Origin: Dendrobates tinctorius
Lineage: Eukaryota
DNA length: 64,000 nucleotides
NCBI RefSeq assembly: GCF_039654945.1
Contig: NW_027361688.1
Span: forward strand, 31,434,001-31,498,000
Direction: 5' to 3'
Shown here: one piece after another, positions 1 through 64,000 of the stretch
Numbering within the stretch: the first letter of the stretch is position 1
How the letters are laid out: every line of letters starts with the position of its first letter
Translations under genes and position numbers: made by a program
Notes under the pieces: generated by a model
Told to the model about the DNA's origin: nothing
Database searches by the model: none
Seen by the model: only the letters and a program-made list of their open reading frames with translations

Positions 1-1117
1 TGTTAGCCTGGCATTTGGCCCAGTTCTCCTCTTCCTCCCACTCTTCCCGGGACCGCTCCAAGCTGGTCTTACCCCGCGGCGCCACCGTCAGGGGTTCAGG
101 TGTTTCCCCCTGGGGACAGTCATCCCGGTCCCAGACCAGATCTAACACGACCTGGCCAGCCGCTGCAACCGTGGTACACCCCAGGGCCTTCCCAGGTGGG
201 GGGACATCTGATGTACCTGGGGCCTCCTGGCGGTGCGGTTTCTGCTCCGGTGCAGGCTTGAGACGGTGGGCCGCCGCAGGGATATCCACCGGAATGGCGG
301 GTCCAGGTGCTGGCAGTGGCAGAACTGATGATGGCTTCGGTCCACAGGGGCCGCCGGTGGGACCTGCACAGCCGCGTCAGGTCCGGGCGGGAGCTCGGCC
401 TCGGCTCCCGGGGTCTCCGGTGACTCTTCCGGGCAGGCCAAAACCAGCTGTATGGACAGCGTGGAGGTATAAATCAGCGCTGCCTGAGGACAGTCCGGTG
501 CAGCGGTGACAGGTGCCAGTGGCAAAGGTACCAAGTTCAGGGGTGCCGGTGGTGTAGGCCCCTCCGGGGCGTGCGGCCTGCTCAACCTCCATAAGGCCTC
601 CTGCCTCAGTCACAGATGGCACGTCAGCTCGGCGATTTCGTCCTCTAGCTGCTGGCGGTTCATTTCCGAGATCAGGTCGGAGCCTTCAGCCATGGCGCCG
701 GGGAGATCCGACTCAACCTCCGCGCGCTCTCCAGGCCTCCTTCCCTCACTCTCCAAAATGGCGTTCTTCGTCCTGCCTCGGCCCCTTTCCCGCCACTGGC
801 TTCTGCCCCTCCTTCCGGAGGCGGGGTCTTCTTCCAGCGCCTCCATACCAAGCCAGTATACGAACCACTCGGGGGGTGGGCCATGTTGCTGTCACATAGC
901 AATTCAGGCAGGGGAGGCCCAAGACTCTTCGCGGTCTTTTCCTAGGACCTCCCATCTCTTCACGCCCTTCTTCTCCGCGCCAGCGGCCATTTCTAATGTC
1001 CATTTTACAGTCTATCAAATCAGGTCTTCTGCACATTTTCAAAAGTATAAAGTCCAACAAATCTCAGGCACACAGAACCCGATGGCATCGGGTCTCATCA
1101 TCCTGTTCGTGACGCCA
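1..1117 (-). mobile_element. Gypsy-type LTR retrotransposon internal region (leader and decayed Pro-rich gag-like frame), continuing past the left edge
   Basis: Follows a PBS and LTR on the minus strand. Broken minus-strand ORFs 610-846 (…MNRQQLEDEIAELTCHL) and 142-585 (Pro-rich) look like a frameshifted or stopped gag N-terminus. Confidence 0.65.
1100..1117 (-). promoter_or_regulatory. Primer-binding site TGGCGTCACGAACAGGAT, complementary to a tRNA 3' end (recalled as tRNA-Ser(CGA))
   Basis: 18-nt motif starting TGG, 3 nt inside the LTR end. The + strand reads ATCCTGTTCGTGACGCCA, i.e. a tRNA 3' end with CCA. Confidence 0.8.
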
Positions 1118-1120
1118 AAA

Positions 1121-2446
1121 TGGGTCGCCCTCCCAGGGCTGCGGGGTACTCGATACCGGGTCGGTGTCAGGGGGATGTGTCACAGCAGCGGTGACCCGGA
1201 CCGTGGCCCTGGACACTCAAGTCAATGGCGGAATGTAGTTGTAGTTAATGGAATGGAATAGTTCGTGATGCCACCTGTGGTGCTCGGCAAGGGAGGTGTT
1301 AAGCCGATGCTGCAGACAGATCCTCTGGGACAGATGGTAGGATGCAGCAGTGATGGTATAGCCCTCCACAGGCAGGGCTGGTGTCCCAGGGCAGTGTAGT
1401 TATAATGGTTGTGGAAAGGCGCAGGCAGTGTAAAGAATGGTACCCAGATGTAGTGGTACTGAGCGGGTTGGCGCAAGAATGAATGGAGGACACCAAGGCC
1501 TGCAGTTCCAAAGCTTTACTCACAGTCTGCGGTACACAAGGGTGCCTGCCTCCAGGCCGTGTCCTCCGGGTCAGAGACTCAGCCAACCTCCAGGCCAGAT
1601 AGGAAGCTCCTCTCCAACACTCCGCCAACATGTACCTTTCCTGAACGACTCCTCTATTGCGCCTTAAGGTGTGAAGATCTCCAGTACCGTGGTACCCTGG
1701 AGTTCCTCTTTACAGATGTTCCCCAGAACTCTACTTGTATGGCAGACAGCTGTAGCCTGTTCGGAGACCCCCTTCTCCTGAGTCCCGGCTCTCTAATCGG
1801 TTGCTGTTGTGCCCCAAGTCTTAGATGGGAGTAATGCATTTACAGCCAACTACTCCACCGGTGTCTGCTGCAGAACCATAAGTGTCCATACAACCTCGGG
1901 GACCGGGCCCCGGCCTTGCGCTGAGAACCTATAGGCAGGGTTCCTCTTCCAACCCACGTCTCCTCTCTGTTCTCCTACTCCTTCGTTCCGTACTGATCCT
2001 TCTCTCTCTTATGGAAGCTTAGGTTGCAGTTCTACGTCTTTCTCCCTCTGTTCCTTTCCCGTGCCAGCTGGCTCAGATCACTGAGGCAGCTGCAGCACTC
2101 CTTCCTCCATCCCTTCTTCCAGGGATCCCCACTCCTCCCGAGTGGCTTCCTTCCTCACTGACCTCCCGTCAGACTGAAACTTTAATCCTACACTTTCCCA
2201 CTCTTTTATATATCTCAACTCCACCCACCTCCCAGCCCATCCAGTGTTCCAAGCAGGGAACCACCAGAGGTGCTCTGCTACTCTCTAAGCACTGAGCCGC
2301 AATGTGATTGTGCAGAACTACCCTGTTGTGTGGGGTGCGAGTGATGGAGCGTGGAAAGGAGTTCCCCCGTTACCCGGATGATGGGGCACTACACTTTAGG
2401 AGAAGGTGCAGTACCTCTGTGGCGACTGAGCCTCAGGGGCGCCACA
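1121..2446 (-). mobile_element. 5' LTR (~1.3 kb) of the Gypsy element
   Basis: Minus strand starts TGTGGCGCCCC at 2446 and ends …GGGCGACCCA at 1121 (TG…CA, short inverted termini), directly followed by the PBS. BEL/Pao coding sequence resumes at 2447. Confidence 0.75.
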
Positions 2447-5400
2447 CATCCACCACTCATCTCGCCAAGGATTGTAAGGTCAGTGTAAAATGCACAGAAT
2501 GTGGAACCACAGATCATAACACTGCCCTACACCCTGGCCCAGCTCCATGGAGTGCACAAAATACGCCAGCTGACAGTGAGCATGGCGGGGAGGAAAAGAG
2601 CACCGATTCAGCTACGCCAGAGATCACTTCACAATGTACTGAAGTCTATAAAGGGACAATAGACAGTAGGTCTTGTTCAAAAATATGCCTCGTCAGTGTG
2701 TACCCAAAGGGCCATAGAGACAAAGCTGTGTGAGACTGTATGCTATCTTGGATGATCAAAGTAATCGATCACTGGCTAGATCAACATTCTTTGACCTATT
2801 CAACATTAAAGGACCAAACACTCCTTACTCATAAAAGACATGTGTAGGTACTGTGACAACAGCGGGCAGGAAAGCCACTGATTACCAAATTGAGTCCTTA
2901 GACGGACAATTCTGCCTGCCACTACCTACAATCATCGAGTGTAATCAGATCCCAGACAACAGGTCTGAAATCCCTACACCAGATGTGGCAATCCATCATG
3001 CTCACTTAAAACGTATAGCAAACCTCATACCGGAACTCGACCCTCAAGCACAGATAATACTGCTGTTGGGAAGAGACATCCTACAGGTTCATAAAGTGAG
3101 AAGTCATATCAATGGACTCAACAATGCTCCTTATGCACAATAGCTAGACCAAGGATGGGTCACAATATGAAACGTATGCTTGGGACACATGCACGCCCCA
3201 TCTTCTGTGACAAGCATGCTAACAAATACACTGGAGAAAGGGCACCCATCTCTGTTTCAACCTTGCAACAACGAGTTCCATGTCAAGGAACTACCACACA
3301 GCATCCAACTACCCAATCACTTAATAGACTTTACTCATGACAGCAGTATGGTGTCAGGAAGCTATGAGGATCAGCTGGGGTGCACAGTCTTCCAGAGAAC
3401 TAAGCAAGACAACCAAGTAGCAATGTCGGTAGAGGATAAGCTGTTCTTAGAGGTAATGGACAAAGGGCTCATAAAAGATGAGACCAACAGCTGGGTCGCA
3501 CCTCTTCAATTCAGAACCCACAGATCACGTCTACCAAACAGAGATCATGCATTCAAACGTTTCTCCTCTCTCAAACACAATCTGCAAAAGAAGCCAGAGA
3601 TGAGAGGTCACTTCTTCTCCTTCATGTCAAAGATATTTGAGAACTGCCATGCAGAACTAGCTCCCACTCTCAAAGACTCTGAAGAATGCTGGTTCCTACC
3701 CATGTTTCGAGTATACCACCCTAAGAAACCAGGCCAGATTAGAGTGGTGTTCGACTCCAGTGCTAAGTTTGATGATGTCTCCCTGAATGATGTTCTACTG
3801 ACAGGACCAGATCTCAATAACAAACTACTGGGAGTACTTATGCGCTTCCGTAAGGATTCCGTTGCCTTCATCGCTGACATCCAGCAAACGTTCCATTGTT
3901 TCCTTGTGAGAGAGAGAGAGACAGGAACATCCTAAGATTCTTCTGCTACAGAGACAATGATCCTACTAAAGAAGTCACAGAGTACCGCATGAGAGTGCAC
4001 ATCTTTGGCAATAGCCCTTCTCCTGCAGTCACCATCTATGGACTCAAAAGGTCAGCTCTAGAAGGAGAAACAGAATACGGGTCAGATGTCAAACAATTCA
4101 TAGAGAAAGACTTTTATGTTGATGAGTGTCTGAAAGCCATGCCTTCAAATGAAACTGCCATTAGTCTCCTCAGGAGAGCCCAAGAGATGCTTGCTTGGTC
4201 TAACCTCAGGCTTCACAAAATAGCTTCAAACAGCCAAGAACTCATGAAAGCATTCCCTTCACAAGACTTGTGTAACGGTCTCAGAGACCTGGGGTCAGAC
4301 CCCACACCAATGCAACGCAGCCTCGGGCTTCTCTGGAATCTACAGTCAGACAGTTTTATCTTTCAGGTCAGCCATGAAGAAAAGCCTTTCACACGCAGAG
4401 GTGTGTCTACCATCAACAGCCTATATGATCTCTTAGGTTTTGCAGCTCCTGTTACTATCCAAGGCAAAGCCATACAAAGAAACTTAACCAAGGAGTCTTC
4501 TGACTGGGATGCACCTCTACCACCTGATAAGATAACCCAGTGGGAAGCATGGAAGAACTCTTTAGCAGCTCTCTCCAACCTGAATGTGCCAAGGCCATAC
4601 ACCCCTGTGCCGTCTACAGAGATACAGAGCCAAAGACTATATGTATTTGCAGATGCTTCTGTCAAAGCAATTGCTGCTGTTGCTTATCTTAAAACTGTGG
4701 ACTCCAAATGTCAAAGCCACATTGGATTCGTCATGGGGAAAACAAAGCTTGCTCCACAACCAGAGCACACCATACCAAGGTTAGAACTTTGTGCTGCAGT
4801 CTTAGCCGTAGAGTTAGCAGAGTTCATCACATCCGAGATGGATATCGACCTGTCACAAGCCAAGTTCTACTCAGACAGCAAGGTAGTCCTGGGATACATC
4901 CACAATGAAACCAGGCGATCCTATGTTTGTCAACAACGAGTGCTACGAATTAGGAGATCAGTTCATCCAAAGCAGTGGCATTACGTTCCCACGGACCAAA
5001 ACCCTGCAGATCATGCAACTAGAGCAGTTGACGCAAGTCAACTAGAGAGCACAACATGGTTCTCAGGACCAAAACTATTGTACACTGAGGAGCGTTGTCC
5101 AGACACCTTTGAACTGATAGGAGAGGACTCAGATGCTGAAATCCGCACTCAGGTGTCCACACTTCATACAATGGCTTCAGATATTCAGCTTGGATCCCAC
5201 AGATTTGACAAATTTTCAAGTTGGAAGTTACTTACTTGAGCCATTACCTGCCTGACTCATATAGCTCACTCATTCAAGACCACCAGAGTTTGTGACACAG
5301 AAAAATGTAAAGGTTGGCATCTCTGTAAAAGCACCTATGTTACCTCCGACTTGGAATCTTCCAGAAAACACATCTCTACAGTTCAGAGAGAAACCTACTC

Positions 5401-6745
5401 TGTGGAAATCCAATGTCTCATTAACAAACCTCCAATACCAGCGAGCAGCTCATTGAGAAAACTCGACCCATTCATCGACAACAACGGCCTGCTGAGAGTA
5501 GGTCGCCTCAAAGAAGCTAAAATGGAGTTTGAAGAGAAATTCCCTCTTATCATACCTGTAAAATGTCATGTTGCTTACCTAAGAGTGCAACACTACCACA
5601 ATCTGGTCAAACACCAAGGAAGACTATTTACAGAAGGCGCCATCAGTACTGCCGGCCTGTGGATCGTCGGTGCAAAGAAACTCATCTGTAGTGTCATCTA
5701 CAAATGTATTACCTGCCGTAAGCTTCGTGGTTCCACTCAAACCCAAAAGATGGCTGACCTACCAGCAGATAGACTCAGCCCAGACCCTCCTTTTACCAAC
5801 ATTGGTCTCGATGTGTTTGGACCTTGGTCAGTTGTTACTCGTCACACGAGAGGCGGACAAGCCAATAGTAAACGTTTGGGCCGTCATGTTTACCTGTCTG
5901 TCAATCAGAGCCATCCACATAGAGCTCATTGAGTCACTTGACACCTCAAGCTTCATCAACGCTTTGAGACGTTTCAGTGCCATCCGTGGTCCTATCAAGC
6001 ATATACGTTCAGACAGAGGTACCAACTTCATTGGTGCAGCAAAGGAATTGGGCATACCTTCAAATTTAAGACTCTCGAGAAGCTCCTCAGTGACCAAAGT
6101 TGCACCTGGTCATTCAACCCACCTCACTCCTCACACATGGGTGGATCTTGGGAACGAATGATTGATCTAGTACGAAGAATTCTTGACTCTACTCTTCTTC
6201 AGGAAGGAGCAGCGAGACTTACCCACGAAAGTCTAACCACCTTCATGGCAGAAGACGCAGCTATAATCAACGCAAGGCCCTTGTTCCAGTTCCTAATGAC
6301 CCTGAGGAGCCCTTGTTATTGACACCAGCTACTCTTCTAACCCAGAAAACAGGACTATCCAGTGCCCCTCTGGGAGGATTCGACGCTAAGGATCTCTACA
6401 AGCGCCAATGGAGGCAGGTACAAGGTCTTGCCAATACATTCTGGGACAGGTGGTGCAAACAATATTTGTCTACCTTGCAGCCACGGACAAAGTGGCAATC
6501 TACCAGGCCTAATCTTCGGATTGGTGACCTCGTCCTTGTTAAACACTGCCAGGCCCATCGGAACCAGTGGCCACTTGGACTAGTTACTGCTACGTTTCCG
6601 AGTAAAGATGGCCTGTCCGCAAAGTCGAACTCAGGATGGCTAAAGGAGATGGACCTAAGACATTCTCCAGACCAGTGACTGAGCTGGTCCTATTGTTGTC
6701 TTCAGAGGATAGTAATGTGGCATCCGTTCAATGCCAGACGGGGAG
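2447..6745 (+). mobile_element. BEL/Pao LTR retrotransposon gag-pol remnant (zinc knuckles, aspartic protease, RT, Pao RNase H/A17, integrase, C-terminal domain); frameshifted, non-functional
   Basis: HLAKDC..C..C…H zinc knuckles; YAILDDQSNRSL protease at ~2740; RT motifs KPGQIRVVFDSS, SLNDVLLTGPDL, FGNSPSP, FYVDE; FADAS…TIPRLELCAA; integrase HQGR…C..C, SDRGTNF, GGSWER; FWDRW..YL..LQ and WPLG.V. Many stops and frameshifts. Purine tract AGACGGGGAG at 6736-6745. Confidence 0.95.
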
Positions 6746-7361
6746 TGTTCTATCTCCGACATAATCAATGACTCGTAACTGCCTGTTCTGATAACATATA
6801 ATCATTGATGTATGTTTAGAATGCTCAGTTTTCCATACAGTTTAATGTTTATTGTTCTCTTAGCTACATCTAGTGGCCCAAAAGATATAACTGCAGTGTT
6901 ATCTTAGTTTCATTTTCGTTCCTGTATTTTCCCTCCAATCCACAATGTATTCTGGGTAAATTTGCAAGGGATTATTGTCTAGTCCAACCCCATTTCCTTG
7001 TCCAGTCCTCCATATTCAATCTGCTTGTGTACTGGAAACACCTCATCAATCTTCTTGCCCAGTGTTAGCATCGCTGGTAAGTGACACGCTCCCTTTATAA
7101 ATCCCTGTCTCTCTTACTGGCCAGCTTAGATAGTTTCCTTGTTCAGCTGATAGTGCAGTCATGTACGTTATGTATATATGTATTTTCTATGTACCCAACA
7201 CTGGTTGTCTTCATGTATTTCTGTTCCTAGTTTCACCTCATCTATATACCTACGTTCAATAAAACACAGATTCAACTACAGTCTCTCTTATTGGACCCGG
7301 TATACCGGTTTAGCTGCTTGCTAAGCTATATGAATCCCGTTAATTTAGTGAGAGCATGACA
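6746..7361 (+). mobile_element. 3' LTR of the BEL/Pao element
   Basis: Starts TGTTCT immediately after the polypurine tract. TATAAA at ~7096, AATAAA at ~7258, ends …GAGCATGACA. Confidence 0.75.
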
Positions 7362-7879
7362 GCATCTAAATCCTCTGCTGACGTGCAGTTTTGGTGCATG
7401 TTTTTTCATGTCAAACTCTGGCCCATGGATCAAATCTGGCCGGCGGGGTGATGATATTTGGCCCCAATGTCAGTGCAGTCTCCCCATTATCTCCTCATTA
7501 TACTGCATATAGGACTATGTGGTTCCATTATGCTCAGGGCTGCCATAAGGGCATTACTGCCCTTACTGCTGTATGAGGCCTGGTGAGCAGCAGTACAGAG
7601 GGGGGCCCGGACCTCCCCTCTTGTGCTCCTACTCACTGGGCTACATTGTGCAATGAACTTCTGTGTGCGGTGGGGAGTTTTCTCGGAGCTCCACAACCGC
7701 CTAACCTGAACGCAGCTCCAGCTCCCTCTGCCCTATGGACTTCCGGGCAGGTGATGGTGCATACACGATAATGTCATCACGTACGCACCGGCATGTACAA
7801 GGACATCAGAAGCAGAGCTGCACCTGCAGGCAATCGTCAATGAGGTAAGTATGAAAACTTTTTTTTCTTTTATTTATAA

Positions 7880-8410
7880 AATGAATTAAATGAGGGGAGA
7901 GGTGGAGGGGGGACTGCAAATGATTAATCGAAGGTGGGGGGTAGGGAGAGCAAATGATGAATTGATGGTGGGAGGTGCGAAAAGCAAATGAATTTTAGGT
8001 GGGGGAGGGGAGAGCAAATGATGAATTGAAGGTGGGAGGAGTAAATGATGATGTATTGAGACCAGGGGATGGGGGACTAAATGATGAATTGAAGGTGGGG
8101 ACAGCAAATGATAATGAATTGGGGTGTGGCAGCAAATATTGATAAATTGTGGGTGGGGAGAGTAAATGATGTATTGAATGTTTGGGAGAGAAGTTGATAA
8201 TGAATAGAGGGTGGGAGTGGGAGAGAAAGAAGACAGGACATAATGAATTGGGGCAGAAGGAGGCATGTAAATATAATAAATTGGGGGAGCAGCAGGTACA
8301 TAGTGGGGGCGGCGGTAAGGATGCAGTGCCAGTGACTGGTAATGAATTGGGGAAAAAGTATAGTGGCTAATTAAATTATATATTAGGTGGGGAAAGTGGC
8401 TATTTATAGT
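7880..8410. repeat. Degenerate purine-rich tandem repeat (AAATGATGAATTGAAGGTGGGG-like units)
   Basis: Recurring AAATGATGAATT + G-run motif about every 30 bp. Confidence 0.6.
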
Positions 8411-9054
8411 TGGTGGGGGCACAGTGGTGGATAATTTATATCTGGAATAATGGGTTCTAGCTGGAAAAAGTGATGGCGGTCTTCTACTAAATATGTTACT
8501 GGTAAGTCAATGTATAACCTGTACACTGACACTATGTAAAGAGCTCCTGTGTAAAATGTCACTTGTGAACACTGTATTCCCTGTACACTGTGATTTTAAT
8601 ATGTGATCTGGTCATGGTGTGATGGTATTTGTCCCTTGTATGTAGCATTATTAGTCATTTTAAAAAATGTATGTGACTCATTCCCTTAAAGAAAAATAAA
8701 GAAAACTATACCTAAAAAGTGTATTGGATATTTTAAGAAATGTTTAATAGGATAAAGGAGGGCGTTGCCAAAAAGTCTACCTTGTTGTGGTGGCAGCTTG
8801 AAAAATCTTTTGGCCAAAACAAAAGCTGCTGGCTATGTATGTGATATAGTTTATGATAGGAACTATTAATGTGTAATTGTGGTGAGGAGGACGTGGTGCA
8901 GAAGTGTAGTTTTTCCAAAAGTGGGTGCTGGGATTGAGTAAGTGTCAAGGTGTGGAGGTGGAGCTGGGGTGGAGTCTGGGCGGAGTCTAAAGGTGGCCAA
9001 AATATGTTGCCAGTATACGGCCCTGAAATTCCTAGTGGCAGATCTGATTATGCT

Positions 9055-9230
9055 GTATGAAGGACTATGTGGGGGTCATTATACAGCATAGAGGACTATG
9101 TGGGGCCCATTATTCTGTATGGAAGATTCTGTGGGGCCATTATATTGTATGTAAGACTATGTGGGTCCCAAAATACTGTGTCGAGGACTATGTTGGGCCC
9201 ATTCCATTATACTGTAGAGAAGACTTTGTG
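9055..9230. repeat. Short degenerate ~31-bp tandem repeat (GGACTATGTGGGGCCCATTAT…)
   Basis: Five to six imperfect copies visible. Confidence 0.6.
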
Positions 9231-9379
9231 GCTCCGCAGCCCAGTCCTGGATGCCATGCGCGGCCTCTGCACCATCCATTGTCTATGGGTCTGCACTTGG
9301 CTACAACCAATTAGGTTCTACAGATGTTATCAGGCTTTCTCAAGTATGTTCAAAACATTTTTTGGGTCCTAATAAATTA

Positions 9380-9602
9380 AGAGATGAGCGAATTTGTTCG
9401 GATTCGGTTCCGAATACGATCGGACACGAATATTGTTTTTGCAAACACAGCTGAACGTCATTAGAGTCAATGGGAGTAAACATTACCAAATATGTTCGGA
9501 ACCGATCATAAGACATACTTTCAGCACGAATAGTGTTCGACTATGGCTCAAATATGTCAAAATGAGATTCGGGCCAAAATCCAAACAAATTCACTCATCT
9601 CT
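9380..9602. mobile_element. MITE with AGAGATGAGCGAA terminal inverted repeats
   Basis: AGAGATGAGCGAATTTGTT … AACAAATTCACTCATCTCT termini. Confidence 0.6.
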
Positions 9603-10630
9603 ACTAATAATAACATTGTTCCATGTTGTGCCCCCTAAATTCCAAGGATGGCCGGTGAAGTATTTAAAATACTAATGGGCATTACAAGAGAACCAACATG
9701 CCAGGGCCAGACTGGCCATCATTGCGTGGCCTGCGCCACAGACTGCAGTGAGGAGGAGACCACCGCTCCTCATGGGCGAGCGGGGAGGGGAGGGAAAGCT
9801 TGTTTATAGGTGCGGATAGGTAACTGTTATATGGGTACAATACAGAGGACACAATTACACTGTGGTGGCGGTGCGCGCCCCCAATGCAAAAACAACATGT
9901 AGCTTTAAACCTTGCTTCACACTTATCTGCAGTGCCCCCACAGGTAAAGATGAGCATTACACAATTCTCCTTAAAATCAATGCAATGTCTGTTGGTCCTC
10001 CAAATCAAGAAATACTCTTTGAGCTTGCTCTACAAAGTAACAATGGCTATCCATGACAAAGTTTAGTAGCTGCCTCCTCCCTCTATTTGACAATCAAATT
10101 CATCAAATAATTGAGTTTTAATTTGGTTTTCCCAGAATTGAATGTGGTCCCTTAGTGCCCAGTCAGACAGTCGTATAAATTGGGCCGAGATCAGAATCCA
10201 ATGCTCGGACTGGCCGGTCGGTCTCCGAGGGTGACAGCTTCATATATTTTTTGCAGCTGTCACGCTCGGGTTGAGAGAGCCACTAGCCAGTCTTATATCC
10301 ATCCGATTTATACGACTGTCTGACTTCTCGCCCTTATTCACACTGATCATTTGGGTTATGACCAATGGGACCCAAAGTGATCCCAAGAATGGAATCTGGA
10401 TGCCAAGAGTGGATCGCAAATGGTGTGGAGATGCGTGTGCTCCACCTCCACTCTATTCATTGCCTACGGGACAGCCGTAGAAATCCCAGAACATCTCTTA
10501 GCTATTTACACCGGTCCTACATAGAACGCTACGACAAAAATGTCAATTCTGGGGATATCACTTCAAGGTTGTGATCAAAGCAAAATTATTGCACAGCATC
10601 CCCACAGATAGATGTTTCAAGCTCTTTAGA

Positions 10631-10731
10631 TACAGGAAAGATGAATATCTTTGTACCGTGTTAGCCAGTAGATAGAAAAATATTCAGAATTCAGAGTCCT
10701 CAACCACTGACGACTCTCAATTCTGAATATT
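10631..10731 (-). mobile_element. Miniature Penelope-like insert (3' tail plus short foldback), same family as 25294-28649
   Basis: 10631-10702 is the near-identical reverse complement of 28581-28651, followed by an inverted copy of its inner ~28 nt. Flanked by TTTCAAGCTCTTTAGA / TTTCAACCTCCTTAGA (TSD, 2 mismatches). Confidence 0.8.
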
Positions 10732-11103
10732 TTTCAACCTCCTTAGAGAAGAGTAAACCTGAATTGAACAAGTATCTGAAGATATATAGTATAGTTCAAT
10801 ACTGTATATGTATATAGTCATATTTCAAAACAGTGATACTTTTATGTTCATTGCAACCTATGGATAACTAATTAAGTGTATTAGTCACGGAATTTCATTA
10901 TTGAACGTACGCTGCAACATCGAGTGAGGCCGAAGATGTACAAAGAACGTACTATGACTTTCACAGTTTACGAGAAAATCTAGTTGTGAATTTGTGCCCC
11001 CTCGCACAGTACAATAATCCCTCTGTGCATTGATGTACATTAGTTGTGCGTGCAAAGCTAAGGGAAAGGCGAGCTATGATATCAGAAATGGGAGAGAACT
11101 TAC

Positions 11104-11152
11104 CTAGAAGTAAAAGGCCGGGTAGTAGGATCAGCAGCAGTGTGTAATCCAT
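11104..11152 (-). CDS. Candidate first coding exon encoding a signal peptide (MDYTLLLILLPGLLLL/G) of an unidentified gene
   Basis: Kozak GTCATGG, 16 mostly hydrophobic codons, consensus phase-1 donor CTAG|GTAAGT, in non-repetitive-looking sequence. No downstream exon identified in the window. Confidence 0.4.
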
Positions 11153-11421
11153 GACTAGTCCTGCAAATTCCCCTCCAGAGTGAGACGTTGTGTGTACAGG
11201 AGGACAGCTATGGAGGGTCACAGGAATCCACACTGCTGACTTTACAGAAGGAGGGGAGGTGCATTCAGGGGACATTTTAAGGAGGTGGTGAGCAGGAATG
11301 AAGAGGTAGGATTGTACGAAAGCATGAATTCAGGAACTTGGAGAAAGAAAAACCTATGTGTAGGCTAAGTGAGTCTGTAAAACTGTTTTGGCTGAGTACT
11401 ATAACATTTTGGAGATCTTAA

Positions 11422-11743
11422 AGGGCATCTGTTACAAGGATCAACCCACCTAAGCCGTGTATATGAGGATGCAGGTCATAGAGAGATGAATAAAATGATA
11501 CCTTGATAGCTGTGATCTGATGAAGCGTTCTTGAGAAATCCATGTTATTCTTATAGGCAAATGAGCTGAAAAGATTTCTGTGGCAGAGATCTCTTCAGCT
11601 GATTTACATATTAAGAAAAACGTGGATTTCTCAGAAACCATTCATCGGATCGCCAATATCAAAGTGTCATTTAATTCAACTTTTTATGGCCTGCATGTCC
11701 ACATAGACAACTTAGGAGGGTTGATAATTCTGACAGATGCCCT
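11422..11743. mobile_element. T2/Kolobok-type palindromic MITE
   Basis: TTAA|AGGGCATCTGT … ACAGATGCCCT|TTAA, with internal inverted symmetry. Confidence 0.8.
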
Positions 11744-11839
11744 TTAAGGATGATGTGTAGACAGATCCAGTACGGTTAGACATAGAGACCAAGATTCATA
11801 GAAGCTTTTACGGCAGAAAACTGGGGTAAAACATTTTGA

Positions 11840-12762
11840 AAAGTCACAAATTACAGTCAATGAATCACAGGTTTTCTTTGCAGCGTGAGATGGTTCATTG
11901 TCATGCATGAAGATGACTTTGCTATGGATGACATGGTACTTCTTTTTGTACCATGGAAGAAAGTGGTCAGTCAGAATGTCTACATACTTTGCCAAAGTCA
12001 TTTCACACCTTCAGGGACCCCAAACATGACTCCATCACCTCCTTGCAGATGTTGTAGCCGTTGCAGCCTTGTTGGGACATGGTTGAAATCCACCAACCAT
12101 CCACTTGGACCATCCAGGGTTACTCTTAGTATGCATATGTACACACCTGTTTTCTGTTTGAAAGTGATGGTCAGTCTTTTGTTATTTGTATACATAGGCT
12201 CTCTGACCGATCACTCCACCCATCAGCCTCTGGTGGTTTTAATTACAGCAGGAGCCTATCCTAAGGTTCCCAGCAGAGAGAATCTCCTTATCGTGGCTGC
12301 TGGGTACATATGAATTGGGCGGGATTATTTCATATTTACATGTGTATGTAAATGTGAAATTAATATTCACCCCTTCCCCCGCCCATAATCCCGCCCACCC
12401 CTCTGCTTAGGCGTAATTGATTGGGTGGAATCAGACTGACGTATTGCTGCCATATTACTCGCCCAAGGATCACATTGCAATCCTCAGACGAGCAACACAA
12501 CGGGCAACGTACAACAATAAAAGTTACACATCCTGAAATGACCGCTCAAGCCTCATATCAGGATACTATTAGTAGGGTAGGCAAAAATTACCTTCAAGTA
12601 GTTTTCCACACCTGGCAAACAAATTATCACAGGAGTGAGAGATTGATTTCAGTGATCCAAAGAACCTGAGACACATTACCATTCATGAATTTATTTGAAA
12701 AACAAAAAAATTACATCTTCATGGTCTTCATTCTAATTTGCAAAATAATTTGGAACAGAGTG
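11840..12762 (-). mobile_element. Decayed, internally deleted Tc1-like transposon
   Basis: Minus-strand fragments RVTLDGPSGW, GGDGVMF, FLPWYKKK…IFMHDNEPSHAAK (DDE region). Terminus CACTCTGTTCCAAATTATT next to TA at 12763. Confidence 0.7.
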
Positions 12763-12764
12763 TA

Positions 12765-14212
12765 CTGTATGATAACCTTCACAGCCCCCTATATACAGTA
12801 TGATGACCTTCACAGCCTCATAGATACAGTATGATGACCCCCACAGCCCCCTATATACAGTATGATGACCCCCACAGCCCCCTATATACAGTATGATGAC
12901 CCCCACAGCCCCCTATATACAGTATGATGACCCCCCACAGCCCCTATATACAGTATGATGACCCTCCACAGCCCCTATATACAGTCTGATGACCCCCACA
13001 GCCCCTATATACAGTATGATGACCTTCACAGCCCCCTATATACAGTATGATGACCCTCATAGATACAGTATGATGACCCCCACAGCCCCCTACAGTATGA
13101 TGACCCCCCACAGCCCCCTATATACAGTATGATGACCCCCACAGCCCCTATATACAGTATGATGACCCCCACAGCCCCCTATATACAGTATGATGACCCC
13201 CACAGCCCCCTATATACAGTATGATGACCCCCACAGCCCCCTATATACAGTATGATGACCCCCCACAGCCCCTATATACAGTATGATGACCCTCCACAGC
13301 CCCTATATACAGTCTGATGACCCCCACAGCCCCTATATACAGTATGATGACCTTCACAGCCCCCTATATACAGTATGATGACCCTCATAGATACAGTATG
13401 ATGACCCCCACAGCCCCCTACAGTATGATGACCCCCCACAGCCCCCTATATACAGTATGATGACCCCCACAGCCCCTATATACAGTATGATGACCCCCAC
13501 AGCCCCCTATATACAGTATGATGACTTCTATAGCCCCCTATATACAGTATGATGACTTCCCACAGCCCCTATATACAGTATAATGACCCCCACAGCCCCC
13601 TATATACAGTATGATGACCTTCACAGCCCCCTATATACAGTATGACCTTCACAGCCTCATACAGTATGATGACCCCCACAGCCCCCTATATACAGTATGA
13701 TGACCCCCCACAGCCCCTATTACAGTATGACGACCCCCACAGCCCCCTATATACAGTATGATGACCTTCAGCCCCCTATATACAGTATGACCTTCACAGC
13801 CTCATACAGTATGATGACCCCCACAGCCCCCTATATACAGTATGATGACCCCCCACAGCCCCTATTACAGTATGACGACCCCCACAGCCCCCTATATACA
13901 GTATGATGACTTCTACAGCCCCCTATATACAGTATGATGACCTTCACAGCCCCTATATACGGTATGATGACCTTCACAGCCTCATAGATACAGTATGACG
14001 ACCCCCACAGCCCCCTATATACAGTATGACTTCTACAGCCCCGTATATACAGTATGATGACCCCCACAGCCCCTATATATAGTATGATGACCCCCACAAC
14101 CCCCTATATACAGTATGATGACCCCAGAGCCCTCTATATACAGTATGATGACCTCCACAGCCCCCTATACACAATATGATGACCTCCACAGCCCCCTATG
14201 TACAGTATGACC
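12765..14212. repeat. ~31-bp minisatellite (TATATACAGTATGATGACCCCCACAGCCCCC), ~46 copies
   Basis: Direct tandem units with C-run length variation. Confidence 0.95.
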
Positions 14213-14234
14213 CTGTGACTTGTTTGTGTGGAGA

Positions 14235-14773
14235 GAAGAAAAAGAACCACTGCAAATAGCGCACACTGAACCAGTACACTTCCCCTGATGAAGCCGCATG
14301 GGTTGCGGCGATACGCGTGGGGTATGATTGGCCATATTGCTGTTAGCTTATTATGGCCTGTGTGCCCTAACCAGTGAATATTTAGGGACACATGCATGGA
14401 ATTATTTCATGCAGTGATTGTGCAATATTAGGGCCCTTGGTCTCCATGAGCAGGTTTATGGGGTGGTTGTTGTGGTTAATTGCAGTGAGGTTGGACCACA
14501 TGGTTGATATACAGGTTATTACAGCATAATCTATAATTGTGATATGCCATACTTCACTGTTATATATTGTGGGATGCTTCATATGTTTTTATTATGTTTT
14601 TAATTGTATTGCTGCATCAATAAAACATTGTTTTTGTACTGGCTCAGTGTGCGCTATTTGCAGTGGTTCTTTTTCTTCTCTTCTCATGTTTATTATTCCA
14701 CTGTTGCTGCACCTAAACCTTCATTTATATATTTGTGATTGGTACAGTTGGTGCGCCCCATTTTTGTTATATA
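14235..14773 (+). mobile_element. 5'-truncated Penelope-like/retrozyme insert with inverted 5' segment and 15-bp TSD
   Basis: TSD TTGTTTGTGTGGAGA at 14220-14234 and 14774-14788. 14231-14278 is the inverted copy of 14635-14682. Hammerhead-like motif at 14282. Confidence 0.75.
14282..14322 (+). ncRNA. Minimal hammerhead-ribozyme-like motif with variant core (GAUA instead of GAAA)
   Basis: CCC-CTGATGA-A-GCCGCA-tgggt-TGCGGC-GATA-CGCGT-GGGG. Helix II is intact, but the core and cleavage triplet deviate. Confidence 0.5.
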
Positions 14774-15584
14774 TTGTTTGTGTGGAGATACAGCAAGGAC
14801 TAGCCACAGGTTCTGAACGACCTGAGACCATGTCCGAGGATATGATGCCACGCGTCTGACCAGAACTGGGCTACCACCTAGATACCTGCCGTTTCACCAA
14901 TAGAAATCACTTTGAACATTTGTAGTGTACAGATAAGACTCAGATCGACAGTTGTGTCTCGTTAGTAAATTTGTGATGTTGTCTCTAAATATGGACGCTT
15001 TAATTTTGCCCCATACTTTTCGAATGAACCTTTTATATATACACTTGTAATTCAAATTGTTCAGCCCCGTTTTGCAAATTAGACAAAAAAAATTCACTAA
15101 CGTCCGGCTGTTTGCAAGAAACTAAGCAAAGAAGAATTTATATGGCTCATCACAACTAACAAGTGGTTCTTCCAAATTCACCACACAATATCCCTTTCCC
15201 TTGTTACTGCAGTCTGTATTATTCAGTAGCATCTTCAGTACTTAGCAGAGCCCCTCTGGCTGTTGTAACCTGCTACTACTGTGATCCATATCCCAGCTTC
15301 TCGGAGCATTCCTGGAGAACTGTAGCACATTTCTCATGGGCAATGATATCCAGGTCACTAATATTCTTGGACTGTCAAGATAGCGGTCCCAAAAGTTAAA
15401 AGATCCTTACGGTTCCTAGAGATAGTTGGAAGCAGAATTCACAATTTCAAAGTTGCAGGAACACTCGTTACATCACCTGAAAATGGCAGAAAGAGGCAGT
15501 TGTTATCTGCGTCCATCAGATTCCTCAAAAGGCAGGTGGTCAAAAACCCACGAAAACATAGTATACATGCATATTAAATTAATA

Positions 15585-16226
15585 GTGTGCCCTCAAAGTC
15601 CAAAATAGCTAAAGTGCAAGTGGCAGTGTGCAAAAAGGAATAAAGGGTATTGCTATCAAAGGGTTACTGCCTAGGCTATTTAAATAAAGACTGTACCTAT
15701 AGTATAGGTGACTGCTGGGCTCATGCTGCTGCTGTTAAGACGTCCCTCCTGCCCGACGTACGTTTCGGAAATCCTTCTTCAGGGGGTCATACCTGGTGGG
15801 GGGACGCCTGACATTAAATACTACCGCTGCCCAATCATCATCTACTCTACCGGATCACATGCGTGCAGAGTAACCGGTAGGGGCGTGTATTTCATCCGAG
15901 TTGGCGCGCGCACAGCGTCATGTGCTTCCCCCGGTCACATGAGTCATGAAACTTCTGGTCGGTGGCCCGCAAGCCGGCCGTGCAGTCATGAAATTTGACG
16001 GCAGTGCGTGCCAGCAGGGTCTGAGTGCCGGAGGCGGTCAGAGTCAGGGGTGGTGCCCGGTGACGTGAGCGCACTGTGGATTGAAATTGTGTGGGATTTA
16101 TTGTAAGTGTAGTGGTTACACAAAACGGCACAAGATCATAAAACGGAATGTTAGGAATGGTTATATATTATAAAAGGATAAGAGATTGACTCCAAGGCGC
16201 AATTATGACACAGATATTGCCAAGGG
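15585..16226 (-). mobile_element. Penelope-like pseudo-LTR/3' UTR fragment, interrupted by a solo LTR and probably continuing at 17012-17420
   Basis: Carries a PLE-type minimal hammerhead on the minus strand. Boundaries are approximate. Confidence 0.5.
15752..15786 (-). ncRNA. Minimal hammerhead ribozyme (PLE type)
   Basis: Minus strand CCCC-CTGAAGA-A-GGA-tt-TCC-GAAA-CGTACG-TC-GGG: CUGANGA and GAAA cores, palindromic helix III, GUC triplet. Confidence 0.7.
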
Positions 16227-17011
16227 TGTTATGAATGAGTCACCGTAGGAGGCAAAAACAGAAATACTAGCTAAGTCCAGAAAACCAGAGAGGTTGGCAG
16301 CTATCGGATTGCAGACCCCTGAACCTATCAACAACAACTAGCAGTAGCCTTGGGGGGTTCCTACGGTGCCCTAGACCCCTCGATCACAGCCAGAGAACTA
16401 CAAAGCCTAAAGACAGAAAGGGAAATCTAAACTGCCCCAGAGCAGACCCCAAAGCAATAGGCAGCGCCCAACATATAATGACGGTGAAGCAAGATGAAAA
16501 TACTAACACAGATAGAAAGATAGGCTGAGCAAAGCCGGGGCCCAAGCTAACTAAATAGGACAGGATAGGAAAGCTGCTGTCTGCCATCTGCCAAAACCCT
16601 CTCAAAAACATGAGCCAACAGCTGATAGGGAAAAAAGCCCTGAAGACACTAGGCTTCAAAAAGACTATATCAGTACTCAGGTATTTTCTGAAGACAAAGT
16701 AAGGAATTCAGCTCACCCCAGCAGGGAATGGCAGAAATCCAGAAAAACAAAACCAAAACACAAATGCAAAAAGCAGAGCAGAAAACTTAGCTTTTGAGGA
16801 GCAGGAATCAGACTGGTCTCCTAGAATCCCTCAGAGAGATCACCAGCAAGGCAGAAGGGTGCGTCAGCTGCCTTATATCCAGTCAGCAATTCCCGTCACC
16901 CAGTCATTATCATCCTGCCCAGATGCTTGGTAATCAGCCTCACTACCTTCCTTCACCAGAAGAGGGAGTTCATCAGACCTCAATGGTGAAGTGGAAAATG
17001 AACTCACAACA
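16227..17011. mobile_element. Solo LTR (Gypsy-like)
   Basis: TGTTATGA … TCACAACA termini, near-duplicated flanks CAAGGG / CAAGGA, no internal region. Confidence 0.6.
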
Positions 17012-17443
17012 CAAGGAGATTTAAAAGTAAAAAATAAGTGATCTCCCGTATGGCAACAGTTAGATATTGCGCTTTCGCGAGTGACACTTCCAATGACCAA
17101 GATGGTGCTGCAATCGCCGAGGCGCAGTTGCACACACGCAAACTTTCACTTTGTTTCAAACAGTGTCTTCACTTTATGACATGCGCAGCCGATCTCTAGA
17201 GACGCCGATAGTAATGGGATATGCTTCTGACATGCGTAATTGATCCTTTGGGATGCTGGTATCAGCGCTATTAAAAATGGGGTGAGACATGTGGCATTCT
17301 GGTCGTGTACAGCTGATCACATTGCAATCAATTAAGATGCCTATGAACTGTCTGTATAGCACTGCACTGTATGCACTTTTGAATTTTACTGTATAATGTT
17401 ATGAATACCTTTTTGCGCTTTATGTATAAACGCTGGCTTCAGA

Positions 17444-17628
17444 TTCCACCAATCACAGTGCAGCCCCGCCCAGATTTTACACCAATCAGAAAGCAGATCC
17501 ACCTTGGAGAATCCAGTAGAACTGTACGAGTCATGGCCTCTGTGAGCTCATAACAGTGATGAGGTTCCACCAATCACAGTGCAGCCCCGCCCAGATATAC
17601 CGCCAGAGAGCCGCACTGGGCATAAATA
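17444..17628 (+). promoter_or_regulatory. Histone-like Pol II promoter: duplicated 32-bp CCAAT+GC-box module, extra CCAAT, TATA-like CATAAATA
   Basis: TTCCACCAATCACAGTGCAGCCCCGCCCAGAT at 17444-17475 and 17565-17596; CCAAT at 17482; CATAAATA at 17621, ~70 nt upstream of the ATG. Confidence 0.75.
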
Positions 17629-17693
17629 GCCGCCGCCTGCTCTGCTTACCCTTGGTTATTGTCTTATGCAGTAGCTATTTGTTTCTTGTGAAC

Positions 17694-18071
17694 ATGTCAG
17701 ATAGAGAAAGTCGCAGAGAGATGAGAAGGAGCCGGTCAGCCATGGCTGGCCTGATTTTTCCAGTTGGCCGCATACACCGGTTTCTGAGAAGACGTAATAA
17801 TGGCCGACCTGTCCGTGCTGATGCTGCAGTGTTCCTGGCTGCCGTGCTGGAAGATGTAGCTTGGCAGATCGTGGGCTTTGCTGGGTTAAGAGCCCAGGCA
17901 AGTGGCCGCATTATACTCCGTCATATACTGCTTGGTATACGTGGTCATGATGAGTTGGACGGACGGCTAAGAAATATCATCATCGCAGAAGCGGGCTTCA
18001 TGACAAGATACCCGTTGTTCGATCCCGCCCTTCTCGTCAATGTTGAAGTTATGCCTCCTCCAGATCCGTGA
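17694..18071 (+). CDS. Divergent, lysine-free, arginine-rich histone H2A variant (125 aa, intronless)
   Basis: H2A signatures RS..AGLIFPVGRIHRFLR, VFLAAVLE, RII.RH, IR..DEL, I.IAE.G. Uninterrupted ORF from AACATGTCA (the track's 17556 start lies upstream of the TATA-like box). Confidence 0.85.
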   Translation: MSDRESRREMRRSRSAMAGLIFPVGRIHRFLRRRNNGRPVRADAAVFLAAVLEDVAWQIVGFAGLRAQASGRIILRHILLGIRGHDELDGRLRNIIIAEAGFMTRYPLFDPALLVNVEVMPPPDP

Positions 18072-19093
18072 TTAGGGGGAAACATAGGAGCGCTCCATGG
18101 TGAGGTCGCAGTGAGGAGCACATTCCATCCCGGTTTCTTACCCGGTTTCTTACCTAGACTGCTGCTCCACTCGTTCAAGCCAACAGAACGAAGAAATCCG
18201 ATCCATTTTTGAATGTGATGCTGTGTTAATAATAATGAAATTTGTGTGCTGATTGGCTCATGACACAGAGGTGTAGAATATTCTTTAATCCCTTCCCACC
18301 CTGCTCCATATACATCAGTATCAGACTAGTGGTGCTCCGACACTCAGCACCCCAACTAATTAGCCGTTTGCGGTGCCGACATAGGTGGGATGTAAACAGT
18401 GTGTGGGAGTCGGACATGTCACACTGTGTAGTGTCTGCCGCCGGGTACTGCAGATCAGCTCCTATTACATGAGTAGTGGCTGATCTCCAGTATCTGGCAG
18501 CAGCTACTACACATCTGACGGAACGGTGATGTGCTCTGTCACTCTATTAACATCCGGATGCTACAAACAGCTAAGCGGTGGCTGTGCAAAGTGTCCAACC
18601 ACCACCCTAGCCCCATCAACGCTTCTGCAACCCAATTTGTTTTTTTAGCAGGGGACAAACAAGGTTTCCTGCCATCATCTACTATTAGGCCGAGCCATGC
18701 CAGAGCCAGTAGATAAGAGACCACATTGGTGTAGTCTCGATTTGGAGTTAATAGTAGACATGAGAGAATCAATTCACATGACCTCGGCCCAACAGTCAGG
18801 TCAGTATTCTGTGGCCGCTGGATGGCAGCCCTGTGAATAGTCTCTTGCCCGATTGCATCCATAGCTCTTCTACTGATCACCCGGGCTGGAACCACGTCAT
18901 CATATCGGCGTGATGTACAAACAACATTGTGCCAGCCCGGCTAATGAAAAGGGGAGCAGCAGATGCTGGGGGGGGGGGGGGGGTGAGAGGCAGGGCTCCC
19001 GTCCAGCGGTTACAGAATATGGACCGGTTGCAGGCTGAGGTCCTGAGCATCAATTCACCGATTTCTGTAATGAATCTTTATAGCGTGCTTATA

Positions 19094-19308
19094 CAGTGCC
19101 TTGTAAATAAATTCATACCCCACAAAATTAAATGTATTTTGTTGGGATTCTATGTGATATACCAACACACAGTAGTCAGTATTTGTGAAGTGTAAAGGAA
19201 ATGATACATGAGATTTCTAATTATTTTAAAAATATAAATCTGAAAATCTGAAGAAAAAAAAAAAATTTGGAATAGTTCACAGGGTACAAATACTTTTTCA
19301 GAGCACTG
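19094..19308. mobile_element. Short non-autonomous Tc1-type element
   Basis: TA|CAGTGCCTTG … GAGCACTG|TA termini. Confidence 0.7.
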
Positions 19309-20398
19309 TACTAAATCTGGCGCTGCTAAGAAGTTGTTAACAATTTAGTGCTGAAATCTCTAGAAGGTACAAAGTGGTCTACCGGTTCCCGGGGTTAGTG
19401 CCGCCCCATATGGAGGGAGCTCAGGAGCTGCTCTCGCGCCATACAGCACGGGTGCCAGCTGTGTTATACAGCTGCCAACCAAGTCTATTCAAAGTCAGTC
19501 AGTCATGACACCAGGTAGAAACTGGCGTAGGAGTCGCTTACGGCTTCTAGCACCTCCCCAACCACATGATCGCCCGATGACATCTAAGACTTACCGAAGA
19601 CACCCTCGTTCCCTGGCTTCATGGGAGATCAGTAATTTTATAATACTCTGCAATATTACAGTATTACATTGTATTATAAAAGTGATCTTTGGAGTGATTA
19701 AAAAAAATAGGAAAAAAGTGAAACCTATCTATAAAATAAATAGATAAAAGAATATAGAAAATTTATTTCAACCCATTTTCTTGGAACCAAGCCTATAAAA
19801 AAAAAAAGTGCAAAACATCAACATATTTGGTATCACAGCATTACTGTCCGAACTAATAAAATAATAGTTTATCTCGTTGGGTAAAGGCAGAAATGGAAAG
19901 AAGTTACATCACAGGATCTCTTTTTTTTTTTAAGCAGTTTGTCTCCAAAAAAACGGAATAAAAGATAGAACTTTATGATCTATTGATCTATGTACCCCGA
20001 AACGGTAAAAAAATGAGAGCACGTACTGCAAAAAACAAGCACTGAAGAAACACTAAAGCAACCGAAAAATGAAAAAAAGGAGGAAAAATTGAAAGCGACG
20101 AGGGGCCCAGTGGACTCTGTTGACCAAGTGCCCGCATGGCCTTGGAGTCCGCCCTGCCGGTTGTACAAGGACCATTATTTCGGCATGACAGCGGTGGTCC
20201 GAGACCCCGGACTCAGTCGCTCTGATCTTCTCGCTCAGAAAAGCATCTCTAGAAATACCGTAAGAGCACAGATATAGTGAGGTTAATGACTGGTGTTCTT
20301 CAGTTTCGGATTAGTGACCGTGTAATAAGATGGATGACAGGGGTAGTAGTGTGGGTGATACACTAGGTCAGTCATGGACTCCAGGGACAAGAACTGGG

Positions 20399-20404
20399 TT
20401 TATT
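20399..20404 (-). terminator. Candidate polyadenylation signal of ccdc69
   Basis: AATAAA on the minus strand ~135 nt after the stop codon. Confidence 0.5.
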
Positions 20405-20538
20405 GGGTTTTATAATTAAAAGTAATAAATAAAATGTCGCCTCTGATCCCGTCCGGGAGAGATGACCCTCGGATCGATAGTTCCGTATAAAACGATGCTT
20501 GAACAATTATTAGTCCGTTCTTTCCGCTGCTCTTCGGT

Positions 20539-20713
20539 CTAAGTCACCAAAACAGCCACGTCCTGTGAGGATAAAGACAAGGAGAATGGCCGGGATCCAT
20601 CTCCGCTGACCGTCCGGTACACGTGCTGCTCCTTATCGTGCTGAAGTCGCTCCCGGAGCTGTACTTCCTTCTCTAGGGCAGCTTTGGTGCTTAACAGCTC
20701 CTCTGTCATACAC
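20539..20713 (-). CDS. ccdc69: ccdc69 exon 9, coding part ([29 protein letters not shown]…VAVLVT*)
   Basis: Acceptor TTGCAG|G, phase 2; TAG stop at 20541-20539. Confidence 0.92.
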
Positions 20714-23700
20714 CTGCAACACAATGGAGATGGCGGGATTAATTCCATTATATCAGGGAGTCTGAGAATCCGGCGCACAATTCAATAGAAAGTGGAATTT
20801 TATGAGATCAGTAGCAGAAGACTGTGGGAAATCACAGCGGCAAACCACGCCATTACTGTGTGCCCTATGGTCAGGGGCGGATCGGCTGCTGTGTTACTTC
20901 TCCGGCTTTTCCTAGAGCTGCCACTAGAGGGAGCACACTGCTTACAGATGTCAAAGCACGCTTCATACTCCTTTATACGCAGTGGGTGCCAGCTGTGAAG
21001 CCCCGTCACTGGCACGGCCTAAAAGGAGATTGCTCAAGGGACAATAGTGTATTGTACCAGCGATCAAGTGATGGCAGGTTCAAGACCCCTAAAGGAGACT
21101 AACAAAGTGGTAAATTGTATACAAAAAAAAAAAATATGTTAAAATATCCTTAAACAAGCTAAAAAAATGTATATTATTCTTGCGCCTGTAAAAGTTTAGA
21201 CTTTTAAAATATCACATGAAAACCATAAACAATAAAATTACAAGACCTGCCTCACAAAAAGCAATCAAAAAGCTCTATGGATATCAAAATGGTACGAGTA
21301 AAAAGTACAGCTCAACCCCTGAAAAAACACACAGCTTTACTAATGAAAAAAATGACATGGGTCTTCAAATATGTTGGTACAAACAAAAAAATTGTAAAAC
21401 TATAACTTCGGTATTAGTTTAATCATAGGAAAGTGTTGCAAAAAAAAAAAAAAAAATCATCTTCCTGGACTGATCTTACATTTTCAAAATTCTCAATTCA
21501 CAGGTAAAATCCGAGTTCAGCGAGTGCAGATCTTCCCACTACTGAGATAGGAGATGACAGTTGGTGCTCATAAAGTTCTATGGAGAAGTGCAAATTGCAG
21601 CAGAATGTCTAGCTCCTCCCTCTCCACAGAATCTTATATGCACCAACTGTCATATCCTATCTCAGTAATGGGAATATCTGCTGTCACTGATCCACATTTT
21701 GAAAGCTCAATCCAGGAGAGGAAAGAAGAAGATTCCTGTGATCAGATATATTACAAAGTAGCTTACTTTCATATCGATTAATAACTTACGAAATAAATAT
21801 TAGTTACACTTTAATGTGTCATTTTTAGCACCAAAAAAAATCAAAACAAAATATGAAAAATACAGAGGTTTTTCTGTAACCGCACCCCACAAATATTTTT
21901 TTTTTCGCATCAATTTTATGTTAAATTAAAAAAAAAAATACAAAATAGGCCTTCATTGGGCTATGCAGATTAAAAAAAACATAAAAATGTGAGAAGAGGA
22001 TGAAAAAACTAATAAAAAAAAAAGGAGGTTATGGCAGCACAGGGTAAGTGACTATGTACATGCTACACAAATATTTTTAGGGTGCTAAAATATCTCAAAT
22101 TAAAAAGAAAAAGGAATTTTGCAACACGACCTGATTAAAAATTTTTGATCATTTTTCACGCATCTCCTATGAAAACCTAATGCATCCCTATGGTAAAAGA
22201 CAAGAAACATTCCTAGTGTAGCCTGATCCTGCAGTTTCTTGAAGCAGTAACTGACATGTTGCTATTTACCATTTGTTTGCTGTCAGTTACCATGGAAATG
22301 CATAAATCTGCACTCAGCTGTGGATGCAAAACGATAGGATTTGTTTTTTAAAGTCGTATTTTATTTTTTTTAAAAGGGAACCTGTCACATAAACAAAAAT
22401 ACACTATTAACCTGCAAATATGGGGTTAATCTTACAGGTTAGTAATGTCCTGATCCCGCTCAGGGCCACACAGAGAGCCCCACTGCCAGGGGGAAATGAG
22501 CTTTATTTCTCCCAGCAGCCTCGGCTTTTATTCCTAGGGGTGCGGCTGTGAGTCAGCGGTGGGGCATGGTTACAGCTGCTGCTCACTACATATAGAGTGG
22601 TGACTGACGCTGCACTGGCCACACCTCTATAACTGAAAGCTCCCGGCAGTGGGGCTTTCAGTGCATGCGCCGGGCATTTTCAGAACATTATTAACCTGCA
22701 GATTAATGTTTTAGTTTTAATGATTAGTGTTTTTTTTGTTGTTTTTTTTACATGACAGGTTTCCTTTAATAAATAAGTGGGAAAAAATAATAAGAAAAAA
22801 AGTTTGAGAATTTTCCACATCATAGCTCGGTTACTACAACGTTGTTGGTGCACTGAAGCAGGACAAGGACATTTCAAGTTTATCACGTGCTGACAAATTG
22901 GAGAAGTTTGTTTTTTGTCGCTTTGAATATGCAAAATTCCTGGATAAGAATCTAACAATACTGAGCGGTAATAATAATACAGAATCGGATGGCGGCTCAC
23001 ACTGCGATGGTGGAGTGCTTCTGCGTCCGTTCCTGCAGAGCTTCGTTCTCCTGCTGGAGCATCTTCTTCTTCTCCTCCAGTGCGAGGATCCTCTCCATCT
23101 GCCGACAACACGCAGAATCAGTAACATTGCCCGGAGCCACAAGAGATGGTCTCCAAAGTCCCATTTAGGTAGGATTCTCTCTTCCTGGACCTTTGGGACT
23201 GCTAGGACCCCCCACTGATCTCCAGAATGGGGAAACAACCAAGCACTGTACGTGCAAGCTTAACCACTGCTCCATCCTAACGCTTAATATCCGCAATCTT
23301 GTGGAACTGATGTGTACGGGTAGTTGCTGAGGGTACTAGTGAGGAAACCCAAATCCATCTATCATTTATAACCATAATTGCTACCGTCCCTTTAAATCGT
23401 AGGTCACCAGATTTAACAACTTAAACTGCATACATTATTAAACAAATCTTAGTCCTTACGTACTTGCTATGAAAATAGGCTGGTGTACTTACTATGAAAC
23501 TGTATGTCAGAATATTTGTTTAATTCTTTGTGAAAGTTTAAAGAGAACCTGACATCCGATCCAAGGACAGCATGTATCAGGCACCGGCTGTATGATTACA
23601 GCCATGTATGTTTCACTCTATAGCGCTGCGGTGTTTCAGAGAATAACGTACCAAATACAATTGAGAAAAAAAAAAAAAGTTTTAAAGGGGATCTGTCCTT

Positions 23701-26700
23701 CCTCGGGATGTATATGACCTATTAATATGGGCATACAGGTAACAGAAATGTTACACTAGTCCTACCTGTCTGCCTCATATGAATGGTCTTGTTGCTGAGA
23801 AATGTTATATTCTGTCTTCATGCTAATGATTTCTTCCAGGCTCCGGGGGGGTGCGGTGCCTGGAAGAAGTTTTTGGACAAATTTCTGAATTTTTTTTTAT
23901 CACTTAAAAAAAAACAAACAAACAAAAAAAAAAAACACTATACTGTATGGTAAAATCAATGGTGTCATTCAAAAGTACAACTCGTCTAGCAAAAAAAAAA
24001 AACGCTATAAGAGAGGTACAGAAGCACTATGATGTAACTCACCATGCCCTGCTGGTTCAGGAGCTTCTTGTCTTTCTCCTTGATCAGGTTATTCTTCATC
24101 TCGATGACAAAGTACAAGCTGTGCAGCTCCTGTTCCCAGAACTCTCCGGGGCTCCCATAATCCTTAGTAAATACCATAAAGGTGATATCATGAGAAAACA
24201 AAGAAGCAGCATTGGCCTCAATGACCGGAGTACGTGTATGTGGCTCAGAAATAGCACCGCGTTCTGGAAGCTTAAAGACAAGACGACTCTTGTAGAACTC
24301 CTGCATGAAATCGCTTGGACTTACTGATATCAGTGTCAGTCGGTCTGAACTTTTCCGGCACAGAAAAGGAACTTCATCCCCAGCGAATGACCAGTGAAGT
24401 GCTTTGAGGGGGATGGCCAGCCAGCTCAGTGCTTCGAGGGGGATGGCTAGCGAGCTCAGTGCTTCGAGGGAGCCGGCCAGCCAGCTCAGTGCTTCGAGGG
24501 GGCTGGCCATCCAACTCAGTGCTTCGAGGGGGCTGGCCATCCAACTCAGTGCTTCGAGGGGGCTGGCCATCCAACTCAGTGCTTCGAGGGGGATGGCCAG
24601 CCAGCTCAGTGCTTCGAGGGGGCCGGCCAGCCAGCTCAGTGCTTCGAGGGGGATGGCCAGCCAGCTCAGTGCTTCGAGGGGGCCGGCCAGCCAGCTCAGT
24701 ACTTCGAGGGGGATGGCCAGCCAGCTCAGTGCTTCGAGGGGGCCGGCCAGCCAGCTCAGTGCTTCGAGGGGGCCGGCCAGCCAGCTCAGTGCTTCGAGGG
24801 GGCCGGCCAGCCAGCTCAGTGCTTCGAGGGGGATGGCCAGCCAGCTCAGTGCTTCGAGGGGGCCGGCCAGCCAGCTCAGTGCTTCGAGGGGGCCGGCCAG
24901 CCAGCCCAGTGCTTCAAGGGGTTCCGGCCATCCAGCTCAGTGCTTCGAGGGGGGGAGGGGAATGGCCATCCAGCTCAGTGCTTCGAGGGGGATGGCCATC
25001 CAGCTCAGTGCTTCGAGGGGGATGGCCATCGAGCTCAGTGCTTCGAGGGGGATGGCCATCGAGCTCAGTGCTTCGAGGGGGATGGCCATCCAGCTCAGTG
25101 CTTCGACACAGCCAGCCTATAGAACTATGCCAGACAGCCAGCCTCCTTCAAGCAAGCCACTGGTCATGTGCAGACACTGAGAAGTGAGGAAAGTTACCCA
25201 TCTCTGTTACTTATCTTACATTGATTTGCTGGCCTGTCGCAATGTCAGATGTAGCCACGCCGCAACAATGACGTCGAGTCATATGGATTTCATAGAAAAA
25301 TATTCAGGATTGAGAGTCCTCAGTAGTTGATACCTTTTAATGGCTAACTGAAAAGATGGTAATACATTGCAAGCTTTCGAGACTACTCAGGTCTCTTCAT
25401 CAGGCTAGACTAATACAAAATCTGAAGTCACATATTTATGCACAATACAGCCTAGAAAAAATGCAATAGATAAGACAAGTGACGTGAAGCAGAACTATCA
25501 ATATGGGAGAGGGAGAAACATAAATATAAACATTGGACCAGTTCATAGATAAGGAGTCTGGATGTTTTATGGTCCTCTGATTGGGGTCTAGTTCTGTGTT
25601 GCCCCGCAAGGTTTTAAAAGGAAATTCCTTAATTGATGTAAAAAGACATAAATCCATGCGACACATTCATTCCAGCACTGAGAGTGTCAAAGTTCGTCAT
25701 AAATTTGTACTCCCAAACTCGTCTCTCTCTCTGAGATGTGAAGTTACCTTTCAATACCAGTAATTTCATATCCATGCTGCTGTGATCAGGGATACAGAAA
25801 TGTTTTGCCACAGGTAGATCCATTCTTTTTTCTCTTATAGTGTGACGATGAGCATTCATCCTTGTTCTAAGCTTTTGCCCTGTCTCCCCCACATACAGAC
25901 CCCCAGTTGGACATTTAGTACAAATAATTAAGTACACCCCATTAGATGTGATGCAGGTGAAAGTACCTGGGATCTTGTAGTCCTGATGTGAGTTGGGGAT
26001 CTTTATCTTGTCCGTGGTCATTATAAATGGACAGGTTTTACATTTTTTCTGGTTGCAAGGAAAGGTTCCTGCAGCTGTTGGAGAGGACAGGGAGCTTCTG
26101 ACAATGATGCTTCTTAAATTTGGGGGCTGCCTAAAACACAGTAGTGGGGGGTCTGGAAAAATGGATTTTAATCGGGCATCTTTTTGTAGTAAAGGTTGTA
26201 ATTTCCGTGCAGCTCCCCTTAGCACCTCCAGATTTGGGTTGTAGGTGACTACTAGAGGCACTCGGTTATTTTCTTCTTTAGCTTTGTAATGTAGCAGGTG
26301 ATTCCTTGACAATCTGGTGGCTCTTGTAATTTGGTTTTCAATTGTTCTTGGATGGTAACCCTGATTCAAAAAGGTCTTTTTGAGGCGACCAAGGTGTTTG
26401 TCTCTTTCCATGGGGTTGGAACATATACGATTGTATCTGATGGCTTGGCTATAGATAATAGAGTTCTTTATGTGTTTTGGATGGAAACTGTCCCATTTAA
26501 GGTATGTTGGACTGTCGATGTATCCTTCACCAGTGGTTTAAGAATACCCTCTACCCATCCAGATACCTGCTCAGTGAGGGTGCCCACACATGAAATAATT
26601 GGTCTTCCTGGATTTCCAGATTTGTGGATTTTGGGAAGCATGTAGAATGTCCCTATTCTTGGAGTCTCTGGTATCAGGTCATCGCCAGCTCTTATGGACT

Positions 26701-29700
26701 GGTCAGGCAGACAAGAAACCAACTTGTTTAGTTCCTTGTAATAGTCCTGTGTAGGACTCACTGAGTCCTCACTGAGCAGGTATCTGGATGGGTAGAGGGT
26801 ATTCTTAAACCACTGGTGAAGGATACATCCAGCTACATTCAGGACACAACTGACCTATTGAATAAACTAGCAGCAATAGGTCCTCTACCAGAAGGAACCA
26901 TCCTGGCCACCATGGATGTGGAATCTTTGTACTCTAATATCCCACACCAAGATGGTTTACATGCCTGCAAATTCTTCATGGAAAACACAGGGACTGATGC
27001 TGATGCTGTGGTGAAACTTATAAAATTCATCCTCACCCACAATTACTTTGAATTTGACAACAGGATCTATCTACAGGAGACTGGCACAGCTATGGGAAGT
27101 AAAATGGCTCCACAGTATGCAAATCTTTTCATGGCCAAGCTTGAAAGCGATTTTTTGTCCTCATGCCCCATCAGGCCCCTGGCCTACTACCGCTTCATTG
27201 ATGATATTTTAATCATCTAGACGGAGTCTGAGCAACAGCTAAAGACGTTCCACGAACAGTTTAATCAATTTCATCCCACCATCAATTTAACACTCAACTA
27301 CTCCAGTACCGAGATTAATTTTTTGGACACCATCATTAAGCTAAAAAACAATGAAATAGAGACATCCCTGTATCAGAAGCCAATCGACAGTCCAACATAC
27401 CTTAAATGGGACAGTTTCCATCCAAAACACATAAAGAACTCTATTATCTATAGCCAAGCCATCAGATACAATCGTATATGTTCCAACCCCATGGATAGAG
27501 ACAAACACCTTGGTCGCCTCAAAAAGACCTTTTTGAATCAGGGTTACCATCCAAGAACAATTGAAAACCAAATTACAAGAGCCACCAGATTGTCAAGGAA
27601 TCACCTGCTACATTACAAAGCTAAAGAAGAAAATAACCGAGTGCCTCTAGTAGTCACCTACAACCCAAATCTGGAGGTGCTAAGGGGAGCTGCACGGAAA
27701 TTACAACCTTTACTACAAAAAGATGACCGATTAAAATCCATTTTTCCAGACCCCCCACTACTGTGTTTTAGGCAGCCCCCAAATTTAAGAAGCATCATTG
27801 TCAGAAGCTCCCTGTCCTCTCCAACAGCTGCAGGAACCTTTCCTTGCAACCAGAAAAAATGTAAAACCTGTCCATTTATAATGACCACGGACAAGATAAA
27901 GATCCCCAACTCACATCGGGACTACAAGATCCCAGGTACTTTCACCTGCATTACATCTAATGTGGTGTACTTAATTATTTGTACTAAATGTCCAACTGGG
28001 GGTCTGTATGTGGGGGAGACAGGGCAAAAGCTTAGAACAAGGATGAATGCTCATCGTCACACAATAAGAGAAAAAAGAATGGATCTACCTGTGGCAAAAC
28101 ATTTCTGTATCCCTGACCACAGCAGCATGGATATGAAATTACTGGTATTGAAAGGTAACTTCACATCTCAGAGAGAGAGACGAGTTTGGGAGTACAAATT
28201 TATGACGAACTTTGACACTCTCAGTGCTGGAATGAATGTGTCGCATGGATTTATGTCTTTTTACGTCAATTAAGGAATTTCCTTTTAAAACCTTGCGGGG
28301 CAACACAGAACTAGACCCCAATCAGAGGACCATAAAACATCCAGACTCCTTATCTATGAACTGGTCCAATGTTTATATTTATGTTTCTCCCTCTCCCATA
28401 TTGATAGTTCTGCTTCACGTCACTTGTCTTATCTATTGCATTTTTTCTAGGCTGTATTGTGCATAAATATGTGACTTCAGATTTTGTATTAGTCTAGCCT
28501 GATGAAGAGACCTGAGTAGTCTCGAAAGCTTGCAATGTATTACCATCTTTTCAGTTAGCCATTAAAAGGTATCAACTACTGAGGACTCTCAATCCTGAAT
28601 ATTTTTCTATCCACTGGCTAACACGGTACAAAGATATACATCTTTCCTGTATGGATTTCATGTGCACCAACTACAAGCTAGTGCTATTATCAAGATAATA
28701 ACTCCTTTATCTGGTTGGGCAACCCATTTAAAGAGGACCTGTCACCAGGTTAAAAGTGAACACCTTTTGCTCTTATTTTATTTCTTCTCGCAGCTGTATT
28801 CCATTTTCTTTTAAATTAATCCACTATAGAGTTCCAGAAATATGGGCCTTTTACTTAGTGAAAATTTTTGTCCTTTACCCAGGAGGCGTAGCTAACAGGG
28901 AAAAAATGCAAAGCAGCCTAAAGAAACACCCCAGAGGATCCAGTGAGCCACACCCCCTTTGTAGAGATCATAAAAATTAACACTAAATAAAAGAGATCCA
29001 TATGTTTGGAATTGTACGGTGGATGTTAAAAGAAGAAAAATAATAATACAGGGGAACAGAGGGAATAAAATGTGAGCAACAAGTGACCACTTTAAAACTG
29101 GTGACCGATGCTTTTTAAAACTGTAAGATTCTGACTTCCTACAAAGTATTTTGAATGCATCTCACTAGGAAAAGTAAACCACATAGTATATGATTTTGCT
29201 TTAACATTGGCAACATGTACAATGGTTGGAGGGATTTTGCACAGGATGAATTCAACTAAAACAGATTCCAACGTCGACACACAAAATCCTAAAACAAATA
29301 AGCGTTAAATGCAAACGATTAAAATGTTCAACTTTTGAACTTTTTCTGATAGAGGGTCCCCTGGCTCAGAAAGTACGAGCCGGTCCTTTATGCCTCTATG
29401 TGTATGGCTAGAGGGAGGCTTGGAATGCAAAACACACCCAAGTGTGGAGAGATCATCAAAGGAGCGGGATTACTGCATTGTGCCCCGAAAGAAATAACAA
29501 TAAGCAACGCGTCGCAAGGGAAGAAACACCACACAAATCTGAGGAATTCAATTTTACCAAGAGGATTAAACTGTGCACGTACACCGTCAATGTAGCGCGG
29601 CGTTATGCCAAACGATGCAGGCGCTCAAAAGGTACCTACCTGACTGACACGTGACCCCCGGGAGACACAGTGGCGATATTGATGGAATGGCGCCATTCTG

Positions 29701-32700
29701 GGAGGTATGTCTTTTTCTTTACAGAGGAGTTATCCTGTAGCGGACACCCCCTTTAACTAAAGGCAGATCCTTTTCATTGGTTTTGTACCTTAATATGCCT
29801 CTCGCAGTTTTGTTTCAAGGCAGATTCCTCACTTTGCTGAATTTTTTGTAGAAGGGATTCCAGCTGGCTTTTCAGGTCAGTAGTGGTTTCCTATAAAAGT
29901 ATATATATATGGCGCAATGTATTAAAGCATTAAACACCTTAAAGGGGTTGTCATTAGCTGTTCCATCCAGATAGGGAATCAATAGAGAGATGGCCGTGAA
30001 TACGGAGGCATTCACTGTCCAGCAGATTGTGAGGCAGGACAGGGCTTCCGGGGCCTCCATTCTGCAGACCAATTCCGTGGAAAAGCTGTAAATATCTGCG
30101 ATGGAAATATTCTTTTAAAGGGAATCTGTCATTCTGTAATGCTGTAGATAAGCCTCCGATGTAACCTGAATGAGAAGAAAAACACGTTAGATTATACTCA
30201 CCGGGGTGGGCGGTCCGGTGGGCGTTGCGGTCCGGTCCGACGCCTCCCTTCTTCATACGATGCCGTCCTCTTCTCCCGTCCTGTAATGGCTGCGGCGCAA
30301 GCGCACTGCTCTGTTGAGGGCAGAGCAGAGTCCTGCAGTGCGCAGGCGTCTGGAGAGGTCCGGCGCCTGAGCACTGCAGAATTGTGCTCTGCCCTCAACA
30401 GGGCAGAGCAGTGCGCTTGCGCCGCAGCCATTACAGGACGGGAGAAGAGGACGGCATCATATGAAGAAGGGAGGCGTCGGACCGGACCGCAACACCCACT
30501 GGACCGGACCGCCCACCCCGGTGAGTATAATCTAACGTGTTTTTCTACTCTTTCAGGTTACATCGGAGGCTTATCTACAGCATTACAGAATGCTGTAGAT
30601 AAGCCCCTGATGTCTATGCCGGCAGCTGCAAGCCGAATAAAAGGGTGACAGATTCCCTTTAAGTTTGGTTCTTACCATAAGTGTGCTCTTTTCTTGTTCA
30701 AAGCTATTTTGCAACTCTGTAGGGAAAAAAAAAGTAAAGTTTCTTTAATCAATGATTGTAAGAACTAAAATATAAAAAAAAAAAAAACAACAACAACAAA
30801 ACTTATTACTATAATAATATAAAACACCAGGGGAAAAAAGCTACATGATAATACTATGTATGCGCTAATAATATATACAGTCATGCCCAAAAGTGTTGGC
30901 ACCATTGAAATTGTTCCAGAAAATGAAGTATTTTTCCCAGAAAGTTATTTCTATTACACACATTTTCTTATGGACATGTTTATTTTTTGGTGTGTATTGG
31001 AAAAACACAAAAAAAGGGAAAAAAAAAGGGGCAAATTGGTCATAATTTTCAAACAAAACCCCAAAAATGGGCCGGACAAAATTGTTGGCAGCTTCAATTT
31101 AATATTTGGTTGCACTCCCTGTGGAATAAATAACTGCAATCAATCGTTTCCTATAACCATCAACATGCTTCTTACACCTCTCACCTGGAATTTTGGACCA
31201 CTCTTCTTTTGCAAACTGCTCCAGGTCTCTCATATTTGAAGGCGCCTTCTCCCAACGACAATTTTAGGATCTCTCCACAGGTGATCAATGGGATTTAGAT
31301 CCGGACTCATTGCTGGCTACTTCAGAACTCTCCAGCACTTTGTTTCCATCTATTTCTGGGTGCTTCTTGAAGTATGTTTGGGGTCATGGTCCTGCTGGAA
31401 TACCTATGACCTAGAACGCAAACCCAGCTTTCTGACTCTGTGCACTACATTGCAACTCAAAGTCCTTTGTTAATCTTCAAATTTCATGATGCCTTGCACA
31501 CAGTCAAGTCACCCAGTGCCAGAGGCAACAAAACAACCCCAAAACATCTTTTAACCTCCACCACATTTTACTGTAGGCACTGTGTTCTTTTTATTGTAGG
31601 CCTCATTCCGTTTTTGGTAAACTGTAGAATGATGTGCTGTACCAAAAAGCTCTATCTTTGCTTTATTTATTCACCAGACGCTTTCCCAGAAAAACTTAGG
31701 CTGGAGTTTGACAAAATGTGAGTAAGCCAATCTTAAGGTCTCTGTGTCCTCCTGCCATAGTGTTTCATTTCATTCAAATGTCGATGGATAGGTTGCACGG
31801 ACACTGATGCACCCCCAGTCTGCAGGACAGCTTGAATTTTTCTGTTAATTGATTGGACTGGCTTATCCACCATCTGAACTATCTTGTGTTGCAATCTTTC
31901 AAAAATTTTTCTCTGTTGTTCACGTCCAGTAAAATAAGCTACAGTGCCATGGGTTGTAAACTTCTAGATTATGTTGGGCACCGTGGACAAAGGAGCATCA
32001 AGATCTATGGAGATGAACTTGTAACCTTGGAATTGTTGATATTTTTCATCAATTTTGGTTCTCAAGTCCTCAGACAGTTCTCTGCTCCTCTTTCCGTTCT
32101 CCATGCTTAGTGTGGCACACACACAGAATGCAAATATTGAACCCCCCTTTTTATCTGGTTTCAGGTGTGATTTTCATATTGCCCACACCTGTTACTTGCC
32201 ACAGGTGAATTTAAATGAGCATCATATGTTGAAACAGAGTTGATTACGCACAATTTTGGATAGGTGCCAACAGTTTTGTTTGGCCCATTTTGTGGATTGT
32301 GTGTGGAATTATGTCCAATTTACTTTTTTTCTGTTTGTTTTTGTGTTGTTCCAATACACATGAAGGAAACAAACATGTGTAATGGCAATAATTTTCTGGG
32401 AGAAATACTTCATTTTCTGGAACAATTTCATCTCAAGGGTGCCAACACTTTCGGCCATAACTGTACAGCACCATGATAGTGTTATGGGGACAGTGACCAC
32501 GTATGTGCTAAGAATATAAAATAACACATAAAATCTACACTAACATTTTCACATTTTAAATAAGTAAATCAACATAGGATTGGTGATAACATAACTTTGA
32601 ATGGTGAATAGCCAAGACCGCTTCAGTGGTGGACAGTGATACCCTCAAAACGCACTATTATTATTATTTTACTCACTTAAATAGCGCCATTAGTTCCACA

Positions 32701-35700
32701 GCGCTTTACAGACACTATCGGCACTGTCCCCATTGGGATCACAATCTACATTCCCAACCTCTATGTGTTTGGAGTGTGGGAGACCGTAGAACCCGGAGGA
32801 AACCACCGCAAACACGAGGAGAACAGACAAACTCCTTACAGATGTTGCCCTTGGTGGGATTTGAACCCAGGACCCAGTGATAACCACTGAGCCACCGTGC
32901 TACCTATACTAATGGTATTTGTAAGGGTTGCCATGGCAGGTGTGGCCTAGCAAACACCTCCAAGCCAGTCCCGTAGTAAAGCGACAGTCCTGTAGCAAAG
33001 CGGAACTTCAAAACAATGCTGCGCTCTTCAGCTCCCCCTGCTGTCAGTCCTCCTCCGTGCCATGATACATATTAATTTGTAGACCATTTTTTATGCATTG
33101 GCGCATCCTCACTTTCCCCTGACAGCAGTGTATATTAGCCTACATTATTTACCTGCAATTTTCACATCCATTTCAGCCTTCATTTCTGTGGTCTTCTCTG
33201 AAACCCGCTGCTCTGTTTCCACATCGGCTTCTCTCTTTGCCTGCAACAAGCATTTACGACTTATTCACCTGCACCATGTTTGCTGCAGGAAGCATCTGCA
33301 GGTGACCCCAGGGCAGACTGGCACTAAAACATGCAGCGCTTGATGCCGATTTCCCCGCGGATTTAAAAGGCATCGTAAAGAAACCTGTGCTGCCGAGTTG
33401 TCCTCTCCTAGCAGTGCTTCCATGCTGATCTTGGAGCATTCTGGCCTCCTGTGGTCCTGCTGTAGTGGTCACAAAGGACGTAATGTCACCACAGGAGACT
33501 GTGATGCACCAAGACCGGCATGGAAACACTGCCAAGAGTGGAAAATCGGTATGAAAAATGCACGTCACTTTTTTTTACATTTTGGGACTTACGGATTTTT
33601 CTGCTGACCCGTGGGTCCATGTATCAAAGAGTCACAGCTTCCAAAGCCGGACAGCAGTACTGAGTTGGTCCCCGATCTGGGCTTTTATGTGAACGCACCT
33701 GTCCCTTCAGCTCGTGTTCCAGCTCTTCTAGCTTGAGGCTGTTGGCCTTTTCCAGGGCCACCTTCTCCTCCTGGAATCTCTGAAGTAGACTTTTGATTTC
33801 CTGCTCATAGTCCTTGATCTTTTGAGTCCCGTTATCTACAAATTAGGTCAAGAAAACAAATGGAGACTATGGTGGAACCCAACAGACATAACATTATCTA
33901 ATACAAAACAATATACGGACAATGTAAAGGAAACCACTGATAATGTTCACGAGGGTCAACGTTAAAGGAGTTGTCCCCTACCTCATACTCCGCTTTTGTA
34001 CCTCCACCAGTGTCCCCTGCTGGTCTCTTGGTTTCCTCTATCTTCAGGGACACAGATTGGCTGCAGTGGGTTATTGTTTCATTCCAGCCGGAAGAAAGAG
34101 CTTAGAGACTGTTTTTATTTTTGTTCAAAAAGAACATGGCCACTGCAGCCAATCAGAAGCAGACAATTAGCTGCAGCGGTCACCTGATGTTCTGTCAAGT
34201 AGGAGGACAGCAGGAGAACGGCCAGAAAGAATAGGAAGTCCTATTAGATTTTTGGGAGGATCCAAGGGGTAATGTTTCTCCTTGTGGAGAGTGACAAACC
34301 AGGCCTGGCCTGCCAAGGTGAGGAGACCTCTAACCCCTGCAATGCTCCTCTAGGAAATCAAATATGCAAATTGCCTCTTCAGAGAAGAAGAGGACTAGAA
34401 CTCTAGTGCCACCTATTGGAGGCATCAATCCTTTAACAAGTCTTGACTTATGACTTAGGTCTTAGAATAATAATAATCATCTTTATTTTTATATAGCGCT
34501 AACATATTCCGCAGCGCTTTACAGTTTACACACATTATCATCACTGTCCCCGACGGGGCTCACAATCTAAATTCCCTATCAGTAGGTCTTTGGAATGTGG
34601 GAGGAAACCGGAGTAAGCGGAGGAAACCCACGCAAACACAGGGGTTTAGAACATACAAACTCCGTTCAGATGTTGTCCTTGGTGGGATTCAAATCCAGGA
34701 CTCCAGTGCTGCAAGGCTGCAGCGCTAACCACTGAGCCACCGTGCTGCCCATATAAAAGCCAAACCAAAATCTCAATTTGCAGACACCGTGTTTCAGGAT
34801 GTTGCCCCTCATCAGTGCAAAGTGTGAGATCTGGTATGACTAGATGAGAAGCGTTTGACCGGGATCCAAGGGGTAACATTTCTCCTTGTGGGGAGTGACA
34901 AATCAAGCCTCACCTGCCAATGCGAGGAGACCTCTAACCCCTGCAATGCTCCTTTTGGAAAACAATATGCAAATTGGAGCTTCAGAAAGGAAGAGGACTT
35001 GAACGCTAGTGCCACCTACTTCAAGTAGCGATCCTAGAAGTCAATATCGAGCCTTGCCATATGACTTCAACATTCAACAAATTCAGTAGGCTTATTTTTA
35101 GAATTGGACAGCACCCTGTTCCCCCCCTATGCTCAGATATTAATTGTGCAACAAAGAATTACAGAGAAACTGTCTCACCATTTACGTCATTTAGCTCTTG
35201 CGCTTCCTTTGCCTTGCGATGTCTCTAAATTAAAAGAAAAAGAGATATAAGGACCTCTATCCATGTAAGTGCAGGATCTACTGTATTTGTCAGCACTACA
35301 CAGCTATACATACTGGATCAAGATGGGTATTATAGTCAATGGACCTTCAAAGGCATACGGTCTCCATATTAATCTTGTGATAATTATTTTTTGGGGTATG
35401 TGTACTCCCACTTTCTCTAAGGTTCTATCAAACTTTTTCTAAAAAAGTTTCTACACAAACTTGAGTACGGTTCATCAGCATCGCCCAACTGGTGCGCTTT
35501 AATCTTTTCACTGCCACAGACAACTTCCAGGACTAGAATGTGTGTACTCTTATCACCATTTGGGTTGCGATTGCCACTGGAGGCCTACAAAAGGCTCCTG
35601 TCCCTTCCATATTTCAATGGTTCTTCTCACATATCTTGAGCAGTTCACAGCTCTACAGACTCCGGATTAGATGCGGATTCATCCGCGCGGATTTTGTAAA

Positions 35701-38700
35701 ATCCGCAGGTGAAACCGCAGGTCAAAAGACCTGCGGTTTTACCTGCGGATTGCTCTGCGGTTTTTCATCTCCTCAATGGAGGAGATGGCAAACCGCAGCA
35801 GAATCCGCAGAAAGAATTGACATGTCAATTCTTTCTGCGGATTGAAAATCGCAGATAATCCACGCGGAAAATTCCGCACCGTCTGCATTGCGGTTTTTGA
35901 TTCCCATAGGGAATCATGGTACTGTACACAGCAGCAAAAACTGCTGCGGGTCTGCAGCGGCCAAAACCGCTGCGGAACCGCAGCAAAATCCGCAGCGTGT
36001 GCACACAGCCTTACTTTCTGGTCTCTCGCAGGGCGGGAACGTCTCCTTGATTGACAGTTCTGGGGAGTAGAAGAGCTACCGTTTGTGTAGAACTATAAGC
36101 CTGTGTGTCCACAATGAGTTTTTGACGTTGCGTAATCCATACATATCTCCATCAATAAAATTTTGTCAAATACAAATATCGGGAAGCTCAGCACAAGTTT
36201 TACTGTCACACGTTCCGCTATCAGTGTCTGAGAAAGTCTTCGCTAAATTTATATATTGAGATAACAGGGCATTTGAACAAGCACACAGCTCTGCACATGG
36301 CTTGGCGACAGGGAATTGTGACTCCTCAAGACTGATCAATGTGTCATGATTTCACCCCTCAATGTGTCCGGGATGCAGTTACTGACAGCTCAGTTATCCA
36401 GTCTGGTGCTGAGCTGTTGGTGTTTCGATTGGCCAGCTGAGCTGTCAATCTGAGACTGGGAGGTTCTGGGATGCCTTCAGGAGTTCCCTGTCCAAGGTGA
36501 GTGCCCAGCTACTTAGCTCGGCTGTCAGTCGCAGACCTCTGCCAGAAGTACATTCAGCTGTGTGGTTTGTCTCTCTGTGCCTTGTGGAACTTTTTGCTGC
36601 CTGACCTTGAACCTTATTCTGACCATCCGTTTTGCCTGCTCCCTTTGCTCTGATCTGTTTTCCTCCTGGTATTCTGTCCTCGGACCGTCACCTGGCTACG
36701 CCTTTGTCACTTCTCTTTGTTTATGACGTATCCTTCTAGCCCTTGACCTCAGACTTCTTGACTACCCCGACTCTCGACTTGTCCGCGAGAAGTGACTCAG
36801 TGTTAAAAAATGGGCTGGAGACAGCTGCTGGGGATTTAAGGAGTTAACTTCTCTAGTGGAACATAACAAGTGTGTATATTTACCCAGGTTCTGGCAGCCG
36901 AGCTCCATGCAAACAAGCTTTACACTATGTAAGATAAAAGCACTTACTGCAAGAGAAAAACAGCAGATAGAAAAAGCAAGTCACTTGCAAGCTTACTTAT
37001 TTTCTTGCTGTTTACCTAATTAAAGCAATTTAATACCTTTGCCATGATCTTATATTGTTTTTGATGCTGTAGTTTTCGTCTCTTTAAGGTATGTCATGTA
37101 TTAAATAAAGCTGCCTTGTCTGGTATTTGGCTTTAACAAAACTTTGATACAATGATATGTGGATTACATCCATTTTTGTTTCTGCAGAGGAAACGCACGT
37201 GTTTTTTACCTGGGAATATTCCATGTGCACGAAGTGCATACAGACCAATTGCCTACATGGAAAAAAAAAAATCAAAAAAAAAAATCACAGCATGAACTAC
37301 TTTCGGCAATTTTATGGACCAGAGTAAGGCCATGTGAAGGCAAATCCTGCACCCATACGCAATGTGGACTAGGAAAAATAGCTGCATCACTCAAAAAGTA
37401 CAATTCATCCCAAAAAAAGATAAAATTAAAAAAAAATTGGCTGTGGCAGGAAGGGTTTAACGAAAGTCTTTCAGCCCGAAAACAAGACGTTTCACATTCT
37501 GTAGATCAAAGGGACCCACATGATTCCAATATAACAGTTATCACCTATTCAGTAGATATGGAATTACTTGATTCAACAGGTATACCCCTAAAATGTTTCA
37601 AGTCATCAAATGATGGAGTTTGGGCTCGTCAGTTTTGACGATTTCGGTGTTACTCACCTGTCTCGGCCTAGCGCCGAGTCCTACTCTCCACTCCCGGGAC
37701 AGCATCCAATTGCTGTAGTCTACACCAGGTTTCCCAAGTAACTCCTTGAAATGATCACCTAATGCCTTTTCAGTCCACGTTCACACGTTCAGTATTTGGT
37801 CAGTATGTTACATCAGTATTTGTAAGCCAAAACCAGGAGTGGGTGATAAATACAGAAATGGAGACGTGTTTCTATTATACTTTCCCTCCAACTGTTCCAC
37901 TCCTGATTTTGGCTTACAAATACTGATATAAAATACTGACCAAATACTGAACCTAAAGCAGACAACTATGCACTGTCTATGTATTCAGTAAGTTTTGTTT
38001 CAGTCACCATGTGATGCTGTTTGCCTCACCATCCAACTTTATCAACTTTCTGAATTTACTTCCTGACTCAGACCCGCAGTTAGCCCTTTATCTGTTGTAA
38101 CCATAACAAAATCTTATAATGTGCTGTTCACACTACAATACTGCTGCAACAGTGTAGTTTTCCTTTGCAGCCAAGTATTCAGTTGGCCTGTTAATCACTG
38201 TGGCCTGCAGTCAACCATTTATTTGCTGATTGCCTATGTCTCTGCCAAAGATGATCTGTATGCTGCTTATATACAACTCTGATGTTAACCATTTGTTTAC
38301 TGCAAGTTCTGGAATGACTATACATCTACAATTGTATAGTCACACTCCTAGCTCGTTGTCTTTTTGTGTTTCCTGCTCTGCTGTCCCGATACTCACTGAT
38401 CCACATGCCATCCGGCAAGTCGTACCCACTATGCCATCACCTTTGGCCCGTGCTGCTCACTGTAACCTACATTTTAGAGTATCCGCCTTACTGGGTGAGG
38501 CCATAACAATCTGCTTCTAGACATAGAGATAAGTGGCATGTATGTCTCGGTGTATCTTGTATTTTTATAACTCTTTAAGCTTTGATGCAAAATTGTGCCA
38601 ATAAGTTTAACGTGTCAGATGGCATTTTTGTTTGCGAAGAATCTACTTTCAGAACATATATGGGTATGGGGAAATGACATTTTTACATTTATAATTTACA

Positions 38701-41700
38701 TTAGTGTGCGTGAAAATAGTCCTGAAAACCCTGATGGTTATATATGTTTTGCAGAGCATTACACTCCCCTGGGTAATCGGATCCAACATGTGAGCTGATA
38801 CTTTGCCTAAACTCTTTATTTTTCACGAAAGTTGATCTCATTGCCGCAGCAAGACCGCGGTGATGACGATTTCCCTCAGGGTAGAAACAGGATGCAGCAG
38901 TACCACATCCTGCTCGCTCAGGGTTCACCGGGCTGAAGAAAAAAAAAAAAAAAGGAAAAAAGGGCCGCTATAGATGTTTTCTCACTTCATTGTTTCAGAC
39001 TCAACCTGTACTGTGCTGCTGTCAAATTTTAACTTTTTTTTTTTTTTTTACATGGGCCAATAAACTGCACGTGAATTCTACTTACTGGTGTGCTGCCTTC
39101 AATTTTTTGGATCATTGAGATACATAGCTATGCTCAGGAGCTGCATACACAGAATGGCAGGCGATTATCCAGGACTATTTTCCCAGTTGCTTTGTCTTTT
39201 ATTTTAGATGCATTTCAGTATAGAAAAGTTTTAAAAAGTAAGACTACTGTAGTTGCCAGGGTCGGTTTTAGACAAAGTGGAGTACTGGGCTAAAGTTGAA
39301 AGTGGGGCCCCAAATGCTCACATATCGCACCATCACACAAACATTTCAGCTGTATTCACATGCGCTGAGTTCAGGCCGTTAAACGAGCGCGATCGACGAT
39401 ATTGAAGATGTTCGATCCTTGTTTCCCGGCCTCTTTACACAGATGACGAACGATGGGCACGAAATGATCACTAGTAGATCAATCTGTCCCCATACAGGAT
39501 CATGTTATCAGCAGCACATCTGCAGTTTTCACTGGGCGATGTGCTGCTGAAAACAATGATTTCTGTTCCAGCATAAACAATCCGATCACTCGATGAATAT
39601 GCAGGATTTTGCTTGTTTAGTATAATACACCCCCCATAGTCCTCCATATAGTATAATGCACTCCCCATAGTCCCCATATAGTATAATGTGCCACATAGTC
39701 CTCCAAATATAATGTGCCCCAGATCCCTTTGTATACTTTAATACACCCCCATTGTCCTCCATATAGTATAATACTTTCCCCATAGTCCAATAGACTCTTA
39801 ATAGCCCTCCATGTAGTATAATACGCTCCCCTTATCCTCCCTATAGTATAATGCACTCCCTATAGCCCTCCATATAGTATAATGCATCCCATAGTCCTCC
39901 ATGTTGTATAAGGCTCCCCCATAGTCCACAGTATAGTACAATGCACTCCTCATACTATAATGCACTCCTTAGTCCTTCATATAGTATAATGCATTCTCCA
40001 TAGTCCTTAATAGAGCATAATGCAGCCACCCAATAAAGTATAATGCAGCCCAATTAATATAGTATAATACAGGATCCCTCAGAGTACATTGCAGCCCTAC
40101 AATAAAGTATAATGCACCCTCCCCCTCAGCGTATAATGCAACCCCCCATGGTATAATGCAGCCCCCCAACACACAGTGTGATGAAGTTGAATGAGCAATG
40201 CAGGGGGGGCCTCTTTCTCAAGCTGCTTAATGGCATTTAGGAAGCTAATAAACAACACCAACAAAAAACGCATGAAGGTATGTACAGCTATTAACTCCTG
40301 GGCGCACCAGCCACCCCCCCAAAGGTTATAATACTACTAATACTGATACTAAAATGCAGCCAAATTATGGCTGTGACAAGCGGCCTGGTAGCTACAGGCT
40401 TCAATATGGACAGAATGATGGCTCAATGGTTAGCACTGTAGCCCTGCAGCATCAGGGTTCTGGGTTCAGAACCCACCATCTGCAAGTAGTTTGTATGTTC
40501 TCCCCGTGTTTGAGTTTCTCACTGGTTCTCCACAGACATATTGATAGGGAATGTAGATTGTGAGGTTTGTAAATCACTTTGAACTGAATGGCGCTGTATA
40601 AGAGAGTCAAATACATATGGATACGGCAGGCCTCCGCCATAGGACCGATTTGGCAACGAGCAAAGAAGCCACATAGAGATTTGGCAGAACCCAGTTGTAA
40701 TAATAAGATTTAATTAATGGGAAGCCCTTTGCAGCAACCTGTATGTTTTTGGATTAGAGTCAGGCACTTGTAGGAGACAGAGGAAATGATATTGTATAAC
40801 CTGGCCCGTTTCCTTAATCTCACACCCTATAAAGAGTCCTGGCCGGGACTATAGTAACAGCGTGGCAATTGGTGTACACCAGGAAGACTATGGCTTAGTG
40901 GCCGTACGGTGCACACACAATCACTTGCTCATCGCACCAGGTTCACCCAGTTGGTGCAGTAGAAAGAGAGGCTGTCGGCAGAAAATGACTGTTCAAACCA
41001 AGCACAGGCACTTGACACACCCATTACACGGCTGAACACTTCATGCGAGAGAATCGTATGCTATACGCAAATGACCCTCGGCTCAAACTCTGCTGCAAGA
41101 GTGAGCCGAGTGTCATTTTACTATGACCTGATCCTCTCGAATGTGAAAATCGAATGACAAGTGCGGAGAAGATGGAGAACTTAATCTCTCCATCTTCTCC
41201 ATTGTTTGAGTAGGTGTATATTGGACTGCATTCGAATGACATCCGATGTTTTGCACAAGTAGACTTGGGTGCGCCATCCGATATATGCTGCCAATCGCAG
41301 CATGCAGATTTTTTTTTATTTCTCATGCAAGAAAAAAAATGTTAGTTGGCACTGCTCCATAGTATAGCAATGGAATGAGTGGTATTCGATGAAACATGGT
41401 ATAGCACTTGCCAAAGTTATACACTGGCTATTCGACAGTGTGAGCGAGCCCTTATGAACTTCTCCAGATTACTGTAGTCGAACATGAATTGGGACTATCT
41501 TCCCAGCAAGAGGCACAGAACATATTGTATAATTACAGATATATAACCTTGTCATTAAACTGTACACTACCAAGTCTTTCATTTAACTGCTCAAAAAACA
41601 AAACACGCCTAAATGTAAGCGATGGAAACAGTCTAAAAGACACTAGACAGCCAACACTCCGCAAAAGCCCATCTCCAGCCAAGGTCAGCCTCGGCAAAAG

Positions 41701-44700
41701 CCCATCTCCAGCCAAGGTCAGCCTCGGCAAAAGCCCATCTCCAGCCAAGGTCAGCCTCGGCAAAAGCCCATCTCCAGCCAAGGTCAGCCACGGCAAAAGC
41801 CCATCTCCAGCCAAGGTCAGCCTCGGCAAAAGCCCATCTCCAGCCAAGGTCAGCCTCGGCAAAAGCCCATCTCCAGCCAAGGTCAGCCTCGGCAAAAGCC
41901 CATCTCCAGCCAAGGTCAGCCTCGGCAAAAGCCCATCTCCAGCCAAAATCAGCCTTGGCAAAAGCCCATCTCCAGCCAAGGTCAGCCTCGGCAAAAGCCC
42001 ATCTACAGCCAAGGTCAGCCTCGGCAAAAGTCCATCTCCAACCAAGGTCAGCCTCGGCAAAGTCCATGTCCTGCCAAGGTCAGCCTCGGCAAAAGTCCAT
42101 GTCCTGCCAAGGTCAGCCTCTGCAAAAGTCCATGTCCTGCCAAGGTCAGCCTCGGCAAAAGTCCATGTCCTGCCAAGGTCAGCCTTGGCAAAAGTCCATG
42201 TCCTGCCAAAGATCACACTGAAATCAGTGGTACAAAAATTTTAGAAGGCTGGTGTAGCAATGCTTGGAAAATTAACATTATGCATTGCATACAGGGCCAA
42301 GTGTCTAATAGGGTAATCAGAGGACTATACGAGGGCCCCGCATGGCAGATGTTGGCTGGGTCGTTACAGAAAGGTCCTGCTGACATGAAAAGGTGGAATG
42401 GAGTAGCCGTGCTGTAGTAAACCTGTTTTGGTCATGTCATTTTAGATAAAATTGTGAAGAAAAGTCAGCTATGATAAATATATATTGTTTTAGTGGGATT
42501 TTTACTAAATGTTTCCAGCAAGCAAAACAGCGAAGCAGCAAAATCACACAAAAAAAAAGTTAGGACACCCCTATGCTATTGGGGGTTGTGTCATTGGTGA
42601 CAGTTTGCCCCTAGTCCTGCTCCCAGAACCCCCAATTTTGATGAAGGAAGTTGCATAAAGTCATGAATTTTCCAATGCATATGGTGAAAAATTCATTGTT
42701 TCATGGCTATCTATGCAACACAAGGATGGCCAGGGTCCATCTGAATGGCTATGCTGTACAAGGGGCCGCCGTTCTGTCCGACTCCTCTTTAGAGCAGGAG
42801 GAGCAATTACCTACGCAGTTACCTTCTACACCATTGTATTTTGCAGGCCAAACTATTTGGAAGGAAGACAAGGTACAGTGACTGGTAGAGATAAACGAAC
42901 CCGAACTGTAAGGGTGTGTGCACACGCTGCGGATTCTGCTGCGGATCCGCAGCGGTTTTGGTCCTGCGGATCCGCAGCAGTTTCTGCTGCAGTGTACAGT
43001 AGCATTATAATCTATGGAAAACGAAAACCGCAGTGCAGACGGTGCAGATTTTTCTGCGGTTTTCAAATGACATGTCAATTCTTCCTGCGGATTCCGCTGC
43101 GGTTTGCCATCTGCTCCATTGTAGAGATGATAAACTGCAGGGCAAAACCGCAAGGTAATCCGCAGATTTTACTAAATCCGCGCGGACAAATCCGCAGAGC
43201 ATTCCGCAGCGTGTGCACACACCCTAAAGTTCAGGGGCTCGCCCGAGCTCAGACTTCTCCTGAAGGTCCGTTTTACAGTTTGGGCGCGAGAAATGGATCA
43301 ATTTTCTAGCTCAGAAGTTTTGGCTTCCATTGGGGTTCGGTTTCTAGTTCATGGTACCCAAACCGAACTTTGAACTAAAGTTCGGTCTAACCCGTACTTC
43401 CATGGGTCCACTCATCCCTAGTGACTGTTTCAAGAGGCAAAGTTTTTTATTCTTTTTTTTTTTATATAGAGGTTGCCTTTCAGAATATGCCATAAATGAC
43501 AGATGTGAGATGTGTTCTGCATCACAGTCGCGGTCACTGGACAGATGGCTATGCAGTGGCAGATATATCATTGGTAAGATGGGGTAAGATAAGAGATCAG
43601 GGGGCCACTTCCACTTGGAATCAAACATATTATTCGACTTCGGCGAAGACCCTCTTGTTGGCACCAGAGCATGCTCAGATAACACCTTATCCCAGCAAGT
43701 GCGCTCATCACTAGAGATAATACGTACGTTTAGTAAACATTTCGCGTCCAGGATAAGCGATAACGATCCGAGAAAATAACTTTCTTTGTACGCGTCAAGT
43801 CACTATAGGAATGAAAACTGTCCGGGCGTCTCTCACGGATGACATCCATTCGGCCCCTCTCCGGCACAGCGCTGTCATGTTTGATAGAGGAGATATTTGG
43901 AAAACAGGAAAGTGGAGTGGAAAAAAAATAAGAAAAGAAAAAGGGGGATTGATGACAAAGCGCGTAGAGGAATGTGTGAAGATCAATGAGTCCCGGCCTT
44001 GTGCGGGTGTGAAGTTCGGCGTTTTCTGCAGGCGACTCAGACTGTTGTGATGGCTGCCATCATCGTTCCCGAGTCAGACGTGCAGACCTCTCGATTTATA
44101 CTGCAGCTTCCACCCAACCAAAGTCTAAAAAAGGAAAGAGGGGAAATGCCCCAGCTGAGATTTACAGCAATGAAATCCCATTACTAGTACTCCTGGAAAC
44201 TTCTAAAGAAAAAAAAAAAAGGCCTATCCACTGTCCTGACAAGTATATTCCCTATGATAACAATTCTCGGTCAGGAGGATTCAGATAAAAGGATTTTAGG
44301 GTGCAGTAATTCCCTAGCTCACCTTTTCCAGAATCCCTGCCAAAATTTGGAAGTACTACAAAGCTCGGGTGCTAACCGAGTGACTTTGGCGTCCTCGAAA
44401 AATGCATTAGAGTCGCCACAGCTGCATGTCTTGTGTCTGTTCGACAGCAGGCGTGGAGACGTATTTTTCGAGCAGGCCGAAGTCACTCAGCTAGCACCTG
44501 ACCTTTCTCGGATAACACCTTATCCCAGCACGTTCGGTCATCACTAGAGGTTTGATCTCCACGATTTTAAGCTTGTGAAGAATTAAAGGAGTTGTCCACC
44601 CAGATACCCTCAGAGATCTGATACTGGTGAGCTATGCAAAGTCCGGTTTTACACATCCACGTGTAGCCGTTCAAGCATGGTTCTCTTTTCCCAGACTTGA

Positions 44701-47700
44701 CAGACTATGAGGTTGCGGAATTAGGGTTGGATCTTGCGACCAGTCCGTGCATCACGGTTAGGACTCAGACTGGGACACATGGGTGCGTGAACGCAGCCCA
44801 AGCTGTTTCAGACACCTGTACACAGACTGGCTGTGGATCTCCCGACCCGAACAAAACTTACACCTTGACCAAAAGTATGAGGTTGCTGAGTTCGGGTTGA
44901 GAGACCTGCGGCCAGTCCGTGCATTGCTGTCTGTGCTTGGACTGAAGCAGCCTTAGGGCTAATTCACACAGCAGTTTTTCATGTACAAGAGCCATCTGTT
45001 TTTTTTTTTTCAGAAAGCAGTCGTACCTCTGAAAGGATATAGTGTTGTTCACATATCTGTGATTTTTTGCAGACCAAGGGGTCTGTGAAAAATTGCGGAG
45101 ACATGTCCGCCGATATTCATCCAATAGCTGGATTAAACTCAGCAATTAAAATCTACAGGTCTATTACAAAAAAAAAAAAAACACAACGGATAGCGCTCGG
45201 ATGTCGTCTGTGTGCTGTCCGTTTTTCACTGAAGATACAAGGTGGAGAAACTTCTTTTTTTTCTCATCTGTGGACAGAACTCCGACGGAACCCTCTGAAG
45301 GTACTTGGTCCGTTTATCTTCTACGTGAAAAAAACCCCCTGATGTCTGAATGAGGCTTAAGGATAATTCACCAATATATCAGCCCTGGACAACCCTTTTA
45401 AGTTTTTTACCTAAAATCCACACCATCCAGGGTCGATATACAGAAATCCAGGTATGTAGATGAATGGGTGGCACTCGGTGTTCGATAAAAAACAGTACTT
45501 TATTTGAGAAGATTAAAACATGGATACAAGGGATCGGGTCACCTCTGGGACAACAGCCATTTGGTTGGATGTGAAAAGGCCGATGTCCCAGAGGTGACCC
45601 GCTCCCTTGCCCCCATGTTTTAATCTTCTCAACTAAAGTACAGTTTTTTATCACACCGAGTGCCACCAGGATTCTATTAGACGCTATTCATCTGGGGTAA
45701 AGCGCCTGTTGTTCCTGAGGCTGCAATCAGTCCCGTGGGTTCCAACAAGGTACGCTTGTTGAAATGGTGCCGGTGATCTTTCTTTTGCATTCAATATACA
45801 GAAATAGTCCGATGATGCCAACCAATTACTCTTTGCTAACAGAACAAGATTCATGAATGAATCTAGGGTAGGATTTTGAGCCTCACTACGCTGTGCACCA
45901 ACTGCCTGTTTGTGTTCCTATACCCTTCCATTTCCAAAATCCCAATTGGATGTCAGAGAATGAGGAACATTCTAATTTTACATTCAAAGGCCGGAAATAC
46001 ACCCAGACTGCCCAGAAAAGGTTCACATCTGTGCTAACAATTCTGTTTTTCTGTTCCGGAATTCAATGATATCTATTACAAGAAGGAAAACACCGCCCGT
46101 TGACTATCATGGACTCGGTCAGGTTTCTGTTCGGAAAACACATCTATAAAAATGAATCAAGCTGTGGTCACACATGTGCACTACATCATTCACACGAGAC
46201 TAATAGGGAGCCCTTTGGTTAGACCCCCCCCAGCAATTATACACTTATCACCCATCTACCGTCTTTAAAGTGGACCTGGCACTCGAATAAAAGTGGCCAG
46301 TTGTTGCTCAGGTTGTTCTTGATGCTCCCGAGTATTTATTTCCCCCCCCCTTTTTTAGATCCGCCATACGGTTCCAGAGATATATAACTTTTTATTCCGT
46401 GCTTATTGTAGTGGTCTTTGCTAAGGGGGAGTGGTTAACGGATTATCTGGGGGGGTGTATGTATGCTGTTTTGCATACTGTGAGTCACGCCCCCTTGTAA
46501 AAACAATAAAACTTAATTTTAAAAAGCAAAACCTGGACAATTGACCAGGTAACAGGTCCTCCTAAAAGTGGCTTCTAAAATTTTTTACGTTGACCTCCTA
46601 AGTGGGTGTCTCACACTCAGGACCTTTACGACGCCTTCACTCGGTGCCCACCGATGCTCAACACGCTGTGTATAGATGTTTCTGAGTGACAGATTCTGGG
46701 TGTGGGATCTTCACTGATCATAATCTCAGATGCCTAATGTGGGGAGGTTGGTCTGACGGACGGATCTGCCTAAGGAGAGAAGCAGTGTAGGCGGAGATAT
46801 AGAGCCAGGGGCGACAGGTGGCCGTTTGGCCATTAGAGGGCAGTGAGGAGCATAGGAGAGAGTGGTTATGTAACTGCCATGGGTCAAGGTCACTGCCATT
46901 GGTCAAAGGTTTCTGTCAGGTGATAGTGGGCGGAGCCACTGCGACTGGGAGTATAAGAGGTCAGGGAAGGTTCTGGAAGTTCCAGTCAGCCAAGGGAGCT
47001 CACTAGAGAGGAGAGTTTGCTGTAGGTAGAAAGACGGAAAAGGCCTACAGAGAGCTACTGACAGTGGAGACGGTCACGGGGGGGTGACCCAACAAAAGGA
47101 CAGTGGCTGCGGACAGAGACACACTGTGAGTGTCAGGTGAAAGGCGTACTCTAAAGGGTGAAACGCTGTGGTGGAAGTGCTTAGAGCAGCCACAGCGGGG
47201 AAGAGCCATAGAGGACGCCACGAACGGTGACATAAGAAAGAGAAGGTACCCGGGTCTGTGCAAAAGTGAATTCTGGACTATTCCTGTGATGAAGTACGGT
47301 GGTCGTACGAAAAGCGGCGAATAAAATCTGAACTGTTGGACACAACCCTTGTCTCAGTCTCATGTCTGCCGGTTCCACGACGTGGGTCACCCCCCAGTCC
47401 TGTTGGATCAACACCACCTAATCAGCACTCCCCTCGCCCATCCTACACTTACACCCCAAGACAGCAAGAAGTACCATATTTTATCAAGGTGTCAAATTAA
47501 ATCTGAAGAAAATAATTTCTTATGGGGTTGTCCAGGACTTATGATATTGATAACTCATTGAAGAACACAGAAGCTGAGCTGAGGTACCCAAGAATAGTCC
47601 CTATATGGTGAACAGAGCTGGACACTTAGCTTACAACCATGAAGGACCTACAAACAGCTGATCGATGTCCTACGGGCGGGTCATCAATATTTAAGACCTG

Positions 47701-50700
47701 GACAACCACCATAAGAAATAACATCTTGATGTACAGGTTTGTGAATACTTTGACACTGCCTTACTCTCTTGGAATTAGAGAGAAAGAATAGGTAACATGA
47801 ATCCAGCCCAAACAGTTCACATTCCCCTTGCTCAGCGTCTCATGACAGTGCCTGCTGGCAACCATCTTACTTCAAGAGATACAAGGACAGTCACTATTAA
47901 CCATTCACGGACAGAAAAAAATAATTATTATTTACACATATTTAACACTTTGCTCTGAACATGTTCCCATGGGGAATGTTCACCGAAAAAAGTGTATTGA
48001 CCCAAAGCAATGGCATGGCACTGTGAGAGGTCTGCAGGTTCATAGCCCCATTTTGAGTAAGCTGTGATGTTCTGAATCTACCGTTTCTTTTCTATCATAG
48101 TCAGCAATCTATGCTACAGTAGATTTTCTATGAGAAGAAACCAAAGGGGCAAGGCTTCACTGCCCATGAATGCCCCTGGAGCACCCATCAGGACCCTCAC
48201 TGCCCATGTACATCAATGCCCCGGAGCACCCATCAGGACCCTCACTGCCCATGTACATCAATGCCCCTGGAGCACCCATCAGGACTCTCACTGCCCATGC
48301 ACATCAATGCCCTTGCAGAACCCACCAGGACCCTCACTGCCCAATCACATCAATGCCCTTGGAGCACCAGGAACCCTGAAGCACCCAGGACCAACACTCT
48401 CACTGCCCATGCACATTAATGCTCCTGGAGCACCCGGGACCCTCAATGCAGATGCATATCAATGCCCCTGGAATTCCCACCAGGTCCCTCACTACCCAAG
48501 CACATCAATGCCCCTGGAGCACGAGGACCCTTACTGTGCATGCACATCAATATCCCTGGAGCACCCAGTACCATCAATGCAGATGCACATCAATGCCCCT
48601 GGAGCACCCACCAGGACCCTCACTGCCCAAGCACATCAATGACCTTGGAGCACTCGGGAACTTGAAGCACCCAGGACCCTCACACTCACTGCCCATGCAC
48701 ATCAATGCCCCTGGAGCACCCAGGACCCTCACTGCCCATGCACACCAATGCCCCTGGAGCACCAGGGACCCTGAAGCACCCAGGACCCTCAATGTCCATG
48801 CACATCAATGCCCCTGGAGCACCCGGGACCCTCAAAGCAGATGCACATCAATGCCCCTGGGACACCCACCAGGACCCTCACTATCCAAGGACATCAATGC
48901 CCCTGGAGCACCCAGGACCTTCAATGCCCATGCACATCAATGCTCCTGGAGAACCAAGGACCCCGAAGCACCCAGGACACTCACTCACTGCCCATGCACA
49001 TCAATGTTCCTGGAGCACCAGGGACCCTGGAGCACCCAGGTTCATCACTGCCCATTAATGATCCTGAAGCACCCAGGACCATAACTGCCCATGCAGAACA
49101 AGCACCCAGGAACCTGTCACCAGCTCACCAATTGTTCTTCCTTACTTAAAGGTACTAAACACTGCACACTGAGGAGTACAAGACCAGCCATTTTTATCTG
49201 CTCTGATCCATTCATCTATCCAACATAATTTCAGCCTTGCCAGTACTGATGCTCACCTGTTTTCCTGCTTCAAACACATCAAGAAGTCCGCTCACTTGCT
49301 TCCTAATCAATCCCACCAAAATAATCAATACAACTCACTTTGTGCATCAGTTCTTGCAACCTCTTCTCAGAACATACTCGGAGCAGGTATATGAAGCGGG
49401 CTCAGGAACTGAGCCTGCACAATACACAGTTGGTACTGGCTGTGTTATAGTAGCTAGCTCCAATTGCTGCTATTTAAACAAAACCTGAGCGGAAACTCTC
49501 CAAATTGTCCTCAAAAACTTGGAGTTTCCACTCCAAAAGTTCACCAAGAAGACTTAGTGTCTTTAAAGGGAGCATTGTCTGGCCTATAAGACTCTCTACG
49601 GCAACTGGTAGTCTCCTAAAGGAGGTGCAATATTGTCAATACAACCCCATCCTTCACCAGTCATCGTACTACAAAAATGTACTCCGCTCCTCCCTCCCCT
49701 TGTCCTTACTGCTGGCTTAATACTTCGGACAGATCCCTAGAAGGAATGTACGATGTGCTGCTCCGGGAAACAGATCCACAGCTCATGCCAACCACATTTG
49801 TAATGTCACAGAGTGTTTACGAGATTTCTGCTGTCTGGTAATAAAAAGGGAGTTTGGAGCATCTGAGCGCTGCGGTCGGAGTGGTACAAATTATGAGCCG
49901 CAAATAGCAGGGCATACAAGATGTACGAGAAGAAAACCATTCAGCCTGTGAGAACCATGGAGGCCGAACTCAGACCTGCTCAAACCTATGGCCAGGTGGC
50001 CAACGTAACACCCCGAGAGGAGGCTGTGTGTGGCCTTAAGTGAGAAGTCACTTCTGAAACAGGTTCCTTGCGAAATCTGCTCCGAAACGTGAGACTGTTA
50101 AAAGTCTGCGGGCAGAAGAACATTGTGCTTAAAATAACGCATCAAAAACCTCTTGGAGAACCACCTTAGGCTATGGCCTCACTTAGATGCTGACGTAGAC
50201 GCCGAGTTTTCCAAGGAAAAGCTGCTTCAGGAAAGCGAAGGCGGTCATTTTCCCGAAGCAGCTTTGCTGGGGTGGGGGGATTGTAGTCTTTCTTTTGGAG
50301 AGCCTACTGTTAGAATCTATTACTCTATACTGTTAAATGTAGAGAATAGGAACATTCGGAGCGAAAAAAAAAATTTAGTGGATTCCACATGAAAAATTTG
50401 ATGAAATTTTCTGCCTCCAAAAACTTAGTGGGAGCATATCTTAAAGGGAACCTGTCACCCCCCAGGGCGTTTTGAAGTAAAAGAGCCACCTTCAGCAGCA
50501 CTAAAGCTGCATTCTGTGAAGGTGGCTCTTCTGTTTCTGACCCCTAGTAATGCATAAATATTGACTTTTATAAATAGCTCCTCATACCTGTAATGCGTCC
50601 CATAGGTATGGTGTGTCCCCCTGTACCATCCGTCTGCCAGCCGTCCATCATGCCTCTATTGTGTCTGGGCGCCGCCTCCTGTGTAGTATGCCTGTGTGCT

Positions 50701-53700
50701 GTGACAACTCTAGCTGCAGCTTCCCCCATCCCCCTCCTCCTCTTTCTTTTTCCTCTCTCGGCACACAAGCAGGTCACTGGCAGGTCAGCTCATCAGACAC
50801 TGCCTGCTGAGGGAGGAAAAAGAAAGAGGAGGAGGGGGATGGGGGAAGCTGCAGCTAGAGTTGTCACAGCACACAGGCATACTACACAGGAGGCGGCGCC
50901 CAGACACAATAGAGGCATGATGGACGGCTGGCAGACGGCTGATACAGGGGCATGCAAAACACAAGCTGCGGAGACACCATCACGTGTTTCTCAACGCAAG
51001 CAATGACTAGCCAGGTCTTTCCCCGGGAAGGAACAACCACGGGAAGGGCAGTCTCCAATGAAGGAAACCACCTATGCCAAAACGTATCCATCCACAGACA
51101 GCTGTTTCGGGGTATTGCCCCTCATCAGTGTGGAGTAGGAAACTGGCTAGTAGGAGCAATGCCTAGTAAAAGACTGTGAAAAATGAGGATTCAGGATGGG
51201 ATGGGCTACAGGAAAATAGGCAAGCAGCTTGGTGAGAAGGCAACAACTGCTGGTGTAATTATTAGAAAATGAAAGAAACACAAGATGACTGTCAATCTTC
51301 CTCGGTCTGGGGCTCCATGCAGGATCTCTCCTCATAAGGTAAGGATGATTCTGAGAAAGGTCAGAACTCCACACTGATGAGGGGCAATACCCCGAAACAG
51401 CTGTCTGTGGATGGATACCATGTTTTGGCATAGGTGGTTTCCTTCATTGGAGACTGCCCTTCCCGTGGTTGTTCCTTCCCGGGGAAAGACCTGGCTAGTC
51501 ATTGCTTGCGTTGAGAAACATGTGATGGTGTCGCCGCAGTGTTGGATGTTGATCTCCATGAGTTCATTCATCCTCCTTTTTCACTGGCTGATACAGGGGG
51601 ACACACCATACCTATGGGACACATTACAGGTATGAGGACCTATTTATAAAAGTCAATATTTCTGCGTTACTAGGGGTCAGAAACAGAATAGCCACCTTCA
51701 CAGAATGCAGCCTTAGTGCTGCTGAAGGTTGCTCTTTTACTTAAAAACACCCGGGGGGGGGGGGGGGAGGTGACAGGGTTCCCTTTAAAGTAAAAAGTAA
51801 CCTGTCTACCTGTAGTGTGTCCTAGGTGGTCTACAAGGTCTCATGCACACAGAGAGAAGGACATGGATCTGTAGTGTGAACTGGCGAATGTTCCCTCTGA
51901 AAGTGGTGTATTCTACCCACGTTCTTCTACACTAAATCATACCACACATATCCGCAGTAAGTCAGCCATGTCTGACCTTATCCTTAAAGGGGATTGTCTC
52001 ATACACAACACTTAGGCCAGTTTCACACATCCAACATTCACAGTCCGAGTATAGGCCGTGATGTATGGAGCTAGGCCGGGGTCACACGAGTATAAAAAAA
52101 AAAAGTCCAATCTTCATCCAGAAAAGTGGGACGATTTCTTCTCACTTGTCTTCAGTCTGCTGTCCGTATACAATCAGCTTTTTTTAATTACCGTAGTCAT
52201 TTACAGTTACCTATGCTACAGAATTGAAATGCATCCATAAATATCGGATGTCTTACTGATGGTCTGATTTTTTTCTCACACCTATCCGATTTCAGAGAGA
52301 AATCGCAGCATGCTGTGATTTTTTCCTCACACCGAATACAGCTGAGAAAAAAACCCCACAAAACTGCACGGCCTCAAAATTTGTCTACAGGAGTCCTGGT
52401 CGCACATGCTCACTACTGCTCCACTCACGGTCTACAGGAGTGCTGGTCACACATGCTCACTACTGCTCCACTCACGGTCTACAGGAGTGCTGGTCACACA
52501 TGCTCACTACTGCTCCACTCACGGTCTACAGGAGTGCTGGTCACACATGCTCACTACTGCTCCACTCACGGTCTACAGGAGTGCTGGTCACACATGCTCA
52601 CTACTGCTCCATTCACAGTATATAGGAGTGCTGGTCACACATGCTCACTACTGCTCCATTCACAGTATATAGGAGTGCTGGTCACACATGCTCACTACTG
52701 CTCCATTCACAGTATATAGGAGTGCTGGTCGCACATGCTCACTACTGCTCCATTCAGAGTATATAGGAGTGCTGGTCGCACATGCTCACTACTGCTCCAA
52801 TCACAGTATATAGGAGTGCTGGTCACACATGCTCACTACTGCTCCATTCACAGTATATAGGAGTGCTGGTCGCACATGCTCACTACTGCTCCATTCACAG
52901 TATATAGGAGTGCTGGTCACACATGCTCACTACAGCTCCAATCACGGTCTATAGGAGTGCGGGACACACATGCTCACTACTGCTCCATTCACAGTATATA
53001 GGAGTGCTGGTCACACATGCTCATTACTGCTCCATTCACAGTATATAGGAGTGCTGGTCACACATGCTCACTACTGCTCCATTCACAGTATATAGGAGTG
53101 CTGGTCACACATGCTCACTACTGCTCCACTCACGGTCTACAGGAGTGCTGGTCACACATGCTCACTACTGCTCCACTCACGGTCTACAGGAGTGCTGGTC
53201 ACACATGCTCACTACTGCTCCACTCACGGTCTACAGGAGTGCTGGTCACACATGCTCACTACTGCTCCACTCACGGTCTACAGGAGTGCTGGTCACACAT
53301 GCTCACTACTGCTCCATTCACAGTATATAGGAGTGCTGGTCACACATGCTCATTACTGCTCCATTCACAGTATATAGGAGTGCTGGTCACACATGCTCAC
53401 TACTGCTCCACTCACGGTCTACAGGAGTGCTGGTCACACATGCTCACTACTGCTCCATTCACAGTATATAGGAGTGCTGGTCGCACATGCTCACTACTGC
53501 TCCATTCACAGTATATAGGAGTGCTGGTCACACATGCTCACTACTGCTCCATTCACAGTATATAGGAGTGCTGGTCGCACATGCTCACTACTGCTCCATT
53601 CAGAGTATATAGGAGTGCTGGTCGCACATGCTCACTACTGCTCCAATCACAGTATATAGGAGTGCTGGTCACACATGCTCACTACTGCTCCATTCACAGT

Positions 53701-56700
53701 ATATAGGAGTGCTGGTCGCACATGCTCACTACTGCTCCATTCACAGTATATAGGAGTGCTGGTCACACATGCTCACTACAGCTCCAATCACGGTCTATAG
53801 GAGTGCGGGACACACATGCTCACTACTGCTCCATTCACAGTATATAGGAGTGCTGGTCACACATGCTCATTACTGCTCCATTCACAGTATATAGGAGTGC
53901 TGGTCACACATGCTCACTACTGCTCCATTCACAGTATATAGGAGTGCTGGTCACACATGCTCACTACTGCTCCATTCACAGTATATAGGAGTGCTGGTCA
54001 CACATGCTCACTACTGCTCCATTCACAGTATATAGGAGTGCTGGTCGCACATGCTCACTACTGCTCCATTCACAGTATATAGGAGTGCTGGTCACACATG
54101 CTCACTACTGCTCCATTCACAGTATATAGGAGTGCTGGTCGCACATGCTCACTACTGCTCCATTCACAGTATATAGGAGTGCTGGTCGCACATGCTCACT
54201 ACTGCTCCAATCACAGTATATAGGAGTGCTGGTCACACATGCTCACTACTGCTCCATTCACAGTATATAGGAGTGCTGGTCGCACATGCTCACTACTGCT
54301 CCATTCACAGTATATAGGAGTGCTGGTCACACATGCTCACTACAGCTCCAATCACGGTCTATAGGAGTGCGGGACACACATGCTCACTACTGCTCCATTC
54401 ACAGTATATAGGAGTGCTGGTCACACATGCTCATTACTGCTCCACTCACGGTCTATAGGAGTGCTGGTCACACATGCTCACTACTGCTCCATTCACAGTA
54501 TATAGGAGTGCTGGTCACACATGCTCATTACTGCTCCAATCACAGTATATAGGAGTGCTGGTCACACATGCTCATTACTGCTCCAATCACAGTATATAGG
54601 AGTGCTGGTCACACATGCTCACTACTGCTCCATTCACAGTATATAGGAGTGCTGGTCGCACATGCTCACTACTGCTCCATTCACAGTATATAGGAGTGCT
54701 GGTCACACATGCTCACTACAGCTCCAATCACGGTCTATAGGAGTGCGGGACACACATGCTCACTACTGCTCCATTCACAGTATATAGGAGTGCTGGTCAC
54801 ACATGCTCATTACTGCTCCACTCACGGTCTATAGGAGTGCTGGTCACACATGCTCACTACTGCTCCATTCACAGTATATAGGAGTGCTGGTCACACATGC
54901 TCATTACTGCTCCAATCACGGTCTGTAGGAGTGCTGGTCGCACATGCTAACTACTGCTCCATTCACAGTATATAGGAGTGCTGGTCACACATGCTCACTA
55001 CTGCTCCACTCACGGTCTATAGGAGTGCTGGTCGCACATGCTCACTACTGCTCCACTCACGGTCTATAGGAGTGCTGGTCGCACATGCCAACTACTGCTC
55101 CATTCACAGTATATAGGTGTGCTGGTCACACATGCTCATTACTGCTCCAATCACGGTCTGTAGGAGTGCGGGTCGCACATGATCACTACAGCTCCAATCA
55201 CGGTCTATAGGAGTGCGGGACACACATGCTCACTACAGCTCCAATCACGGTCTATAGGAGTGCTGGTCGCACATGCTCACTACTGCTCCATTCACGGTCT
55301 ATACGAGTGCTGGTCGCACATGCTCTCTACTACTCCATTCACAGTATATAGGAGTGCTGGTCACACGTGCTCATTACTGCTCCAATCACGGTCTGTAGGA
55401 GTGCTGGTCGCACATGATCACTACAGCTCCAATCACGGTCTATAGGAGTGCTGGATACACATGCTCACTACAGCTCCAATCACGGTCTATAGGAGTGCTG
55501 GTCGCACATGCTCACTACTGCACCATTCACGGTCTATACGAGTGCTGGTCGCACATGCTCTCTACTGCTCCATTCACGGTCTATAGGAGTGCTGGACACA
55601 CATGCTCACTACAGCTCCAATCACGGTCTATAGGAGTGCTGGTCACACATGCTCATTACTGCTCCATTCACGGTCTATACGAGTGCTGGTCGCACATGAT
55701 CACTACAGCTCCAATCACGGTCTATAGGAGTGCGGGACACACATGCTCACTACTGCTCCATTCACGGTCTATAGGAGTGATGGTCACACATGCTCACTAC
55801 TGCTCCATTCACGGTCTATACGAGTGCTGGTCGCACATGCTCTCTACTGCTCCATTCACGGTCTATACGAGTGCTGGTCACACATGCTCATTACTGCTCC
55901 AATCACGGTCTGTAGGAGTGCTGGTCGCACATGCTCACTACTGCTCCATTCACGGTCTGTAGGAGTGCTGGTCGCACATGCTCACTACTGCACCATTCAC
56001 GGTCTATAGGAGTGCTGGTCGCACATGCTCTCTACTGCTCCATTCACGGTCTATAGGAGTGCTGGACACACATGCTCACTACAGCTCCAATCACGGTCTA
56101 TAGGAGTGCTGGTCACACATGCTCATTACTGCTCCATTCACGGTCTATACGAGTGCTGGTCGCACATGATCACTACAGCTCCAATCACGGTCTATAGGAG
56201 TGCGGGACACACATGCTCACTACAGCTCCAATCACGGTCTATAGGAGTGATGGTCACACATGCTCACTACTGCTCCATTCACGGTCTATACGAGTGCTGG
56301 TCGCACATGCTCTCTACTGCTCCATTCACGGTCTATACGAGTGCTGGTCACACATGCTCATTACTGCTCCAATCACGGTCTGTAGGAGTGCTGGTCGCAC
56401 ATGCTCACTACTGCTCCATTCACGGTCTGTAGGAGTGCTGGTCGCACATGCTCACTACTGCTCCATTCACGGTCTATAGGAGTGCTGGTCGCACATGCTC
56501 ACTACTGCTCCATTCACGGTCTATAGGAGTGCTGGTCGCACATGCTCACTACTGCTCCATTCACGGTCTATAGGAGTGCTGGTCACACATGCTCACTACT
56601 GCTCCAATCACGGTCTAAAGAAGTGCTGGTCACACATGCTCACTACTGCTCCATTCACAGTATATAGGAGTGCTGGTCGCACATGCTCTCTACGGCTCCA

Positions 56701-59479
56701 CTCATGGTCTATAGTAGTGCTTGCTGGTCACACATGCTCACTACAGCTCCAATCACGGTCTATAGTAGTGCTCATCACAGATGCTCACTACTGCTCTAAC
56801 CACGGTCTATAGGAGAGTTGGTCGCACATGCTCACTACAGCTCCATTAATAATAATAATCTTTATTTTTATATAGCGCTAACATATTCCGCAGCGCTTTA
56901 CAGTTTGCACATATTACCATCACTGTCCCCGATGAAGCACACAATCTACATTCCGTATCAGTATGTGTTTGGAACGTGGGAGAAAACCCACGCAAACACG
57001 GGGAGAACATACAAACTCCTTATCACGGTCTATAGGACTGCTGGTCGCACATGCTCACTACTGACTTTGGACATTCTGTTCTCTGGTTCGGTGAAGGTCT
57101 CGGCATCAGTACAACTATTTATCATCTACACTGAGTGCGAGACCAAATTATCAGTTGGGGTCATCTCAAAAAGGAGCACGGTGGCTGTAGTGCTGAGGTC
57201 CTGTGTTCAAATCCCACCAAGGACAACATCTGCAAGGAGTTTGTATGTTCTCGCCGTGGTTGTATGGGTTTCCCTCTACACTCCAGAGACATACTGATTG
57301 GGAATGTAGATTGTGGGGACCATGATGATGGCAGTAAGGCGATGTGCAATATGATGGCGCTATGTAAATAAGTAAGCAAAGTAGATAAAAAGTTGCATAA
57401 GTTACTTTCCCACAATAAAAATAAAAATGCAGAGTAACTAAAATGTATTCATGCGGACGATCGGTAACATTTCTAAGGCTGGCTATTCTAAATTAGGAAC
57501 CACTGGCAACTAAATAATCGATTACTAGAATGTAATCTGCTATCACAATTCCTCAGAGCTCTGTGATAATAGCGGAGAGTGCGGGGGCGTAGTAGTGTGT
57601 CTGTATATACATGTGTGAGCATGTGCGGAGCAGCGCAGGTCAGCTCTGCCATGACTGTATCGCTGAAAACAGCCAGTGCACATTCCTGCCCATCAACACA
57701 GAGCTGAGCAAAGGAGCCAGCCACAATGACCCAGCTGTTAGGAAGGGCAAGCCAGCAATAGCAGGTTGGCATTAAACCTCTAAAGTCGTCCCCTAGACAT
57801 CCTCACTTCCGTGTGCCAGGTCCTGTCATCAACCAGCGACAGATTTATAAGTGGGAAGTTGCCGTAGAGAAAAATAAATGCAGATTTCAACTTTTGGGAA
57901 ATCACAAGGCGCACTATGAGCGTATCAGACCGCTGCCCCATGGACATTCAGCAATGGCAATAGAAATGTAGATTTCGCCTCTAGTGTGCCCCAACCACGG
58001 GTGCCCGCATATTGCCCATCACTGCAGTCAACAGCAGGAATGCTGCAATCCCGTTACCAAACTGGCTAAATTAGAAAAACACCAAAAAGGTCCAGTCCAT
58101 TGGTGTATTTGTGCATTTTATTTGCCTTATTTTTGTTGCTTTTCACCTATTTTTCAATAGCGCCTTTTTTAAAGCCTATTTTCTATGTGTACACCCTTTA
58201 TTGTTTTTTTTTTTTTTTTTTGGTTTCCATATATGTTGCTCGTCTGCAACTTTTTAAAAATTCACTACAAATGTGCTCTAGAGTGATTTTATAACTAAAG
58301 GGGTATTCATATCTCCAAGAGCCTATCCCAATATGTAGCAGGTGTAACAATAATAATAGCAAATACCTCCAATTAGAAAGGTAGTATAGTTCTTCTGATT
58401 CGCTATGTCGTTTGCCCCATGTACAGGGCATTGCAGGACCTTGGGTATCCATGGTTATGACCACTCATATAGTGACAGTTAGCTCTTAGTGGTCGTAACT
58501 ATGGATACCTAAGCTACTACAACGTCCTGCACATGGGGTGAGCGACATAGCGAATCAGAAGAACTATACTACATTTCTAATTGGAGATATTTGCGAGTAC
58601 TAGCATTATTACACCTACTACATATTTAAATACGGTCTTGGAGATGGGAATACCCTTTTAAGTCTGCAATTTTAGTGCAAATTTTACATTCTCTAAGCCA
58701 AACCCTTGCTGGAGTAAGATCTGTGGCGCAGCAAACGCCGCCGCTTATCAAGCAGTGGTCAACTTGCCTCCCACCCCTCCCCAGCCCATTTTGCTGGAAC
58801 TGGGAGAAACTGGCATCGAAAAGTTGCAACTCCGACTTACACCTAAATTTTGAGACTTTTCATAGCTTTTATAAATTCTTTGATAAATCGGGCATAGGGT
58901 TCTTGTGCCTCCTGGCTTATCCACGACCCCACCATAATATACAGAATTCTGTCAATCAATGGTGCGGGCGGTGATATACACGGCTCAGCATTCAGAGTTC
59001 TGCAGCAGAGAAAACTGTGATTCTATCACAACTGCTGCACCCAGTAACCTAAGTGATACATCGCTGGAATCAGGGTCTCTGCCCCTACATCATGCTGATC
59101 TCAGATTACATAGCAAAAACTTGCAGACAGATTACTTCTACTACACCCTCCATCAGTACACCCCCTTTATCGCAGAGATGCCTTTGACGGTCTAAAATCC
59201 CCTCCCACCTAAGGGCACCTATGGCCAGCTATGCCCCCCTGTCTCCTAGCCTAGGGTCACTTTCATTTCCATAGGCTGATGGCGTCACTGCTGCCCCCCC
59301 CTGCACACATCACCTGTGCTGGAGGGGAATGGGTTAATGTCCTGCACAGAGTTAACCCCTTCCCTGCATGGCAGCTAACGTTAGGGCTTAGCTTCCTCTA
59401 TGGGGACACCAGCAGAGGAGGACAGTACCTTCTTCCTGGCTCCATGGAAGCAGCAGATTTTGCTGGCCTTGCAGCCCAT
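20539..59479 (-). CDS. ccdc69: Coiled-coil domain-containing protein 69; spliced CDS of 9 exons, 858 nt, 285 aa
   Basis: Exons 59429-59479, 35179-35224, 33699-33835, 33153-33240, 30676-30716, 29789-29890, 24043-24162, 23001-23098, 20539-20713 join in frame with GT-AG introns. Diagnostic motifs: MGC N-terminus, [39 protein letters not shown]. Confidence 0.93.
22375..22765. mobile_element. T2/Kolobok-type MITE in ccdc69 intron 8
   Basis: AGGGAACCTGTCA … TGACAGGTTTCCT|TTAA, with internal inverted symmetry. Confidence 0.75.
23001..23098 (-). CDS. ccdc69: ccdc69 exon 8 ([33 protein letters not shown])
   Basis: 98 nt, CAG|…|GTGAG, phase 0/2. Confidence 0.92.
24043..24162 (-). CDS. ccdc69: ccdc69 exon 7 ([40 protein letters not shown])
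   Basis: 120 nt, AAG|…|GTGAGT; the most conserved CCDC69 block. Confidence 0.95.
24398..25106. repeat. 30-bp GC-rich minisatellite (CCAGCTCAGTGCTTCGAGGGGGCCGGCCAG), ~23 copies
   Basis: Direct tandem array. The long ORFs over it are by-products of the repeat. Confidence 0.95.
25367..25407 (-). ncRNA. Minimal hammerhead ribozyme in the PLE left arm
   Basis: TAGC-CTGATGA-A-GAGAC-ctgagta-GTCTC-GAAA-GCTT-GCAA on the minus strand. Confidence 0.7.
26790..28273 (+). pseudogene. 5'-truncated Penelope RT-GIY-YIG ORF with a premature stop
   Basis: ORFs 26816-27220 and 27323-28273 are one frame broken by TAG where Trp is expected after DDILII. Confidence 0.9.
28495..28535 (+). ncRNA. Minimal hammerhead ribozyme in the PLE right arm
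   Basis: TAGC-CTGATGA-A-GAGAC-ctgagta-GTCTC-GAAA-GCTT-GCAA. Confidence 0.7.
28732..29114. mobile_element. Older T2/Kolobok-type MITE
   Basis: TTAA|AGAGGACCTGTCACCAG … CTGGTGACCGATGCTT|TTAA; degenerate palindrome. Confidence 0.6.
29789..29890 (-). CDS. ccdc69: ccdc69 exon 6 ([34 protein letters not shown])
   Basis: 102 nt, TTTTATAG|…|GTAC, phase 0/0; aligns with the ET…SQLE…EES…HI segment of CCDC69. Confidence 0.9.
30119..30658. mobile_element. Young, near-perfectly palindromic T2/Kolobok-type MITE in ccdc69 intron 5
   Basis: TTAA|AGGGAATCTGTCA … TGACAGATTCCCT|TTAA; ~200-bp arms nearly identical. Confidence 0.9.
30676..30716 (-). CDS. ccdc69: ccdc69 exon 5 ([14 protein letters not shown])
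   Basis: 41 nt, strong pyrimidine tract TTTTTCCCTACAG, donor GTAAGA, phase 1/0; EQEK motif. Confidence 0.85.
30878..32463 (-). mobile_element. Near full-length, decayed Tc1-like DNA transposon (~1.6 kb) in ccdc69 intron 4
   Basis: TA|CAGTCATGCCCAAAAGTGTTGGCACC … GGTGCCAACACTTTCGGCCATAACTG|TA with ~200-bp TIRs. Minus-strand remnants FQQDHDPKH and [11 protein letters not shown]. Confidence 0.92.
32656..32904 (-). mobile_element. tRNA-derived V-SINE-like element
   Basis: A box TGGCTCAGTGG, B box GGTTCAAATCC, V-domain-like core, (TAA)n tail. Confidence 0.8.
33153..33240 (-). CDS. ccdc69: ccdc69 exon 4 ([29 protein letters not shown])
   Basis: 88 nt, TTGCAG|…|GTAAAT, phase 0/1. Confidence 0.88.
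33699..33835 (-). CDS. ccdc69: ccdc69 exon 3 ([46 protein letters not shown])
   Basis: 137 nt, TTGTAG|…CAG|GTGCGT, phase 1/0; coiled-coil sequence. Confidence 0.88.
34466..34750 (-). mobile_element. Full-length V-SINE-like element
   Basis: GGGCAGCACGGTGGCTCAGTGG head, V-domain GCGTGGGTTTCCTCC, L2-like 3' tail and (TAT)n end. Confidence 0.85.
34777..34821 (-). ncRNA. Type I hammerhead ribozyme
   Basis: TTTGCA-CTGATGA-GGGGCAACATCCT-GAAA-CACGGTG-TC-TGCAAA: 6-bp helix I, intact cores, GUC triplet. Confidence 0.85.
35179..35224 (-). CDS. ccdc69: ccdc69 exon 2 ([15 protein letters not shown])
   Basis: 46 nt, TTTAG|…|GTGAGA, phase 0/1. Confidence 0.8.
35660..36010. mobile_element. CCGCA/TGCGG-rich MITE (Harbinger-like family), one end truncated
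   Basis: Ends GCGTGTGCACACAGCC|TTA; same family as 42912-43224 and 62718-63074. Confidence 0.7.
36204..36804. mobile_element. Probable old solo LTR
   Basis: Starts TGTCAC, ~600 bp, with a pyrimidine-rich 3' half typical of Gypsy LTRs. The 3' CA end and TSD are not clean. Confidence 0.4.
39615..40180. repeat. Degenerate ~30-bp tandem repeat (CCCCATAGTCCTCCATATAGTATAATGCA)
   Basis: Repeating TAGTATAATGCA units that shorten towards the right. Confidence 0.75.
40408..40600 (+). mobile_element. Old, deleted V-SINE-like copy
   Basis: TGGCTCAATGG A box and GTTTGTATGTTCTCCCCGTGTTTG core. Confidence 0.65.
41659..42209. repeat. 33-bp minisatellite (GGCAAAAGCCCATCTCCAGCCAAGGTCAGCCTC), ~17 copies
   Basis: Direct tandem array; the last five units switch to a variant. 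Confidence 0.95.
42912..43224. mobile_element. Harbinger-like MITE nested in another MITE (~42885-43400)
   Basis: TAA|GGGTGTGTGCACACGCTGCGG … CCGCAGCGTGTGCACACACCC|TAA (3-bp TSD). Confidence 0.85.
45448..45790. mobile_element. Penelope-like foldback mini-insert (inverted ~90-bp arms, ~125-nt tail) with TSD
   Basis: 45467-45555 is inverted at 45580-45667. TSD TC(G/A)ATATACAGAAAT at 45433-45447 and 45791-45805. Confidence 0.7.
46600..47453 (+). mobile_element. Possible solo LTR
   Basis: TATAAG at ~46952, AATAAA at ~47320, ends TTACA. 5' end and TSD not resolved. Confidence 0.35.
48155..49112. repeat. Modular tandem repeat (GCACATCAATGCCCCTGGAGCACCC…AGGACCCTCACTGCCCAT), units of variable length
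   Basis: Recurrent modules, with optional CCTGAAGCACCCAGGAC inserts. Confidence 0.9.
51091..51134 (-). ncRNA. Type I hammerhead ribozyme (sense to the ccdc69 pre-mRNA)
   Basis: Exact inverted copy of 51368-51411. Confidence 0.88.
51196..51365 (+). mobile_element. Tc1 transposase N-terminal (HTH) coding fragment
   Basis: Translates [55 protein letters not shown]; no TIRs. Confidence 0.8.
51368..51411 (+). ncRNA. Type I hammerhead ribozyme
   Basis: TCCACA-CTGATGA-GGGG-caata-CCCC-GAAA-CAGCTG-TC-TGTGGA: perfect helices I and II, palindromic helix III, GUC cleavage after 51405. Confidence 0.9.
52383..56846. repeat. 47-bp satellite array (~95 copies) in ccdc69 intron 1
   Basis: Unit AGGAGTGCTGGTCACACATGCTCACTACTGCTCCATTCACAGTATAT. 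One more unit follows a SINE at ~57021-57063. Confidence 0.97.
56847..57020 (-). mobile_element. 5'-truncated V-SINE-like copy inserted in the last satellite unit
   Basis: Matches the 3' half of 34466-34750. Confidence 0.8.
57173..57373 (+). mobile_element. V-SINE-like copy
   Basis: GCACGGTGGCT head, GTTCAAATCC B box, GGAGTTTGTATGTTCTC core. Confidence 0.75.
58279..58657. mobile_element. Palindromic T2/Kolobok-type MITE
   Basis: AGGGGTATTC.ATCTCCAAGA … TCTTGGAGATGGGAATACCCTT|TTAA; long inverted arms. Confidence 0.8.
59429..59479 (-). CDS. ccdc69: ccdc69 exon 1, coding part ([17 protein letters not shown])
   Basis: Kozak GTCATGG, MGC…KK as in CCDC69, phase-0 donor AAG|GTACTG, GC-rich context. 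Confidence 0.88.
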
Positions 59480-59971
59480 GACTGCCCCCCAGGTTTTGCA
59501 GGCAGCAGTGTGTGGGTCACATCTTGCCCCGTGGTGTCTCCTTCCTGTGGCTGCTCAGGCTCCTCCGCTCTCAGCTGCACAAACTCCTCACAAAACTTCA
59601 GGCAACGCTAAAACTATTGTGGCCGTAATTAGCAGAATAGCTGCGCAGCAGAGTCTGGAGGGGAAGGGCCCCAGGTGACAGCTGCTGCCTGTGCACTGAC
59701 ATGTCTATTGCAGGCTGGAGGCTCCCTGCCCTGGCACAGGGTGTTGTCTGCTTGGAGCCTGGTACAGGGGCTCTGGCAGTGCCCAGGGTTTACCATCTCT
59801 ATGAGGTTTTTTAAGGCGGTATTTCAAGTAGAAATCACTTCAGGCAATGCTCCTGTGTGGTGTTTTTTTCTGGACCTTCAATGTTTTGTTAACATTTCCA
59901 TAAGTATTTTTTTGTGTTGTTTTTTTCTTTTGTCACACTTCGTACAAATGTATTAACCATAAAATGCCTGC

Positions 59972-60690
59972 GTTCTGTGAGGTAAAAGCACCATAAAAAG
60001 GGCTCAGAAGGCACCTCCCGTGTGGAGATATGGGAGAGGTGAGTATAGAAGAGGGACAAAATGGTTCTGTGAGGTAAAAGCACCATAAAAAGGGCTCAGA
60101 AGGCACCTCCCGTGTGGAGATATGGGAGAGGTGAGTATAGAAGAGGGACAAAATGGTTCTGTGAGGTAAAAGCACCATAAAAAGGGCTCAGAAGGCACCT
60201 CCCATGTGGAGATATGGGAGAGGTGAGTATAGAAGAGGGACAAAATGGTTCTGTGAGGTAAAAGCACCATAAAAAGGGCTCAGAAGGCACCTCCCATGTG
60301 GAGATATGGGAGAGGTGAGTATAGAAGAGGGACAAAATGGTTCTGTGAGGTAAAAGCACCATAAAAAGGGCTCAGAAGGCACCTCCCATGTGGAGATATG
60401 GGAGAGGTGAGTATAGAAGAGGGACAAAATGGTTCTGTGAGGTAAAAGCACCATAAAAAGGGCTCAGAAGGCACCTCCCATGTGGAGATATGGGAGAGGT
60501 GAGTATAGAAGAGGGACAAAATGGTTCTGTGAGGTAAAAGCACCATAAAAAGGGCTCAGAAGGCACCTCCCATGTGGAGATGTGGGAGAGGTGAGTATAG
60601 AAAAGGGACAAAATGGTTCTGTGAGGTAAAAGCGCTCAAAAGGCATTTCCCGTGTGGAGATATGGGAGAGGTGAGTACAGAAGAGGGACA
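59972..60690. repeat. 92-bp tandem repeat (~8 copies) upstream of ccdc69
   Basis: Near-identical units GTTCTGTGAGGTAAAAGCACC…GAGGGACAAAATG. Confidence 0.95.
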
Positions 60691-60880
60691 AAGCTCTGAG
60701 GTGGCGGGACTGAGCCCTCAAAGTGAGGGACGCTTCATTCGATTCCAGGATGTTTGGGAAAAGCACTCAAAAGGCATCTCCCGGGTATTTTATTGTACTT
60801 TTCCCATTGACTATTTAGTGGCGTAACTTGAAGCTTGTGGGCCCCAACTATTGCAGGTCTTTCATAGTAATATTCTTTTC

Positions 60881-61908
60881 ATTGCCATTTCTGTGTGTGG
60901 TTCCACTATTACTCCCCAGCAACATGCCCGCTGTCTTGGGGTCATACTTGATTCCGAGCTTTCCTTTGCCCCCCACATTCGATCACTGGCTCGCTCTTGT
61001 CATCTGCACCTCAAAAACATTTCTAGAATTCGACCTTTTCTTACTTTTGACTCTGCAAAAACTCTTACTGTTTCTCTTATTCATTCTCGTCTCGACTACT
61101 GTAACTCTCTTCTAATCGGTCTCCCTCTTACAAAACTCTCCCCTCTCCAATCTGTCTTGAATGCTGCAGCCAGGATCATATTCCTCACCAATCGTTACAC
61201 CGATGCCTCTACCTTGTGCCAGTCATTACACTGGCTACCCATCCACTCCAGAATTCAGTATAAACTTATTACCCTCACCCACAAAGCCCTCCATGGCTCA
61301 GCACCACCCTACATCTCCTCCCTTGTTTCAGTATACCACCCTACCCGCGCCCTCCGTTCTGCTGATGACCTGAGGTTAGTATCCTCAATAGTCAGAACCT
61401 CCCACTCCCGTCTCCAAGACTTTACACGTGCCACGCCAATTCTTTGGAATGCACTTCCCAGGTCAATACGACTAGTCCCCAATCCCCACAATTTTAAGCG
61501 TGTCCTGAAAACGCATTTATTCAGACTGGCCTATCGCCTCAACACATTAACCTAACCTATCCCTGTGTGGCAGAGCCAAAAGTTTTACCATAACCAGGTT
61601 CCCAGCATCATGTTCCCACATGCTTTATGCATCCATTAGCCCTCTGTGTCTGTACTGTTACACACTTAACATTATGGCTGGTCCATACAATCAGGGCAAC
61701 TGTTACCACCCACCTTTCGTGTCTACCTCTTTCCTCATAGACTGTAAGCTTGCGAGCAGGGCCCTCTTTCCTCTTGGTATTTGTTATAATCTACTGTATG
61801 TGATTATTGTTATGCTGTAATGTCTATTGTCTGTACAAATCCCCTCTGAAATGTAAAGTGCTGCGGAATATGTCGGCGCTATAAAAATAAAATTTATTAT
61901 TATTATTA
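60881..61908 (+). mobile_element. 5'-truncated L2-clade LINE (ORF2 C-terminus, 3' UTR, (TTA)n tail)
   Basis: ARCLGVILDSELSF..HI, SRLDYCNSLL.GLP, LHWLPI..RI.YK, LWNALP, FK..LKTHLF; frame open to TAA at 61555. Confidence 0.92.
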
Positions 61909-62717
61909 TATTATTTCATGTAGGCCTAATGGACCTTTTGGACATACCAAATTTTTAAGAACAGAAAGATGGATATATCATGCAGTGCACGTCGCGGCAA
62001 ATTTTGGTCACACTCCAATCCATGCCCATTTACCATTTTTGTCTATCCTGGCAGTAGGAGTTGTCCGAGTAGCGCTGGCAGTGAAGAAAATGTAGCAGAC
62101 ACCCGAGACTGCAGGGCGTAGACCCAAATCCAGGACTGTCCGCTGTATCCGGGACAGTTGGGACTAGAGATGAGCTGATGGATTCACGGGACTCCAGTCC
62201 AGTGTCAAGGTCAGTGGTGCCTGTCGACTGGACGGGAGGCCGCAAATCTCTAACCTTCTGGAGTCCCCGGCGCGGCTTTTGATCTCCTAGGGTCGGTGGG
62301 ACGTCGTCTGTGCGTCCCACTCCTCTCGTTGGAACCTGAGGATTATTTTTTGTTCCTTCTTTCACAGTCGGAGCCGCCAGAACTTTCTCATCTCTATATA
62401 GCTTCACTATTTTGTGTCTGTAATGCCGTGTTCACACATTGCAGAAATACTTTGTTTTTGTTTTCTGCACGATCCGCAGCAATCTACACAATAACAATCT
62501 CCTCCCTCTTATTTGATGTGTTTCTGGTGCAGATGGGAAGCCGCGTTTTTAGTGTATTTTTTTTATAGTACAGAAAAGCTTTGATTCTGCACTTAAAGTC
62601 TCAGCAGTTTTTAACATGTTTTTTCTAAGCTCTGAAGAGAAGAAAGGGGAAAAAAAAGGACCAAAACCGCATAGATCAGCAGCGTCTTTAGACCACAGTG
62701 GGCACAGTTCTCATTAA

Positions 62718-63074
62718 GGCTATGTGCACACGGTGCGGATTCTGCAGCGGATCCGCAGCAGAACTGAGTGTGATGTACTGTAGCATTAAAGGCTATGTAA
62801 AACAAAATCCGCAGTGCACATGCTGCGGTTTTATCCGCGCAGATTTGGTGGGGAATGAAAAATGCAGCATGTCAGTTCTTTTGTGCGGTTTTGCTGAAGT
62901 TTCCACCTGCTGCATTCGAGAAATCCATAGGTGGAAAACCACACAAAACATGCAGTAAAACCGCACAAAAAATGGACTAAATCCGCAGGAAAAATGCAGG
63001 TCATTTGACCTACGGATTCAGTAAATTCTGCATGGAAAATTCCAAAGCAGAATACGCACCGTGTGCACATAGCC
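62718..63074. mobile_element. Harbinger-like CCGCA-rich MITE
   Basis: TAA|GGCTATGTGCACACGGTGCG … CGCACCGTGTGCACATAGCC|TAA. Confidence 0.85.
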
Positions 63075-63303
63075 TAAATCCCATCCACTTTGCTTGGACA
63101 GTTAAACAGCAGAATTTCTGTGCAAAAAAAGCAGCAGAAAATATGCAGCATTTAAGTTACATGTGAATAAGCTCTAAAGTTCCAAGTAAAATGGATATGA
63201 TTCCTTGAAATCTCCGCTCTCTGTGGTCTGAAAACGCCGCCGAACTCTGGGGTTTTGGTGCATTTTCCCTCTATAGTCGTCTTCTGAAAAAAAAACAAAC
63301 AAA

Positions 63304-63730
63304 GGCTAATTTCTTTCACACTAGTGTACTTGGGCGCAGCGCAGAGCCGCCGCTAAGCCCCGCCCCCAGCCACGCCCCCTCAGTCAGTTCCTCCTCTGAT
63401 CGCATGAGGCTGCATGCGATCAGCGTATCCTATATTTAGCGTTGGATACGCTAATCGTGCGCTGGTCTAATTTTGCTGGCGCTGCGCCCTTTTGGCGCTG
63501 CGCCCAGAGCACAAAAATGCAACACAGCGCGTTTTTGTGCGCTGGGAGCAGCGCCAAAAGGGCGTAGTGCCAGCAAAATCAGACCAGCGCACGATCAGCG
63601 TATCCAACGCTAAATATAGGATACGCTGATCGCATGCAGCCTCATGCGATCAGAGGAGGAACTGACCGGAGGGGGTGGGGCTTAGCGGCGACCCTGCGCT
63701 GCGCCCAAGAACTCTAGTGTGAAACTAGCC
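63304..63730. mobile_element. Near-perfect palindromic MITE (Harbinger-like)
   Basis: GGCTA…TTTCACACTAG … CTAGTGTGAAACTAGCC; ~200-bp arms flanked by AAA. Confidence 0.8.
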
Positions 63731-64000
63731 AAACACATGAAAAACAACGCTGTTACATTTTTAAGCTCAGACTCAAACCTTTTCTGTACTATTTAAAAAA
63801 GCGTTAAAAACTGCTTCATATCTGCACCAAAATCGCATCAAACAAGCGGGAAAACGCTTAAAAGAAACACAGCAAACACGCAATAATCGGAGAAGCAGAA
63901 AGAATGCAGCATTTACGCTACGTATGAACATTTCCTCAGCATTACAGTTTTATTTTTTTTACGGGTTTAGTAGAGAAAATATAACAATCACACCTTTTTT

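What the first reader, a model, noticed from the sequence alone, without database searches (positions are those of the whole stretch)
17694..18071. Lysine-free, arginine-rich histone H2A variant with an eroded acidic patch: a possible amphibian analogue of mammalian germline H2A variants
Seen in the sequence: an intact 125-aa intronless ORF with an H2A fold, 0 Lys and 20 Arg. By-eye alignment to canonical H2A shows: acidic-patch changes E61Q, E64G and D90H (E56 and E92 kept, E91D); a 2-residue deletion in loop 2; the SGRGK tail replaced by SDRESRREMRR; and an unrelated Pro/hydrophobic C-tail lacking K118/K119, so no lysine acetylation or Polycomb ubiquitylation is possible. Established: Lys-poor, Arg-rich sequence with a weakened acidic patch characterises the eutherian testis variants H2A.B/L/P, which destabilise nucleosomes. 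Unlike those, this protein is not C-terminally truncated. Inference: a convergently evolved, probably germline/sperm H2A variant in a frog, located alone outside a histone cluster. Losing every Lys without gaining a stop or frameshift fits selection better than decay.
Basis: partly seen in the sequence, partly recalled or inferred. Interest (0 to 1): 0.85.

Follow-up and report, generated by a model that had tools for sequence, protein, structure and literature searches.

The report
Lysine-free divergent frog histone H2A gene
This is a real, intact, single-copy gene for a very divergent histone H2A with no lysine at all; it is the most extreme member of an apparently undescribed, fast-evolving H2A family found in several frogs, and whether it still works as a histone is open.

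Summary
Window 17694-18071 (+) is an intact 125-codon ORF with 0 Lys and 20 Arg. It matches solved H2A structures at E 6e-20.

It is not an isolated oddity. It belongs to a supported clade (96/86) of divergent, Lys-poor, Arg-rich H2A-like genes in Rhinoderma darwinii, Phyllobates terribilis and Bufo bufo. I found no paper describing this clade.

- **Shared features:** the core promoter and 5'UTR are 84-88% identical to the Rhinoderma copies, against 42-46% protein identity. A two-codon uORF is also shared.
- **Differences:** the window copy is solitary and lacks the histone 3' stem-loop that all ten Rhinoderma copies carry.
- **Expression:** a related species' RNA run holds a bounded 603-nt contig over the gene. 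Two RNA runs of the window's own species show nothing.

Selection evidence is mixed. An open frame, only net in-frame indels and zero lysine are each unlikely under neutral drift. However, its amino-acid changes look almost unconstrained, unlike those of its relatives (z 3-7).

Best reading (0.5): a live but highly derived variant gene. Main rival (0.33): a decaying orphon. A germline role is untested.

The parts
17441..17605 (+). Upstream promoter region with three CCAAT-box modules. Two of them belong to a 44-nt CCAAT + GC-box unit duplicated 121 nt apart.
   Evidence: the repeat finder families D1 and D2. CCAAT modules also lie upstream of the Rhinoderma copies.
17603..17693 (+). Conserved core promoter and 5'UTR. 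It includes a TATA box (ATAAATA at 17622-17628) and a predicted start site near 17648.
   Evidence: 84-88% identical to three Rhinoderma copies over 91 nt, against 54% identity at synonymous sites (binomial p 3e-9). The start-site position is inferred from TATA spacing and was not measured.
17666..17674 (+). Two-codon upstream ORF (ATG CAG TAG) in the 5'UTR, out of frame with the main ATG.
   Evidence: Present in the window and in all three L001 Rhinoderma copies. Any role in translation control is inferred.
17694..18071 (+). Coding sequence of the 125-aa lysine-free H2A-like protein, stop codon included.
   Evidence: Predicted helices at residues 14-17, 24-34, 42-67, 75-84 and 86-91; tail 99-125 has low confidence.
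18072..18225 (+). Presumed 3'UTR, up to the end of the RNA contig seen in a related species. It has no histone stem-loop and no AATAAA or ATTAAA. Only the weak variant AAGAAA is present, at 18191. A 12/13-nt tandem duplication lies at about 18130-18155.
   Evidence: Rfam at E<=10 finds no Histone3 match. Hexamer scan. Contig X6 record 28 spans 17613-18225.

Best explanation
The ORF is a genuine, single-copy, intronless gene of a lineage-restricted frog H2A-variant family. The other known members are in Rhinoderma, Phyllobates and Bufo.

The family derives from a replication-type H2A gene with CCAAT/TATA promoter and, in Rhinoderma, a 3' stem-loop. It has lost acidic-patch residues E64 and E91 and the L2 lysines K74/K75. 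It is Lys-poor and Arg-rich and carries a new hydrophobic, proline-containing C-tail.

In the window's lineage the gene went further:
- all remaining lysines were replaced (three to Arg, one to Ile, one deleted);
- E61 and D90 were lost;
- the minor-groove Arg42 and Pro80 were lost;
- the stem-loop is absent and the gene sits alone among repeats.

Inferred mechanism, not shown: the protein still pairs with H2B through its histone fold. The resulting nucleosome surface would have a weak acidic patch, so poorer docking of the H4 tail and of arginine-anchor factors and a more open or less stable particle. It would offer no lysine for ubiquitin, acetyl or SUMO marks. Expression is probably restricted by tissue or stage; germline or early embryo is a guess by analogy.

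Selection appears to act on the open frame, the promoter and 5'UTR, and lysine avoidance rather than on individual histone-fold residues.
For: - **H2A homology:** E 6e-20; histone-fold helices in the model.
- **Family clade:** support 96/86, with the window protein inside it. The profile search shows a clear score gap: 190-250 bits for the four frog clusters against <=152 for all other H2As.
- **Shared features:** MSDRES start and shared derived residues. The 91-nt core promoter/5'UTR is 84-88% identical to Rhinoderma, against pS 0.46 in the CDS.
- **Open frame:** P 0.09 to 0.004 under neutral drift at 0.2-0.7 substitutions per site, before indels.
- **Indels:** all indels against Rhinoderma are net multiples of three. 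Local non-coding DNA between the two sister species carries about as many gap letters as mismatches.
- **Lysine loss:** P(K=0) is 0.001-0.009, and the simulated Lys count stays near 5. The Arg count of 20 exceeds the drift expectation of 14 (P 0.025). Lysine loss runs against composition drift, since GC3 fell to 0.46.
- **Transcription:** a bounded 603-nt contig at depth 8.9 covers 17613-18225 in a related species' RNA run. Unique flanks have zero depth, and the neighbouring gene's terminal exon is present.
Against: - Against H2A profiles, the window protein scores no better than stop-free neutral simulants (z 1.8, P 0.036 with all H2As; z -0.15, P 0.58 with the family only). Rhinoderma, Bufo and Phyllobates proteins score far above theirs (z 3.0-7.3).
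- BLOSUM and hydropathy tests are weak (P 0.03-0.19).
- Pairwise dN/dS to Rhinoderma is 0.58, which implies roughly 0.8 on the window's own branch. That split is my rough partition using tree branch lengths.
- 33 of 66 near-invariant H2A positions are changed, including R42P and P80L.
- There is no stem-loop and no canonical poly(A) signal.
- Two RNA runs of the window's own species show zero depth on the gene, although the neighbouring exon is covered.
- The protein is not on record in the protein collection, and Pfam Histone is below threshold.
- The relative's RNA contig starts 8 nt upstream of the TATA box, which does not fit the predicted start site. Its strand is unknown.
Confidence: 0.5

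Rival explanations
1. Decaying orphon. A solitary copy escaped from a tandem array of the family and lost its 3' stem-loop. It has drifted with little or no protein-level constraint, and the open frame and transcript are leftovers of a recently dead or dying gene.
For: - The amino-acid replacement pattern is near neutral, while relatives are clearly constrained.
- The terminal branch is the longest in the clade, 2.85.
- Half of the near-invariant H2A positions are changed.
- There is no stem-loop or canonical poly(A) signal.
- The location is solitary and repeat-flanked.
- There are no reads in two RNA runs of its own species.
- No gene call exists in the collection.
Against: - About 0.27-0.35 substitutions per site of neutral drift would be needed to give the observed change. 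That leaves an open frame only about 2-9% of the time from stops alone.
- It would also bring several frameshifting indels, given the local indel load. None is seen as a net effect.
- Zero lysine is not expected from drift.
- The promoter and 5'UTR are far better conserved than synonymous sites.
- The orthologous locus persists and yields an RNA contig in a sister species.
Confidence: 0.33
2. Neofunctionalised, non-nucleosomal protein. The frame and composition are kept, but the product no longer serves as a nucleosome subunit. It might act as a soluble H2B or chaperone binder, a nucleic-acid binder, or a cationic peptide precursor in the manner of toad buforin, which is cut from the H2A N-terminus.
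For: - The frame, lysine avoidance and Arg count look selected, while histone-fold positions do not.
- The segment corresponding to buforin II (RAGL.FPVGRIHRFLR) is the best-kept part of the protein.
- H2A-derived peptides are documented in anurans (papers listed, such as PMC6121439; I did not read them in depth).
Against: - I saw no signal peptide when reading the sequence; none was searched for with a tool.
- Net charge fell to +7, which is poor for a cationic peptide or DNA condenser.
- No expression or processing data exist.
- The relatives' alpha3/alphaC region is conserved as expected for nucleosomal H2A.
Confidence: 0.1

Closest known systems
Auto-annotated 'histone H2A-like' / 'H2A-IV-like' / 'H2A-beta, sperm-like' proteins of Rhinoderma darwinii (XP_075715406-446 series), Phyllobates terribilis (XP_073536538, XP_073536552) and Bufo bufo
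   Same: - One clade with the window protein (96/86).
- Shared MSDRES-type start, loss of E64, E91 and K74/K75, F for Y50, and a derived hydrophobic/Pro C-tail.
- Lys-poor and Arg-rich.
- Core promoter/5'UTR 84-88% identical to Rhinoderma, with the same 2-codon uORF.
   Different: - The window protein is only 42-46% identical to them, while they are 52-63% identical between species.
- It has 0 Lys against 4-8.
- It has extra losses (E61, D90, R42, P80) and a 2-residue deletion.
- It lacks the stem-loop present in 10 of 10 Rhinoderma copies.
- It is single-copy, not in a tandem array.
- Its substitutions look unconstrained.
Eutherian short H2A variants (H2A.B, H2A.L, H2A.P, H2A.Q) and marsupial/monotreme H2A.R (Molaro et al. 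2018, PMC5880237)
   Same: - Loss of N-terminal lysines, a weakened acidic patch, rapid evolution and copy-number turnover.
- Like H2A.R, it keeps a long C-terminus with acidic-patch mutations.
- The nearest Atlas cluster by features (0.92, tied with two H2A clusters) is named after H2A.P (lead only).
   Different: - It is not C-terminally truncated.
- Its origin looks independent, from a frog replication-type H2A gene with a CCAAT/TATA promoter and, in relatives, a stem-loop.
- No testis expression has been shown.
- No short H2A sequence was included in my tree, so independent origin rests on the shared frog promoter and family clade, not on a direct test.
Canonical replication-dependent H2A
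   Same: Intronless gene, CCAAT/TATA promoter, H2A fold, and the AGL.FPVGR and RIHR motifs.
   Different: No 3' stem-loop, not in a histone cluster, about 42-46% identity, no lysine, eroded acidic patch, different tails.

Membership tests
Histone H2A (fold and class) | Significant sequence match to H2A across alphaN-alpha1-alpha2-alpha3-alphaC, with the AGLxFPV motif | tested here: met
   phmmer against PDB gives E 5.9e-20 over residues 8-104. AGLIFPV is present. The AF2 model has the expected helices at pLDDT about 70-80.
Histone H2A (fold and class) | Pfam PF00125 at gathering score, and PF16211 Histone_H2A_C | tested here: not met
   PF00125 scores 19.1 bits against a cut-off of 26.4. There is no PF16211 hit.
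Frog divergent H2A-variant clade (unnamed) | Falls in one clade with the Rhinoderma, Phyllobates and Bufo proteins, apart from other H2As | tested here: met
   Clade support is 96/86 and it appears in 96% of bootstrap trees. The long-branch caveat applies, but the shared promoter/5'UTR supports the grouping independently.
Frog divergent H2A-variant clade (unnamed) | Shared derived residues (G44, G46, L58, E64, L65, K74/K75, N89 and E91 changed) and the derived C-tail | tested here: met
   One search lists the shared deviations. Tail alignment is; similarity is weak and the end point matches Phyllobates.
Frog divergent H2A-variant clade (unnamed) | Histone 3' stem-loop after the stop codon | tested here: not met
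   Rfam Histone3 scores 37.8-38.7 bits in 10 of 10 Rhinoderma copies. The window has none, even at E<=10. Bufo and Phyllobates DNA could not be fetched.
Mammalian short H2A (H2A.B/L/P/Q) | Truncated C-terminal docking domain and short length | tested here: not met
   The protein is 125 aa with a 20-25-residue tail beyond the fold.
Mammalian short H2A (H2A.B/L/P/Q) | Weakened acidic patch and loss of N-terminal lysines | tested here: met
   E61Q, E64G, D90H and E91D; 0 Lys. Defining features taken from PMC5880237.
Mammalian short H2A (H2A.B/L/P/Q) | Common descent with the eutherian X-linked genes, and testis-specific expression | not tested
   No short H2A sequence was in the tree. The frog-specific promoter and clade argue for an independent origin. 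Tissue of expression is unknown.
Histone pseudogene / orphon | Disabling lesion (stop, frameshift or lost start) | tested here: not met
   The frame is open, the ATG has A at -3 (conserved in the Rhinoderma copies), and indels are net in-frame.
Histone pseudogene / orphon | Neutral substitution pattern and no transcription | tested here: inconclusive
   Replacements are near neutral, with pairwise dN/dS of 0.58. An RNA contig exists in a relative, but there are none in two runs of its own species.

The most novel reading that the evidence does not exclude
Frogs independently evolved their own class of specialised H2A variants. These are H2A-only tandem arrays with stem-loops in some species and a solitary, completely lysine-free gene in this one. 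The class would parallel the mammalian germline short H2As. The window gene would then be a working histone that cannot be ubiquitylated or acetylated on lysine and has a nearly erased acidic patch, used in germ cells or early embryos.
Probability: 0.25. Interest if true: 0.8.

Novelty: new variant of a known kind. Interest (0 to 1): 0.58.

Why it matters
Fast-evolving, germline-type H2A variants with a weak acidic patch are so far described in mammals (PMC5880237). A second, independent family in frogs would allow a test of which features recur: lysine loss, acidic-patch erosion and copy-number turnover. Frogs also offer accessible eggs, sperm and egg extracts for chromatin work.

A natural core histone with no lysine would be a ready-made probe for what H2A ubiquitylation and acetylation are needed for.

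The window gene combines a maintained frame, promoter and lysine avoidance with almost free amino-acid change. That makes it a useful case of selection on composition rather than on sequence, or else a caught-in-the-act gene death.

Tried and rejected
- **Close homologues:** the word-index search found no closer relative than the 45%-identical Rhinoderma protein, and the exhaustive HMMER search listed only hits at 36-51% identity. The family emerged only when I read the low-lysine hits and ran a profile search.
- **Exact look-up:** the window protein is not on record in the collection.
- **Relatives' DNA:** That ruled out a branch-specific dN/dS, a stem-loop check and a synteny check in those species.
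- **Sister-species ORF:** the orthologue's ORF could not be read. Read laying printed only the best-supported differences, none inside the gene, and its cap is one call.
- **Synteny with Rhinoderma:** blastn of the window against L001 and L002 matches only the gene itself, 17603-18009.
- **Neighbour identity (ccdc69):** Pfam and the Atlas gave only generic coiled-coil hits.
- **Composition bias:** GC-biased mutation as the cause of Lys-to-Arg change is rejected. GC3 is lower than in Rhinoderma and the substitutions are symmetric.
- **Transposon capture:** no flanking terminal repeats were found, and the gene is single-depth in the relative's DNA.
- **Protamine-like reading:** rejected, because net charge is only +7.
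- **Literature:** six searches found no described frog Arg-rich or Lys-free H2A.
- **Structure:** the AF2 monomer model has mean pLDDT 63.7. It confirms the helices but does not discriminate between the hypotheses.

Full report
**1. The observation**

Window 17694-18071 on the plus strand is an uninterrupted 125-codon ORF ending in TGA. It encodes 0 Lys, 20 Arg and 13 Asp+Glu. It matches H2A chains of solved nucleosomes at E 5.9e-20 over residues 8-104, at about 45% identity. It is too divergent for Pfam's Histone threshold, scoring 19.1 against 26.4 bits, and has no H2A C-terminal domain hit.

I compared it with 37 ordinary H2As, using the 66 columns that are at least 90% conserved among them. 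Further losses are R42P (the L1 minor-groove arginine), P80L, Y57D, Q104E and G105A, and there is a 2-residue gap at the alpha2/L2 junction.

An AlphaFold model built on a 46-sequence alignment gives the expected helices at pLDDT about 70-80 and an unstructured tail. This adds nothing decisive.

No second H2A-like sequence lies in the window, and no histone 3' stem-loop lies anywhere in the 64 kb.

**2. It belongs to a family**

The word-index search and the exhaustive HMMER search found nothing closer than 45-50% identity. Two of the low-lysine hits share idiosyncratic features with the window protein:
- a Rhinoderma darwinii 'histone H2A-like' protein that also starts MSDRES;
- a Phyllobates terribilis protein that ends in ...EDP, like the window's ...PDP.

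A profile of these sequences separates four frog clusters from every other H2A. The four are two from Rhinoderma, one from Phyllobates and one from Bufo bufo. They score 190-250 bits; all other H2As score 152 or less.

In a maximum-likelihood tree of 64 H2As the six frog sequences form one clade with support 96/86. The window protein is sister to the rest, on the longest terminal branch at 2.85.

The family as a whole is derived:
- 4-8 Lys and 15-19 Arg, against about 12 and 12 in a canonical H2A;
- E64, E91, K74 and K75 lost in all members;
- a new hydrophobic, Pro-containing C-tail.

In Rhinoderma the genes form H2A-only tandem arrays on two chromosomes, with periods of about 3.4 kb and 2.1 kb. 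One 90%-identity cluster alone has 28 distinct members. Every one of the ten copies I could read carries a bona fide histone 3' stem-loop at 37.8-38.7 bits. NCBI lists these proteins only under automatic names. Six literature searches found no description of them.

**3. Gene anatomy in the window**

Upstream lie three CCAAT modules. Two belong to a 44-nt CCAAT + GC-box unit duplicated 121 nt apart. A TATA box sits at 17622-17628.

The 91 nt from 17603 to the ATG are 84-88% identical to the Rhinoderma copies. Synonymous sites of the CDS differ at 46% (binomial p 3e-9) and the proteins are 42-46% identical. This stretch contains a two-codon uORF (ATG CAG TAG, 17666-17674) that is present in all copies compared.

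DNA similarity to Rhinoderma runs from 17603 to 18009. A nucleotide alignment suggests the tails are still related through small indels that sum to multiples of three.

Downstream there is no stem-loop, even at E<=10, and no AATAAA or ATTAAA within 730 nt. The only candidate is the weak variant AAGAAA at 18191.

**4. Transcription**

I laid contigs of four runs on 15500-20500.

An RNA run of a related species (X6, organism B) holds a 603-nt contig at depth 8.9 covering 17613-18225. It has 25 mismatches and 19 gap letters. The unique flanks have zero depth, and the terminal exon of the neighbouring minus-strand gene is covered at depth 20.5. This pattern fits RNA rather than contaminating DNA.

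A DNA run of the same species (X5) covers the whole region contiguously at single-copy depth. The locus therefore predates the split of the two species. From the mismatch counts, I compute about 4% mismatch in the gene and 5-7% in the flanks.

Two RNA runs of the window's own species (X17, X19) show no depth on the gene, although the neighbouring exon is present. Tissues are unknown, and contigs carry no strand.

The contig begins 8 nt upstream of the TATA box. That does not fit the start site predicted near 17648, and I cannot explain it.

**5. Is it under selection?**

*For selection:*
- **Open frame.** Starting from a family-like sequence, neutral drift leaves the frame open in 9%, 4%, 2.4% and 0.4% of simulations at 0.2, 0.3, 0.355 and 0.7 substitutions per site. 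Indels are not counted in these figures.
- **Indels.** The local non-coding DNA of the two sister species carries about as many gap letters as mismatches, so several frameshifts would be expected under drift. All gaps against Rhinoderma are net multiples of three.
- **Lysine.** The simulated Lys count stays near 5, and K=0 occurs in 0.1-0.9% of runs. Of the five Rhinoderma Lys sites, three are AGA Arg, one is Ile and one is deleted in the window.
- **Arginine.** The Arg count of 20 exceeds the drift expectation of 14 (P 0.025).
- **No composition bias.** The change is not a GC-bias effect. GC3 is 0.46 against 0.58 in Rhinoderma, and the substitutions are symmetric.

*Against selection:*
- **dN/dS.** The pairwise value to Rhinoderma is 0.58, while the two Rhinoderma arrays give about 0.3 between them. 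Splitting dN by tree branch lengths gives roughly 0.8 for the window's branch. This is my approximation.
- **Profile-score test.** I inferred a family ancestor and simulated stop-free neutral drift to the same number of replacements. I then scored the results against H2A profiles built without the test species.

| Test protein | Replacements | z (all-H2A / family-only profile) | P |
|---|---|---|---|
| Rhinoderma | 22 | 3.0 / 4.3 | <0.001 |
| Bufo | 25 | 4.6 / 7.3 | <0.001 |
| Phyllobates | 35 | 4.1 / 5.7 | <0.001 |
| Window | 44 | 1.8 / -0.15 | 0.036 / 0.58 |

The Bufo and Phyllobates values are inflated because each stays in the other's profile. The Rhinoderma and window tests are fair.

- **Chemical conservatism.** This is also weak (P 0.03-0.19).

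Caveat on ascertainment: the finding was picked because it has no lysine, so the lysine P-values overstate the surprise.

**6. Reading**

What has been maintained is the reading frame, the promoter and 5'UTR, positive charge carried by Arg, and the avoidance of Lys. Individual histone-fold residues have not been maintained.

I favour, at about 0.5, a live but highly derived variant gene. It could be evolving under changed or diversifying selection, as mammalian short H2As do (PMC5880237). By fold it should still pair with H2B and would give a nucleosome face with a weak acidic patch and no lysine marks. All of that mechanism is inference.

The main rival, at about 0.33, is a solitary orphon that lost its stem-loop and is dying. 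It explains the neutral-looking replacements and the silence in its own species' two RNA runs. It does not explain the open frame, the in-frame indels, the lysine purge or the conserved 5' region, unless death was very recent.

A non-nucleosomal new function, at about 0.1, would also fit selection on composition without selection on fold.

The protein is less basic than canonical H2A (net +7 against about +16), so a protamine-like role is unlikely. A germline role rests only on analogy and on the Atlas feature search. In that search, one of three clusters tied at 0.92 carries the H2A.P name.

**7. Comparison with known kinds**

It is an H2A by fold and descent. It is a member of the frog clade by tree, residues and promoter, but lacks that clade's stem-loop and array organisation.

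It resembles short H2As in acidic-patch erosion and lysine loss. It fails their defining C-terminal truncation and most likely arose independently. In keeping a long C-terminus it is conceptually nearer to marsupial/monotreme H2A.R.

I rate it a new variant of a known kind.

Another note of this scan reports an 'orphan H2A beside HMCES' elsewhere in this genome. I did not examine it, and it may or may not be related.

Noticed in passing
window 17666-17674: A two-codon upstream ORF (ATG CAG TAG) in the 5'UTR, out of frame with the main ATG. It is conserved in the window and in all three Rhinoderma L001 copies, and may be a translation-control element.
   Followed up: partly
L001:3215-10452 and L002:2416-14673 (Rhinoderma darwinii): Two tandem arrays made only of the divergent H2A gene, with periods of about 3.4 kb and 2.1 kb, on two chromosomes. 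Each copy has a histone 3' stem-loop, and the spacers are rich in TG microsatellite. dN/dS between the arrays is about 0.3. One 90%-identity cluster holds 28 distinct proteins.
   Followed up: partly
window 18423-18515: A near-perfect hairpin that is high-copy in the related species' DNA (depth 217 against about 10). It gives only far-sub-threshold hits to miRNA models and looks like a MITE-type repeat.
   Followed up: no
window 18130-18155: A 12/13-nt tandem duplication (CCGGTTTCTTAC) in the presumed 3'UTR. The related species' RNA contig is 13 nt shorter than the window over the gene region, which could reflect this duplication. This was not verified.
   Followed up: no
window 20059-21449, with exons near 20539-20778 and 22997-23164 (minus strand): A neighbouring gene with coiled-coil exons, convergent with the H2A-like gene. 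Its terminal exon is covered in all three RNA runs.
   Followed up: partly
window 3896-5239: An ORF with a Pao/BEL retrotransposon peptidase domain (E 3e-43). The gene's surroundings are repeat-rich, with very high contig depth at 16168-17002 and 19007-19340 in the relative's DNA.
   Followed up: no
window 23986-25187: A minisatellite that reads as long repetitive ORFs on both strands (units such as ASQLSASRG). It is probably a non-coding tandem repeat.
   Followed up: no
window 17613: The related species' RNA contig begins 8 nt upstream of the conserved TATA box, about 35 nt before the predicted start site. This is unexplained. It could be an upstream start, or contig end noise.
   Followed up: no
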